Below are positions 1 to 64,000 of a DNA stretch of 64,000 bases, in pieces. Origin of the DNA: Macrostomum lignano (lineage: Eukaryota); assembly GCA_002269645.1 (NCBI GenBank), contig NIVC01001598.1, forward strand, positions 115,692 through 179,691. The letters are read 5' to 3'. Every line of letters starts with the position of its first letter. Positions within the stretch are counted from its first letter, which is position 1. The notes under the pieces are model-generated. The model was not told the origin of the DNA. It searched no databases and worked only from the letters and a program-made list of their open reading frames with translations. Made by a program: the position numbers and the translations under genes.

Positions 1-583
1 AGAAAGCGACAGCATCAATCGAAACTAGTAGCAGCCAACGAATCAAAGAAGCGGTCGAAAGCCCCAAGAAGGATACGAAAGTAAAAACTGCCGAAAAATC
101 TACTTGCAGAACGTCGAGTGTGTGAACCGAGTGTTTTGCGCGAAATGGAGCCGCATGCCTGACTTGGACTGGGCGAGCGCACGGACATTTCGCAGACCAA
201 GAGCTCTTATCAATTTGCGAATAGGGAAATGTACAATCAACATTTTTCAGCGTTCTTTGTCTGCAATTGTATTCGGTTGTCGCTCCATCAACCAAGTTTT
301 GCGTCTTTTTCCTCAATGTAAACCAATTTCTGTTGTTGTTACCACTAGTACTTACCGCGCTGAAGTAGACAGATGGCCAAACTTTTTCCAAATTGCATAC
401 TCCGGGTCCCGCTGGGTGAAGTGGGAGTGTGAAGTTTTCAATGGAATAGTAATAAAGTCTCCATTTCGCAATGCTAAATGTTTATTATGCGGAAAGAATG
501 GCCGCCTTGTTTTCCTTGGAATACGAAACTTTAAAGAGCTCTGTCAAATGTACGATCATGTGACTAGCGTTTTGCATGTCTAA
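1..583 (+). CDS. TBP-like (TATA-binding protein fold) protein, 5' partial, apparent -1 frameshift at the A5 run 94-98
   Basis: Manual alignment to both TBP core repeats: YLQNVECVNRVFC vs QLQNIVSTVNLGC; RALINLRIGKCTINIF..IVFGCRSINQ vs FAAVIMRIREPRTTALIF..VCTGAKSEEQ; WECEVFNGIVIK..NGRLVFLGIRNFKELCQMYDHVTSVL vs [38 protein letters not shown]. There is no in-frame ATG before LQN. The frame starting at base 3 is open to 98 and joins this frame if one A is added. Confidence 0.75.
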
Positions 584-723
584 TCCATGTAGCTGTTGCG
601 TAACTTTACTGCTTTACCACTGTACCGAATTTGTATGTACGTACAAGCTGCTATGAAATTGTCTATAAATATATTGTGCATAAATTGCAGTGCACTGCAA
701 CCAACATCTTTTTGCTAAACAAA

Positions 724-1080
724 ATGACAAACGGAATCTCCAGACTATGTTCTTGTCGCGGCGAGCTCGCAGAGCTCGCCAAAGCCCGTCCCACTCTTCG
801 GCGGGCCATTATTCGAGGTGCAGGCAAGGAACTGATTCATTGTCTCTGTGAATTGAGTCACAACGTGCTCCGGGGAAATATCGATCTTTCTCCGAAACAG
901 TATCTACGATTAAAGCGATACAGAAGATCGTTGCGTGAATTGGCAGACACAAAATTGTCTATAAATAGGAAGAAGAATATGCTTCTCTCGAATCCTCAAG
1001 TTGGTGGTTTTCTACCCATCCTTGCATCCGTTGCTGCACCGCTAATATCAAGCCTGTTTGGCGGACTACTTGGTCGCTAA
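724..1080 (+). CDS. Basic Maverick core protein with adenovirus pX/Mu-like C-terminus (118 aa)
   Basis: K/R-rich body ending QVGG|FLPILASVAAPLISSLFGGLLGR, resembling adenovirus pX (MRGG|ILPLLIPLIAAAIG). ATG 724 is preferred over the GTG at 631 because a TATA-like motif sits at 663. Confidence 0.7.
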   Translation: MTNGISRLCSCRGELAELAKARPTLRRAIIRGAGKELIHCLCELSHNVLRGNIDLSPKQYLRLKRYRRSLRELADTKLSINRKKNMLLSNPQVGGFLPILASVAAPLISSLFGGLLGR

Positions 1081-1081
1081 A

Positions 1082-1732
1082 ATGAATAAATACGTTGTTG
1101 TACCAGAAGAAGAATTTAATAGACTAAGTCAAGGCGCACCCCGAGAAATTGCATCCAAAACAGAATATGAAAAACTCATTGAATACAACACTCAACTCCA
1201 AAATAAACTAAGTCAGATCAAGCAAAAGAAGAGTAATCGTTTTCCTGAACGACAACAACGTGTTTGGGACATGCTGACAGAAAGATACCCAAATTTGGAG
1301 TACAACAAGTCGTGGGAAATTGTATTTGATGGAAAAACCTGGCCAGGAAGCAATATTTTCGATCTATTGAAGGAGATTACATCGAATGAAAGGCGCGACC
1401 GCCCAAGCCCAAAATATAGTACCGCTTTTTGGGCCCTGACCGAAGAGGTAGATATTGCAAAAGCTCTACAAGGACGACGCCAACAAGAAGAAGTCAGTGT
1501 GAAAAAAGAAGTCGGCACGGATCCGGATCGAGACGATTTTTTAGTCGAGCAAGCAATTGGAACTAATGATTTCTACAACGACTTCCACAAAGACCAAGCC
1601 AGTGGCCTGAATGAAATTAAAAAATATGAAGATCGTGGCAGCGATGCCTACAGGCATGCTTCATACCAACTTCGCGAACCAAAGAGGCGGCAGAAACCAG
1701 CAGTAAAATACGAGACGTTAAAAAAACTATAA
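1082..1732 (+). CDS. Conserved Maverick hypothetical protein
   Basis: ATG directly follows the upstream stop (TAAAATG). MNKYVVVPEEEF start and WEIVFDGKTWPGSNIFDLL motif resemble an ORF commonly adjacent to Maverick integrases; function unknown. Confidence 0.65.
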   Translation: MNKYVVVPEEEFNRLSQGAPREIASKTEYEKLIEYNTQLQNKLSQIKQKKSNRFPERQQRVWDMLTERYPNLEYNKSWEIVFDGKTWPGSNIFDLLKEITSNERRDRPSPKYSTAFWALTEEVDIAKALQGRRQQEEVSVKKEVGTDPDRDDFLVEQAIGTNDFYNDFHKDQASGLNEIKKYEDRGSDAYRHASYQLREPKRRQKPAVKYETLKKL

Positions 1733-1869
1733 ATAGAAATCATTTTCATGATTTATAATCTGTTTTTGGATCATGGGTGCCGCAGCTGTAACTTCAAAGC
1801 TTTGCTCAGACAAACCGTCTGTGGAGTTCAAGTGTAATTACTCATGCTGTGCATCGAATCTAGTTGCGA

Positions 1870-2937
1870 ATGAGGGTGAAAACCGCTCTTCGGAGAGTGT
1901 ACGAACAGGGGGACGCCGCTTTTACAAATGCTGCCCGTGTATATCAGGAGGCCAAACGGCTGGTCCCCTCCCTGACGAGACGCCAAACAGACGAATGGCT
2001 GAAGACCCAATCGAGCTACACCCGGCACAAGAGGGTTAAAAGAAAATTCCAAACCGGAAAAGTAATGTCAGGAGGCTTCATGGAAACTGTGCAAGCGGAT
2101 TTGATGGACATGTCACGATACGAACAATGGAATGATGGTCATCGATATATTCTAGTTGCAATTGACGTGCTTAGTAAATTGGCTTTTTGTCAGTCAATAA
2201 AATTGAAAAGCGACACTCCAAAGGCTTTTGAAAGCATGATCAAAGACTTCCCCATTAAGCCTTTATATCTACACGTTGATCGAGGTACCGAGTTTTATAA
2301 CAATCGCATGCAGAACTTACTGAAAGCCCATAATATCAAAATGTACAGTACAAACTCTGTATACAAGGCAAATATGGCTGAAAGGCTGATTAGGACTCTC
2401 CGAAAACGTTTAGCTCGCTACTTTGAGCATAAAAACACGTGGCGTTGGATCGACTATTTGCCAATATTGGTTAAAAGTTACAACAACACAGTACACTCTA
2501 CTATTGATATGAAACCTTCGAGTGTCGGTCTGCACAATCAAAAAGAATTGTGGGAAAAGCTCTACAAGGATCCTGAATATGATGAACCAGTTTACCAAAA
2601 AGGGGACTTTGTCAGAATTTCAAAATCTCGTCGAGCCTTTGACAAGGAAGCATACGATATGTACAGCGAAGAAGTTTACGTTGTGTCTCAAGTATGCCCG
2701 GGACCGCCTCATTTTTATCGCATTTCCGACCTATCTGGAGAACAAATCGAGGGTCGATTCTACTATAATGAACTTTCAAAGACGGTTCGACCGGACCGCT
2801 TTGTTATAGACAAAATTCTGCGTCGCAATGTCATCATCAATGGTGTCGCTCATCATTTCGTTAGTTGGCGCGGCTATCCCGAGTCGTTCAATGCATTTGT
2901 ACCAGTTGAGGAAGTTATAAATATAAGACAAGGATGA
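1870..2937 (+). CDS. Retroviral-type (rve) DDE integrase with C-terminal chromodomain
   Basis: QADLMDM (D), YILVAIDVLSK, HVDRGTEF (D), AERLIRTL (E), YNNTVHSTIDMKP; chromodomain FVIDKIL...FVSWRGYPESFNAFVP. Open and intact. Confidence 0.95.
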   Translation: MRVKTALRRVYEQGDAAFTNAARVYQEAKRLVPSLTRRQTDEWLKTQSSYTRHKRVKRKFQTGKVMSGGFMETVQADLMDMSRYEQWNDGHRYILVAIDVLSKLAFCQSIKLKSDTPKAFESMIKDFPIKPLYLHVDRGTEFYNNRMQNLLKAHNIKMYSTNSVYKANMAERLIRTLRKRLARYFEHKNTWRWIDYLPILVKSYNNTVHSTIDMKPSSVGLHNQKELWEKLYKDPEYDEPVYQKGDFVRISKSRRAFDKEAYDMYSEEVYVVSQVCPGPPHFYRISDLSGEQIEGRFYYNELSKTVRPDRFVIDKILRRNVIINGVAHHFVSWRGYPESFNAFVPVEEVINIRQG

Positions 2938-2971
2938 ACACACATACACTCGAAACGTGTAGTATATTACA

Positions 2972-4126
2972 ATGCATCTATTCCTACCTAGCAATGCGTG
3001 CGTTGAGCACTATCCTGAGAATAATTCGGCACATTATAGCATTAATTTGCCCGACACCCTCCACTTTCCGAATCATGAAGTCTGCATCGAACGGATCTAC
3101 TTTTGTAAAGAATTCAAAACCGTCCCCGATAATCGAATGGTTGATGTCCTGACCAACGCTCCCGAGGATGAAGTGATTGACATTGAGGTGAGAGAAAAAC
3201 CCGCCTCCACGTATAAACAGTTTGCGTCGGTTTCTCTCGCCGCGGGGCTATCAACAGCCAACGAAGTGGTTGATGCAATCATCGCCGATCTAAAATATGA
3301 GCAAGACGATAATGCGATGATTTGCATTGAGCGTTCACAGGAAGGCCAAATTTCAATTGTGAACAAATCATGGTATGGTGCGAACATTAGGCTGTCCAGT
3401 AATGTGCGTAGCATGTTTAAAAAGGTTGATGACGCTGGAAATAAATCAAATATCGAAGTAACGACTTTTTTATTAAACCCAAGAAATTCGTTAGTATTCG
3501 CTATAGAATTGGAGTCCTCCTCCTCCATAGAGAGTCCGATGACTCTAACGTTTGAAAAGAGTGTCTGGCCTTCTAGAACGTCACTGCGGATTGCTAAAGG
3601 ATTCTACCGCACGCCTGACGAGCTCTTAAATTATGTTAATGGAGCGCTTTGGAGCGTCGTTTCAAAGCTCCCAATAAGTCCAGCGACGAGAGTGGATGCA
3701 TTCCACTACAACCCTTTTCTGAACCGGTGTGAGTACAAACCCATTGAAAACATTTTATTCGACATTGGAGAGCTTGCTGCCATTCTCGGCTTTCGCGAAG
3801 ATGTTTTCAATGAAACTCCAAAGACCGCTAAACGACCAATCGATTTAACAAATGGTGTACAAACTATGTACATCTATTCAAATATTGTCGACTCTGCCAT
3901 TGTTGGAGACGTCAAAGTCCCCCTGCTTGGGGCAATTCCTTTGAATGAAAAGGTATACGGCGAACGAGAGTACTACGAGTTTGTCAATCCATCCTACTTA
4001 CCGTTGGTGAAACACCCATTCAAAACCATTGAGGTGCAAATCTGTGACGATATGGGCAAGTTAATGGATCGGATTCTTCGAGGCAAAACTGTTTTATCGA
4101 TCAACATTCGTGAAATTAAGCTATAA
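2972..4126 (+). CDS. Minor capsid protein (penton, single jelly-roll), 384 aa
   Basis: N-terminal LFLPSNACVEHYPENNSAHYSINLP and C-terminal MYIYSNIVDSAIVGDVKVPLL...YLPLVKHPFKTIEVQICDDMG are typical of Polinton minor capsid proteins. Confidence 0.88.
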   Translation: MHLFLPSNACVEHYPENNSAHYSINLPDTLHFPNHEVCIERIYFCKEFKTVPDNRMVDVLTNAPEDEVIDIEVREKPASTYKQFASVSLAAGLSTANEVVDAIIADLKYEQDDNAMICIERSQEGQISIVNKSWYGANIRLSSNVRSMFKKVDDAGNKSNIEVTTFLLNPRNSLVFAIELESSSSIESPMTLTFEKSVWPSRTSLRIAKGFYRTPDELLNYVNGALWSVVSKLPISPATRVDAFHYNPFLNRCEYKPIENILFDIGELAAILGFREDVFNETPKTAKRPIDLTNGVQTMYIYSNIVDSAIVGDVKVPLLGAIPLNEKVYGEREYYEFVNPSYLPLVKHPFKTIEVQICDDMGKLMDRILRGKTVLSINIREIKL

Positions 4127-4170
4127 ATAAAGAAGTTTTCACGAATAAAAGGTAGCAACTGATCGACAAT

Positions 4171-4512
4171 ATGCCTTCAATCTTGATCGGAGGAGCTTTA
4201 CCGGTATTTTCCGGTGCACAGCGCGGCAACGGCCTGTTTGGCAGCATTGCCCGATTTGCCCTGCCAATTTTAAAGAGTTTTGGCAAAAATATTCTTCGCC
4301 ACGGAACACGAGCCCTAGCTACAACAGTTAGCGACACACTCGATCAAGGCGGGAACTTGAAAGAAGCGGCATTGCGTAACTCTGTCCAGGCAGCTAAAGA
4401 TGCTTTCAAGGACACAGTCGCACAACGAGGTAGCGGCAGACAAAGACGAAGAAAGATGACTAACAAAAAACGAGAAAAAGACTGCAGCATTCTGATATTT
4501 TCGACTCTATAA
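4171..4512 (+). CDS. Small protease-processed core/membrane-active protein (113 aa)
   Basis: QRGNG followed by the amphipathic LFGSIARFALPILKSFGKNILRHG; a second QRGSG is followed by a basic tail RQRRRKMTNKKREK. Lies between penton and MCP. Confidence 0.7.
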   Translation: MPSILIGGALPVFSGAQRGNGLFGSIARFALPILKSFGKNILRHGTRALATTVSDTLDQGGNLKEAALRNSVQAAKDAFKDTVAQRGSGRQRRRKMTNKKREKDCSILIFSTL

Positions 4513-4581
4513 ATAAAAAAACCCGTGCCAATAACTGATCTGTCTATTAGAGCACCACACTAAGCCGCTGTTGAAAGAAAA

Positions 4582-5863
4582 ATGACTGAGTGCCTGTGTA
4601 CAAAGTCGGAATTCGAGCTTTTGCTCCTCGCGCACACCAAATTGCTGCAATTAGCGCCACCACTGAAGAAGTTCACCCTGTTGCCAGTGTTGAAAATGCC
4701 AGCGTGGTCGAATTTAGGATTGTTGGTGGTGAGACGTTTATCGATCTTAACGACATTGACCTCGAGATTAAGGCCCGCGTTAAGCAGTCTAATGGTACAA
4801 ATCTTGCTGCTGATTCGAATGTTGCGCCGGTCAATTACGTCCTTGAAAGCATGTTTAAAAACGTCACGTTGACAATCAACGGGACACACGTAGAGTCGAG
4901 CAATAACAACCACGCTTACAAGGCCTATATTCGCACGTGTTTGAATTACGGACACGATTCAAAAACCAATCAACTGAGAATGATGGGCTACGCAAAGGAC
5001 GCTGGAGGTCAAATGGCTGTGGTTGGAAATCCTGGCTTTGTAGCCCGCAAGGCGATGGCGGCAAACTCACGCACCTTTCACCTTTATGGACCTCTTAGTT
5101 TAGACTTTTTTGTTACCAACGACCGAATGCTACTGCCATACACTGATATGGTAATTACGCTGACCATGCACAATTCCGGCTTCGTTCTGGAAAACCACGC
5201 GGACGGGGTTGATGCGCGGCTAGTACTCGAGAGTGCCAAACTACATGTGCGCCGCGTCAAGGCAAACCCCCAATTGGCATTGGAGATTGAAGAACAACTA
5301 GGCAAACAGAATGCAATCTATCCGATTGAGCGACTTGTTGTGCACAATACTTCAGTGGCTGGCGGTGTTCGGGACATGTCAATCAATAATATATTTCCTG
5401 AACAAAAGCCTAAACTAGTGGTTGTTGGCATGGTGAACAGCGGCGCATACAACGGTGTGGCTACACATAACCCGTTTAATTTTGAACCGTTTGGGCAGAC
5501 AGTGTCGCTCTGTATAAGGACGGAGTCAGTCTGTGTGGACAACCGTTTACTCCTCGATTCGGTGTTCATAACTATGCTCGCGAGTATGCCATGCTACTAA
5601 AAAGCCTAGGAAAGATGAATCGGGACCTGGATATTGACGTATCATATTCCGACTATGGAGCTGGCTACTGCTTCTTCGCCTGGAATCTCATGCCCGACAT
5701 GGAGCTGGGCGGGCATAGCATGCCTCGCGAGCGAGGGAATCTGACGCTACAAATAAAGTTTTCTGCTGCCTTGGCCGCAGGAATCAACGTGTTGGTGTTT
5801 GGCTACTTTGACAATACTGTGCAAATCACTCGCGGTCGTCAGGTTATTCTAGACTACGTGTAG
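4582..5863 (+). CDS. Major capsid protein (double jelly-roll), ~427 aa when two -1 frameshifts are corrected
   Basis: MTECLCTKSEFEL(F) start, FIDLNDIDLEIK, APVNYVLESMFKNV, NPFNFEPF, YSDYGAGYCFFAWNLMPD, GNLTLQIKF, YFDNTVQITRGRQVILDYV. Adding one T at 4619-4622 and one G at 5493-5495 joins track ORFs 4582, 4590 and 5591 into one frame. Confidence 0.92.
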
Positions 5864-5913
5864 AAACAAACATCTCTTTTTTATTCTCGAATAACGACCA
5901 TATTCATGCCGAT

Positions 5914-6338
5914 ATGAATAGTCTAGATATATTAGAACGTCTAATACTACCTGTCCCTGTTCGAGTAACACCAGTTGACAGGATTCCGCAGCCTGTTTAT
6001 CCTGCTGCAATCTACCAGGCACTCACTGGGCTTTAATTTGTCTTCATGCCGATGAGAGCGTGACATTTTTTGACCCCTTGTGTATCGATCCTGTGCCAGA
6101 TTTATTAAAGTTGTGGATCGCAAAGTATGTCCCTGTGGAGGTGGCCATGAACCGGCATCCTGTACAGCATCCGCTGAGTGTGACCTGCGGGGCTCATGTA
6201 ATATTTGTGGCTGAAAAACACTTTCTGGAGGGTCTGTCAATTGAAAAAATATTGCGCGACTGTTATAGCACAAATCTTTACGAGAACGACTTGATGGTGC
6301 AGAATCACTGTCTACAAATAAAGCAGCATCATCCATAA
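5914..6338 (+). CDS. Adenain-like cysteine protease, frameshifted near 6010-6013
   Basis: Second frame has PGTHW (His), FFDP (Asp) and QHPLSVTCGAH (Gln/Cys). First frame reads MNSLDIL...TPVDRIPQPVYPAA. The frames differ by -1 and the usual hhNTD strand before PGxHW is missing. Confidence 0.85.
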
Positions 6339-6340
6339 AT

Positions 6341-6991
6341 ATGATTGGGCGGCCTATCAAAATGTATCAAACAATAGACCCCGATTCTTTAAAATTTGCC
6401 CCCAAAACGTCGGCAATTTTTGCTGGGGTGGCTCAAAGCGGCAAGACCACACTTGTGAAAAACCTATTGAGACAAGAATTTTTTCAAGATCCGAAGCCGA
6501 TTCGCGTTGACTGGTTTGGCCACTATCCGGATCCTGAACTGTTTGAATTGCCGTACCCTGTAAATTTTCGTTCGTGTACATTTGATCCTGAACAATATGT
6601 CCCTGAACCAAATATTCTGCTTGTCGTCGACGACCAAATGCATGTCATGGAAAAGAGTGGCGCTTTTACAACTTTTTTCACGCGCAAAGTCTCCCACGTG
6701 GGGTTCCGACTTTGGTATCTTGTGCAAAACCTGTTTGCAAAGGGTAAGGAGCACCGAACTCAGTCGCTCAATTCTAACTACCTTGTTTTATTCCGCAATG
6801 TACGGGATGCCAGCACAGTGTCTCATATTGCAAGGCAGCTGGTCCCCACTAATCCAAAAAGTTTTGTCAAAACGTATGAGGATGCTACTCGCGACCCCTA
6901 CTCATACTTGATTGTAAACTGTTTGCAAAATGCTCCTGCTCGCTATTATTCAAACGTTTTGGGTCGTCACCCAATTGTGTATGCTAAATAA
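6341..6991 (+). CDS. A32/FtsK-like DNA packaging ATPase
   Basis: Walker A GVAQSGKTT, Walker B ILLVVDD, then LVQNLF and RTQSLNSNYLVLFRNVRD. Intact; the start could be 6341 or 6362. Confidence 0.93.
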   Translation: MIGRPIKMYQTIDPDSLKFAPKTSAIFAGVAQSGKTTLVKNLLRQEFFQDPKPIRVDWFGHYPDPELFELPYPVNFRSCTFDPEQYVPEPNILLVVDDQMHVMEKSGAFTTFFTRKVSHVGFRLWYLVQNLFAKGKEHRTQSLNSNYLVLFRNVRDASTVSHIARQLVPTNPKSFVKTYEDATRDPYSYLIVNCLQNAPARYYSNVLGRHPIVYAK

Positions 6992-7224
6992 ATATACGTA
7001 TCAAAGCTCGGCTGGCTTTTTGTGTAAATATATATACGCCTTTTGAAAACTTATTTGGGAGAGGGGTTGGTGGATGACGTAATTGTCTCGGAGTGTCGAC
7101 GAGGGCTGAATTCTAGAGAATGAAGTATGGAAGGAGTGGATATAACAGTGTGGATAGCGGCGATTTACAGCGGCTGACTCATCATGCCTCCGCGCGCGGG
7201 GGGCGCCAATTTTGTAGGGGTCAC

Positions 7225-7455
7225 AGACAATTCTGTGCGTACATCAATTTTGGGTGTATATATGGACAAGTAATAATATGGACAGTTATGGGGTGGGCGG
7301 ACGCTACAATTCTGCGCGTACACCAATTTTGGGATGGACAGTAAATATGGACAAGTAATAATATGGACAGTTATGGGGTGAGTGGGCGCTCTAATTCTGC
7401 CAATTTTTGGTATATGGACAGTTAATATGGACAGTTAATTCTGCGTACACCAATG
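7225..7455. repeat. Maverick subterminal repeats (probably part of the terminal inverted repeat)
   Basis: ATGGACA seven times (7262, 7278, 7334, 7347, 7363, 7414, 7427), and an AATTCTG..CGTACAYCAAT block three times (~7229, ~7308, ~7437), in non-coding DNA after the last ORF. Confidence 0.7.
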
Positions 7456-8040
7456 CTGCATTGTGTGGGGATGGGGGCGCGCGCGTTTCTATACGTACAA
7501 CAACGGTGAAGCGCTAATTATGCGTACTATATTGTACTAGTCGTCGCTTCTGTACGATACAGTGTACACTGATTACATGTATAGATTTTACATGAGAGTA
7601 TAAATGTCTCACATAATGACTCTGGACCAATTAGAATCGGTCTAATGTATTTAGATAGGCGTTGAATTTGCATTGGCTCTGACACCCACCTCACCTCCAA
7701 AATCGACACTTATCTGCACGATACGTAGTGACACTGTCACTCTTACACAATTACACACACGCTGTCAGTGACACTTTAGTAAGTCACAAACCCTAGATTC
7801 ACAGATACAAACACAATCTTCACTAATCTTTATAGCTTTCAGATAAATAGATTCACAGGTCCTTAATTTACAGATTTTTATGACCAATTTACCATGTTCA
7901 AGCTGGTCAACAGCACCATAAGCCGTTTGGCTGCCTTCAGAGATACATTACCGATAGCATAAAATTGTACTTACTGAGTGACGTCATTGCATGCGACCCA
8001 ATTTCGACATGCGCTTGTGCTTCATAGCACCAGAGAGACC

Positions 8041-8313
8041 CATTAAGGTGTGGCATATCACCAGAGGACTCATTATGGTGTGTCATATCACTACAGGACT
8101 CATTAAGGTGTCATATCACCCGAGGACTCATTAAGGTGTGTCATATCACTAGAGGACTCATTAAGGTGTCATATCACCCGAGGACTCATTAAGGTGTGTC
8201 ATGTCACCAGAGGACTCATTGAAGTGTGTCATATCACTAGAGGGCTCAATAAGGTGTGTCATATCACCCGAGGACTCATTAAGGTGTGTCATATCACCAG
8301 AGGACTCATTAAG
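8041..8313. repeat. 28-30 bp minisatellite, ~9 copies
   Basis: CATTAAGGTGTGTCATATCACCAGAGGACT units. Confidence 0.9.
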
Positions 8314-9005
8314 ATGGTGTTAAGAACGTCAGCTTCATTAATGAACAAACAAATTTACAGGCAACTATCATTACACCTTACGCTCGCATGTAAGCGGTGA
8401 AAGCTCAAGTAAGCATTCAATCAGTAGCTCAGCTGACAGCTGAACAAATTTGCATTATATTTGCGGTGGGCCGTGAACACTGATATAATACTGAGCTAAG
8501 TAGCCGTGAGCGCGAACTCTCAAGCACAATTTCGCGAACTCGTTTAAGCAGGTTGCCGCGGCAAAAAAAGCAGAATGAATCTTTTTCAAAAAGCAACAAA
8601 ATGGCAACTGATGCGAGAGGCCAAGCATCCCAGACCAGGGCGGTAGATTGTCGGGTGTGGCACAGACGTTCTTGGGCTGATAACATTCTGATTGGGGCTG
8701 GTAACATTCTTATCCGGCAACATGCGATCTGGATCTTAGAAATAGATTTACAGGGACAAAATAGACACAATTTTGATAGATTTGTAATTTATGCAAAAAT
8801 GCGAAATTAATATTGCAACAGCGAGTGCAAAGGTGAACAATGCAAGGTGATGTGGCGATCAATAAATTGCAATTGCAAAACTAAAAAAGTCTGCATTCCA
8901 AGCTTCGTTGTGACAATTTTGCTTTAAAATTTGTAATAGAGAATATACAAAGGCTTGCAGTGCTTAGCGAGAAGGCACAAAATTAAAAGAAAAAACCACC
9001 TGTCA

Positions 9006-9424
<419 letters not shown>

Positions 9425-9732
9425 GCATGTCAATACGGTCGTATTCAAAATACGAGCTACAATTAAAATCGCATTAAAAAGGCCAGCAAAATTTACCTAA
9501 TTAACTAATTCGCTGTTACAGAGAAGCGAGAAACTCTTGCAGTGCTACTGGCAGTAGCGCAACACGGTGAAGCAAATTATAAAGTAAATAATAAAAAGCA
9601 ATAATTGCCTCGTTACCGCCGAGCGGACTAATTAAGTCAGACTGCGCATCTCTTATTTCTGTTGGTTTTAAATATTCTTTACGTTTCCCAACTGACTTGC
9701 GTTATTAAAGAGCGCTTCAAAATTGACGCTGT

Positions 9733-10290
9733 TCACAGACCATTGATTCACAGATAATCGATTCACAGATCCTCGATTCACAGATTCTAAATTCAAAGAT
9801 TCTCAATTCACAGATTTTAAGTTCACAGATCATCGATTCACAGATTCCAGATTCACAGACCCCAGATCCCAAATTCACAGATCCCAGATTCACAGATCCT
9901 AGATTCACAGATCCCAAATTCACAGATCCCAAATTCACAGATCCCAGATTCACAGATCCTAGATTCACAGATCCCAAATTCACAGATCCCAGATTCACAG
10001 ATCCTAGATTCACAGATCCTAGATTCACAGATTCCAGATTCACAGACCCAGATCCCAAATTCACAGATCCCAGATTCACAGATCCTAGATTCACAGATTC
10101 CAGATTCACAGACCCCAGATCCCAGATTCACAGATCCCAGATTTACAGATATTAGATTTACAGATATTAGATTCACAGATCCCAGATTCACAGATCCCAG
10201 ATTCACAGATCTTAGATTCACAGATCCCAAATTCACAGATCCGAGATTCACAGATCCCAGATTCACAGATCCCAGATTCACAGATTCTAT
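9733..10290. repeat. ~15 bp minisatellite just 3' of the GPCR gene
   Basis: GATTCACAGATCCCA-type units. Confidence 0.92.
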
Positions 10291-10382
10291 ATTTGCTGAT
10301 CTTTGCTCACCTTTTTCATTCATTTGTATAAATTCTATTTACACTGCAGTTGTTCAATAAAATCGCCCGAAGTCAGTCAGGT

Positions 10383-13300
10383 TCAAACTTTGGTCAGCTG
10401 CTCGGTCGGCTTACAATCGGGCACGAGGTACTCGCTGCTGGCCTGCGTATCCGTGACATCGTACAGCAGCTCCCGGCTGCCGGGGCACCTCGCCGGCAAG
10501 GTGTCGATCGGCGGCGGCTCCGGCAGCGGCGACTTCGGGCTGCGCAGCGCCGGTTCCGCCTGGCTGTGCGTGATGTCGAACAGAGACTGGTCGTCGAGTC
10601 GGGTGTCGCCAAATGCCCGACTGTCGAAGAAGCCGGACTCCAACTGCTGCGGCCGCCGGCTGGATTGCTGTCGCCGATCCTGGCCGCGGCAGTCGGGCCT
10701 GTCGATGGCGGCGGCGGCGGTCGGGTCGCAGCAGGAGGTGAAGTTCTCCTCCGTGACCAACGGCGCCTGCGACGGCGCCTCGGTGCCGCGCGAGCCCCGT
10801 GACGCCCAGGCGCTGCTGCCGCTGCCGACGCCGCTGGTGCTGCTGCTCCCTCTGTTGTTGTTGTTGACATTGACGACGACGGGGCAGCCGCAGTCGCCGG
10901 TCAGGCGGGGCGGGGACAGGTTGGACAGGTCGGTGGCCGTGTCCGAGGGCTGCTGCGGCGGCTGCTGCTGATGAAGCCGCAGCTGTTGCTGGCAGTCACG
11001 CCGGTGCTGCCGCTGCGGCTGCTGCTTTCGACGGAAGACGCTGAGCAGCCGCGACAGCTGGCTGGGGAGCCCGCTGTCAGACTGGGAGGACTGGGGGGGG
11101 GGCGCGAATGTTCACGGATTCAAAAATTCACAGATCCTAGCATTTAGAAATGCAAAGTCACGAATGGAAAAATTAAGTAGCTCTCATATTTTCAGATCCT
11201 ACAAATTTCACGAATCTCAACATTCACGAATCTCAACATTCACGAATCTCAACATTCACAAATTTCACAAATTCACAAACATTCACGAATCCCAACATTC
11301 ACAAATCCCAATATTCACAAATTCCAATATTCACAAATTCCAACATTCACGAATCCCAAACAGCATGAAAACCGGGTGCGCCAACCTTGTCAACCAGATA
11401 TCTGGCATCGCCTTCATAGGGCAAATACAGCTGCTGCTGCTGCTGCCCCTGCGGCGGAAGCAGCGGTTGCCGAAGCCGGCCCTGCTGCGCCTTGTTGGCT
11501 GGCGTGGACCCGGAGCCGGGGGCGCTCAGCCTGGCGTTCCTCCGCTGCTCCAGCAGGCGCCGGAGAGAGCCGGGCGTCCGCCTGCCGTCAATGAGGAATT
11601 TCTCCCAGTCCTCGCGGACTCGCTTATGCGCGCACACCTGAGTAGCGAAGATGAAGCAGCCCTGCAGGCCGTTGAGCAGGGTGAACAGGTACTGCGCCAC
11701 TATGAACAGGTGCGTCTCAGCGAATAGAAACATCAGGCCGAGCAGCCAGGTGAGGCCCAGCAGGCAGGCCAGGGTGGCCGTGACCTTCATCTGGCGGCTC
11801 AGGTAGGACAGGCGGAGGCTGGCGGAGGTGGCCGCCGATCCTCCGACAGCATCGGCGGCGTCGCTGCGGGTGCCGGCGAGTCGGCGCATGATGACGGCGA
11901 ACAGGCAGAGGTTGACGAGACAGACGGCCATGGCCGGCCCGATGAAGGCGAAGCTGACGCCGTGGTCGCCGCTCAGCCAGCAGACAGAGGGCCGCAGGAG
12001 GCCGCCGGAGTCCGCGGACGCGTCGGCCTCGGTCTGGATGAGCTGCTCCGGCCTGAGCGCCGCCGTGGGCAGCACGATGAGCAGCGGAGCGACGCCGCTG
12101 GCCAGGCAGTAGTGCCAGAATTTCACCTGTGACCGGCAGAGAGCATGCAGGGGTCAGGTGAGGTCGATGGTTCGAGTTCGGTATGACGTCGGCGGGAGGT
12201 CGTTGAAAAGATCGATCAGAGGTCGGTTTGAGGTCGTTGGGAGTTCGGTTTGAGGTTGTTGGAAGTTCGGTTTGAGGTAGGTTTGAGGTCGGTTTGAGGT
12301 CGGTGGGTGGTCGGTTTGAGGTCAGTGAGAGGTCAGTTTGACGTCGGTTTGAGGTTGGTGGGTCGGTGGGAGGTCGCTTGCAGGTATGTACGTGTGTATG
12401 CTCAGCGGTCATCAGAATTGATTCAACTCAATTTCCTCACCTTGGCAAAGGCAGAGTCCACCCTGGGCAGCACAATCACCAGACTGTGGGTGTACATCAG
12501 GCCCTCGCACAGCAGCCAGCAGAAGGCGCACAGCAGGGCGTACAGAGTCAGCACGGACAGCAGCTTGCAGGCGGCGATGGGGGTGGCTGGCGGCGGAGGG
12601 GAGCGGATGGAGCCTTGCATATAGGGACACTGGCAGTTGTACATAGGTTCTGTGTCTTCTGTCTGCTCCCTCTCCTCTCTATCTCACCTTGCTGTCTCCC
12701 TCTCCTCTCTACCTCACCTCGCTGTCTCCCTCTCCTCTCTACCTCGCTGTCTCCCTCTACTCTACCTCACTGTCTCCCTCTCCTCTCTACCTCACTGTCT
12801 CTCTCTCCTCTCTAGCTCGCTGTCTTCCTCTCCTCTCTATCTCACCTTGCTGTCTCCCTCTCCTCTCTACCTCACCTCGCTGTCTCTCTCTCCTCTCTAG
12901 CTCGCTGTCTCCCTCTCCTCTCTACCTCACCTCGCTGTCTCCCTCTCCTCTCTACCCCGCTGTCTCCCTCTCCTCTCTACCCCGCTGTCTCCCTCTCCTC
13001 TCTACCCCGCTGTCTCCCTCTCCTCTCTACCTCGCTGTCTCCCTCTCTTCTCTATCCACCTCAGCCAATACTTTCAATCTCAGTGCCATTCCCGATTACT
13101 ATCTAACCCACAGAGGTCGCAGACTCCCCAGAGCAGGATACGCACCATCAAGCGGCTGGAACGCGGCCAAAAACAGCGCCTGGCCCAGCATGAGGGCCAG
13201 ACAAAGACTCCGGTGCACCCGATGCAGAGTGGCGATGGACTTGTCAGCCATGGGAGTCTGCATCCGAACCACAATATAGGTGATGGAGGTGAGCAGCAGG

Positions 13301-16300
13301 CAGACAATGGAGACGGACAGGCAAATCCAGGTGAGAATTCTCAGTGGCTCCGAGTGCAGCCGCCACAGGCGGTGAGTCTCCACGCCGAGCCAGGCGGTGC
13401 CGGGCAGCACCGTGACGGCAAAGCTGCTCAGGTGGCGGCAGAGGCAGGCGGTGACAGTCGGGCTCGAGAGCTCAACGGCCACCCGGCAGCCGCTTGGAGA
13501 CAGGAACTCGGGGGGCGAGGAGGCAGCGGCTGCGGTTTGCGAAGGCGGCGGCAGGAGGTGCACGCACTGGCGGAGCTGCCCGGAGATGCGGCTGTGCGGG
13601 ATCAGCAGCAGCACCTCGGCTGCCGGCTGGCCCGATGAGGCGGCGTCTGCAAAAGTCATTGTCAAGGGCAGGTTAGATCCCAGATCCTAGATCCCAAATC
13701 CCAGATCCCAGATCCCAGATCCTAGATTCTAGATCCCAGATCCCAGATCCCAAATCCCAGATCCTAGATCCCAAATCCCAGATCCCAGATCCCAAATCCC
13801 AGATCCTAGATCCCAGATCCCAGATCCCAGATCCCAGATCCTAGATCCCAGATCCCAGATCCTAGATCCCAGATCCCAGATCCCAGATCCCAGATCCTAG
13901 ATCCCAGATCCCAGATCCCAGATCTCAGATCTCAGATCCCAGATCCTAGATCCTAGATCCCAGATCCCAGATATCAGATCCCAGATTCCAGATCCCAGAT
14001 CCCAGGTGCAGTCACTCACCGAGCCTCTCACCGCCAGAGTACAGGGTAGCCTGAATCACATTGGATACCACAGGCTGCTTGGCCGTGCCCAGTCTCCGGG
14101 TCAGATGCGGCAGATTTAGCACGGTGGTTACCATGGAAACGGCGGTGCCCTGGGCCGAATCGGAGAGCAGACGAAGCTTTACAGTTGAACTGCGATCAGC
14201 TGACCGCACCAGCTGGGTGCCGTCTGGACGCAGCCGCTGCACTGACACGGCTGTGGGAGATTCGCATATGCGATGCATCAGTAATGTACTTTAGATTTGC
14301 ATGGAGCGCTTAAGTGCGTTGGGATCGTTTAGGTGATTTTAAAGGGCTAGAAAAATTGGATGTAGGAATCTGTGTGAGGATCTAAGATCTGGGAGGATTT
14401 TAATTTCGGTGTAATTGAGATCTGACAGTATTTGAAATATTATAGCACTTAAGTTAAGGGATCTGGGTGTATTCGGGATCTGTGAGCATCTGGCACCTGT
14501 GAGCATTTGAGATCTGTGAGCATTTGGGATCTGTGAGCATCTGACATCTGTGAGTATTTGGGATCTGTGAGTATTTGGGATCTGTGAGCATCTGGGATCT
14601 GTGAGCATATGGCACCTGTGAGCATTTGAGATCTGTGAGCATCTTGGATCTGTGAGCATCTTGGATCTGTGAGCATCTTGGATCGGTGAGCATCTGGGAT
14701 CTGTGAGCATATGGCACCTGTGAGCATTTGAGATCTGTGAGCATCTTGGATCTGTGAGCATCTTGGATCTGTGAGCATCTTGGATCTGTGAGCATCTTGG
14801 ATCGGTGAGCATCTGGGATCTGTGAGCATCTTGGATCTGTGAGCATCTTGGATCGGTGAGCATCTTGGATCGGTGAGCATCTTGGATCGGTGAGCATCTG
14901 GGATCTGTGAAAAGGATGGATCTGAGAAGTCTTAAATCCAGGGATTTATTAGTTTTCAAAATCATTGGAAGAGATTCATGGTAAAGCATGTCCCTGACCC
15001 GCTAGCTGCCGTTTCCAGATCAGGAAATTCGTCATCGCAGCCTCAGCCTCCCCAGCCTCACCGATTCCGGACGCGGCGGCGCCGAAGCCCGGCCGGGCGA
15101 ACTGCAGGCCCCGCCCGATGTCGTCCAGGCCGGCCAGTACGGAGCTCGCCGCCGCGGCGAGGCTGCGGGACTCGGCCTCCGACTCGGGCGCGTCCGACCC
15201 GGCCAGCAGGCCTTTGCCGGCAAACTCGGCCACAGTGTCCAGCAGGTGGCCGACTGTCCGGCTAAGCTGTCCGGCGCCGAGCTCGGAGCCGTTGGCGCCG
15301 GCCGGCAGTTGGGCGGCCAGCAGGCTGGCGAACTGGCGCACCTGGCCGAGGTCGCGGAACGGCTGCGATTTGGCAAAGCCGGACAGCATGCGGGCCCGGA
15401 CGGCCGGCTGGGAGACGCGCGAGATCTGGGCGAGAGCGAGGGCGATACGGTTGGACTGAGATGGGCCATGGACAGCTTTTGAGACGCATGGTTTATAGAA
15501 CTGCAGGTGTAGAAACCCACATCTGGAGTAAATCTACAGATGCACATAAAATTTGCCGATGTGTACATCGAAAATTTTTTACATGAGGTACCTTCTAAAG
15601 TTACATGATGTACATACTAAAGTTGCATGATGTACATACTAAAGTTACATGATGTAGATACTAAAGTAACGTATTGTACATTCTAAAGTTTACATGGTTT
15701 TCATCCTAAAGTTACATGATGTACATCCTAAAGTTACATGATGTACATCCTAAAGTTACATGATGTACGAGTACATCCTAAAGTTACATGATATAAATCC
15801 TAAAGTTACATGGTGTGTACCTTAAAGCTACATGATTTGCATCCTAAAGTTACATGGTGTGTACCCTAAAGTTACATGATTTGCATCCTAAAGTTACATG
15901 GTGTGTACCCTAAAGTTACATGATATACATTCTAAAGTTATATGGTGTGTACCCTAAAGTTACATGATATACATTCTAAAGTTACATGATGTACATTCTT
16001 AAGTTACATGATGTGCATTCTAAAGTTACATGTTATAAATCCAAAAGTTACATGATTTTTGTATCCTAAAGTTACATAATGTACATTCTAAAATTACATG
16101 ATGTGCATCCTAAAGTTACATGGTTTTCATCCCAAATTTAAATTGATGCACATACCAAGTACATTGGCGTACATCCCAAAGTTTTATTATTGAATAAGCT
16201 TTTTGTAGAACTTGCTAATATTACAATATCTCAGATAAAATGTGAAATATGAGAAGCACCACTAGCTGCTTATCGATAAAGAAAGAGTGTAAAAAACCGC

Positions 16301-18871
16301 TAAGCAAACAGAGCAACCTGGCATGCTTGCCAATCGGAAGTCTAAACGAGGTTCCCAGCGTGACCCGACAGAATTTTTATCAGACTCGGAGCTTATCGCT
16401 CAGGACAGGCCAGTTGGGGGGGGGGGCTTGAGTCAATCATGGACTCCTAGATTCTACTTAAATAAATATAGTGCTTAAATATAGTCGTCCATGAGTCAAT
16501 AAAACTTTGAGGCCATCGGAGGTAAGCTAAACAGAATTATATATTATATCATAAACTCTGCAAAACGGTACATGCATCATGTCTAACTGCAACTCATTAC
16601 ACTGGACAAAGTTGATTATCGGGTAGAACTTATAGATGCATCTGTTTTGCATTGCTAATGTACTCGTAACATGCGTGCCTGTCTGTAACTAATGAATAAC
16701 CCATGCTCAATGCTCAGTGCAACACAAAAGTATTTATTCATATCATTAATACGCTCGTATATTGACGATTATTATTCATCTTTCTTCAGATAGAGAAGGG
16801 CCCAAATTCGCTAGATTAACAATCCACATGGGCTAGATTAGCAATCCACATTGGCTAAATTAGCAATCCACATGGGCTAAATTAGCAATCCACATGGGCT
16901 AGATTAGCAATCCACATGGGCTAAATTAGCAATCCACATGGGCTAGATTAGCAATCCACATTGGCTAAATTAGCAATCCACATGGGCTAAATTAGCAATC
17001 CACATGGGCTAGATTAGCAATCCACATGGGCTAAATTAGCAATCCACATGGGCTAGATTAGCAATCCACATGGGCTAGATTAGCAATCCACACTAGATTA
17101 GCAATCCACATGGACTAGATTAGCAATCCACATGGGCTAGATTAGCAATCCACATGCACTAGATTAGCAATCCACATGGGTTAGATTAGCAATCCACATG
17201 GGCTAGATTAGCAATCCACATGGGCTAGATTAGCAATCCACATGGGTTAGATTAGCAATCCACATGGGCTAGATTAGCAATCCACACTAGATTAGCAATC
17301 GACAAGGGCTAGATTAGCAATCCATATGAACTAGATCTAGATTAGCAATCCATATGAACTAGATCTAGATTAGCAATCCACATGGGCTAGATTAGCAATC
17401 CACATGGGTTAGATTAGCAATCCACATGGGTTAGATTAGCAATCCACATGGGCTAGATTAGCAATCCACACTAGATTAGCAATCGACAAGGGCTAGATTA
17501 GCAATCCATATGAACTAGATCTAGATTAGCAATCCATATGAACTAGATCTAGATTAGCAATCCACATGGGCTAGATTAGCAATCCACATGGGTTAGATTA
17601 GCAATCCACATGGGCTAGATTAGCAATCCACACTAGATTAGCAATCGACAAGGGCTAGATTAGCAATCCATATGAACTAGATCTAGATTAGCAATCCACA
17701 TGGGTTAGATTAGCAATCCACATGGGCTAGATTACAATCCACACTAGATTAGCAATCTACAAGGGCTAGATTAGCAATCCACATAGGCTAGATTAGCAAT
17801 CAACAAGGGCTATATTAGCAATCCACATGGGCTAGATTAGCAATCCATATGGGCTAGATTAGCAATCCACATGGACTAGATTAGCAATCAACAAGGGCTA
17901 GATTAGCAATCCACATGCACTAGATTAGCAATCCACATGGGCTAGATTAGCAATCCACATGAACTGGATTAGCAATATACATGGACTGGATTAGCAATCC
18001 ACATGGACTGGATTAGCAATCCACGTGGACTGGATTAGCAATCCACATGGACTGGATTAGCAATCCACATGCACTGGATTAGCAATCCACATGGACTGGA
18101 TTAGCAATCCACATGGACTGGATTAGCAATCCACATGCACTAGATTAGCAATCCACATGCACCAGATTAGCAATCCACATGGGCTCACCTCCACTCGCAT
18201 GCCGCTAGTGGAGTTGGGCAGCAGGGCACAGGAGCCATCAGCCCGCTGGTACACTGACGCCAGGTGCTCGGCGAGCTGCCTGCACTCCTGCCCGGTGAGG
18301 TCGGCGAGGGTCTCGCAGAAGCCCGTCAACGGGTTCAGCACGGTGCGCGGCGGCGAGCAGACGGGCAGCGGAGGCGAGCCTGGGGTGGGCGAGAAGGCGA
18401 CGGCTAATAGCGATTCGCGAAAACCACCGCCAGCGCCGTTCAAGCGACGCAGTTCGCGGGGCAGTCGAGACGGAATTTAAAAATTGCGGAAAGCAAACAG
18501 TGCAAATTTCTTCTTATTAAAAAAACGTAGAAGATGCGCAGAAAAAGGCCGGCAATATTGTAGCGCAATAGCAAATCGAGTGTTTCGAAAAATACACTAT
18601 AGAATGGCTGCAATCGCATTTCAGCCATCATCAGCTGCGCCAATTCTGCCTGGTGAGGGGTGGGGCGGATTGATAAAGCGGGCAGTAATGAATGCGCGCA
18701 ACTGATACACGATATTGGCATGCTGGCTGGGATCGCCAAACAACTCGAAACTGCATGGGGGACTGCTACAGACCCTTGGGTGTTCCGTCTGCAATGGGAC
18801 GCACTAAAAAAGACAGAAACAGACAGATGGGAAGAAACAGACACAGAAAGACAAGACAAGACAGACAGACC

Positions 18872-18957
<86 letters not shown>

Positions 18958-19021
18958 GACAGACAGACAGACAGACAGGCAGACAGACAGATAGACAGAC
19001 AGACAGACAGACTGATCTGAT

Positions 19022-19066
<45 letters not shown>

Positions 19067-20243
19067 CAGACAGACAGACACAGACAGACAGGACAGGCAG
19101 GCAGAAACAGACAAACAGGGCAGGCAGGCAGAAACAGACAAACAGACAGAAACAGACACAGGCAGACACAGACAGAAACAGACACAGCAGACACAGATAG
19201 ACAGAAACAGACACAGGCAGACACAAACAGGCAGAAACAGACACAGGCAGACACAAACAGGCAGAAACAGACACAGGCAGACAGACAGACAGAAACAGAC
19301 ACAGGCAGACACAGACAAACAGAAACAGACACAGGCAGACACAAACAGACAGAAACAGACACATGCAGACAGAAACAGGCAGAAACAGACACAGGCAGAC
19401 ACAGACAGAAACAGACACAGCAGACACAAACAGACAGAAACAGACACAGGCAGACAGACAGAAACAGACACAGGCAGACAGACAGACAGAAACAGACACA
19501 GGCAGACACAGACAGACAGACACAGACAGGCAGACACAGACAGACTAGCACAAGAGCAGAGCAGCTCAGCGGTCTGACTATCCCACCAAGGTACCCGGGT
19601 TCGATTCCGTGCGCAGCCAACCGCCAAGCCCCAAAGCACAGAGTGCTCATGCCCGACAATGAGAAGACAGGGCGGCTGTACACCCTGTGTAAGTGCGTGC
19701 TCAGGGGTTAGCGGAGTGAGCCTGACTGCTTGCCCTCGCACCTTCACTCGCATTGCATAGCGGACATAGGTACAGCTGAATAAAGCAGCCGCACACGCAC
19801 ATGCCATATGCTCCGTATCGGTCCATTCACCGCAGCTCCAGTCTTCCCAGCAACCCAGCAGCTTGGGGGAAAATTTATTTCCCAAAGTCCAAGGGGGCGC
19901 AGCGCCCCCAACTTGAATACGAGCGCCCCGCCCCCCGGCTATCATGGAAATTTTTCATTTAGGATTTTCTAACGCCGGGCAGGGGAGATCCGGGCTGAAA
20001 GGGGATTCGGAAAGACGACGAAGACAGAAAGGAGTGGGGAGACCGGAATGGGGGAGAGGGAGAAGCAAAGGCCAGTGCCATGATTTATTAGCGCGTGGTC
20101 AAAGCTGCACTCCCGACTGCAGACTGCCTGTCCAACTGGGCTCTTAATTGGCAGCCAACCAGACTGAAGACTGTCCGGTTCTGGCTGCTTCCTGGCTGGG
20201 TGGCAACTGCAAGTCCAGACAGTGCTGAAATATGCTAACGGAC

Positions 20244-20284
<41 letters not shown>

Positions 20285-20290
20285 GGCAGG

Positions 20291-20373
<83 letters not shown>

Positions 20374-23300
20374 TCTCACAGACCGGGCCACCCAGCAACA
20401 AAAGCAGGGGCTACATCAAAGCAAACAAAAAAGCTGATATGATGTAAGCAAAATCTGAATAATTAACAAAATCACAAAGCCTGAAGCACGGCTTCTCTGA
20501 ACTGAAAACAAACGGGGAAACCAGAAGCCGTAAAATTTTACCCACTAGATGGTTTTGTTGTCATGGCAACAGAGCTAGTAGTCATGGTTGATGCCAGCAA
20601 TTTTATTGTGGTGCTTTTCACCTCAGCTGGCTTAGTGACCTGTTCTGTGCGTGCTCTCGCAGTTGCTGCTGCCTGGGTTGCTATGGTAACAGAAAGCAAA
20701 GGACAAACAATTATATATTATGAGTGAACTTTTAGCCAACAGTTGCCATATAAATTATCAACAATCAACTACCAGCTGCTATGGCAACTAATTAACGCTT
20801 TCCTTTATTTAAGGTTTCTATGACTACTGGTTGCTATAGCAATTATACTAATGAATTAGCAGTATTTAATCAACTTAATAATTACTTGTCTGAGTGGCAG
20901 CGGTAGCCTCAGTAGATGACTCATCACGGCGAGGAACCTTAGTGACGTCATCACTTGGAATGGCCAATTCTAAAAATTTGATTCATTTTTTAAAAATAAA
21001 ATTATTTAATCACAATTTTTTTTGTTGGCAGATCTGCACAATTATTTGTCAGCAATCAATGAAAGCAGAAATTGTTTACAAATTATGCAAAAAACAATCA
21101 TCGTCTTGAAATTTAAAAGCATTTTTAAAGCGAATTTGCGTGGAAATCAAGTTGATCGACTGGGCAATTATTCAACAAAAAATTAACAATCGAAAATAGC
21201 GATTCCGGTTAAAACTATCTAAAAGATTTTTTTGTGCTATGTAATGCTTATACATATATTATGAAGTTGCATTGCTGAAAATTCTTAGCTAATGAAGTAC
21301 TGAGCAGACGGCTGTTTTAGAGCAGTTTCTTGTGCCACTGTGGCATTGCAGTGTACTCCGCAGTTATGGAACATGGGTTAGACAGGGTCTCAATGGTGGA
21401 ACATGGGTTAGACAGGGTCTCAATGGTGGAACATGAGTTAGACAGGGTCTCAATGATTTGATTTTATGTATTTGTGTTTCATTAAAAAAATCGAGCCCGC
21501 TTCTCTAAAAAGATGGCGTACAGAGAACTTCGGCAAGGTCGCATCTAGGCGCCGGTGAATTGCTTACACAGGCGGCCATACTTACTACAGTAGAAGGAAA
21601 TGGACAGCTTTTTACGCCGCTTAGGGCACTGGTCGAACACAGATGACAGGGACTCCGGATTGTGAATGCTGCAGTTAACTGGCCTAGAGTTAAAGCAGCT
21701 AGTCCTGCGGCACATTGGTTAGAAGGCGTGCGGCGACAATGGTAGGCGACAATATGCAATAACAGTACACGAAAGAATACGCAAGCAGTCAGCACTATAA
21801 AAAGGCCTTTTTGAGTGACACTTATTAAACAGGTGCGCAGACTAACTACATCTTGATAAGAGTTAGTGTCACGTGTAACTGTGCATCAAATTCTATAAAT
21901 AGAAATTTTATATTGAGCAAGGAAAGTACAGCTAATGCAACAAAATAAAATTTGTGGCATCGTGACAAATTGATTAATTTTATTGCATTTCATCAATTGT
22001 TTTAATTCATGCGATGCGGAGCTCTAAACAATGAGGGGTGGTGGCGGTCACTGAGGAATGGGGGTGGTGGCGGTCACTGAGGAATGGGGGGTGGTGTCGG
22101 CCACTGAGGAATGGGGGTGGCGGCCACTGAGGAATGGGGGCGGTGGTGGCCACTGAGGAATGGGGGTAGCAGCCACTGAGGAATAGTGGGTGGCGGCCAC
22201 TGAGGAATGGGGGTGGCAGCCACTGAGGAATAGAGGGTGGCGGCCACTGAGGAATGGGGGTGGTGGCGGCCACTGAGGAATGGGGGTGGTGGCGGTCACT
22301 GAGGAATGGAGGTGGTGGCGGTCACTGAGGAATGGGGGGTGGTGTCGGCCACTGAGGAATGGGGGTGGCGGCCACTGAGGAATGGGGGTGGTGGTGGCCA
22401 CTGAGGAATGGGGGTAGCAGCCACTGAGGAATGGGGGTGGCAGCTACTGAGGAATGGGGTGGCAGCCACTGAGGAATGGGGGTGGCAGCCACTGAGGAAT
22501 AGTGGGTGGCGGCTATTGAGGAATGGGGGTGGGGTGGCGGCCACTGAGGAATGGGGGTGGGGTGGCGGCCACTGAGGAATGGGGGTGGCAGCCACTGAGG
22601 AATGGGGGTGGCAGCCACTGAGGAATAGTGGGTGGCGGCCACTGAGGAATGGGGGTGGCAGCCACTGAGGAATAGTGGGTGGCGGCCACTGAGGAATGGG
22701 GGTGGCAGCCACTGAGGAATAGTGGGTGGCGGCCACTGAGGAATGGGGGTGGCAGCCACTGAGGAATAGTGGGTGGCGGCCACTGAGGAATGGGGTTGGG
22801 GTGGCGGCCACTGAGGAATGGGGGTAGCAGCCACTGAGGAATAGTGGGTGGCGGCCACTGAGGAATGGGGGTAGCAGCCACTGAGGAATAGTGGGTGGCG
22901 GCCACTGAGGAATGGGGGTGGCAGCCATTGAGGAATAGTGGGTGGCGGCCACTGAGGAATGGGGTGGCAGCCACTGAGGAATAGTAGGTGGCGGCCACTG
23001 AGGAATGGGGGTGGTGGTGGCCACTGAGGAATGGGGGTAGCAGCCACTGAGGAATGGGGGTGGCAGCTACTGAGGAATGGGGTGGCAGCCACTGAGGAAT
23101 GGGGGTGGCAGCCACTGAGGAATAGTGGGTGGCGGCTATTGAGGAATGGGGTGGGGTGGCGGCCACTGAGGAATGGGGGTGGGGTGGCGGCCACTGAGGA
23201 ATGGGGGTGGCAGCCACTGAGGAATGGGGGTGGCAGCCACTGAGGAATAGTGGGTGGCGGCCACTGAGGAATAGTGGGTGGCGGCCACTGAGGAATGGGG

Positions 23301-24997
23301 GTGGCAGCCACTGAGGAATAGTGGGTGGCGGCCACTGAGGAATGGGGATGGGGTGGCGGCCACTGAGGAATGGGGGTAGCAGCCACTGAGGAATAGTGGG
23401 TGGCGGCCACTGAGGAATGGGGGTGGCAGCCACTGAGGAATAGTGGGTGGCGGCCACTGAGGAATGGGGGTGGCAGCCACTGAGGAATAGTGGGTGGCGG
23501 CCACTGAGGAATGGGTGGCAGCCACTGAGGAATAGTGGGTGGCGGCCACTGAGGAATGGGGGTGGTGGTGGCCACTGAGGATGGGGTGTGGGCTCTGAAT
23601 TAATAGTTAGCTGGTGACAGCAAGACACTACAAGGTTAAAAACACCATTAGAACTAGACACAATAAGAGCAAAGTGATGAAATACTACCGTGAAGTTTTA
23701 CAAAATCTAATTAATTATGGCAGTTGAAAAATAGATTAAATCAAATCAATAGACGGCTACCAAAGCATTCAAGGTGACAGATAGGAAACCACGAAAGCAT
23801 GCTACTAATTTCCTAGTAACCAAGGCAGGCAGGTTAGAGCCATAGACAACAGATCTGCCTATGCTAACTAAAAAGTAAGGTAAGCTGCGTGACAACACAG
23901 TCTCGAGCACAATGAGCAATCCAACAAGTGACTTTCTTACTCTGCAACTCGATTTTAAGCCGATACGATCTGCTACTTAAGCCGGCGCATCCAGTGCTGG
24001 TAGAATTTCTTCCTCCAAATTCTGCTAAAGACCTATTGTAACACTGCTCTACCACAGACTGCTCCAGACGAATTGTACAAACTGGATTGCCATTCACTAG
24101 CTTAATCTTATCCAGGATTGTCTTTACCATGGAGTCATAGCACTCGGTCAGCTCTCTGGAACGCGGGAGACCCGAACAGTTTAAGGAAAGGATTGTTTGG
24201 GGTACTTTGTCGCTGAGCTTGGAAGCTTAATAATAGATCTGTGAGCCAGCTGAAAGATCTATACTGTAATCTGTAGACTGTAGTAGTCTGTAGCCTGTAC
24301 ATATAGTCTGTAGACTGCACATGTAGTCAGTAGTATGTAGTCTTGAGACTGCACATGTAGTATGTAGACTGCACATGTAGTTTGTAGACTGCACATGTAG
24401 TCTAGACTGCACATGTAGTTTGTAGACTACACGTATAGTCACAGGTAGTCTGTAGACTGTATATGTAGTCACATGTAGTCTGTAGACTGCACATGTAGTC
24501 TGTAGACTGTAGTCTGTAGTCTGTAGACTGAAATCTGTGAATTGCAATCCTTATACTTTATTCTTCAACTAAGAAATGTCTACATGTATGACTGATTATG
24601 GTCATGAATAAGAGTTCATTTTGTCCTTCCAACGGTTGCCAGAGGGCAGCAGCTCAGCGCTAAACCACAAGACTCACTTTTTCTGCAGAGAAGCAATCAG
24701 CTCGGAGCCAAGGATGACGCAATCATTTGAATCGCCTAGGCTGGCATCCCCCGGACTGCAAGCTCCATACTTCACTGGACGGTAACTAATGGACTTAATG
24801 ACCAGCTTCTCGTTGTAGATGGGGCACATTATTGCCTGGTTCTTCCCGGGGCACAAAGAAATCTGGCAGGGCATCTGGTCAGTGCAGAGTCCACCCTCCA
24901 TGTTTAGCCGTGTGGCAGAAGCTGGCTTGACAGTCTGAAGCTGCATCAGTGTCCATAGCAGCAACAAGGAACCGGCCAAGGTGGAAATTTGCCACAT
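10383..24997 (-). CDS. Latrophilin-like adhesion GPCR (signal peptide, SUEL/rhamnose-lectin, S/T stalk, HRM-like, GAIN/GPS, 7TM, PDZ ligand), ~1232 aa
   Basis: Hand-built GT-AG exons with consistent phases: 24997-24678, 21704-21586, 20680-20546, 18403-18189, 15500-14999, 14250-14020, 13646-13108, 12629-12441, 12126-11386, 11090-10383 (3699 nt). Eight-Cys lectin pattern across exons 1-2, GPS CLCRHL|SSFAV, hydrophobic TM segments, C-terminal LTKV. A 45-nt 5'UTR intron is likely at 25049-25005. Some boundaries (13108/12629, 14999, 11386) are less certain. Confidence 0.88.
11205..11355. repeat. ~16 bp intronic minisatellite
   Basis: TCACGAATCTCAACAT-like units in GPCR intron 9. Confidence 0.8.
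12210..12365. repeat. ~11 bp degenerate intronic minisatellite
   Basis: GGTCGGTTTGA-like units in intron 8. Confidence 0.75.
12655..13060. repeat. ~25-30 bp pyrimidine-rich intronic minisatellite
   Basis: CTCGCTGTCTCCCTCTCCTCTCTAC units in intron 7. Confidence 0.88.
13672..14004. repeat. 7 bp (AGATCCC)n intronic repeat
   Basis: Direct reading; intron 6. Confidence 0.93.
14455..14910. repeat. 17 bp intronic minisatellite
   Basis: GGATCTGTGAGCATCTT units in intron 5. Confidence 0.92.
15595..16175. repeat. ~22 bp intronic minisatellite
   Basis: CTAAAGTTACATGATGTACATC units in intron 4. Confidence 0.9.
16438..16493. mobile_element. 56 bp miniature inverted-repeat insertion
   Basis: CATGGAC...GTCCATG ends flanked by AGTCAAT on both sides (16431-16437, 16494-16500). 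Confidence 0.55.
16810..18178. repeat. 22 bp intronic minisatellite (~1.4 kb)
   Basis: CATGGGCTAGATTAGCAATCCA units in intron 4. Confidence 0.95.
18810..19545. repeat. (AGAC)n and derived compound microsatellite; second tract at 20240-20370
   Basis: Direct reading; intron 3. Confidence 0.95.
19555..19800 (+). mobile_element. Probable tRNA-derived SINE
   Basis: A-box-like GCAGCTCAGCGG and B box GGTTCGATTCC (19598-19608), with no complete cloverleaf; the 3' limit is uncertain. Confidence 0.45.
22030..23585. repeat. ~23 bp G-rich intronic minisatellite (~1.5 kb)
   Basis: CCACTGAGGAATGGGGGTGGC(G/A)G units in intron 1. Confidence 0.95.
24270..24530. repeat. Degenerate GTAGACTGCACAT-type minisatellite
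   Basis: Direct reading; intron 1. Confidence 0.8.
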
Positions 24998-27425
24998 CCA
25001 ACTGCTGAAAAAACAGATTGTATCAAGCGAAGGCGATTGATAAACTCACCGTAGCATTAAAAGATGATGAGTATAAAAATATTGATAGTGTAGAAATTTG
25101 AATCATTGGGAGCTATTTGTTGACACCTGCACACTAATTCGATATTCAATAGCCAATTAACTACTATTTAGATTATTGGTAATTCTAAGACTTTTGCTAA
25201 TTCTGAGTCATTTGACACAGTCGTCAGGGCCATTCTCCTAACAGTGCTCTACATATATAATGCCATACAAAAGCTGCTGTGCCAATACAGGAAGGGCCTG
25301 TTGGACTTCTATAAGAAATCCTCTGTGGTGCTCCAGAGAGATGCGTATTCACTTGTGCTTGACTGGGTGCTGCAGACTGCTCTTCCTTCCAATGATGATG
25401 GCTTCCTGCTATGGCAACAGATAGGTGGACATCAACCAAAGAGGAGGCACAGCCTAGTAACAATGAAACAAGCTGGTAGCTATTCTAGCAAGTGTTGGCC
25501 CATTGTCCAACATGTAGACTACCATTTTGCTTTGTGTGCTATATAGCATTGAGGCTACCATTTTAAGCCAAAGACAATGGACAGACAGGCAAAAGAACTT
25601 TCCATGTCAGCAGTTTCTCTACCTTGGTGGTGTGGCTCTTGATGTCTATGAGGATCCATGATATTGCCATAGGCTTGCATGAATTGCTTTGTGTTCTTTG
25701 AGGGCAATCCTATAGTCTAAGGCCCTGCTTGACTACCAGAGGGCAGCATTGTTCCAGGAGGTTGGTCAAGACCACCCTAAGATTAGGACCTGATAGACTT
25801 GCTCAAACAAGTTTTCGATGTATCACTATATTCTTGTGCATTGGCTTATATTTTTTATTTTTAGAAACTATTTTATTATTAATAAAAATAAAAACTACAG
25901 TTCATCCCATATTCATTATATAGTTAAGTTCTATTGCTTTAATATACATTTATAAAATTTGAATGTTTAAATATAGAATTTGTCTACAAATCCAAGAGAT
26001 ATCTTTGCTTTTATATATATATATTCTTTTTAATTCCAATAGCAAAAATTTTATTTTGGCTTAAAATAATCCTATAGAATTTAGATATATTTTAGAAACC
26101 TATTAATTTAATAGCTATGTCTGAGTATGCTTAATGAATAAGTGATAATGGTATGTTTAAGCAAATAGATATAGTTCTTTAATTTATAGGCTTGTTTATC
26201 AAAGTCTTTTGGTAGATTTAAAATATTAATCTATTGGAAAAACTAGGTTTTTAATTTAAACTTAAAAAAAGAGCTTTTATCACATTGCAAGTTTAGGTAT
26301 CTAGCTCATTTTAGAAAATGCACTGAGTTAGAATTTCAAAATAATTTTAGTTCAAGCTCTACAAGTAGTTAAATATTACTAATAAAAGATAATGCAACAG
26401 TTGTGCAACTATTATAATAAGCCTAATTGTGTAAATTTCAGTCATAGCAACATAACCGCAACATGCAATATTTTTTAACTTCAAACTTCAATGGCATCAA
26501 TTACAGCAGCATTGGTAGCGATAGAGTAGTGAAGTGAACTCTCTTGGCTTATCAAAATTGTTATATTAATAGAATAGGCAAGTAAGTTATATTATTATAT
26601 TTATAATATAATAAAAATTATTTTGCCAATTTACAAAGAAAATAATATCAAGCATATGCAATCGCGATCTTAATTTTTGCACGCAGATTAATGGCTGGGC
26701 AAGCAGCTGGGGCTTTTGTATGACTTCTTGGAAATTTCAAATGTATGTTAAATTATCGCGATATTTCACAAATCGTTATAAAACGTCAATATTACTGATT
26801 ATAACTGATGGCAAAATTGTACAAAATGTATTTTAGCAAAAGCCCCGACGGGTTTTTTGTTTTTTAGCAATCCTGGACGTTCAGATGCAATAAAATCCTT
26901 GTTTTATTGCTGAATTTAGTATTAATTTCTTCATTCTAAGTAAAAAATTCTATTTTATTTATTTATTCTCTTTCGATAAATTTTCAGAAAATATAATACC
27001 GAACAGTTGATATACACGCGAACGCGAACATCGAGATGACGCAAACGTCGAGACTTAAAATTATCGAGATCAAATCTTCACTTTCGGTAATTGGTGCTAG
27101 GGCCTACATTATTTACGGAACAGAGCTTTTTCGAGCCTTTCGCAGAAAACTGAGCGTAAAAATGCCTATGTAGCTCGTACTGTAAAAGTCGTACACGCAT
27201 TCACTCGAAAAGCTTTTAGCACTGTACACAAACAGTTTCAAGGGGGGGTCTAAATGATTAATGCGGGATGAAGAGGCAGACAGATAGAAAAATCAAGTTG
27301 CAAATATTGCAAAGTCAGTAGAGAGTACATGATATTGGCTATATCATGTACATGTAAATGCATCCCAGTTTAGACAAAACCCATGCAGTTTTGTTTGTAG
27401 AAATTTTTACGTGAAAAGAAAATGT

Positions 27426-27654
27426 GGCTCGTTCAAGCCGTAATCAAAGGAGACAAAAACTTGCATGATCACACAACTTTGTGACACCCCCTGCAGGCGG
27501 TGCCCTCAGGCTGGCGCCCACGGTCTGGTGCCCCTTTGCCCTGCTACTCAAACGAAATGCCACACCCCATGAAAAGAACCTTCGGACAATAAAAATCCAG
27601 CAGCTACGTCCTTTTACAGTTCGATAGCTCATCTGATTGCGGTGTGAATGAGCC
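27426..27654. mobile_element. Old MITE-like element with imperfect 21 bp inverted ends
   Basis: GGCTCGTTCAAGCCGTAATCA vs the reverse complement of the right end GGCTCATTCACACCGCAATCA (17/21 match); no clear TSD. Confidence 0.4.
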
Positions 27655-27730
27655 CTAAATAATGGAGTATATAGTCAATTGCAAGTCGCTCAACCGCGAT
27701 TCTCTGACGCCCGCGAGATGACTAATCAGA

Positions 27731-29506
27731 TCACCCATCGCTGTCATAGTCGTCCTCCTCCCTGTCAGGCAGGGCGGACGGTGCGTTTGCACTGATGCTG
27801 GGATCGGCGATCCAAGGATGGCGCAGCATCTCCTTAAGGCTGGGCCGCCTGTTGGGCTCTATTTGCAGGCAGGCCAGAATCAGCTGGCGGCACTGCCGGC
27901 TCAACAGGCGATCGAACCGCGGACCTGTGACGCCGATCTGGCTTTCCCGCTTGAACGGCACGTCACCGCAGACCATGCTGAATAGCAGGATGCCCAGCGA
28001 CCAGACCTCGGCCGGCTTGCCGCGGTAGCGTTGCCAACGGATCCACTCTGGCGGGCTGTACACCCGGGTGCCTGCGCGGGTTGTTGGCGGAGTTCGACCA
28101 TACAGGTGGGTCATGATGGTGAAAACCACATAGACATTTTCGGTTTGAAAAATCCTAGTTCTTGAGAGCATACACGAAGCTAAATGCTCTAGATATACAA
28201 CAAGTATGCGTTCCTGTACTGGGGGCCTCCTGTTCATTTCTAAGACAAATGTAGCGTATAGCGTTAGTTGTTACTGAGGAATTACCAATTCAAGTTAGGG
28301 TAAAGTGTAATATTCCAACCCGCTAATGCTCACCATCGAAGTCGGTGTACGGCCCCTCCTTCAGAATGGCGCCGGAGCCGAAGTCAATGAGCTTCAAACT
28401 TTTATTCCGGAAATCGATCAGCAAATTCTCTTCTTTGACGTCCCTGTGCAGGACGCCAACCTTGTGACAGGCGAGTAGCGTCTCAATCAGCTGTTTCATG
28501 AAGCTCCGGGCCTCGAACTCCAACAGAAATCCCCTGTGCGAAACCAATTTAAACAGTTCCACGCCCTTTTCCAGTTTCGGCATCACGATGGCCCACCTAG
28601 TGAGGCCTTCGTGGAAGCTGATGGGCTGCAAAACGCCGCTGATGTATCGGCATTTGTGCAGCAGCAGAAACTCTAGCGGAATTCGGCGACCGTTTGGCTG
28701 GAAGTTTTAAACAAAATATTTGATATGCCAACTTGATTTTTCTACTGACAAAAAGTCTTCATAGGACGTAAGAGCCAATTTCGTCAAATTACAAAACATC
28801 GACTTTACGGTAAATGGAATGGTTCAATTCAATAATAGTAATAATTGATTAAAATCTGCCCAAATTGGGCCAGTTGTGCAACCGACAGCTCAGCCGCAGC
28901 TATTCTGCGGCGCATCAGAAGTCTACGTACGGCTGTTCTGTCAGTGTTCAGCGAATGCTGGCACCCATTTTGCAGCTGGGTGAACTGAAGCAATGCAGAG
29001 TTAAGTGTCTTGCTCAAGGACACAAATTGTTCCGAGTGGGATCGGGAATCGAACCCCCAGCCTTCGCTCTGACCACTAGGCTGCAACCCCTGTATTTTTG
29101 CCATCCAATGAAAGTGTCAACTTTTGACTAAGTCAGTTGCGACATTTTGCTAAATAGTTCTCCATAAAAATTGGTGCAACTGCGTTTGTTGACCCACCAA
29201 CTCGTGCCAGGCGTCCTCGGACAGATTCTCCTTCGAAATAAACTTGATGGCCACCCGAGTGCCGTCCGACCGCCTGATCGCCAGGAAGACCCGGCCGAAG
29301 CCGCCGCTGCCCAGTTGCCGATCAATCTGGTATTCACGGTGCAGGGCGTCCAGCGGCTCGATTGGGACATCCTTGCTGCCTAGCGGGAAGTTATTGCCTG
29401 GAACAGAATAGGCATCAGAGTTACAAAATTTCGCCAAGGACGTCTGAATCTATGAATCTCTAAACAGTGAATCGAGAAAACCTCTCTCGAACTCCATGGC
29501 ATGCAT
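27731..29506 (-). CDS. pim: Pim-family Ser/Thr kinase, copy A (~309 aa)
   Basis: Exons 29506-29482 (weak donor, tentative), 29397-29198, 28697-28334, 28071-27731. Motifs [47 protein letters not shown] match Pim kinases. Confidence 0.9.
28832..29091 (-). mobile_element. tRNA-derived CORE-like SINE in Pim A intron
   Basis: A box (GCAGCCTAGTGG) and B box (GGTTCGATTCC), then TGTGTCCTTGAGCAAGACACTTAAC..CTTCAGTTCACCCAGCTGCAAAATGGG resembling the CORE domain, and an (ATT)-like tail. Confidence 0.7.
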
Positions 29507-29759
29507 TTCGCCATTGAGTCAATCTGCATCGAAGTATCGCACCGTTTTCAGAAGTCGGACTACTACTGTTGCTTCTTGAAGGTATGGCCAGCAAGCACGG
29601 CCAGCCCCAAGGTGTTGCGTCGAACGTTGTGCATGTTTTCGACCAGTAGCTGTCAATGTTAAGCGTTGTATTGGTGCTTTTGCCATTGCTGATGGACCTG
29701 TTTCCCGCGTTGGAGGCTGAAAATGTAGTTTAAATTTCCTGTCTTAAATTGGGAAGGCT

Positions 29760-31775
29760 GGAAGTGGACAACTGTGTCTAGAAGTGAACAACCGTGTCTA
29801 GAAGTGGAAAACCGTGTCTAAAAGTTGACAACCGTGTCTAGAAGTGGACAACCGTGTCCAAAAGTGGACAACCGTGTCTAGAAGTGGACAACTGTGTCTA
29901 GAAGTTGACAACCGTGTCTATAAGTGGACAACCGTGTCTAGAAGTTGACAACCGTGTCTATAAGTGGACAACCGTGTCTAGAAGTGGACAACCGTGTCTA
30001 TAAGTGGACAACTGTGTCTAGAAGTTGACAACCGTGTCTATAAGTGGACAACCGTGTCTAGAAGTTGACAACCGTGTCTATAAGTGGACAACCGTGTCTA
30101 GAAGTGGACAACCGTGTCCAAAAGTGGACAACCGTGTCTATAAGTGGACAACTGTGTCTAGAAGTTGACAACCGTGTCTATAAGTGGACAACCGTGTCTA
30201 GAAGTGGACAACCGTGTCCAAAAGTGGACAACCGTGTCTATAAGTGGACAACTGTGTCTAGAAGTTGACAACCGTGTCTATAAGTGGACAACCGTGTCTA
30301 GAAGTTGACAACCGTGTCTATAAGTGGACAACCGTGTCTATAAGTGAACAACCGTGTCTAGAAGTGGACAACCGTGTCCAAAAGTGGACAACCGTGTCTA
30401 TAAGTGGACAACTGTGTCTAGAAGTTGACAACCGTGTCTATAAGTGGACAACCGTGTCTAGAAGTTGACAACCGTGTCTATAAGTGGACAACCGTGTCTA
30501 TAAGTGAACAACCGTGTCTAGAAGTGGACAACCGTGCCCAAAAGTGGACAACCGTGTCTAAAAGTTGACAACCGTGTCTAGAAGTGGACAACCGTGTCTA
30601 GAAGTGGACTACCGTGTCTATAAGTGAACAACCGTGTCTAAAAGTGGACAACCGTGTCTAAAAGTAGACAACCGTGTCCATAAGTGGACAACCGTGTCTA
30701 GAAGTGGACAACCGTGTCTAGAAGTGGACAACCGTGTCAAAAAGTGGACAACCGTGTCTAGAAGTGGACAACCGTGTCTAAAAGTGGACAACCGTGTCTA
30801 GAAGTGGACAACCGTGTCTAGAAGTGGACAACCGTGTCTAGAAGTGGACAACCGTGTCTAGAAGTGGACAACCGTGTCTAAAAGTGGACAACCGTGTCTA
30901 GAAGTGGACAACCGTGTCTAGAAGTGGACAAACGTGTCTAGAAGTAGACAACTGTGTCTAGAAGTGGAAAACCGTGTCTAAAAGTTGACAACCGTGTCTA
31001 GAAGTGGACAACCGTGTCGAAAAGTGGACAACCGTGTCTAGAAGTTGACAACCGTGTCTATAAGTTGACAACCGTGTCTATAAGTGGACAACCGTGTCTA
31101 GAAGTTGACAACCGTGTCTATAAGTGGACAACCGTGTCTAGAAGTTGACAACCGTGTCTATAAGTGGACAACCGTGTCTATAAGTGAACAACCGTGTCTA
31201 GAAGTGGACAACAGTGTCCAAAAGTGGACAATTGTGTCTAAAAGTTGACAACCGTGTCTAGAAGTGGAAAACTGTGTCTAGAAGTGGACAACCGTGTCTA
31301 GAAGTGGACAACCGTGTCTAGAAGTGGACAACCGTGTCTAGAAGAGGACAACCGTGTCCAGAAGTAGGCAACCGTGTCTAAAAGTGGACAACCGTGTCTA
31401 GAAGTGGACAAACGTGTCTAGAAGAGGACAACCGTGTCTAGAAGTGGGCAACCGTGTCTAGAAGTGGATAACCGTGTCTAGAAGTGGATAACCGTGTCTA
31501 GAAGTGAACAACTATGTCTAGAAGTGGACAACCGTGTCTAGAAGTGGACAACTGTGTCTAGAAGTGGACAACCGTGTCTAGAAGTGGACAACTGTGTCTA
31601 GAAGTGGACAACTGTGTCTAGAAGTGAACAACCGTGCCTAAAAGTGGACAACCGTGTCTAGAAGAGGACAATCGTGTCTATAAGTGAAAAACCGTGTCTA
31701 TAAGTTGACAATCGTGTCTTTAAGTGGACAACCGTGTCTAGAAGAGGACAAACGTGTCTATAAGTTGACATCCGT
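29760..31775. repeat. 20 bp minisatellite (~2 kb)
   Basis: GAAGTGGACAACCGTGTCTA head-to-tail units with no spacers. Confidence 0.97.
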
Positions 31776-33442
31776 GTTTAGAAGCAAGGTAGACGAAATT
31801 CACAAGAAATCAACTTACCTCCCAAATCCAGTGCCACTAATCCGGCAAAAGTGCACAAAACTGAAACGATCAAGAAACTGCATTGGGAATTATTTAGTAA
31901 AATTTGACAATCGAAAGGCAGTAAAACAAAATGCTTTCAATTTTCAATATTTAAAAAGTTTTTGCCATAATTACAATACAAGTTGGAAGCAGTATGCATA
32001 GGCCCCTACCTGTGAGAATCTGTGTGCACACTCCTGGCATGTTGCTGTGCTTCTTAGCTGTCAGCCGCGAGCCGGAACTGCGTCGGAAAATTCAGGGCAG
32101 ATTCGGGAATGTCTGGACTGAAATACCCTATTCCTACCGACAGCTGTCCTCTATAGGCAGCTTGCGAAACTGAAACAGCTTAAAAGCGTTGTTTCGGCGT
32201 TAGCAATTAAGCTCAAAATGCGGGGCAGTAAAATTCATAATCAAAGAGTCGGATGACATCTGTTGCCGGCAATAAAAACTGCCTGTCGCCATGGGGTGTC
32301 GCTTTTTTTCGGTCAAAGTTTCTGCTACAACACTGGGACAGTAAAGTGAGCAGTTGAGTAACGAAACTGAAATTTATATGGCTATTGTAAGCCTGCTTAC
32401 TTTTTCAGATTATGTCGTTTGACATTGATTTAGACCGAATCAGGCACTATTAATCACAGTGTCGGCTCTTTCACTGAGCACCTGTCTCCTCCTTCTCCAC
32501 GGACCAGCCCTAGAAGTCCAACTGTCTCAACAATCTTCTCACGAAATAAAAGGGACTGATGTTATTATAGACGTTACTACTGCTAAACTGCCGTGCCTCG
32601 ATTAGATGTAGAAATGCGCCACGAAAATGGCTACATTCGCTTAATATTTCGTCACGCACAGCATCCTGTGTGTTCCTGAGTCATCCTCGTTCCTTCCAGC
32701 TCAACACTCAACAGCTGTCATCGAGGGCATCAGATCAGCAGCGTTCAGCATGCTCGCCTTTGTCCCATCCTGCTAGTGTTGAGGCAGCTCGACTAATGAC
32801 TGCAGCTCAACCTTTTGCCACTTCTTAAGACCATGGCATCCATAGGCCTAAGAAACACAGAAATAAAGGGCGCCCACAAAGATTATCGACGCCCACTAAT
32901 TGGCAAAATATTGGCTCCGTTTAGGGCTACGCCCCATCTCCGCCATCTCCGTCACGCCCAGGGTGCAGAAGCTAACAAAACAGTTTGGTCAAGCAATAAA
33001 CAAGCAAAAGCAAATTTGCAGACAGAGATACTGGCTGAGATAGCACTCTCCCCTCTGCTATTGCCCATGCAGCTGAGCTGAAATGTGAATCTTACAATAA
33101 AAAAACAAGCATATGTGAATTACAAGGCTATTCAACTAGTTGTTTTCAAGGGCCTGTTTATTTTTTTGTTTTTCCCACTTTGATTAGAGGTTAAAAACTT
33201 TTTCATGAGTTGCAGCGCTTAAGCTTGAGGCTATTTGTTCGGGTGGATAATGAATCAAATGGGTACAGGGGTTAGTGAGTACAGCTGTTGACGATCCTTG
33301 GTCATGGGCGCTTATCAACAGACTGCTGCTTTTGTTGCTGGATTGCTGTTGACTTCTAAAGACAGAAATGCTCTACCAGCACAAATTGGTTACTCAGTAT
33401 TAGCAAAAAACACCGATAAATGGTATAGAAAAATCTTGAACT

Positions 33443-33880
33443 CACTGCTCATGCTTAGATCTCACTGCTCATGCTTAGATCTCACTGCTCATGCTTAGAA
33501 CTCACTGCTCATGCTTAGATCTCACTGCTCATGCTTAGATCTCACTGCTCATGCTTAGATCTCACTGCTCATGCTTAGATCTCACTGCTCATGCTTAGAT
33601 CTCACTGCTCATGCTTAGATCCCACTGCTCATGCTTATATCTCACTGCTCATGCTTAGATCTCACTGCTCATGCTTAGATCCCACTGCTCATGCTTAGAA
33701 CTCACTGCTCATGCTTAGAACTCACTGCTCATGCTTAGATCTCACTGCTCATGCTTAGATCCCACTGCTCATGCTTAGATCCCACTGCTCATGCTTAGAT
33801 CCCACTGCTCATGCTTAGATCTCACTGCTCATGCTTAGTACTCACTGCTCATGCTTAGATCTCACTGCTCATGCTTAGAA
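33443..33880. repeat. 20 bp minisatellite
   Basis: CTCACTGCTCATGCTTAGAT units. Confidence 0.95.
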
Positions 33881-34415
33881 CTAACATCCCCAGCTTTACA
33901 TGTTTTTAGAGTCTTTGAGGCCTCAAAGTATGAAGCGTTGTCAAACCGCGTTGCCACCGTTAACAGAGGCCACCGTTCTGGAAGGAAAATTCATTTGATT
34001 GCAAAAAACCATGATAGTTGTTATGATCAGTCATGAGCACAAAGAGCTGCTGCAGTCAACACAGGAAATTAATCATAGTATCACAGGCACACGCATCCAA
34101 TAAAATTCATACAGCTGTACTCAAACTGCAACAATAACTGGGTGGAGCTCTTTCATAATAAAAGCAGCAGAGCCCACTTTCGGTGCAAGTCGTTCTCTAC
34201 AGCAGGAATCAAAGGTTTTTTGTCAGAGTTGCGCTAAGCCTCACATGATGCGGAAAGCAGATCAGGAAAAGAAGCAAAAATCCAAGGCATCTAAACTTCA
34301 TCACGCGCTCAATCTTTCTACTAAATTCCAAAATTATGAAAATCACTTTCTAACAAAGAATAGCCTTTGTGAATGTGACTGTGACAGCTGCCTCTTCAAG
34401 CTCCTCTTTCCTGTG

Positions 34416-34898
<483 letters not shown>

Positions 34899-35754
34899 AT
34901 TTCTGAAAGTCAAACTCACAGAAATTTGACCCTTGTCTGCCACTGCTGCCTCGTAATCGATACAAATTCGCCTCAAGACACTTTATTTGATCTGTCCGTG
35001 CTTCACTTCAGTGCGATGGGCGGGTTCTGTGCTTTGTTTACGATGCATGATTTACAGCAGACTTTCGCAGGCAAAGAACTGCAGTCTTTGATGACAATCT
35101 GATACATGCTTCGCTTCTCACCGCCTCGAGGTCAGACAGTCTGGCTCGGGCAGTGGCAAATTAACAATGCAGCAAATGCACACTTTAGGGCTTGCAGAGC
35201 AGGAACTTCTATAATGCATAGTGACCCCCAGTGTGAGTGAGTTCGGAACATTCAGATGAATTCGATATGCATTTAAGGTCAGGCGATGGACGTCCTGTAT
35301 GCATTCCTAGAATCTTAAGGCGTCCATCGATTCAAACTAATCTGAATTCACTATAGTTGCACAGATCTTCAATTGTGCCGCTGACTTCATAGCAGTGGGG
35401 GTAAAAACTTTTGGAATTGATAAGAATTGTATGGTACTTGCCGCCGAGGGTCAGAGCGGAGGTCGCAAAGGGTTGACGAGGTGCAACTCCGATCAGCTGA
35501 TCCAGTGCGTAAATCCGATCCAACGTCATGCACAGTGCGGCCCTCTTATGCGCGTGGAATTTCCTGTTCCAAAACTGTCCAGGGTGGCAACACAGTTTAA
35601 TTTTGTTTATTCGCTTGAACTGGAATTTCCATAGCAGCGTTCTGCTTTCGGTGGCGATTCCAGGAAATGCCCAGCCAGCTACATGTTCGCTAAGTTAAGA
35701 GCTCTGCACTTGAGTCCATTTTTGTAGGCGTCAGAAATCTGAGATGACTCCTAC

Positions 35755-36025
35755 AGAACCCTAGAGATGGCGTCTCCAGCACCCCAGAGGTGGCGCCTCC
35801 AGCACCCCAGAGGTGGCGCCTCCAGCAACCCTAGAGATGGCGCCTCCAGCACCCCAGAGGTGGCGCCTCCAGCACCCCAGAGGTGGCGCCTCCAGCAACC
35901 CTAGAGATGGCGCCTCCAGCACCCCAGAGGTGGCGCCTCCAGCACCCCAGAGGTGGCGCCTCCAGCAACCCTAGAGATGGCGCCTCCAGCACCCGAGAGG
36001 TGGCGCCTCCAGCACCCCAGAAATG
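35755..36025. repeat. ~21 bp GC-rich minisatellite
   Basis: CACCCCAGAGGTGGCGCCTCCAG-like units. Confidence 0.9.
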
Positions 36026-37358
36026 GCGCTTTTAACAACCGAGATGGCGCATCTCTAACATCAGAGGTGGCGCTAGAAGAAGAAATGAATATAAGCAACG
36101 AACTATTAATAATACCACAAAAATGAATGTTGAATTTTCAACAACGATCGCAGGACTGAGACCAAGACGAACTCAGGTACACGATTGGCCAATGTATATT
36201 TTTCAAATGTAATGAAGTTCTCAAGTTATTACAAAATTAGAGTTGCATTGAAATTGAATGAAAGAATGAAAGATTACTGTAAAAAATTAAAACGCTTTCT
36301 TGACAAGATGGCGCGCTCTGAGCCGGCCAAAGGGGCCAAACACGGTTGTTGCTGTGCAATCAGAACACCTGCGGTACACCTGCAGGCAGAACCGGGATAG
36401 GGAGACAAAACACAGTTAAAGCAGAATTTGCAAAGCTTGAAAACGCACGAGAACCAGCTAAGCTGGGAACGCAGATGCAGAATAGCCGGCAACAACCGGC
36501 TGGCTAAAATACAGAAGACTTACGAAGCCCATCTGCTTGTTGCGGAGCAGAGGAAAGACAGGAAAGTTTTCTTCTGTCTTAAACCGCCAGCAAGGATCTG
36601 CTTGGAGCAAGGAAAACGAAAAACGGCTCAGCTTGAGAACAAAGACCACGCGGGCGTTTGCCCAGGAAAGCGCAGGAGCGGTCACAAAGACTGGTTGCAT
36701 GCAGTGAGGATTAACTCTGGTTAAAAGCAATTACAACAACAGCCAGTAAATGAGGTGATTAAGGGGCACAGGTGCGATGCGGGCAGTTATATCGTTAAAA
36801 CTCTTCGAATACAAAAACGCAGAGGATTATGTACAAAATAATTGCTGAACTCTGCCATCTGCAGACTGGTCAAAAACAGGTGAGCTGCTCGGGAGGAGTT
36901 TCAAGTTAATCAAATCCATAATTGATGCGTAAAGTTTGATTGATGGAGTGAGCAACAAAGACTGGAATGAAGATTGGCTGTCTGCGGGAAAAAGCTCCAA
37001 TGCAAATGATAAAAATGAAAATCGAATTATGGATTGACAAAAGCTGCAAAAAATGGAATATAGATTATTTCTATATCAAAATCTGCAATTGACAAGCTCT
37101 AAAGTAATAATTATGCAAATAATCTGCAACTTTGTTAACTGCTTTTGGTTCAGTGTGGGGGTTCTGGCCTCAATCTGGCCCGGCCTCAAAGGACCTTCAT
37201 CAAGTTATTGGGTCACTAATGATTACTGATGAAATTCGTAGAAACGCTGACAAAAATGATCATTTTTTACAAGTTGATGCCGGGCCAGAGTTTTAGCCGA
37301 AATACTCGACAACTAGCTGACCTTAAATGACCCCCTTGCATTTGTTTTAACGCGCGAT

Positions 37359-40279
37359 TCACTGCGATGCGGCGTAGCCCGAATCGGACGAGCTGATGGC
37401 CTGGCCGCAGATGGCGGCGGCAGTTTCGGCCTCGTGTAGCAGCAGGTTGGAGTCCAAGGACTCGCCGCTGCCGCTGCCACCGGAGATGGTGAACCGCACC
37501 AGCGGCGGCGACGGTGAGTCCTTGGCGGCCCTGGACGGCTGGTCGGCCGCCGCCGGGCGCTTCTGGGCAGCAGAGCGGCGCGGCAGCGACTCGTCGCGGC
37601 TGTCCGAGTCTGTCGGGCCGCCACCGAAGCCGCTGGAGCTGCTGGCACAGGAGGTGGCCGCATTGGCACTGATGCTGGGATCCGCGATCCAGGGATGGCG
37701 CAGCATCTCCCGGAGGCTGGGCCGCTTGCTGGGCTCTGTCTGCAGGCAGGCCAGGATCAGCTGGCGGCACTGCCGACTCAGACGGCGCTTGAACCGCGGC
37801 CCGCTGTGACAGATCTGGTCGTCGCGTTCGAACGGGATGTCGCCGCAGACCATGTCGAATAGCAGGATGCCCAGCGCCCAGACCTCGGCCGGCTTGCCGT
37901 GGTAGCGTCGCCAACGGATCCACTCAGGCGGGCTGTACACGCGGGTGCCTGCGAGCAAAGTGAGGCGAGTGAGTTGCCAGTTAAAAGGCAGCAATGGAAG
38001 AGGCAAGCAGGAGGCGCATCATGTGGTTCATCTGTCAATTCACAACTAGAGTGCCACCCCCCCCCAAGGCACAGGGTGTGTACATGCTGACCTCCTTGAC
38101 CCCAGCACCGGATCTCACAATCGTCCCAAGCGCCCAGCAGATGATAGGATTGTCCAGTTCAGGTCATGACCCTAGTATTCAGGAGAAAGCAGGGTAGGTG
38201 CGAAAGAACTGCCTGCCTGGCAGTCATGTGACCAAAATTTCGGATGGGCAGCCTCAGAGGCTTATTTCGCAATGCGGGTAGTTAGCTAAGAGAAAATTGG
38301 TCAATTTCTCGCACCTGATCATTTTATAAACCAATTGGCCAAATGAATCTGAATAAATTGGGCCCTTTACTGCCCCCTGCAACCCACCTGCAACTGCGCC
38401 CGCCCTCTCTGCGTTGTAAAATAACACAATTATAGATCAGAGCATATTTTGGGGTTGAAAAAAGGCTTCTTTTGTGCGAAAATCGTATAGCCTTATAAAC
38501 CCATTACCCATTTCTTTCTTCTATCATCCATCATCTGTTATCTATCATCTGTTATCTATTATCTATCATCTGTTTTCTATTATCTATCATCTGTTATCTA
38601 TTATCTATCATCTGTTATCTATTATCTATCATCTGTTTTCTATTATCTATCATCTGTTATCTATTATATATCATCTGTTTTCTATTATATATCATCTGTT
38701 ATCTATTATCTATCATCTGTTATCTATTATATATCATCTGTTATCTATTATCTATCATCTGTTTTCTATTATATATCATCTGTTATCTATTATCTATCAT
38801 CTGTTTTCTATTATCTATCATCTGTTATCTATTATCTATCATCTGTTATCTATTATCTATCATCTGTTTTCTATTATCTATCATCTGTTTTCTATTATCT
38901 ATCATCTGTGATCTATTATCTATCATCTGTTATCTATTATCTATCATCTGTTATCTATTATCTATCATCTGTTATCTATTATCTATCATCTGTTATCTAT
39001 TATCTATCAACTGTCATCTATTATCTATCAACTGTTATCTATTATCTATCATCTGTGATCTATTATCTATCAACTGTTATCTATTATCTATCATCTGTTA
39101 TCTATTATCTATCATCTGTTATCTATTATCTATCAACTGTTATCTATTATCTATCATCTGTTATCTATTATCTATCATCTGTTATCTATTATCTATCATC
39201 TGTTATCTATTATCTATCATCTGTTATCTATTATCAACTAGTAAGACGATAAAAATCAATCATCAGCGCCAAAAAATTGTGAGCGAGGTGAAACCTGCCT
39301 CTCACGAAAATTTTGCTTCAATTTCTCCAAGAAATGTATATAGTTTCCTGCCTTTCTACTTGAGTAGCCCTTGATCACAATATAAATGATGATAATTTGA
39401 TAAACAAATTGCGCAGCGAGCCTCACCATCAAAATCGGTGTACTGCTCCTCCTTCAGAATGGCGCCGGAGCCGAAGTCGATGAGCTGCAGCCTGTTGTCA
39501 GCGAGGTCAACCAGCAGGTTCTCGTCCTTGATGTCCCTGTGCAGGACGCCGGCCTCGTGACAGGCGAGCAGAGTTTCAATGAGTTGCTTAATGAAATTCC
39601 TGGCCTCGAATTCCGGCAGAAATCGCCTGCGCGAGATGAAGTCAAACAGGTCCATGCCTTTTTCGATTTTAGGCATCACGATGGCCCATTCGGTAGGGCC
39701 CTCGTGGAAACTGATGGGTCTGACTATGCCGCTGATGTGCCGGCACTTGTGCAGCAGCAGAAACTCCAACGGAATTCTGTGACCGTTCGGCTAAGATTTG
39801 GAAGGAAAAGAAAAAGGCATTAAATATAACCAAAACGAATTATTAAATATTGAAAATCAAATCAATCAAGTTGAAAACAAACAGAAGAGACTCACCAGTT
39901 CATACCACGAGTGCACAGACATCTTCGCTTTGAGAATAAACTTGATGGCCACCCGAGTGCCGTCCGACCGCCGGATCGCCAGGAAGACACGGCCGAAGCC
40001 GCCGCTGCCCAGTTGCCGATCAATCTGGTATTCACGGTGCAGGGCGTCCAGCGGCTCGATTGGGACATCCTTGCTGCCCAGCGGGAAGTTATCACCTGGA
40101 ATAGATTATGCAAGCTATTGGTTGTATAAAAATTTCACATTTAGAATTTCACGGGCGGGTCCATGCCAGCAAGACTTACTGCTCTTGAACATACGATTAG
40201 TAGAAGCAGTCTGCAAAAAATTCCTGTTGTCCGTGAAAATCTGCAGCGTATCGAATGTTGCAAAACGGCGCATTGTCAT
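37359..40279 (-). CDS. pim: Pim-family Ser/Thr kinase, copy B (~417 aa)
   Basis: Exons 40279-40180, 40095-39896, 39790-39427, 37948-37359 with consistent phases. Motifs [36 protein letters not shown]; long Ser-rich tail. Confidence 0.92.
38520..39235. repeat. 21 bp AT-rich minisatellite in Pim B intron
   Basis: TATCTATCATCTGTTATCTAT units. Confidence 0.95.
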
Positions 40280-42189
40280 AGTCAAAGTCAGCTTTACGGA
40301 ATAAGACAAACTGTATTATTACAAAAGCTGGCCACGTGTCAACTCAGGTTTATCTTTTTTCCAGTTTTGCAGTCAAGGAGTGCAGTTTGTGAACATTGTA
40401 TATATAGTCCGTATAGTCTGATTTTAGTTTCCGATATTCTTGCACGAAAATCTGTATGAGAATTATTTTCTTTATTTCCAGTTCAAAAAGCTGTTTGATA
40501 TGAATTTTTAATTTAAACTGATTCTGGCTTCTGTTTTTTATAAGATCGCCTGTCTTCTTCAGCTATCGATTAATTGCTTGATTGATAGATCTACTTTGCT
40601 ATATACTTCACTGAACATTGCTTTATAAACTGGAAATCCCCGTGACCAAATAATGCTATTTTTAGAACTAAGAGCAGAAAAACAAGGCAGAGAAGGGTAA
40701 GGCAGTACAGTGAAACTGGATGTCAGGAAAAGGTTAGTCCAGAAAGTTCCCCAATGACCAAAGTTTATTAATACCCCAAGCTTTTCATGTCCTTCTTTGA
40801 AAAGCGGTACTTTTTCAGCTCCATGTCGGGCGTCTTATGTGGCACAACTTTCGTCACAGGGAACTGGCCTTGATGCAGTAGTAGAAAGTATATGAGATTC
40901 AGCTTTTTCATTACAGCATTGACGTTATTCAGTTACAGAAGTGCACGTGCCCTTTTGACTTTCTAGATGCACAATAGTGCAGTTACAGTAGAATAGAAGC
41001 TGTACGTTGCAACACAGATGGAGCTGGGCTTAAAAGGTTGAAGCCAATCGTGACGTCAAACTCGTGTTGCCCAGTTGCTTTACAAGCACCTCATTAGGCA
41101 TTTTGCGACTGAGAGGTCTGGCGAGTGCAATTGTCCGGACTTCAAGTTGTGCATGGCGTATTCTGCCTGGCGCTTGTCCTTTCCTCTTTGCGACTGGCAA
41201 AGGGGGACACTCAGACAGGATTCAGACAGAACATGAGACAGGTGATTCTCAAAAAAGCGATTGAGAGGTTTCGTTTCGCAGATTTCTTAGTTGCTGTTTC
41301 ATTACAATTGCCTTTGTGCTAACCGGGTTTCATTGTCCTTTATAACAAAAACAAAAAGCACAATCTAGCATTGAATTTTTTTTCGTTTAAGATTGAAAAC
41401 AAATCAATGTTTATCAAGCAAGACAACATTATCTGCTTTATATGTTTTTTGTTACAGCAGAGCCAGTATAAGCATCTGAGAGATTTGCAAAACTATTGAA
41501 ATATTAATGCTGTACGGGCACCTCTGTCACGCCTGTCAGAAGTGATCGAGTTTATTTAAGGTGTTTCCTGCGCTCTGATTACAGCCTGTTGTTATTGCTG
41601 CACACTGTAAATAATTAGACAGTCACGCAGTCTGACTGACGGAAATAACCAAGTTAATTATTATCACTCTCTGTAAATAAACATAATGCACTCGTTAGCA
41701 CTGAAAACCGTATGAATGCAGTGCAATATGCATTGCAGCTTGCAGGATCATATGCAAATAAGGTAAACGATTATGAAAATTGCATACATTGTGCTCAAGG
41801 GTTAATCCAAGACTCTTAATAAAAGACCGACAAGTAAATTATAATGCCATATCATATTTACGTATATCCCCTAAAATGGTCATTAAGGCTATGACGCATG
41901 TCATCCACCCCATGTAAAATTCCATCAATATTTACGCTGCCACAACGCCCACGTAGACAGTGTACTGACAGCTAAGAGCCGAGGCGGAGTTGATCGTAAA
42001 CAACTCGTCTGATGATGCACGATCGAGTAAGAATGAAGTGCTTTATATAAAAATAACTGCGTTGTTCCAGCTACTCTACTTAAATAAACTGTTCAGTAGT
42101 GCCAAAGAAATTCTATAATACAATTTATCATCAAAAGCACTACATTAAGATTTGCGACGTTCCAAGGAATTGTAGGGCGACTATCCAGT

Positions 42190-42510
42190 GATTTGGAGGG
42201 CGATTGTCCAGTGATTTGGACGACGATTCTTCAAGGATTTGACACTAAATGGCGATTCTCCAAGGATTTGACACTAAATGGCGATTCTTCAAGGATTTGA
42301 CACTAAATGGCAATTCTTCAAGGATTTGACACTAAATGGCGATTCTTCAAGGATTTGACACTAAATGGCGATTCTCCAAGGATTTGATCCTAAATGGCAA
42401 TTCTCCAAGGATTTGACACTAAATGGCAATTCTCCAAGGATTTGACACTAAATGGCAATTCTCCAAGGATTTGACACTAAATGTCGATTCTTCAAGGATT
42501 TGGAGGGCGA
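42190..42510. repeat. 29 bp minisatellite
   Basis: TTCTTCAAGGATTTGACACTAAATGGCGA units. Confidence 0.9.
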
Positions 42511-43874
42511 TTTTTAAATCATTTGGAGAGCGATTCTCAGAGATTCTAAATGTTTGGAAGAGCGGGTCAGGAAGTGCCTATAGAGTGATTTCTGACGGGT
42601 TTAAGGAAAAGCAGTGCTGATAAAAATGAGCAAAACCGTGTGACAATGATTTCGCAAGCGACACAATTTCTATAAAAAAGCGGCTTGATTGATGTTGGTG
42701 AACCTGTTTATTGCTACCAGAGTAGAAACTATTTTAACTGGAGCACTTTCATAACTAATATATTTAGCAATAACAGTAGTGTGCATAGCATACTCATCAG
42801 TTTCAGACGGATTACTGGAAACATACAAGCATGGGTCGGATAGCTGGAACAAAAAGCCAATTATTAGCTAAAATAAAATTTCATATAGGAAACTTGTCAC
42901 ATGATGATTATATTGTAGAGAATAACCGATAATGATTTTGGAAAGAATTTGGAAACAGAAAATTCCACACGCATCAGCACTAATCGCTGCAGGCATTACC
43001 AGAAATATTTCTGCACAAACTGTACCACGGTTGAGCCATCGCAACCAGAAATAACAGCAAAACAATAAATAAAACCAATAACTAATAACAATGGTGGCAT
43101 ACTAAACAGTAGTATTGAAAGCATATGACAATAATTTATCTTTTATAAGCCGTTTGCAGGCAATTAAAAACGTGGATAAAAACGAAGTAGATTAAAAATT
43201 CACAATCGAGTTTGTTGTCATAATGAGCGGCTACTTGGAAAAAATAACTAACTAACTGGAACATTTTCGCGAACCTATTGCTTGGTAGCGGGATAATTGA
43301 ATTTTAATACAACTATTTTGTACTTAAAAGTTCATTTTTAGCAGCAATGAGCAGCTATGCTACTAACGTTAGTAAGTCGGAGGACAGAACTGAATGAAGT
43401 TATTCAGGCACCGGTTCTGGGCACCGCTTATTATCGCTATCTCATGCAGTTAATCATTATGTTCTAATAAAACAGACACAGTTAGTTCCTGGCATGTTTG
43501 GTCAGTTTGCTTACAATTATTGTTTATTAATCACTGATTAGAATTCAAAGTTCAGCGCTAAGGAAAAGCATGCAGATAGGAGGGGGACATAAATAATAGC
43601 AGTATTATTAGATTGGTTGATGAATAAAAAAGCAGGCAACAGGCAACTCCCAGTTGGTTTGCTGTTTAGTTTCTGGCTTAACCGAAGAACAATAAAAACA
43701 ATAAAAATAAATAGATGTAAAGATATTTATATATAGAAATATATATAGTTTGTATGTAAGCGACAGAGTTCCAATTTCAAACCTAAAAATTCAATAAAAC
43801 ACTCGATATGATGGTAAGAACTTGTCAATCATGGCGTTCAAATTAGATTATAATATATTAAAAAACTGAATTCA

Positions 43875-44276
43875 TCAATAGCCGGCATTGGCCAGCGCCT
43901 CCTTGACTTTGGCCACGGCGAAGTTGACCTTCTGGCTACCGGCGGTCTCCGGGGCGGAGCCGTCCGCCGGGTCGATGTAGCCGCCAATCACCATGCACTG
44001 GCTGGACTTCATGGCGCTCAGGCTGCTCTGCCCGCTGCGCCCGTCGATCTCGCCGTCAATCAGCCGGATGGTCATGAAGCGGAGGCCCTGAAAGTTGAAG
44101 CCGGTGAATTCGCCAGCGCTGCTCTTGCCGAGGCCGGCGATCAGCGCGGTGACCTCCGCCGGGTTGGGATTGCAGGAGGGCGACTTGGCCCACACGCTGC
44201 CGTCCACGCCGTAGATGGCGGCAATGTTGACGCCGGGATAGGCCAACATGTTATCAACCCAGGACTGCCAGGACAT
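43875..44276 (-). CDS. PFN: Profilin, intronless CDS (133 aa)
   Basis: MSWQSWVDNML...AAIYGVDGSVWAKS...KSSQCMVIGGY...KEALANAGY: profilin N- and C-terminal signatures. Confidence 0.9.
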   Translation of the reverse strand: MSWQSWVDNMLAYPGVNIAAIYGVDGSVWAKSPSCNPNPAEVTALIAGLGKSSAGEFTGFNFQGLRFMTIRLIDGEIDGRSGQSSLSAMKSSQCMVIGGYIDPADGSAPETAGSQKVNFAVAKVKEALANAGY

Positions 44277-45344
44277 GCTTGCGTGTGTATTCGGGTGTGA
44301 GTTGCTAAACGAGTAACTGAGCTCAACGGCTGCCGGAATCCGGTGAAATTGGCTGTAAAAATACAAGCAAAAAGCTGAGTGCTATTAGATATATGTGTAA
44401 TATAAAATAATAAAAGGAGCTCTGCTACACATAAAAAGGCAGCATAAGAGAGAGATAAGCCCCCGTGGGCTTCAGGAGGGAGGGAGGGGTGAGGGTTCCT
44501 AGGGCACTGCACTGTGCGCACACCTGGAGAGACATTTACCGCGCCGGCGGTGACTATAAGAGCAGCATGCAGATGACATAAACTCTTAACAGTCACACAG
44601 GGCGGTGGGCTGGGGAGGTTAGAGACAGGTGAGACAGAGACCTAGTCACGGTGCGCTGGACCGCACGGCTCTCTATACTGCAGCTTCGCAGATTCTAAAA
44701 ATGAGTGACCGACTGACTGAGCCCGAACAAATGCTCAAACGGGCTGGCCCAAATGCAAGACAAGGAGACGTCAGTCGGTATATCGGATAGCCATTAGCCA
44801 AATAGATCAAGACTACTAGCTTAGAGCTGCACCAATGAGGGAGCGAGTGCAAGTGCAAGGTGAAACTTAACCAGCGCAGGTTGGGGGGGGGAGCCAGCCA
44901 GAGACAGGCCTAAATGCCTAATTACTAGTTAGAAAGTAAGATTTTATACAGGCACAGGTGTGTAATTAGCATATATTGAAAAGCGGTATGCATTGCACCA
45001 GTTTGTATATTTTCATTTGACTAAAACAGACAGTTAAATACTTTCTGCTCGCAATAAGCAGTGTTATTATGCAGTTAGAACAGCAGCTGTATACACTACA
45101 TACAGTACATAGCTAGCCTGTGTACAGCAGATACAGTGGGACAACTTTTGCTTCAAAAATCATGCAGCCAGCAATAGAATTAATCACTGGGACAACAAAG
45201 CACTAGTATTGAAACATTGAGATTCCAATATGATTTTCAGTTTTAAATAAACTGGTAAACAGCTGCACTCGCAGCACGCAAAATGCGCGCCAGAAAGGAG
45301 AAAATTACATGTGACACCTTGTGCAAAGCTGATCACACAGCCTC

Positions 45345-46280
45345 TGATCTTACTCACACAGCATTCACTTAGCCCCCTGATTTTAAATACACAGCATTCA
45401 CACAGCCCCCGATTACTGAGACAGCATTCATACAGCCCCTGGTTTTAATAACACAGTCCTGATTTTATATATACAGCATTCACACAGCCCCCTGATTGCT
45501 AAGACAGCATTCACACAGCCCCCGATTGCTAAGACAGCATTCACACAGCCCCCAATTGCTAAGACAGCATTCACACATCCCTTGATCTTACTCACACAGC
45601 ATTCACTTAGCCCCCTGATTTTAAATACACAGCATTCACACAGCCCCCAATTGCTAAGACAGCATTCACACAGCCCCCAATTGCTAAGACAGCATTCACA
45701 CAGCCCCCAATTGCTAAGACAGCATTCACACAGCCCCCAATTGCTAAGACAGCATTCACACAGCCCCTAGTTTTAATAACAGCATTCACAAAGTCCCTGA
45801 TTTTACTTACACAACATTCACAGCCTCTAATCTTACTCACACAGCATTCACTTAGCCCCCTGATTTTAAATACACAGCATTCACACAGCCCCCAATTGCT
45901 AAGACAGCATTCACACAGCCCCCAATTGCTAAGACAGCATTCACACAGCCCCCAATTGCTAAGACAGCATTCACACAGCCCCCAATTGCTAAGACAGCAT
46001 TCACACAGCCCCCAATTGCTAAGACAGCATTCACACAGCCCCCAATTGCTAAGACAGCATTCACACAGCCCCCAATTGCTAAGACAGCATTCACACAGCC
46101 CCCAATTGCTAAGACAGCATTCACACAGCCCCCAATTGCTAAGACAGCATTCACACAGCCCCTAGTTTTAATAACAGCATTCACATAGCCCCTGATTTTA
46201 AATACACAGCATTCACACAGCCCCTGATTTTACTAACACAGCCCCCGATTGCTAAGACAAAGACAGCATTCACACAGCCC
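45345..46280. repeat. 30 bp minisatellite
   Basis: GACAGCATTCACACAGCCCCCAATTGCTAA units. Confidence 0.93.
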
Positions 46281-46352
46281 TAATTATGCTTTCACTAGGC
46301 TCCGAATTGCCGATTCTGCTGTATTCAAAGTGCACGACAAGCCAACTAATAA

Positions 46353-46614
46353 ACCTGGTCAGACCAATCCTGGTCAGACCAATCCTGGTCAGACCAATCC
46401 TGGTCAGACCAATCCTGGTCAGACCAATCCTGGTCAGACCAATCCTGGTCAGACCAATCCTGGTCAGACCAATCCTGGTCAGACCAATCCTGGTCAGACC
46501 AATCCTGGTCAGACCAATCCTGGTCAGACCAATCCTGGTCAGACCAATCCTGGTCAGACCAATCCTGGTCAGACCAATCCTGGTCAGACCAATCCTGGTC
46601 AGACCAATCCTGGT
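46353..46614. repeat. 15 bp perfect minisatellite
   Basis: CCTGGTCAGACCAAT units. Confidence 0.96.
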
Positions 46615-46958
46615 CCTTGTAACTTTGGAACACAAACCGCAAGCAAAAAGCGCTATATAGTAATGTTGCAAGTTTGTGTAAAATTGATTACTGATTGTGT
46701 AGAGCAAATATTTCGATATTACAACAGCAAAGCGAAATAACAAATACAATTAAAAAATCAGCACAAAAATACTGAACAACGAATGCCATTGACGGAACCA
46801 GGTGCGAAATACTTTGCGACACGCCAAATGACGCAATTAGCAGCAATAAAAGTGGTAGATTGCACTGACAACAGCCGAAATCAGGTAAGTAGATTAGGAG
46901 AATTCTCTTCTCAGCTCTTATCTCTTGTTTTATCCTCTCTCGCCTCCGCAATTCTCTT

Positions 46959-48256
46959 TCAGAAGCCATTCTCTCGCAGGTAGAGCCTGACATTCATAAC
47001 AGTCTGGTGCACTTTTTCACTCCGATTGGGCTGCTGTTGGCATTGCTGAAGACTGTTCGACTGCTTGTGCTGGGCCGGCGGCGCAGTCAGGGGAGTTTCA
47101 GCTGGGGCAACATAAGCTCCCACAACAACACAGTTGAGCGTCAGGGCAACGGAGGCCACGTCCTGGCTAAACTTGCCTGGGTATGCGCAGTTGGAATTTG
47201 ACAAGGAATCTGTTGACTACCGATATGTATAGATATTAGAATTGCTTGATACTGAAGTAATCTTAATTTAAGCAGGTTATACCCAATGTTATTTTTTAGT
47301 CTAACGCGAACTTCAGGTTTTTCTATCAGGAGAGTACAGCACATCCTTGTGCGGCAGTAAAGATCCTATTGAAGCGAACACCAATGAAATGAGTTATAGA
47401 AATCATATATACACTAGCGTTCGGTGAGAATGAAGCCGCCCCCTCGGCTCTCCGCCTCCTTAACTGCTCCAATAGCTGACTCTAATATCCCGATCTAACA
47501 AAGAGATAAATCTGGACACACGTAAAGTATGCAACAGTATCGATAAGTAGCCTGTGGCTCTCATTTCCACTGAATTGTTTAATACATTTGCGTGATCAAT
47601 ATCCTATCAGAAATTGCAACAATCACGAACTGCGCTCGTAGAAATAAATAAACATCTCTGTTGAGGGTTAGAGATCGAGAGACACCTACCGAACCTTCGA
47701 CTTATTTAATTAAGAAGCATATATAGGCGATTGGTACCATCGTCAAGGAGAGAGGAGGGAAACTCATAAAACATTTGAATACTTGACTACTCTCAACCAA
47801 TTGCGAATTGCACTTTTTATCTTATAGTTTGACTTTGCAGGGCCTGCGGGTGCTGGAGAAAGCAACGTCAGGGAATCGAACCCAGGCGCTTAATAGCGTA
47901 AACCAGCCGCCTTAACCAATAAGCTACTCTGTCCTCTGTCTCTGTTGCACTTCTCAAGAAGCTGGAATTCATAAATCATGATCAGTTGCATTTGTGCTTT
48001 TCCACACCCGGCTCACTCACTCACCATCAATGCAGCCTTCCAGACGGCGCAGCGTCAGGTACCGCCTGCCAGCCAGAGTGAAGGAGGCCGGCGAGGCCGA
48101 TTCACCTTCGCAGTAATTCACTAAATTGAGAATCTCCTGCTGCGTCGGCTGAAAGTCGGGCGTCGCCGACCAGATTAGGCCGTCGCGGCCAGCCAGAGCC
48201 GCCCGATTGATGCAGTCGGACTGCAGCATACTGTGCAGGATGCTGTCCCAGGACAT
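46959..48256 (-). CDS. PFN: Divergent profilin, two exons (149 aa)
   Basis: Exons 48256-48025 and 47176-46959 (phase 1, GTGAGT...CAG). MSWDSILHSML..AALAGRDGLIWSATP..TLNCVVVGAY..VRLYLRENGF. Confidence 0.82.
47864..47930 (-). mobile_element. tRNA-like SINE head or tRNA pseudogene in the profilin intron
   Basis: GTAGCTTATTGGTTAAGGCG (A box) and GGGTTCGATTCCCTG (B box/T arm); no convincing anticodon stem. Confidence 0.5.
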
Positions 48257-49449
48257 GCTGACTGTATTTCTAGTCTAGGAGCACCAGCAGCCCGTTAGTG
48301 AGTGGCGCACAGAAAATAAACAAATAATTGACAATAAGCATCTGAGTTATCTTTGCTAACATATAGCAACAGCTATTGAAGTTCTTAGCCTATTGCAGCC
48401 GAAGGGTCCTTTTGCATATAGCAGTCTTGGGTTCAAGTACCCAAGGCTCTTCTTATAGTCCAGATCATACTACTTATGCAAAATATTCTAGCAGAGATTC
48501 AAACTTCCAACAATCCAACATGCAGTTTAGAAATTCCGGTGTAAATTCTCCCATAGGGTTGGTTGGTATTAGCATAACTATAAATCCACATTTTATACAT
48601 TTTGTAAAGAATTATTCATCAGTACTGCAGTGCATATAATGATTATAATGTTGTAGGTGTTACACATTTAAAAAAAGCATTTTTATTCAAATTTTATAAT
48701 AAAAAGGACAAAAACCAAGACTATTATATTATGCAATAAATTATTGTGTTTGTATTTTTTGTTTGTTCAAAAAAAATATTTTTTTTAGATCAATGGGCCT
48801 GCTTCTGTTCATTTTAGAAAGAACCTTATCAGAGCATTTAATGAATACTTAAATATTTAAAAACTGCAAGATCATAACTACATAATATCAGTCACAAATA
48901 TTTGTGTAATCACAAATCATAATTTTTTTTTAAATTTTGAAACTGAGATCAAGATTGAAAAGTGCCAAGATCTTGACAATCAAGATCGAGATCAAAAATA
49001 TTCATGCAAATCCATAAAATAGCACTTTTTCCTAAGAATCAATTACTCCTCAGTTTTATAAATCCCTTATTCTAGTAGAATTTTCACAGACAAAAATGTT
49101 TTCTATGAATCTCTTTTTTCTAAAAGTAACAAAGACAACAAAATAAAGTCTTCACAAAGATAATAGGCATTCCCTCTAATAGAAGACAACCCCAAGACAG
49201 CAAGCAGCCCCCCCCATATAGCAAGCATCCAGCAAATAGCAAGTATCCCCCAGATAGCATTCAGAGATCTGAGGGCATACTCAAACAAAAACTTGTTAAT
49301 AGTTAGTAGGATAGAGTAAACATAAAATGGAGTACATTCGTGTAAAATTAGGATTTGAGGCAAACATTTGATATTGTTGGCTGGGGTACGTGCTGCACAG
49401 AATGTTGGGCAATGTCTATCTGACTCTAAAATATATATTGGCAAACTAT

Positions 49450-49701
49450 CTTCTCCTCTTCTGTATCTTCTCTTCTGTTTCCTCTCTTCTCTCTTGTCCC
49501 TTGTCTCTCCTTTCTTCTCTTTCTCCTCTCCTCTCTCCCCTTTTCTCTCATCACTTCCTTCTCTTCTCTACTCTTTCCTCTCATCTGTTTTCTTGTTTTA
49601 TCTCTCCTCTCTCCCCTCGTCTCTCCCTCACCTCTCTTCTCTCTCTCATTTATCTTCTTTTATCTTTTCTCTCTTAACTCTTCTCGTTTCTCTCTGCTCT
49701 G

Positions 49702-49770
<69 letters not shown>

Positions 49771-50400
49771 TCTCTCTTACATGTATCTCTCCTATTCATC
49801 TCTCTTTTCTTCTCTACTCTCTCCCCTCTTCATTCACCTCTTTCCTCTTCTCACTCACTTCTGTCTCCGTGTCTCTCCTCTCTCCTCTGTCTCTAGTCTC
49901 TCTCATCTTTCTTTCTCTCTCTCACTCTATCTCCTCTGTTTATCTCATCTCTCTTTCATCTGTCACTCTCTCTTTCATTTCTCCTTTCTCCTCTTCTCTT
50001 CTCTTCCCTTTTCTATACTCTTTCGCTCTCTTGTCTTCTCTCTTCTGTCTCCACTCTCTCCTTTATCTCTCTTATCTCACTTCTCATCTCTCCTTCGTCT
50101 GTTCACTCTCATCTTTGCTCTCTCATCCCCCTTGCTCTTCTGTCATCTTTACTCTCCTCTTTCCTCTCTTCTGACTCCTCTCTTTCCTTACTCCTCTCTT
50201 CTTATCTCTCCCCTCTTCTCACCTTTACTCTTTCCTCTCCCTTCTTTCTCCCCTCTTCTCGCTTCTTCCTCCCTTCTTCTCTGCTCTCTCCTTACCATTT
50301 GTCTCTCCTCATATCTTCCGTGTTTTCTCTTACCCCCCCCCTCTCGCCTCTCCTCTCTTCTAATAGTCTATTCCTTCTCCTTTCCACTCTTATCTAGCCT
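49450..50400. repeat. CT-rich low-complexity tract with (CT)n core
   Basis: Direct reading of the sequence. Confidence 0.92.
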
Positions 50401-51446
50401 ACATATAAGCTGGATTCTTTATCTGGCTTTTGAAGTAAAAGTCTGCAAATCCCTGCTTCGAAAGCCAGTTTGTGGGACGTACTACTCTCATTGTTGTTCT
50501 CATGCTTTGATCATGTCATCTTTCTTGCCAATTTGCAGTCCTGAAAAGAATTTGTGTATCTTCAGCTCCACTGCAATCTGCAACAGTCTAACAACCAAGG
50601 AAATATGCATTTCTTAGGAGGCCCTTTAATTTTAAAAGTACCTTTAAGACACTTAAAATTTTCATGGTGTAACTAATTTAGAAGGGTTGAATCGCATTGC
50701 ATCGCCTTTTCATAAATCTTTTGCTTTTACAAACCATGCTAGATTACCTTGATTTGCCAATTGCCATCCACTGTTAAACTGCTACAGAGTTTGCTTATAC
50801 AGAGGACAGTGCTAACTCACTAAACTGTTATGGATGGCTAAATGTAGCCTCTCCATGGGGTGCAGAGAAAGCCATAAACAAAGCTATTCCAAAACACTGT
50901 ACATTGCCATGTACATTCAGCCCTATTGCCTGACCCTTGGTCTAGGCTGGGGGAATGAATGAGTGAGCGGCACAAACAAAAGAAAAAGCAGACAAACTTC
51001 ACATGCTTGTAGTTTCTGTTCTGATTAAGATACAGAGTTGAGACTTTACATTTAGACAGAGAATGAGTTAATAAAGAACTGTGTCAAGTTTGAAGTCAAT
51101 CGCTTTACGTGAAGCAAACTAATGGCAGCTGAAAGTTAGTCAATTTTGAAACCCCTTTTACACATCTGGGCCGCCCAGATAGGGAAAGAGAGGCAGGCGG
51201 TCAGAGGTTGAGGTGGCTGCCTTGCTGAAAAAAAAACAGCCTAACTTTAAAAGTGCATAGCGCCGTTCAGGATTAACATTGAGACTTGCAATTTTACATC
51301 AGTAGAAGTAGAGTGGCACTATGAAGGATTTAATGAAAAAAGCACATTTTGAGCAGTTTTTTGTACTTTTAGATAGGAAGACTTGAGTCTAGGAAATTTA
51401 AAGATAGCCTAAAACATTCTCCATAGTAATTTTAGGGTAGGTATAA

Positions 51447-51505
51447 AGTTTGGTGTAATTTGGTTGAGCAGTTTGGGAGTCCATAGCGATCAAAATTGTA
51501 CACAG

Positions 51506-51556
<51 letters not shown>

Positions 51557-51584
51557 GACAGAGTTTTGATTTTTATATGTAGAG
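51447..51584 (+). mobile_element. (CA)n-containing interspersed repeat end; second copy at ~55451-55538
   Basis: Both (CA)n tracts are followed by the same CAGAGTTTTGATTTTTATAT(G/A)TAGAG tail. Confidence 0.55.
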
Positions 51585-51737
51585 GTTGAACTTTCTTTGT
51601 TATGACCATAAAAATAGCCATTTTGCTTCCTACATATGGTGATTATAAAAATAATAGTTTTGCTATTTATGTGATTACATTAAGTTAAAACCTTAAGCCC
51701 AGATAGTGTCTTATGCGCTGATCATAAAAAACATATT

Positions 51738-52523
51738 GGCTCATTCCATATAAGATAGACATATTTGGAAAATAGAAAAAAGTCAATATTTTTGCTTGCC
51801 ATTGCCTAATTAGCCTATTTTTTTACCAAATGTTTATATTGTGCAATATATACAATCTAAGAATAAAGGAATGGTAAAATGTTGGATTAGTATGTTATCA
51901 ATTGGCAAAAAGTCATTTTTGTAAAAATTTGGACATTTTTCGAAGCAAAAGACATCATTAAGATTTTGTACCTTTTAAAAACAAATAGAAAGCTTTTGAA
52001 GGTTGAAACAAACTATAGATAAAAGTATAGTACTTGCATCATCAGATAAAAGCATTGGTGACCAAATAATCTATTATATTTTTAATGTATTAGTACCTCA
52101 AAGTTACTGAATTGACAGAAAAAAATATGTTACGACCATAATGTTACGACCATAAGGCTGCCTTTTCTTTTGTATCTTTGTTGCCTTTTGAGTTTATATA
52201 TTCTAATAAAAGAGTATGATTTCTAAAGATGTTCTTAGTCAAATTTAAAAAATGTATTGCAAAATATCAAAAATGTAAAATGTTATAAGACTTTTACCTT
52301 TTAGTTTCTATATGTCAAAAATCCTGTCGTTACGACCATAAGTGTCATTTAAGGTTTAATAGCATCTATACTAATGATGATATCTATATGAAACTCTATA
52401 AATATATTCTAGACAAAATAATCTTTCATTTAAAATATTGGTTTAGTATATTCTATTATTAGATTTCATTTTATAAGTAAAAATAACCTGTCATGTTACA
52501 ACCATGCTTATATGGAATGAGCC
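51738..52523. mobile_element. 786 bp non-autonomous DNA transposon
   Basis: Perfect 17 bp TIR GGCTCATTCCATATAAG (51738-51754 / 52507-52523) flanked by TATT on both sides. Confidence 0.75.
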
Positions 52524-53472
52524 TATTGCTATTTATGTGGTCACTATAACAAAAAACTGCCTTAAAATATTATAGGCCCTAGACATATTTTATCTAGGTT
52601 ATGTTTTTGCAAAGATATACTATCTTAAAACATTATTTTTAATGAAAACTTTTGACTTTACAATTGTACTTATTTTCCATTTAGGTCATTTTTTCATTTA
52701 GTAAACTATATCAAATTTATATAACCCATTTTCTAAGGCCCAAAATGGAATCTTTGCATGACAATTTTGGAATAAAAAAGTTGCACACAATTATTTCACA
52801 TAAGTTTTTTATCCTAAACTGCAATGTTTTTTGGCATTTGAATTTTTCAACAACTTTTTTACAATGTTTCATTAAAGTTTAAAGAAATCTTTAAAAATAA
52901 ATTTCATATTTCTCTTTTGAGTTCAATGTAGTTTTTAGTGGCTATGTTTTTTTTCAAGTTTTTAAATATGCAATACCTTTGTTTAATTGTAACAAATGGA
53001 ATATTCAAAATTTTCAAATGAAATTATACAAGCTTTGAACAATAAGCTATGCACATATAAACATACATGCGCAACCTCCGAAATTCAGTCGGCCATGCGA
53101 CTTAGTTTTAACAAAAATGCAACATAGTTTTTGGCCAAAAATGCGACTTACATGTAAAAAAAACCCAAAAGCAAAATTAACACAACTTTGGGTAAATGGA
53201 GTAACTATGACTGCCTTTTTAAGCCAAAATGCCTTGTCAGCTACTTAGTACTACTTCTTAGTTATTTTTTCGGGATGGCATTTTTGTGACTTTCTTGGTT
53301 GGCTGCCAAATCGGTTGGCCGGATCGGCCGACTGTTGCACATGTATGCATATAAACCATTTAGAGTTACGCAAGTTTGCTAGAAAGTTTGATGAAATGTG
53401 CATACAAATATGCAAGTTTTTGTCAATATACATGGAACAGGTCTAAGATTTTATACAAAAATTCTATCCTGG

Positions 53473-53739
53473 CCCTATTGCAGCCAATGGCCATTTTTGT
53501 GGACGGCGTCCGGCGCGGATTGGACTGGTGGCGGCGCGGCGCGCGGCGGCGGCGCGGCGCGTGGCGGCGGCGCGCGGTGGCGTGGTGTGTGGCGGCGGCG
53601 CGCAGCGCGCGGCGAGCCATTGACTGACTAATTGAACCAAATCACTGATCCTGGGGACTGGCCCTGGCGCAGTACGGGTAGATGTCTGGCGCGGGAAAGG
53701 GGGGCGTCCGGCGCGGTTCAGACCTTGGCTGCAATAGGG
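53473..53739. mobile_element. 267 bp GC-rich MITE
   Basis: Perfect 15 bp TIR CCCTATTGCAGCCAA (53473-53487 / 53725-53739); 8 bp TSD TATCCTGG (53465-53472 / 53740-53747). Confidence 0.85.
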
Positions 53740-55464
53740 TATCCTGGTCTAAGGTCAAGTTATATTTAAATTATTGCATTTTTTTCTAGATTAAAGAGTA
53801 TATTTCACTTTTCTTTGAGTCATTTTAGTTTTAGGAAAATTTATACTTAAAGTATAAATTTAAATTCTATACTTTTAGAATTTAAATTTATAGGCCTACT
53901 TAAAATGTTAATATTTTAGAATTTTCAAAAAAAATTCATACATTTTATTGATCTTATGAAAGTGAAAAGTCCTTGCTTTTACTTATCTAGTAACACAACC
54001 CTTTACCTATCAATTCACTCACAAGTTATGAAATATAATTATGAAATATATGAAATATATTAGATTATATTATGAAATATAATCTGCCTTAGCTAGGCCT
54101 AATGCAATAATTAATGGCTTAGCAAGTGCAATGATCTTTTATTCATCAAATGCAATCATTGTTTACTTATCAGGTGCAATAATTCATGACTCAGCTAGTG
54201 CAATAATCAATGGCTAGTCCTTACATGATAGGTCTAGTCTAGAAAAAATTCCAAACTGCAGTAAATCATGTGCAATACTCCAATGTAATACATGCAATGC
54301 AATACATACATGCAATACATGCAATTACTACAAAGCCAGTATAGAAGGTGCAACCAGAATGAATTAGGGCCTAGGCCTAATGAGCTTGTGTTAGAAATCC
54401 AAATAGCCAATAGGCTTTATTGTTTAGACTAGAGGTCTATTTTTAGCATTAAATAGCAGCTGAATCAGTGGTGCAATCACTGATACAGTAGAGGGGACTG
54501 GGAGGGGATCCCACTTCCAGGAGGTAAAGGAAAGGTCAAAGAGTGGTGGATTTCAGAATTTGTAAGTTGCAGTGGAGCGTATCACCTCATCGATCATTAT
54601 AAATTTACGCGGCCTCCCTGACTGCTAAATGATATAAATTTATAAACTATGAGCTTATACAGAATTATCGCCAAAGGCCAAATATAACTTTATTTATTTT
54701 CATACTTTATTCATCAAAATATCGAGCACTAAGCAGAAGCTGTCACAAAAAGTATTTAAGAGAAATAAGTGCATGCGATGTATGTTGTCTAAAGCTCATA
54801 AAATCTCGAGTTAAAACACTAATACAGTAAACTAATAGTTCTGAGAAAGTATAGTCACAAAAAACTTGCTTAGAACAAGGAAGCTTTCTCACTCGTCACA
54901 ATGACAAATTAAGTATTGGCAGAAGTACTGTTTTAGATTGTTCTGAACAAAATAGAAATACTGTTATTTTTTAAATAAACATTACTGTCCGTTAAACTGT
55001 GTTTTAATTAAAATAAAAAGGTAATACAGCAGCTACTTAGATGAAAATAAAAATATAAGTACATTAAAATTGTTAAAACTGATAAAACGACTCCTAGTCT
55101 TCCTAGTCTTCGTTTATGAGATTTGAAATTATGATTAAATAATAAGTATAATATTATTTGATGTAAAGCGTTACATCGCTGTATTTCGAAAGTTTTAGGG
55201 GATCGAATCTTAAATGATTCTAGTGATATAAAATTAATTGGCTATACACCAGAGCCGCATTTTCTGTCGAATCGCTAATCCACAAATTTGGCCGGTAATG
55301 AATGTAACGTAGATTGTTATCGCTGCTAACGCTAAGCGACTCGCCAGAATCTTGAATTATTTGCTTGGGAACTTTTAAATGTCTTTAATAATGGCAAATG
55401 TTGATATTACTCGTGCATAATTGCTAATTGTTGCCTCTGCTTTTATAATACAACACACACACAC

Positions 55465-55515
<51 letters not shown>

Positions 55516-56084
55516 TTTGATTTTTATATATATAGAGATAAAAGCTGAGCGGTTCGTGTCTAAGGAACACTGGAATGTTGTAGTTCCAGTGCAGTCCTTA
55601 ACTTTTCTTGTCTTATTTGAAGTGAACTCGCACAGTACAGTTACATGTAAATCCATTGACTCCATTGATTTTGCAATCTGGGACTTGGGACGAAAGGGAA
55701 TTTCGTATCTATTATATCCTTGACTTCGCATATTTTACGTTAGTCGTCCATATATTACATGTACCGGTACAAGCATGTATAGTAAAAGTAACTTCACGCT
55801 CCGGAGTCTACAATACAAATAGCACAATTTACATCAATGTTCAATGTGAACTGAAAGCTCGAACCGTTAACACTTGGCATCTTATGATTGATTTAATACA
55901 AATGATGTGCAGAAAGTCGTGCTAAAAAGGCTGCCGCTGTTAGCTTTTACACTGGATACATTACATGTACATGTAGTGCTTTATAATTTGCGGAGTTTTG
56001 CTAAGGAGTTACAAGGGAAGACTCCAGCTGGAGTGCTGTAAACTGTAACGTAAAAAGTATTCCCTAGAAGACATTGACTTGTTG

Positions 56085-56418
56085 ATTCTTAGCAGATCTT
56101 GTCTGTCTTCTTGGGTTGCTGCGCAAGTACTTGCAAGAACGTACAAGATCTTCGCTATAATACTTAGGTAAACTTACCAGATCTGGGCGACTTGCTACAT
56201 CGTACAAGATCTTAGCTTTTATATCTTTTTATAGCTTTAAATCGCATATTTTCGTAAATTTATTGCCCATTTTGTCATAAAATAAAATATAGTTCAGCTA
56301 GAACACTTTAGCCAAATGAACAACAAAACAAATGTACCTCCCATCTTAGAAGATCCTGCAAGAACCGAGCTGATTGAGAAGATCTGCTAAGAATGGCACA
56401 GAGACAAGATCTGCTAAG
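56085..56418. repeat. Inverted repeat / degenerate MITE with AAGATCT motifs
   Basis: ATTCTTAGCAGATCTT (56085-56100) inverted at 56379-56394 and partly again at 56403-56418; no TSD seen. Confidence 0.45.
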
Positions 56419-57022
56419 TTTGAGAAACAGAATGTCCTCTAGGGTTTCATGCAGATCAGTAGAGAGGCAAAGCATGCAAGTTCGCTTATTTTTCTGGCAA
56501 ACATTCCCTCACAATATATGTCTTACCCATAGCCACTGTTTAGTAGAAAACAGCCTTCGACACGGCAGAATAAAGTTTTTTATGCAGAATTTCTCTGCGC
56601 ACTCTGAGGAAGGTCGGCTATAGCTAGCTGTACTCTTGTACATCGCTTGCAATGCAGAAGCCGCTCACGCACTGGAGAGCATGACGCAGACAGACCCGAA
56701 CACGCCTGGCCAGCTCCGCCCAAAAAAGACGCCCTTGCGTTCCAATCTGCAGCCGAGCCTGTGGCCTCTTAATTGTGTTGGAAATGTGCTTTAAACAAAC
56801 TTCATTATTTAGCCCCAGAGAGTCTTTTCGTTGCAAGACTGGGGGCTACTTCTTTCACTGTCTCAGGCGGCGCCTAAGAGGAATAGAGAGGATATGCTCA
56901 ACATTTCGCATGCAAGTCTTAGACTATTCCAGTCGCGTCTTTGTTAAAATTAAAAAAAGAACTGAAGACTTTCCAAGCGTGGCCGGCAGCCGAAATCTTT
57001 GACCTCCTCCTTCAGACAGAGC

Positions 57023-60000
57023 ATGCAGAAGTGGGTGCACTACAATTCAACTGACTTGACGGTGAACAGTCAAGAGTTTCGTCACTCAGATAGTTTGCAG
57101 CCTGCGATGCAGCTTCGCAGACAGCCAACCGACTTCGCTGATGCTCTTGACTCCTCTGGAGGAGAGGATGGCAGGCCAGACTTGACTTGGCCGCGGGCGG
57201 CCAGCCAGACGCAGCCGCACTGGCTGATGAAGCCCAAGACTGAGCGGCAGGAAGAGCAGCTTGATGTGCGGGCGCAATCGCTGGAAGCATTGAGTCCAGA
57301 TGAGTCGCCACCGCCTTCTCCGTGCTGGTCCCGAGGCAGCAGCGGCGACAGTTCCAACAGCACCTGGTACCTGGATGACGATTCGGCTTCCATGCAGGAT
57401 GCAGTGTCTCCAGCGACTGAAGAGGAAGGCGAAGAAGTGGATTCAGAATTTCTGTTTGTGCCGCAAGGCAATGACAGCAACCAACAGGAGCTGAAGAGCA
57501 TTCAGGAAATTCTGCGGGAGGGCGGCAGCAGCTCATTGTACTTCTCGTCAAGCCTGCCCAGCAACGGTCGCTGCCTGTATCCGATTCTGGAGGAGAGCTC
57601 GGACGAGATATCCGACGCTACCGCCACCGACGATGAGGTTGACAACGACGCAGTGTTCAAACCAGACACCGAGAGTACAATTGCAGATCTTGGTGGATTT
57701 CAACTCCCTCATCAGATTCAAGCTTCAGGTGAGAAGCTCTTGCCGATGATTTTTTAAGCTTCTGGCTTCTTCTGTCTCTTATGCACTTTACTTGGGGCCG
57801 TACCTTTAAACAGTACCTGATAATTATGTATGCTTGTCTACTTTTGTCTACCCTTTTCTAGGAATGCGTTTGATTTGCGAAATTTCATTTTAAATTGCAT
57901 TATATTCTTCATATAGCTATGGCATTGTCCCAGACATAGGTACAGATATCGAAGAATGTTGATACAATCGAGTCGGGAAATTATTAATTACCAGTACATA
58001 GGCAGTGGCTTGGCCAACGGTTTAAAAAAATGGTTGGTTTGTGCCCCCGATCTCCATTCAATCGGCGAAGAAGTTCAACCCACCCCACTCCTCTTTACCA
58101 TGGGAAACAGTTCCCTCCTACAGGAGGGTGAGAAAACGGGAAAGAAAATGCAGAGCGCGTTTTACTCGCATGGATAAGAGAGGGAGAGACGGTTTAACTG
58201 GGACGCCCTGCATAGTGTCGAAGGGCTGCAGGTAGCAGGGTTGCTGCAGAATGTCACAGCACACCCGCGTGTGTATATCAGCGTTAATCAATAGCTATAC
58301 TGCTTTTAAAATTGGAATGGTCCAGACAAAAGTTTTAGATTCCGCAGAATTCAAAGCTTTCCTTTCAAGTTAACGCCATTTTGTTTTACTAAATACATTT
58401 TAACTTGTCTTCCCGCTCTGGTCGGTAAAGATAGTGTCTCGTAGCAAATTTTATGTATTTAACGCATTTCAGAAAAAGCCGTATCAGAAGACGAAACAAA
58501 TAACAAGGTGCGTATTTGTGAATGTGATTGCAAAATTTAGTTCCACATTTAACTCGTAAAAATTATTTCTATGTGAAACATTCCATTGTTCTATAGGATC
58601 AACCAAGCGACCCCAGATCGTCAAGTTCGACTGCTAATTCAAGTTCAGATTCAACTTCAACTTCAACGTCAACTTATTCATCTGAGTCTTCTGAGGCATC
58701 TGTAGATCTTGAGCAGCAAGCTCCGACTCAGCAGAAGCCAGTGGAGCCTGAGAAGCCTCAACAGCTCCGAACAGAGGAAGACATGCGCCGCTGGAGTCTG
58801 AGGCTGCAGCCACAACAGCTTGACGCTATCGCGGAGGCTGAGAGCACCTCATCATCCTCATCTTCGGCATCCGATACTGACGAAGCGCCAGACGTGGATG
58901 GAAGTCCTTCTTGTCAAGATGAAGCAATGAAAGGAACAGTCGCGTTGAAGAATAATCGGGATGCGAGTGTTGGTGAGTTGCTACATGCAACACTGAAATC
59001 ATTTCCATTCCTTTTACGAGCGTATACATGCATCTTCATCCCTAATTGTCATAAAATTCCAGCATCCGCATCTGTGTCAGCTCAGGTAAGAGTGATTGCT
59101 TCATCCAAGGCTGAGGTCCGCGACACCAACGATCAACCAACTGGGGACGAGGCGAGTGCCGTCACAGAGGCAACAGGCGCCACTGTCAATATGGCGGTCG
59201 CCAGAGCGGCAGCTCGAGCGGCCAGCATTGCCACATCAACTGTGATGAGAAACGGTGGTGGGGTCAGTCGCTACCGAATTCTGATCTCCACCCAGTGCGA
59301 TGTTGAGCCCCAGCCGCAACTACCCCTTGCTAGAGGTGACATCAATGACGGTTGGTGCCAAGCTATAGAAAATTCGCAGGGTGAAGGCCACTCGTCTAAC
59401 CAGAGTGCATATGGAGAGCACATACTCAAGCTTCTTCCAGTCTTGGTCCAAAACTCGCTGACCGCTCCTAATCCTCAAACGCATACAGTAGTGACGGAGG
59501 AGCAGCTGCTTGTCACATCCTCGGCAGTTGACATCCCAAAGCCTGAGATGTCTGTCGAGAGCGCCTACATAGAATCTTCAGGCGATGAAGAATCAGCGTC
59601 AGAGACTGACACTACTGAGAGCGAAAATTTTCAAACATCGGAAAGCGACTCTGGTGCGGTTCAACCAACGAAAATTCGAGCGCAAACTACCACTTATCGC
59701 TCAGTTCTGCAGCAACAGCTTAGTGAGGCCGAGTCAGCGTCAAACCTCAACCATTTCAGCAGTTCTAATCAACTGCAGTCGGACCAAGAGAGGATGCGAC
59801 GAGCTAAGGATGTGTTCCTTAGCGGTCGCGACTCACTCTGGGAGCAATTGTTGGACAGAGGGACATACCAAGCGAGCTTATCTACGTGTACCAGACAAGA
59901 GCCCGTCGAAAGACCGAAATCCAGAAGGAACAGCGACGGTAACCAAGGATATGACGTGTCTACTTTTGCACATTCTTTAAAAGAAATACTGGATGATAAC

Positions 60001-63000
60001 TTAGTTCGAAATTCGCAGCAGCAGAAACGCAGACTGCAAGGTTGTCGATCTACAGATCTTGACAAGCTCGATGACTTAGACTGCGAGCAAGCATCACACC
60101 CTCATACCATCGTGAGTCTTCTTGAAGCCCAACCAGGCCAATTTAATTCCGTTTCACTCTTCGATCTTTCTAGATCAGCAATGGATAATATTGGCTTGGT
60201 AAGTAGTTTTAGTCCATCACTAATGGAAACAAATATTGATACGGGTGAAGAGACTTATCATCGTGTTGTCAAGGAGACGGATGTGGATACACTGCTGCAG
60301 CCTACAATGATTCAGTCTCCAGGAGCCATAAAAAGACGTTCTCGGAGTCTGCTAAACCTTACTGGCATAGTAGATAGCCAAGACCGCGAGTCGGCAGCTG
60401 AGGCTGGCGTAGGTAACGCAATTAGACGGTCAAATTCCAGGCGCAAAAGCCAGAAAAAGAAGAAAGAAAGAAAGAGCTTCATTGAGCGACTAGAAGAACG
60501 GGCAACAACCGATACAGAAAAAGAAATTTGCCGATCTTTGTCTCGACTCCGAATTCCTCCATGGATGGACAAAGTGCCACTCAATGGATGCAGTAGTGCT
60601 ACACCGGAAACTAGTAGTAGATACTCGAGGCAAAAAGATGGGACTTCTCATGCCAGCATGAGCACTAATGACCTTGCTATCACAGCAGCTTTGAAACCGA
60701 TTCAGACATCGGTCGAGACGGAGCCAACGGAAACCATCATAGACTCTCCAGTCGAAGTGGAAGAGAGCTACTTGAGACCGATTATTCTTCCGACGAGCGT
60801 GAGTTTGCCCTGTCTGCTTGCGGTGCGACCGGAACAACTGAACAAAGACTTAACTCCTGGCTCTCAGAATCAGCCAGTTATCAGCAAGCCTGAAACGAAG
60901 GGGATAGCCAAGACACGCAGTGAGCTATTTCGCAAAAGCCAGGAAGTCAGGCGACAACGTCTAGTCGAAATTCAATCCCGGATGCACCGACCATCGTTGG
61001 AGCCGGTGACTCTGACCCCTAAAGATTTTGTGCCTAAAGTATCAGACACATACCCCAGAACAGAAGCGAGAAGCCAGCAGGAGCAGCAATCATCAGCTCG
61101 TGCCAATGCACTGGCTATTGCTGCAGCGTCCATTGCTGCATCGACACAAGGAGCTTCTCTAAGCTCTGGAACGCGCGCTCCACCACCATTACCGCCAAGA
61201 ATGAAACTTGAGCCAGGCGCAACTGCTCGTGATAGCGCTTCTATTGTTAGGACATCAACTGGAGACTCGTGTGATAAGACCCCTCACCAACCTCTAGGTA
61301 ACTTATTTGAATCTCCTCCTCCACCACCTTCACGATTGTCCGGTCGTGCAGAGGCAATCGCAATTGCCTCAGCCGCGATAGCTGCAACGACAACGACGCA
61401 TACAAACGAAACAAACCACTTTCCACCAGCACAACCGCCACCACCGCCAAGAAATCCGGTGGCACAAAGAATGTCAGACAGGGATAGGGCATTGGCAGTC
61501 GCTTCTGCTGCTATAAAGTCGATGGTGGGGCAACCATCCAGCGAAGCAGGCGACGTGCCCCTGCCTCCTCCTAGACAAACATCAGCACAGATTCTTTCTC
61601 CAAACTGGCAGGAAAACAATTCCACCGTTTTTGAAGGGGCGTCAAGATCGCGCATGAAACAATCCGATTATGGCAAAGCAGAAGTTTTAAATGGAACGCC
61701 ACACACGAGCAGAGACCGACAGCAAGCTAAATCATCCTCACCTCAGGTTCAGTTGAATCGCCAGGCACAGAAGCAAGACGATTTGCAGCATGCTCTGGCC
61801 GTGCAGGGTTGTAATCAAGCATCACCAAATATGCACGTTCAAAGTGAACCCGTGTCAAGCAGAACCGATCAGGTCAACGAGCTTCCACATTCAGTGCCAC
61901 CGCAGATGGGCAACCGAAATGAGAAATTACCATCCATGATCGAGCAGAATGGCAATGACGGCAGTCAAGCAGAGTTTAATGGGCCAGTCAATAACTTTGA
62001 CAGTAACTCCAGCAACTCTTCTCATTCATTTTACTTTGAGGCTCAAAACAGCCCGTCAGCAAAGTCTTCGCCGATTCAAGAATTAAGAATTAACAGCCCA
62101 GTGCCTTCAGACTCTTCACGCGTGAGTCATCCATCCGGTAGCGACAGAGCTGTCGAGGAGAGCACGGTGGTGCAAACTTCAGTCGTGTATAGACGCATTG
62201 TTCGGCAAACGGTTGAGTTTTCTCGAGACAAGTCTGAGCACGAGAATGTAAACTCAGGCAGCGCAGAAGCGGCACCAAATGCTTTGGCTGGCGTTATTTA
62301 TTGCCAGACCGAACCGGACATTGGTAATGAAGAAGAGCAGCGTGAGATTCTGGCATTGGTAGACAGCCAGCTGGAACAGTTCGGAGAATCGCTCGCTGAA
62401 CTTGAGAAGGGCGGCTTCAATCGCGTCGGCAAGTACGGGGAGATGATTTCAGCCCTGGTGGCAGCCAGAGATGACAGCGCCCTCATCAACGGCGCTTCTT
62501 TGTCCAGCCTGTTTGGAGATAACTCAGTGTCTCCTGGAGCAGCCTGCCGTCGTCTCCTCGTTGACTGGCTCTTGCGGCGTCCGGAAACGCATCGTCGATT
62601 GGCTCGACTGGCTCAAGCTTCTCATCGATGTCTGGGCCGCGGCTGCGTGCTCCTGCTATTCAACGTCGGCAGCGATTCCAGGGTCAGCCATCTTCAAAAA
62701 CCGCCAATCTACACGCCAGTTGAAGAGCTGCTCGAGTCTGCTTCAATCGGAGAATCCGTGGATCTTAGGGAAGCTTGCGCCGCCTACAATCCTGAAGACG
62801 AATTTGTTGTGTCTTTAGCCATCGGCGCGGCTCGTCTCTGCGCCCGTCTGGCGGCTGAGCCGCAGCGAGCGCAAACTTCGCAACCGCCGCCTAGAGAGCG
62901 CAGGCAGATGTTTGTTGCCAGCCTGCGGCGCTCACTTCGAGACCGAGGCGTCAGCCTGCGTCATCACTACCCGGAGCTGCACGACCTGCTAGACGCCTAT

Positions 63001-63234
63001 GCCGACACCGGCGAGGCTTTTGCGCCGGTGACAATTCGACCAGTGGACGCCGTCAGCGGTCAATCGTTTGCCTGCAGCATCGCTGTGCCCTCAGCCGAGG
63101 ACGGAGACTGGTGGGCCAGCGAGCACCTGTTGGGAGACCATCCGCAAGTGTCTGCCTGTCCGCAGTTTGACAGTCGCTCGGATGTGAAAACGGAAAATTG
63201 TGGCAATAAGAAGGTTATCTCCACAGAACTGTGA
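57023..63234 (+). CDS. AJM1: Large low-complexity protein with AJM1 (apical junction molecule 1)-like C-terminal domain, ~1792 aa
   Basis: Exons 57023-57728, 58473-58507, 58597-63234 with consistent phases; an upstream exon is possible (acceptor at 57015). C-terminal LGRGCVLLLF..YNPEDEFVV..RRSLRDRGVSLRHHYPE..FAPVTIRPVDAVSGQSFACSI resembles the AJM1 family domain as I recall it. Confidence 0.7.
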
Positions 63235-64000
63235 CTCAGTGATGATTCAAGAAGTTTGTCCTTGCCAGCTTGAATATTTGTAGGGATGCTTTTAAAATTG
63301 CAGGTACATACAGTGTAGTAGTACAGATGTTATGACTTTTAAAAATCATTGAACGGCTTTCCAATGTTATTTTCGACGGTAAAAATATTTACGAATTAGG
63401 TCTTAAAATTGCTATAAGCGCATATTAATACAAATATACTCGTATTAATTTTTTCAATAGACTTAGTTTCGATGTAAAATTTTTAGTAGACTTTCTTTCT
63501 TATGAGTTTTCCTGCTCAGTTGTAAACTTTAATTCTCATCTATTGCATTCTGAACAGCAAATACGAATCAAAGCACCTTCAAAATGATCTGGCTGTGTAT
63601 TAAAATATCAATGATGATTTGAAGTCCATGTTTTTCCTCGCTACATACTACTGCAAAATGGAACAGTAGACAGTTGGGAGCATTGTTTCGAACTTGTTGA
63701 GAAGTATGGAACTGCGATAAAAATACAGAAGCTGTTGCACTAGCGAATGATGCTTCCTAATTCTCTGTGCAATTTCAAAGCCCCAGTGCCCTTCATCCAG
63801 TCAAGTTCGGGCCTGCATGATTTGCCATTATTTACTAATCGAATCGAATGTTTATTAATTGCAGAAGCCAGCAGATCCAGCTTTCATGGGAAATCTGATG
63901 ATGGAAAAAAGCAACAATGGAAGCTCGTCAGTTAGCCTAAATCAACACAATGTGAGAGGCATGGATAAATATCCAAATTTTCCCTCATTTGTACTCATCT

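Follow-up and report, generated by a model that had tools for sequence, protein, structure and literature searches.

A mobile element related to Mavericks, at the left of the window (the whole 64,000-nucleotide stretch of Macrostomum lignano contig NIVC01001598.1 analysed here), carries an open reading frame that is almost certainly homologous to the TATA-binding protein (TBP). Three other Maverick lineages of the same genome also encode TBPs, and each lineage has its own TATA-like word before its structural genes, suggesting that the TBPs likely switch on the late genes of their own elements. In what follows, W is the polymerase-less Maverick lineage of the window element, and T1, T2 and T3 are the other lineages.

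A TBP homologue under selection

The frame had been described from inspection of the sequence as a viral TBP homologue, and profile comparison places the resemblance beyond chance. Against a profile of four Pfam-positive Maverick TBPs (T1, T2), from which the rows of the W family were left out, the window ORF scores 16.7 bits, whereas shuffled sequences reach at most 6.7 bits (n = 2000, 1547 reported), and the next best of the 336 window ORFs 4.1 bits. A comparison with hhalign gives 93% and E = 3.4e-7. The Pfam search suggested in the preliminary description fails for the window protein itself, which has no match in Pfam (PF00352 included), PHROGs or, by phmmer, the PDB, but succeeds for a relative: P0013, 62% identical to it, scores 24.6 bits against PF00352, above the cut-off of 22.9. 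A sister copy, 77% identical, scores 22.6 bits (E = 9.5e-5). With a profile of the family only, 16 PDB matches are obtained up to E = 10, of which 15 are TBP and none is significant; the best is an unrelated protein (E = 0.0099). Identity to the host TBP is 18%, and 15–20% to the cellular TBP family.

The window TBP has 91 matches in its own genome, falling into two subfamilies (about 97% and 76% identical). Between these, dN/dS is 0.064 over 159 codons, compared with 0.075 for the integrase and 0.042 for the ATPase of the same pair, values that are rough because synonymous sites are near saturation. The W TBP gene is thus under purifying selection. No frame correction of the protein is needed, contrary to what had been supposed, as the frame is already open and the gene intact; nor is the gene cut by the left edge of the window, being complete and 2.5 kb inside the left end of the element. 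Its position between Maverick terminal inverted repeats (TIRs) shows that it is neither a host gene nor outside the element. Related loci were looked for in viral_contigs and metagenome_contigs (context of P0001, P0002, P0013 and P0010–P0012), and none was found there.

Predicted fold and DNA-binding face

The W protein is predicted to form a two-repeat TBP saddle. An alignment-guided model shows both repeats (pLDDT 83.4, pTM 0.73), and Foldseek returns 44 matches to it at E ≤ 1e-3; among the matches listed (39), all are TBP-containing entries, with TM-scores of 0.70–0.81. This model is partly circular, since 12 of the 17 element-type rows from which it was built are Pfam-positive T1/T2-type TBPs. 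The model built from the family only is poor (pLDDT 52.8) and has no Foldseek match at E ≤ 1e-3, its match to TBP covering 45 residues only (rmsd 1.6, E = 0.47). The structural comparison that had been proposed thus favours a TBP fold with the first model and is not significant with the second.

Residues were compared through the genome's own TBP and are given in yeast TBP numbering. Strand 1 reads ECVNRVFCAK, its N and V falling in the N69 and V71 columns; the "LQN..C" first quoted for this strand is therefore out of register, its "LQ" being encoded by a conserved TTGCAG. Kept in the W TBP are N69, V71, T112, F116, E186, E188, F190 and G216, with both conserved glycines retained. Substitutions are found at F99, F207, L114, T124 and T215, and at N159 and V161, which both read T. 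The alignment agrees with the earlier reading that both stirrup glutamates and two of the four intercalating phenylalanines (F116, F190) are retained and that F99 and F207 are lost. The replacements proposed for these two fare differently: F99 reads P or L depending on the alignment, not R, and F207 reads C in one alignment and G in another. Among 146 representative TBPs, F99, F116, F190 and F207 are kept in 136, 133, 138 and 141, respectively, and N159 in 134. The TRF2-like protein of the same genome departs at three of the four phenylalanines, so that the W pattern excludes a canonical TBP and not the wider family. The E-C-E-V-F motif is invariant across 16 aligned rows; three of four T3 proteins have D at its first position. 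At the N159/V161 strand, T-x-T or S/T-x-T/Y is common to all four Maverick lineages. With two of four phenylalanines lost and N159/V161 replaced by T/T, the W TBP would read DNA differently from the host TBP.

The W element

The element spans 10,151 bp (G000:C1598:113270-123420) and is bounded by TIRs and a 6-bp target-site duplication (TSD), GACACT, on both sides (Table 1). A TSD is seen in four W copies (C1598, C1070, C807, C110), all with the ends 5'-ACTAC...GTAGT-3'; the ends of T1 (3 copies), T2 (C460) and T3 (C4072) are AGTAGT...ACTACT. The gene order is ORF A, ORF B, TBP, ORF D, ORF E, MGAAA ORF, integrase, and penton-like, core-like, major-capsid-like, protease-like and ATPase-like genes. 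By eye only, ORF B resembles an OB-fold single-stranded DNA-binding protein. The MGAAA start is conserved in both subfamilies. None of the virion genes of the window copy has a profile match above cut-off, and the protease of a sister copy matches Peptidase_C48 weakly (E = 0.06); by tblastn the virion-module genes are about 30–43% identical to genes of elements bearing a protein-primed polymerase gene (pPolB). Reading frames are disrupted in the capsid and protease genes of the window copy but not in its TBP.

Two tblastn queries for pPolB found none in the 10 W places examined, five of them with both TIR arms seen, and genes fill the 10.1–10.6 kb between the W TIRs. The W element is a polymerase-less relative of Mavericks, and the simplest inference is that it replicates with the helper polymerase of another lineage.

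The W lineage (C1598, C1070, C807, C110, C4; 10.1–10.6 kb) has many near-identical copies, and between its subfamilies dS is about 2 and dN/dS 0.04–0.11. At its left end (L027:1103-1906), subfamily 2 holds two genes that were not found in the window copy: one with a Fic domain (PF02661, E = 7e-14), the other an unknown ORF of 117 aa. A stretch of about 250 bp, covering the end of ORF A and the GGTATATAAG box, is duplicated internally in the subfamily of the window (L021:8408-8664 and 9099-9358). Outside the element, two tandem host genes lie upstream (L021:75-3300 and 3250-4900, minus strand) that by eye resemble GH3 auxin-responsive-type acyl-adenylate ligases (TSGTTG motif), and an open frame of 1545 aa at 58597-63234 (plus strand) has no Pfam match at E ≤ 1.

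Table 1. Features of the W element; positions refer to the window unless stated otherwise
Feature	Position	Strand	Remarks
Left TIR arm	G000:C1598:113270-113825		Outside the window
ORF B, 3' end	1..84	+	236 aa in window copy; no family match
TBP-like open frame	32..583	+	183 aa stop to stop; holds the motifs first quoted for the TBP
Conserved coding part of TBP ORF	104/110-583	+	About 158 aa; two TBP repeats, repeat 1 helix 2 short
TTGCAG	104..109	+	Immediately ahead of strand 1; candidate 3' splice acceptor in frame (YTNCAG), alternatively a near-cognate TTG start
First in-frame ATG of TBP frame	155..157	+	After strand 1; missing from subfamily 2
E-C-E-V-F	425..439	+	Equivalents of stirrup E186/E188 and of F190, by residue alignment
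TATAAATA	664..671	+	Upstream of ORF D
ORF D	724..1080	+	118 aa; conserved Maverick gene, no family match
TATAAATA	960..967	+	Within ORF D and ahead of ORF E; subfamily 2 has it at this place too
ORF E	1082..1732	+	216 aa; no family match
TATAAATA	1728..1735	+	Upstream of MGAAA ORF and integrase
MGAAA ORF	1773..2039	+	88 aa; MGAAAVTS start, myristoylation-like by eye; overlaps integrase 5' end in another frame
rve integrase	1870..2937	+	PF00665, 34.5 bits, over cut-off; C-terminal chromodomain-like part
TATAAATA	2916..2923	+	Inside integrase gene, upstream of minor capsid gene
Minor capsid (penton)-like gene	2972..4126	+	Named by eye and gene order; no family match
TATAAATA	4122..4129	+	Upstream of core-protein-like gene
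Small basic core-protein-like gene	4171..4512	+	Named by eye
TATAAATA	4508..4515	+	Upstream of major capsid gene
Major capsid-like gene	4582..5863	+	Three frames in window copy; named by eye, no Pfam match
Adenain-like cysteine protease gene	5913..6338	+	Not one frame in window copy
P-loop packaging ATPase-like gene	6365..6991	+	Preceded by near match TACAAATA
Right TIR	7150..7729	-	87% over 597 columns
TSD GACACT	7730..7735	+	6 bp; also before left end

TBPs in other Maverick lineages

A survey of the Mavericks of this genome for homologues, as had been suggested, finds TBPs also in T1, T2 and T3, and so in at least four lineages with W. Of 330 candidates in the genome, 150 obtained a score in the PF00352 search. 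These include the host TBP and a TRF2-like gene, both located elsewhere in the genome; most of the others are members of multi-copy families, and several have a pPolB match no more than 3 kb away. The T1 and T2 TBPs reach 70–83 bits. T3 was reached through an ATPase search, in which six of eight places (four of six families) hold a TBP-like ORF; of four T3 TBPs compared with PF00352, two exceed the cut-off, one falls below it and one has no match. T1 and T3 possess pPolB, which in T3 lies near the TBPs. Homologues of ORF E occur near the TBP in W, T1 and T2, and those of ORF D in W and T1 (identified partly by eye).

Trees join W with T3 (SH-aLRT 95, with a long-branch warning), and AU tests reject neither a single Maverick TBP clade (p = 0.83) nor a grouping of W with host TBP/TRF (p = 0.43).

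Several other features of these elements were recorded. T1 elements (L056:4873-5532, L060, L062, L072:7409-8263) encode a homologue of the PC4 coactivator (PF02229, 31.8 bits), to which T2 has a weak match (E = 0.02). One T3 TBP frame (L108:6872-8290, minus strand) also holds a deoxynucleoside kinase domain (PF01712, E = 7e-24), in a single copy in which the fusion may be read-through. Two T2 copies, L092/L093 (C460) and L095/L096 (C255), of about 10.2–10.7 kb, have no visible pPolB ORF and resemble internal deletions.

Lineage-specific TATA-like words

The word TATAAATA occurs six times in sense and never in antisense orientation in the window part of the W element, the next ATG following at a distance of 45–122 nt. 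In subfamily 2 there are seven sense and no antisense occurrences, six at the same places and some inside coding sequence. The expectation is 0.1–0.2, and none of 200 shuffles reached the observed count. Of the six sites, three coincide in part with a TAA stop, and AATAAA is found within two. In an unbiased word count the most over-represented words are TATAAATA for W, TTAAGAA for T1 and, in pooled T3-type elements, TATAAGC (24 against 1.5 expected).

The other lineages carry words of their own. Sense and antisense counts are 8/0 and 7/1 for TTAAGAA in T1, 3–5/0 for TATAAGCA in all four T3 families and 3/0 for TATAAGAA in T2, though the last is not the top 7-mer of T2. There is little crossing over: no sense TATAAATA is found in eight non-W stretches (0–1 TATAAATA in any), and W, T1 and T2 all lack TATAAGCA in sense orientation; T2 has two TTAAGAA. 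Within T1, a canonical TATA box precedes the PC4 gene and the non-canonical word the structural genes. Family C1390 has TATAAGCA at 2/0, yet no TBP within the 20 kb fetched; none was seen in C1391 either. The matching of word to protein does not prove co-evolution, because the four lineages share one genome and ancestry. The canonical TATA consensus is TATAWAWR, which TATAAATA fits, so that the host TBP could read the W word unaided.

The start of the TBP frame

Where does translation of the W TBP begin? The first in-frame ATG is an unlikely start, as it lies downstream of strand 1 and is absent from subfamily 2, in which no Met occurs in the frame until codon 168 of 178. The 17 codons before this ATG are constrained as TBP sequence: in other copies the ORF B frame extends over the first TBP codons, and for the same DNA dN/dS is 0.083 in the TBP frame against 0.43 in the ORF B frame. 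Immediately before strand 1, all but one of the 26 copies checked carry TTGCAG (11 of 11, then 14 of 15). An in-frame YTNYAG stands at strand 1 in all six W/T3 frames and in neither of two T1/T2 frames, which have their own ATG; all four T3 frames share the place of the acceptor, which in one of them ends in a stop codon (TAG). The background rate of YTNYAG is 0.0033 per base; further in-frame sites lie deeper inside four of the six W/T3 frames, and in one T3 frame an ATG lies upstream of the acceptor.

In M. lignano the spliced leader is reported to end in ATG and trans-acceptors to read [T/C]TNCAG (PMC8629364), and wide conservation of the terminal AUG is described for parasitic flatworms (PMC12582326). 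Exact copies of the leader core number 96 in the genome (G000), and of three loci viewed, one ends in the full ...GCATG and none continues with GT. A leader ending in ATG, joined at position 110, would give the TBP an in-frame Met. We regard splicing at TTGCAG as likely, and the TBP frames of W and its sister lineage T3 may possibly receive the terminal ATG of the leader.

Initiation at the near-cognate TTG (104-106), or cis-splicing of the acceptor from an upstream viral exon, is plausible but falls short of an even chance. The TTG is conserved in both subfamilies, and a gene caller began P0001 at the same column; T3 frames, however, share the acceptor and no common near-cognate codon, and in one of them the acceptor is a stop codon (TAG). 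Contigs of four presumed-RNA runs, which are not distinguishable from DNA, cross the acceptor with neither joint nor loose end; they contain no leader junction, as a non-leader start would have it, but no cis joint either. They speak neither for nor against expression, since two of them also cover the TIR. A -1 frameshift from ORF B was dropped, because the TBP is read in the +1 frame and the copies share no conserved slippery heptamer. As a separate observation, the 96 places of the leader core often recur at spacings of about 7.8 or 11 kb, which suggests an arrangement in repeat units.

A possible late-gene factor

We consider it fairly probable that the W TBP acts as the late-gene transcription factor of its element, made early, binding TATAAATA and bringing in host RNA polymerase II. 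The protein would be made from the ORF B transcript, upstream of which lies a promoter-like GGTATATAAG; this transcript would be spliced at TTGCAG, probably to the host leader, whose last bases, ATG, would fall in frame. The TBP would then bind the TATAAATA words that precede the capsid, core and integrase genes, recruit the polymerase via TFIIB and so turn the late genes on. The earlier proposal of a viral factor driving late capsid gene expression gains from the lineage-specific words upstream of structural genes, which are consistent with such a role.

In herpesvirus late complexes the TBP-like factor acts with viral partner proteins. By analogy, the W factor might depend on ORF D, ORF E or ORF A for specificity or for recruiting the polymerase, a variant that we hold to be unlikely. 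Homologues of ORFs E and D accompany the TBP in other lineages, and the short helix 2 of repeat 1 in the model would alter the surfaces for host cofactors; ORFs D and E, however, themselves sit behind the late word.

Quite unlikely is a TBP-fold decoy that would keep the TFIIB stirrup, bind DNA weakly and titrate TFIIB or TBP regulators, dampening host transcription and leaving TATAAATA to the host TBP. The pattern of residues can be read in this way, E186 and E188 being kept while seven positions are changed, among them F99, F207 and N159, which most of the representative TBPs conserve; the word of W is moreover a canonical TATA box. Yet N69, V71, T112, F116 and F190 are retained, and the words of T1–T3 are non-canonical and each tied to its own TBP type, for which a decoy would have no need. 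That the frame is a host TBP retrocopy in decay, or is open by chance, is most improbable: despite the low identity to host TBP and the AU test that tolerates a host grouping, the selection data refute decay, dN/dS being like that of the integrase, and the many genome matches, the location inside TIRs and the T-x-T shared with other Maverick TBPs argue against either.

Returning to a late-gene factor, a wider scheme is possible but doubtful: the four lineages may constitute orthogonal TBP–promoter pairs, each TBP reading only its own word, with two of them borrowing a start codon from the host leader and W persisting without a DNA polymerase.

Relation to known systems

A TBP in Mavericks is not wholly new. 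In the legend to Figure 5 of Starrett et al. (2021; PMC8502044), "TBP" is listed for elements with adintovirus-like PolB, and in that part of the paper it is a gene label, with no analysis or link to promoters. The earlier remark that no TBP characterised in a Maverick or Polinton was known thus has to allow for this label, but stands as to characterisation: in the open-access literature, no paper was found that characterises a TBP or a late-promoter word of Mavericks, or starts supplied by the leader. As far as Mavericks, Polintons and adintoviruses are described in PMC8502044, W is like them in its TIRs, 6-bp TSD, rve integrase and capsid-, protease- and ATPase-like genes; differently from them, it has no pPolB, and its ends are reversed. 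With the cellular family (PF00352; TBP, TRF2/TLF, archaeal TBP) the W protein shares the predicted two-repeat saddle and N69/V71/T112/F116/E186/E188/F190, and it differs in its length of about 158 aa, the lack of a conserved ATG, the short repeat 1 helix 2 and its place in a mobile element.

Viral TBP-like late factors include ORF24/UL87/BcRF1 of beta- and gamma-herpesviruses and the TBP-like proteins of poxviruses and asfarviruses. As is proposed for W, these factors have a diverged TBP fold, and their late genes are preceded by a short TATA-like word specific to the virus. The viruses concerned are large, and some possess an RNA polymerase of their own or a multi-protein complex. The TBP of W, in contrast, is minimal, and the 10-kb element that encodes it lacks polymerases altogether. 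On the sequence comparisons made here, what appears new is the presence of four lineages with four words in one genome, an apparently ATG-less TBP start at a conserved candidate acceptor, and a polymerase-less lineage that has retained its TBP.

A self-encoded TBP with a matching word offers a direct test of how Mavericks control their capsid genes and of whether they still make virions, and natural TBP variants with different DNA faces and words would be convenient material for studies of DNA recognition by TBP. Missing ATG codons and low identity hide Maverick TBP genes from annotation. The database entries P0007 and P0014, named "TATA-box-binding protein", appear to be element genes and not host paralogues.

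Follow-up and report, generated by a model that had tools for sequence, protein, structure and literature searches.

A conserved TATA-like box upstream of most structural genes in a Macrostomum lignano Maverick: a candidate late promoter for the element's own TBP-like protein

Introduction

The precedent closest to the arrangement considered here is found in beta- and gamma-herpesviruses, which pair a viral TBP with a TATT box. According to two sources (PMC4893493, PMC12529657), the TBPs of the herpesvirus pre-initiation complex are BcRF1 in EBV, ORF24 in KSHV and UL87 in CMV, and the late box is TATT or TATTWAA; in KSHV ORF24 all four intercalating phenylalanines are needed (PMC12529657). Among the sources on Mavericks/Polintons (PMC6431247, PMC8502044, 10.1101/697771), the adintovirus papers mention a TBP gene solely in a label of a figure legend, within the part that deals with non-animal datasets, and neither version contains the word "promoter". 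A literature search of main texts, with partial subscription coverage, found no paper on Maverick promoters or Maverick TBP function.

A short AT-rich motif with a TAA core also stands ahead of late genes in poxviruses (TAAAT(G)), in baculoviruses (TAAG) and in the late promoters shared by virophages and giant viruses; in these systems transcription starts within the motif, and the polymerase that reads it is viral. The locus described here lies in a stretch of 64,000 nucleotides of the Macrostomum lignano genome (the window), and it was compared with sister copies and with other Maverick families of the same genome.

Results

The element and its genes

A Maverick of 10.15 kb, which lacks a polymerase gene and has a terminus reading ...ATACGTAGT, occupies positions 1-7729 of the window with its right portion (Table 1). 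Two Maverick/Polinton traits, long terminal inverted repeats with a 6-bp target-site duplication and a retroviral-like (rve) integrase recognised by Pfam, are present. The double-jelly-roll major capsid was recovered through the intact protein of sister family B, the window copy (family A) being broken; the family-B model is a double jelly roll with Foldseek matches to PBCV-1 Vp54 (E=1e-17) and the mavirus capsid (8e-15). No relative of the capsid protein was found among viral contigs, and the capsid profile matched nothing among PDB sequences. The putative packaging ATPase is a P-loop ORF with weak Pfam AAA matches only. Together with a probable protease, these features agree with Mavericks/Polintons (adintoviruses) as presented in PMC6431247, PMC8502044 and 10.1101/697771, from which the element differs in that the protein-primed polymerase is absent from all A/B stretches tested.

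Neither the window nor any of 15 A/B loci gave a polymerase match in tblastn, which points to a non-autonomous Maverick-type element. Eight loci of families C, D, E, F, G, H and J were positive; the family-C match is a 213-residue piece only, and two C loci (L029, L069) and one E locus (L071) were negative. The 384-aa ORF at 2972 probably encodes, judging by its position, the minor capsid (penton) protein, and the small basic ORF at 4171, of 113 aa in the window copy versus 122 aa in three other family-A copies, probably encodes a core protein. The frame at 5914 is probably an adenain-type protease, judging by its position and motifs; Pfam gave no match. The conserved ORF at 1773 (88-92 aa) starts with MGAAA, an N-terminus that may possibly be myristoylated.

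Table 1. Features of the Maverick element in the window (positions in the window unless a locus is given)
Feature	Position	Strand	Remarks
TBP-like coding region	110..583	+	open frame 32-583; predicted second exon
Box CTATAAATA	663..671	+	intergenic, 61 nt upstream of the 724 ORF; family-B counterpart
118-aa conserved Maverick ORF	724..1080	+	78% identity to family B; presumably PZ-like
Box CTATAAATA	959..967	+	within the 724 ORF (S-I-N-R codons); next gene start 1082
216-aa ORF	1082..1732	+	presumably PW-like
Box CTATAAATA	1727..1735	+	falls on the 1082 ORF's stop codon; first ATG beyond +34 is 1773
Cys-rich ORF starting MGAAA	1773..2039	+	overlaps integrase start; conserved in family B
rve integrase	1870..2937	+	Pfam rve E=2.5e-8; Chromo 0.055
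Box TTATAAATA	2915..2923	+	within integrase 3' end (V-I-N-I codons); gene start 2972
384-aa ORF, probable minor capsid (penton) protein	2972..4126	+	no Pfam match
Box CTATAAATA	4121..4131	+	overlaps stop and AATAAA; all three features kept in family B
Small basic ORF, probable core protein	4171..4512	+	
Box CTATAAATA with AATAAA	4507..4517	+	75 nt upstream of major capsid start; coding in other copies
Major capsid gene	4582..5863	+	frameshifted in the window copy; pieces in three frames
CTACAAATA	5747..5755	+	within capsid gene (L-Q-I-K); absent from family B
Probable adenain-type protease	5914..6338	+	broken in the window copy
Variant box CTACAAATA with AATAAA	6312..6322	+	near protease end; kept in family B; 50 nt upstream of ATG 6362
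CCATAAATA	6333..6341	+	on protease stop; no family-B counterpart
P-loop ORF, putative packaging ATPase	6362..6991	+	87% identity A versus B; start ATG 6362 common to family B
Right terminal inverted repeat	7150..7729	.	about 600 nt; 87% to the left repeat at L021 7379-7934
6-bp target-site duplication GACACT	7730..7735	.	second copy at L021 7373-7378

Abundance and conservation of the box

The nine 9-mers listed in the initial annotation were all found where it had placed them, and a search for CTATAAATA with at most one mismatch in positions 1-7100 returned exactly these nine on the plus strand and none on the minus strand. Five copies of CTATAAATA were observed against 0.03 in 300 dinucleotide shuffles and 0.06 in 5000 synonymous-codon resamplings (maximum 2 in each). 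Six copies of the form (C/T)TATAAATA lie on the coding strand and none on the opposite one (shuffle mean 0.07-0.11), the six YTATAAATA comparing with 0.07 in dinucleotide shuffles and 0.11 in synonymous-codon resamplings. Enrichment over a codon-shuffled background, on which the initial reading had been made to depend, is therefore far beyond chance, 0/5000 codon-preserving resamplings matching the observed count.

Seven of the nine sites (663, 959, 1727, 2915, 4121, 4507 and 6312) are kept in sister family B at 71% nucleotide identity. Six of their counterparts align directly; that of 663, mis-set by the aligner, was assigned by its position in the same intergenic gap (TTATAAATA at L023 3129). 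Conservation also covers the sites in coding frame, although about half of the synonymous codons differ. The copies at 959 and 2915 do lie in coding sequence, as had been noticed, inside the 724 and integrase ORFs respectively, and codon resampling gives the 959 box a probability of 0.010 from the protein sequence alone. In family B the 5747 position reads CTACAGATA and the 6333 box is missing; both sites are likely incidental, and at 5747 the first ATG downstream opens just 3 codons. Within family A every site is invariant, incidental ones included (the 663 box is kept in 20/20 matches), which leaves that comparison without discriminating power.

Six of the seven conserved sites fit TATAWAWR, the exception being 6312 (TACAAATA). 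In the host flank, TATAAATA makes up 4 of 49 TATAWAWR words, yet this same variant stands at every structural-gene site. The idea that a box precedes every viral gene did not hold, there being no conserved box upstream of the protease or of the TBP-like frame, and ORF4, in the left arm, is preceded by GGGTATATAAG and not by the structural-gene box.

Distance to the start codons

The distances first given as running to the next ATG are in fact distances to gene starts; the true next-ATG values, in order of position, are 61, 20, 21, 19, 50, 75, 159, 29 and 8 nt. The gene nearest the 1727 box is the MGAAA ORF (46 nt), not the integrase (143 nt). With TATA-box spacing, the ATGs at +20 of the 959 box and at +19 of the 2915 box would be skipped, and after the former the following ATG is the gene start at 1082. 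Of 56 sites from nine TBP-bearing Maverick families of the same genome, 45 are followed, at 34 nt or more from the TAA core, by a first ATG that opens an ORF of at least 80 aa (0.29 at random positions), the maximum of a scan in which the count without a gap was 29/56; since the gap was picked from this same scan, and the C-J boxes came from the very upstream windows that were later scored, these spacing and box counts are optimistic. Nearer ATGs open such an ORF in just 7/33 cases, and the shortest accepted offset is 37, with no accepted start nearer to the box than 33-37 nt. On these counts, the box-to-ATG distance is consistent with TATA-box spacing. No peak of initiator signal was seen at +27 to +30 downstream of the boxes. 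The promoter role originally proposed is in this way supported for most structural genes, though not for every gene.

Other Maverick families

The nine TBP-bearing families fall into groups with a box of their own (TATAAATA, TATAAGCA, YATAAGAA or CTTAAGAA), of which the last lies outside the TATAWAWR consensus. The family-by-motif table is nearly diagonal. Counted on coding and other strand, YTAYAAATA occurs 9/0 times in A and 8/0 in B; TATAAGYA 5/0 in C, 5/0 in D, 4/0 in H and 5/0 in J; YATAAGAA 6/0 in E; and YTTAAGAA 7/1 in F and 7/1 in G. These groups match clades of both the TBP tree and the ATPase tree; with only 3-4 independent clades, the co-variation of TBP and box may reflect shared descent. 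Early-side genes are preceded by TATATAAG in families A, B, J, F and G.

The comparison of Mavericks with and without the TBP-like gene, which had been suggested at the outset, gave the expected contrast, the boxes being nearly absent where the gene is lacking: a spaced box stands ahead of 32/71 ORFs in TBP-bearing Mavericks versus 4/61 in a TBP-less control group that is distant and differs in many other ways, and TAAA+ abuts the ATG in 2/71 versus 35/61.

Stop codons and AATAAA

Overlap of the box with a stop codon at 1727, 4121, 4507 and 6333 is real in the window copy, but as a conserved trait it stands only at 1727 and 4121, that is, at 2/7 conserved sites. In family B, as in three of three further copies of family A, the ORF runs through the 4507 box and stops 8-9 codons beyond it, and the stop in the family-B 1727 box is in a different frame (TAG). 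Overlap with AATAAA was likewise found at 4121, 4507, 5747, 6312 and the last stop (6987, on the ATPase stop), and family B retains it at all of these but 5747, where its use would truncate the capsid mRNA 38 codons before its stop. Judged by position, AATAAA is plausible as a poly(A) signal at 4126, 6317 and 6987, marginal at 4512 and implausible at 5752. Near stops, AATAAA or ATTAAA was found in 4/10 cases in A and 6/13 in B (about 0.11-0.14 expected), and in only 7/74 in the seven other scored families.

A 9-12-bp stop/poly(A)/promoter junction is thus not supported as a general rule. Nor does each gene seem to be its own transcription unit, as capsid and protease, the MGAAA ORF and integrase, and ORF4 and TBP appear to share transcripts. 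The genome being compact, each box falls on or inside the end of the preceding gene, from which the stop overlaps follow, and AATAAA where AA comes next.

The TBP-like gene

The sole in-frame ATG of the TBP-like frame (155) falls after the first predicted strand, and the frame looks like a spliced exon of the upstream early gene ORF4: a predicted phase-0 acceptor ends at 109, the donor of ORF4 is situated 87 nt beyond the left edge of the window, and an in-phase donor and acceptor were found in 6/6 families examined. None of the sequencing runs that contain the sequence is recorded as RNA. Contigs from eight runs (seven presumed to be RNA, one unknown), which do not show transcript starts or ends, crossed the predicted intron unspliced, with no joint. 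Two automated gene models were found in the search for a longer ORF4-TBP protein, neither with a TBP part, which is weak evidence either way. ORF4 of A/B had no Pfam or Atlas match, its profile found nothing in the PDB, and its profile did not match that of the C/D/H/J ORF4 (probability 1.5%), so that homology between the two is supported by position and donor context only.

Pfam TBP (PF00352) matched the family-B copy at E=1.2e-4 (22.3 bits versus a cut-off of 22.9), and not the window copy. In Foldseek, the top 40 ranks were TBP chains (E from 1.8e-4, TM about 0.45) for a low-confidence model (pLDDT 51), which suggests the two-repeat saddle fold of the family. Protein searches gave only 2 close relatives, a profile search of representatives chiefly cellular and archaeal TBPs together with copies of the element, and a PDB sequence search TBP at E=1.5 only. 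Between A and B the frame keeps 77% amino acid identity while codons are identical at 48% of identical residues, a pattern indicating that the gene is under purifying selection. The DNA-binding face of TBPs bears four Phe that intercalate, and two Asn; aligned to host TBP, which is uncertain at 20% identity, the A/B protein retains 2/4 and 1/2 of these, so that this family trait is not found in it.

Discussion

The reading favoured here, with slightly more than even confidence, takes the (C/T)TATAAATA box for a late promoter that the TBP of the element recognises, in the manner of the TATT box of herpesviruses. Host RNA polymerase II would transcribe ORF4 first, from the canonical TATATAAG box; the spliced ORF4 RNA would fuse the N-terminal part of ORF4 to the TBP domain, and the fusion protein would replace host TBP at the group-specific box, about 30 nt upstream of the transcription start of most structural genes, activating the capsid, core, integrase and ATPase genes. 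What the analysis shows is the motif with its conservation and start-codon spacing, the TBP fold and the group-specific boxes; the transcription steps are inferred.

Host TBP could instead read the box as an ordinary TATA box, with the TBP-like protein acting as a decoy for TBP partners, a repressor or a replication factor. This is rather unlikely but deserves weight: the fit to TATAWAWR is exact, the spacing is host-like and TATAAATA alone would suffice in this family, so the original caveat that host TBP could use this canonical TATA box holds for family A. The degenerate DNA-binding face of the A/B protein points the same way. As in vitro binding by BcRF1 does not distinguish TATA from TATT (PMC4893493), a box variant alone is no proof of a special reader. 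A host reader fits poorly, however, with the use of a single variant throughout, different from the TATATAAG of the early side, with TATAAGCA and CTTAAGAA at equivalent positions in sister groups, with the off-consensus yet conserved CTACAAATA at 6312 and with the lack of the spaced box in TBP-less Mavericks. Group-specific boxes and this near absence likewise speak for the initial suggestion that the motif is the target of the adjacent TBP-like protein, host TBP retaining the smaller likelihood just given. It is improbable that the box is an RNA-processing signal, for poly(A) addition or spliced-leader trans-splicing, cutting one long transcript into single mRNAs, since equivalent boxes of other families lack AATAAA, which is rare near their stops, and the 959 and 2915 boxes lie inside ORFs without it. 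AATAAA overlaps at 3 conserved sites and its frequency near A/B stops would agree with such a role, as would run contigs that span gene borders (these do not show a single transcript) and the fact that Macrostomum lignano is a flatworm with trans-splicing; a trans-splice acceptor was rejected because acceptor-like sites between box and ATG (3/45) are close to the 2.0 expected.

Nor is there much likelihood that the box is a late initiator like those of poxviruses (TAAAT) or baculoviruses (TAAG), at which a helper-virus polymerase would start transcription within the box. All boxes do have a TAA core, TAAAT and TAAG match these viral late motifs, and A/B, having no polymerase gene, require help to replicate. 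Yet a start in the box would place non-gene ATGs first (979, 1748, 2934), no accepted start is nearer than the 33-37 nt given above, unlike in those viruses, and it is the TBP-less group that displays such initiators here, with TAAAA abutting the ATG; the fall in success when the gap is removed led to in-box initiation being rejected. Chance, through AT-rich gene ends and TAA stop codons, accounts for the non-conserved 5747 and 6333 and for the 4507 stop overlap in the window copy, and is refuted for the seven conserved sites by resampling, strand bias (9 versus 0) and family-B conservation; as an overall explanation it is close to negligible.

If the box is a late promoter read by the element's TBP, the likeness to herpesviruses, as PMC4893493 and PMC12529657 describe them, would be close: a nuclear DNA virus logic in which early genes have a canonical TATA, structural genes have a single short variant box where TATA would stand, and the virus itself encodes a TBP-fold protein whose DNA-binding face is altered. 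In contrast, the Maverick belongs to an unrelated virus lineage, its TBP is small (about 160-190 aa) and of apparent cellular origin, counterparts of the five herpesvirus partner proteins were not seen, and its box, known like the rest of the Maverick side from sequence alone, varies among sister groups and is canonical in this family. With cellular TBP and the RNA polymerase II TATA box it shares the fold (PF00352), the TATAWAWR fit and a spacing of about 30 nt, and it differs in its 20-23% identity to host TBP, in altered intercalating and hydrogen-bonding residues and in the predicted splice fusion to an upstream domain.

A broader and more tentative proposal, which we hold with less than even confidence, is a two-stage transcription programme belonging to animal Mavericks themselves, with an early TATATAAG promoter for a DNA-binding protein, an alternatively spliced form of that protein bearing a re-specified TBP, and private TBP-box pairs (TATAAATA, TATAAGCA, CTTAAGAA), co-evolved in each lineage, that would separate co-resident families and maybe tie capsid expression to replication.

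Conclusions

The conserved, putatively late box and its candidate element-encoded reader lead to exact predictions about start sites, the splice junction and cross-family specificity, and bear on how Maverick/Polinton capsid genes are expressed and on whether animal Mavericks have a real viral cycle. If the proposal is true, it would represent a second, independent origin of the viral-TBP strategy of beta- and gamma-herpesviruses, and would offer a natural set of TBPs altered in specificity, within a family that shows little variation among its cellular members. The different box in each TBP-bearing group suggests that, as in some herpesviruses, the late genes of these Mavericks are likely activated through a promoter-reading protein of the element itself.

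The element and its genes

Window 1-7729 forms the right three quarters of a Maverick-type element of 10,151 bp, which ends in terminal inverted repeats of ~600 nt and has GACACT as its 6-bp target duplication. It encodes an rve integrase and a P-loop ATPase. Frameshifts disrupt its capsid gene and its probable protease gene; in an intact copy of family B, the sister of the window family (A) in the same genome, the capsid is predicted to adopt a double-jelly-roll fold. Neither the window nor 15 loci of families A and B yielded a protein-primed polymerase. Family A occurs in this genome in many near-identical copies, as do B (ATPase 86% identical) and more distant families. PZ, PW, minor capsid, core protein and protease are putative labels, assigned partly by position. 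The element ends in ACT...AGT, the reverse of the AG...CT of most Polintons. Directly to its right lies a host tandem repeat of ~30-nt units. On its left, the minus strand carries a pair of similar ORF fragments that start MLARSGSF and probably represent another repeat family.

Locations of the features described (L-numbers are other stretches read; L021 holds the left arm of the window element)
Feature	Family	Location	Remark
Box YTAYAAATA	A, B	window 663, 959, 1727, 2915, 4121, 4507, 5747, 6312, 6333 (A)	coding/other strand 9/0 (A), 8/0 (B)
Box TATAAGYA	C, D, H, J		5/0, 5/0, 4/0, 5/0
Box YATAAGAA	E		6/0
Box YTTAAGAA	F, G		7/1, 7/1
Cys-rich ORF, starts MGAAA	A, B	window 1773-2039; L023 4208-4486	overprints integrase start; conserved
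In-phase donor/acceptor		L021 9713 / window 109; L068 3302-3644; L032, L153, L154	
Accessory genes		L023 265-1044; L032 5872-6650; L127 3994-4659	first: Fic domain (B)
PC4 coactivator gene	F, G	L035 3873-4535; L076, L111, L117	
Left-arm box region	A	L021 8112-9173	
Element ends	A	L021 7379; window 7729	ACT...AGT
Host tandem repeat		window 8037-8347	
MLARSGSF ORF fragments		L022 8091-9629; L021 3097-4564	minus strand
TBP-less Maverick group		L124, L135-L152	

A conserved and spaced TATA-like box

All nine TATA-like words placed before genes by the initial annotation were confirmed, all of them on the coding strand, and no others with at most one mismatch occur on either strand of window 1-7100. 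CTATAAATA is observed five times; the mean is 0.03 after dinucleotide shuffling and 0.06 after resampling of synonymous codons, and none of 5000 resamplings reaches five. Family B, with 71% DNA identity to A, keeps seven sites, having lost 5747 and 6333. Three conserved boxes lie inside unrelated proteins in one common frame, always as xATA-AAT-A (SINR, VINI, SINK/TINK), while A and B disagree at about half of their synonymous codons; selection therefore acts on the box as a DNA word. In the left arm, a CTATAAATA retained in family A is followed by no long ORF; at this place B has a gene of 117 aa. Family A also has a short internal duplication, which puts a second GGGTATATAAG before ORF3.

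Nine families together provide 56 sites, and at 45 of these the first ATG that lies 34 nt or more beyond the TAA core begins an ORF of at least 80 aa (0.29 for random positions). The count is optimistic, the cut having been chosen from the same scan (29 with no gap, the peak at 34, 27 at 50), and it retains 11 misses, several of them frameshifted or short ORFs. Only seven of 33 nearer ATGs open such an ORF. In the window, the rule skips the ATGs at 979, 1748, 2934 and 6341, and yields 6362, the ATPase start common to B; the distances first reported as those to the next ATG are actually distances to gene starts. This spacing fits a transcription start ~30 nt downstream of the box, ATGs close to the cap being passed over, as is well established. 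The position points to a TATA box and not an initiator, and we consider it very probable that the box serves as a promoter. No initiator peak is seen downstream of the boxes. A trans-splicing signal was also considered; acceptor-like sites between box and ATG are unenriched (3/45 against 2.0 expected), which argues against it.

The proposal that the box doubles as stop codon and poly(A) signal holds in part. Both 4121 and 1727 overlap the upstream stop in A and B alike, 1727 doing so in another frame; the overlap at 4507 belongs to this copy only, the three other A copies compared and B reading through. The box joins AATAAA at three conserved sites, and the last stop also carries AATAAA. AATAAA or ATTAAA lies near 4/10 stops in A and 6/13 in B (expected fraction 0.11-0.14), against only 7/74 in the other seven families. 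In A/B, a poly(A) function is thus possible for some boxes, although the fusion is not a design rule. Nor does a box precede every gene, as had been claimed: in none of the families viewed does a conserved box stand before the protease, and the TBP-like frame lacks one altogether. The first gene behind the 1727 box is the conserved MGAAA ORF overlapping the integrase, so the latter may need leaky scanning.

Each TBP-bearing group has its own box

Seven further TBP-bearing families (C to H and J) were compared in this genome, and each group has its own box, another group's box matching at most twice on the coding strand. Upstream windows had been inspected visually and by k-mer counting to define the boxes, which makes their enrichment partly circular, but not their strand bias or spacing. 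The box groups match clades of the TBP and ATPase trees, in which some support is weak and branches are long, and with three or four clades co-evolution and shared descent cannot be separated. In A, B, J, F and G, early-side genes (ORF4, upstream of the TBP-like frame, and the PC4 gene) stand behind a canonical TATATAAG.

The PC4 coactivator gene of F/G (Pfam E=1e-7), which a canonical TATA box precedes, is a second general transcription factor carried by these elements. As to accessory genes, family B has a Fic domain gene (Pfam 8e-14), a deoxynucleoside kinase adjoins TBP in D and H, and a dUTPase is found in H (Pfam) and probably in C.

A distant Maverick group gave no TBP match in 23 loci, and one in a further locus (L119) outside its gene block. 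There, a spaced box precedes 4/61 ORFs and TAAA+ touches the ATG in 35/61, against 32/71 and 2/71 in TBP-bearing families. TAAAA abutting the ATG resembles poxvirus late or yeast linear-plasmid promoters, and the polymerase that serves this group may come from a helper or be cytoplasmic. It is large, Maverick/PLV-like and AT-rich, with fibre-like genes.

The TBP-like protein and its predicted expression

The TBP-like protein of the initial annotation is real, with Pfam TBP matching the B copy (E=1.2e-4) and five other families (up to 1e-23), and a fold search with a weak model placing only TBP chains at the top. Between A and B it is 77% identical with 48% identical codons, resembling in this the integrase and ATPase.

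No ATG precedes the first strand of the TBP frame in A, B, C, D and H, and in J one lies inside the pyrimidine tract. In all six families the conserved part starts directly after a phase-0 YAG, which in C, D, H and J follows a long pyrimidine tract. A phase-0 GT donor occurs at a comparable peptide position in the ORF4 upstream, so that a spliced ORF4-TBP fusion is predicted. Transcripts from the early promoter would then be alternatively spliced. A/B have only a weak acceptor, the alternative to splicing there being a non-ATG start; a close relative has been called with a Met at the same place. Sequencing-run contigs span the ORF4-TBP region unspliced.

By its Atlas features, family C ORF4 is similar to viral clusters of DUF2738/Pox_I3 (0.93, 0.89), these families being annotated on just 10-12% of the clusters' members. 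DUF2738/Pox_I3 are single-strand DNA-binding proteins, and such a role for family C ORF4 is a lead only; no homology was found between it and A/B ORF4. In C, D, H and J, the unspliced ORF4 has at its end an acidic tail typical of such proteins.

Which TBP would read the box

We lean slightly towards the element's own TBP as candidate reader of the box. Host TBP could serve in the window family, because TATAAATA is canonical. The A/B protein keeps, by alignment, only two of four intercalating Phe and one of two Asn, whereas KSHV ORF24 requires all four Phe (PMC12529657). Also counting against the element's TBP, EBV BcRF1 is reported to bind TATA and TATT alike in vitro (PMC4893493). The Maverick case would work like the viral TBP and TATT box of beta/gamma-herpesviruses without belonging to that system.

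The literature covered, mostly main texts outside subscription journals, gave no account of Maverick promoters. The Maverick features used here follow PMC6431247, and in the passages covered of the adintovirus papers TBP is named only in figure legends and the word promoter is absent. This locus contributes a set of boxes that differ by family inside a single genome, a spacing test, the contrast with TBP-less Mavericks and the predicted splice.
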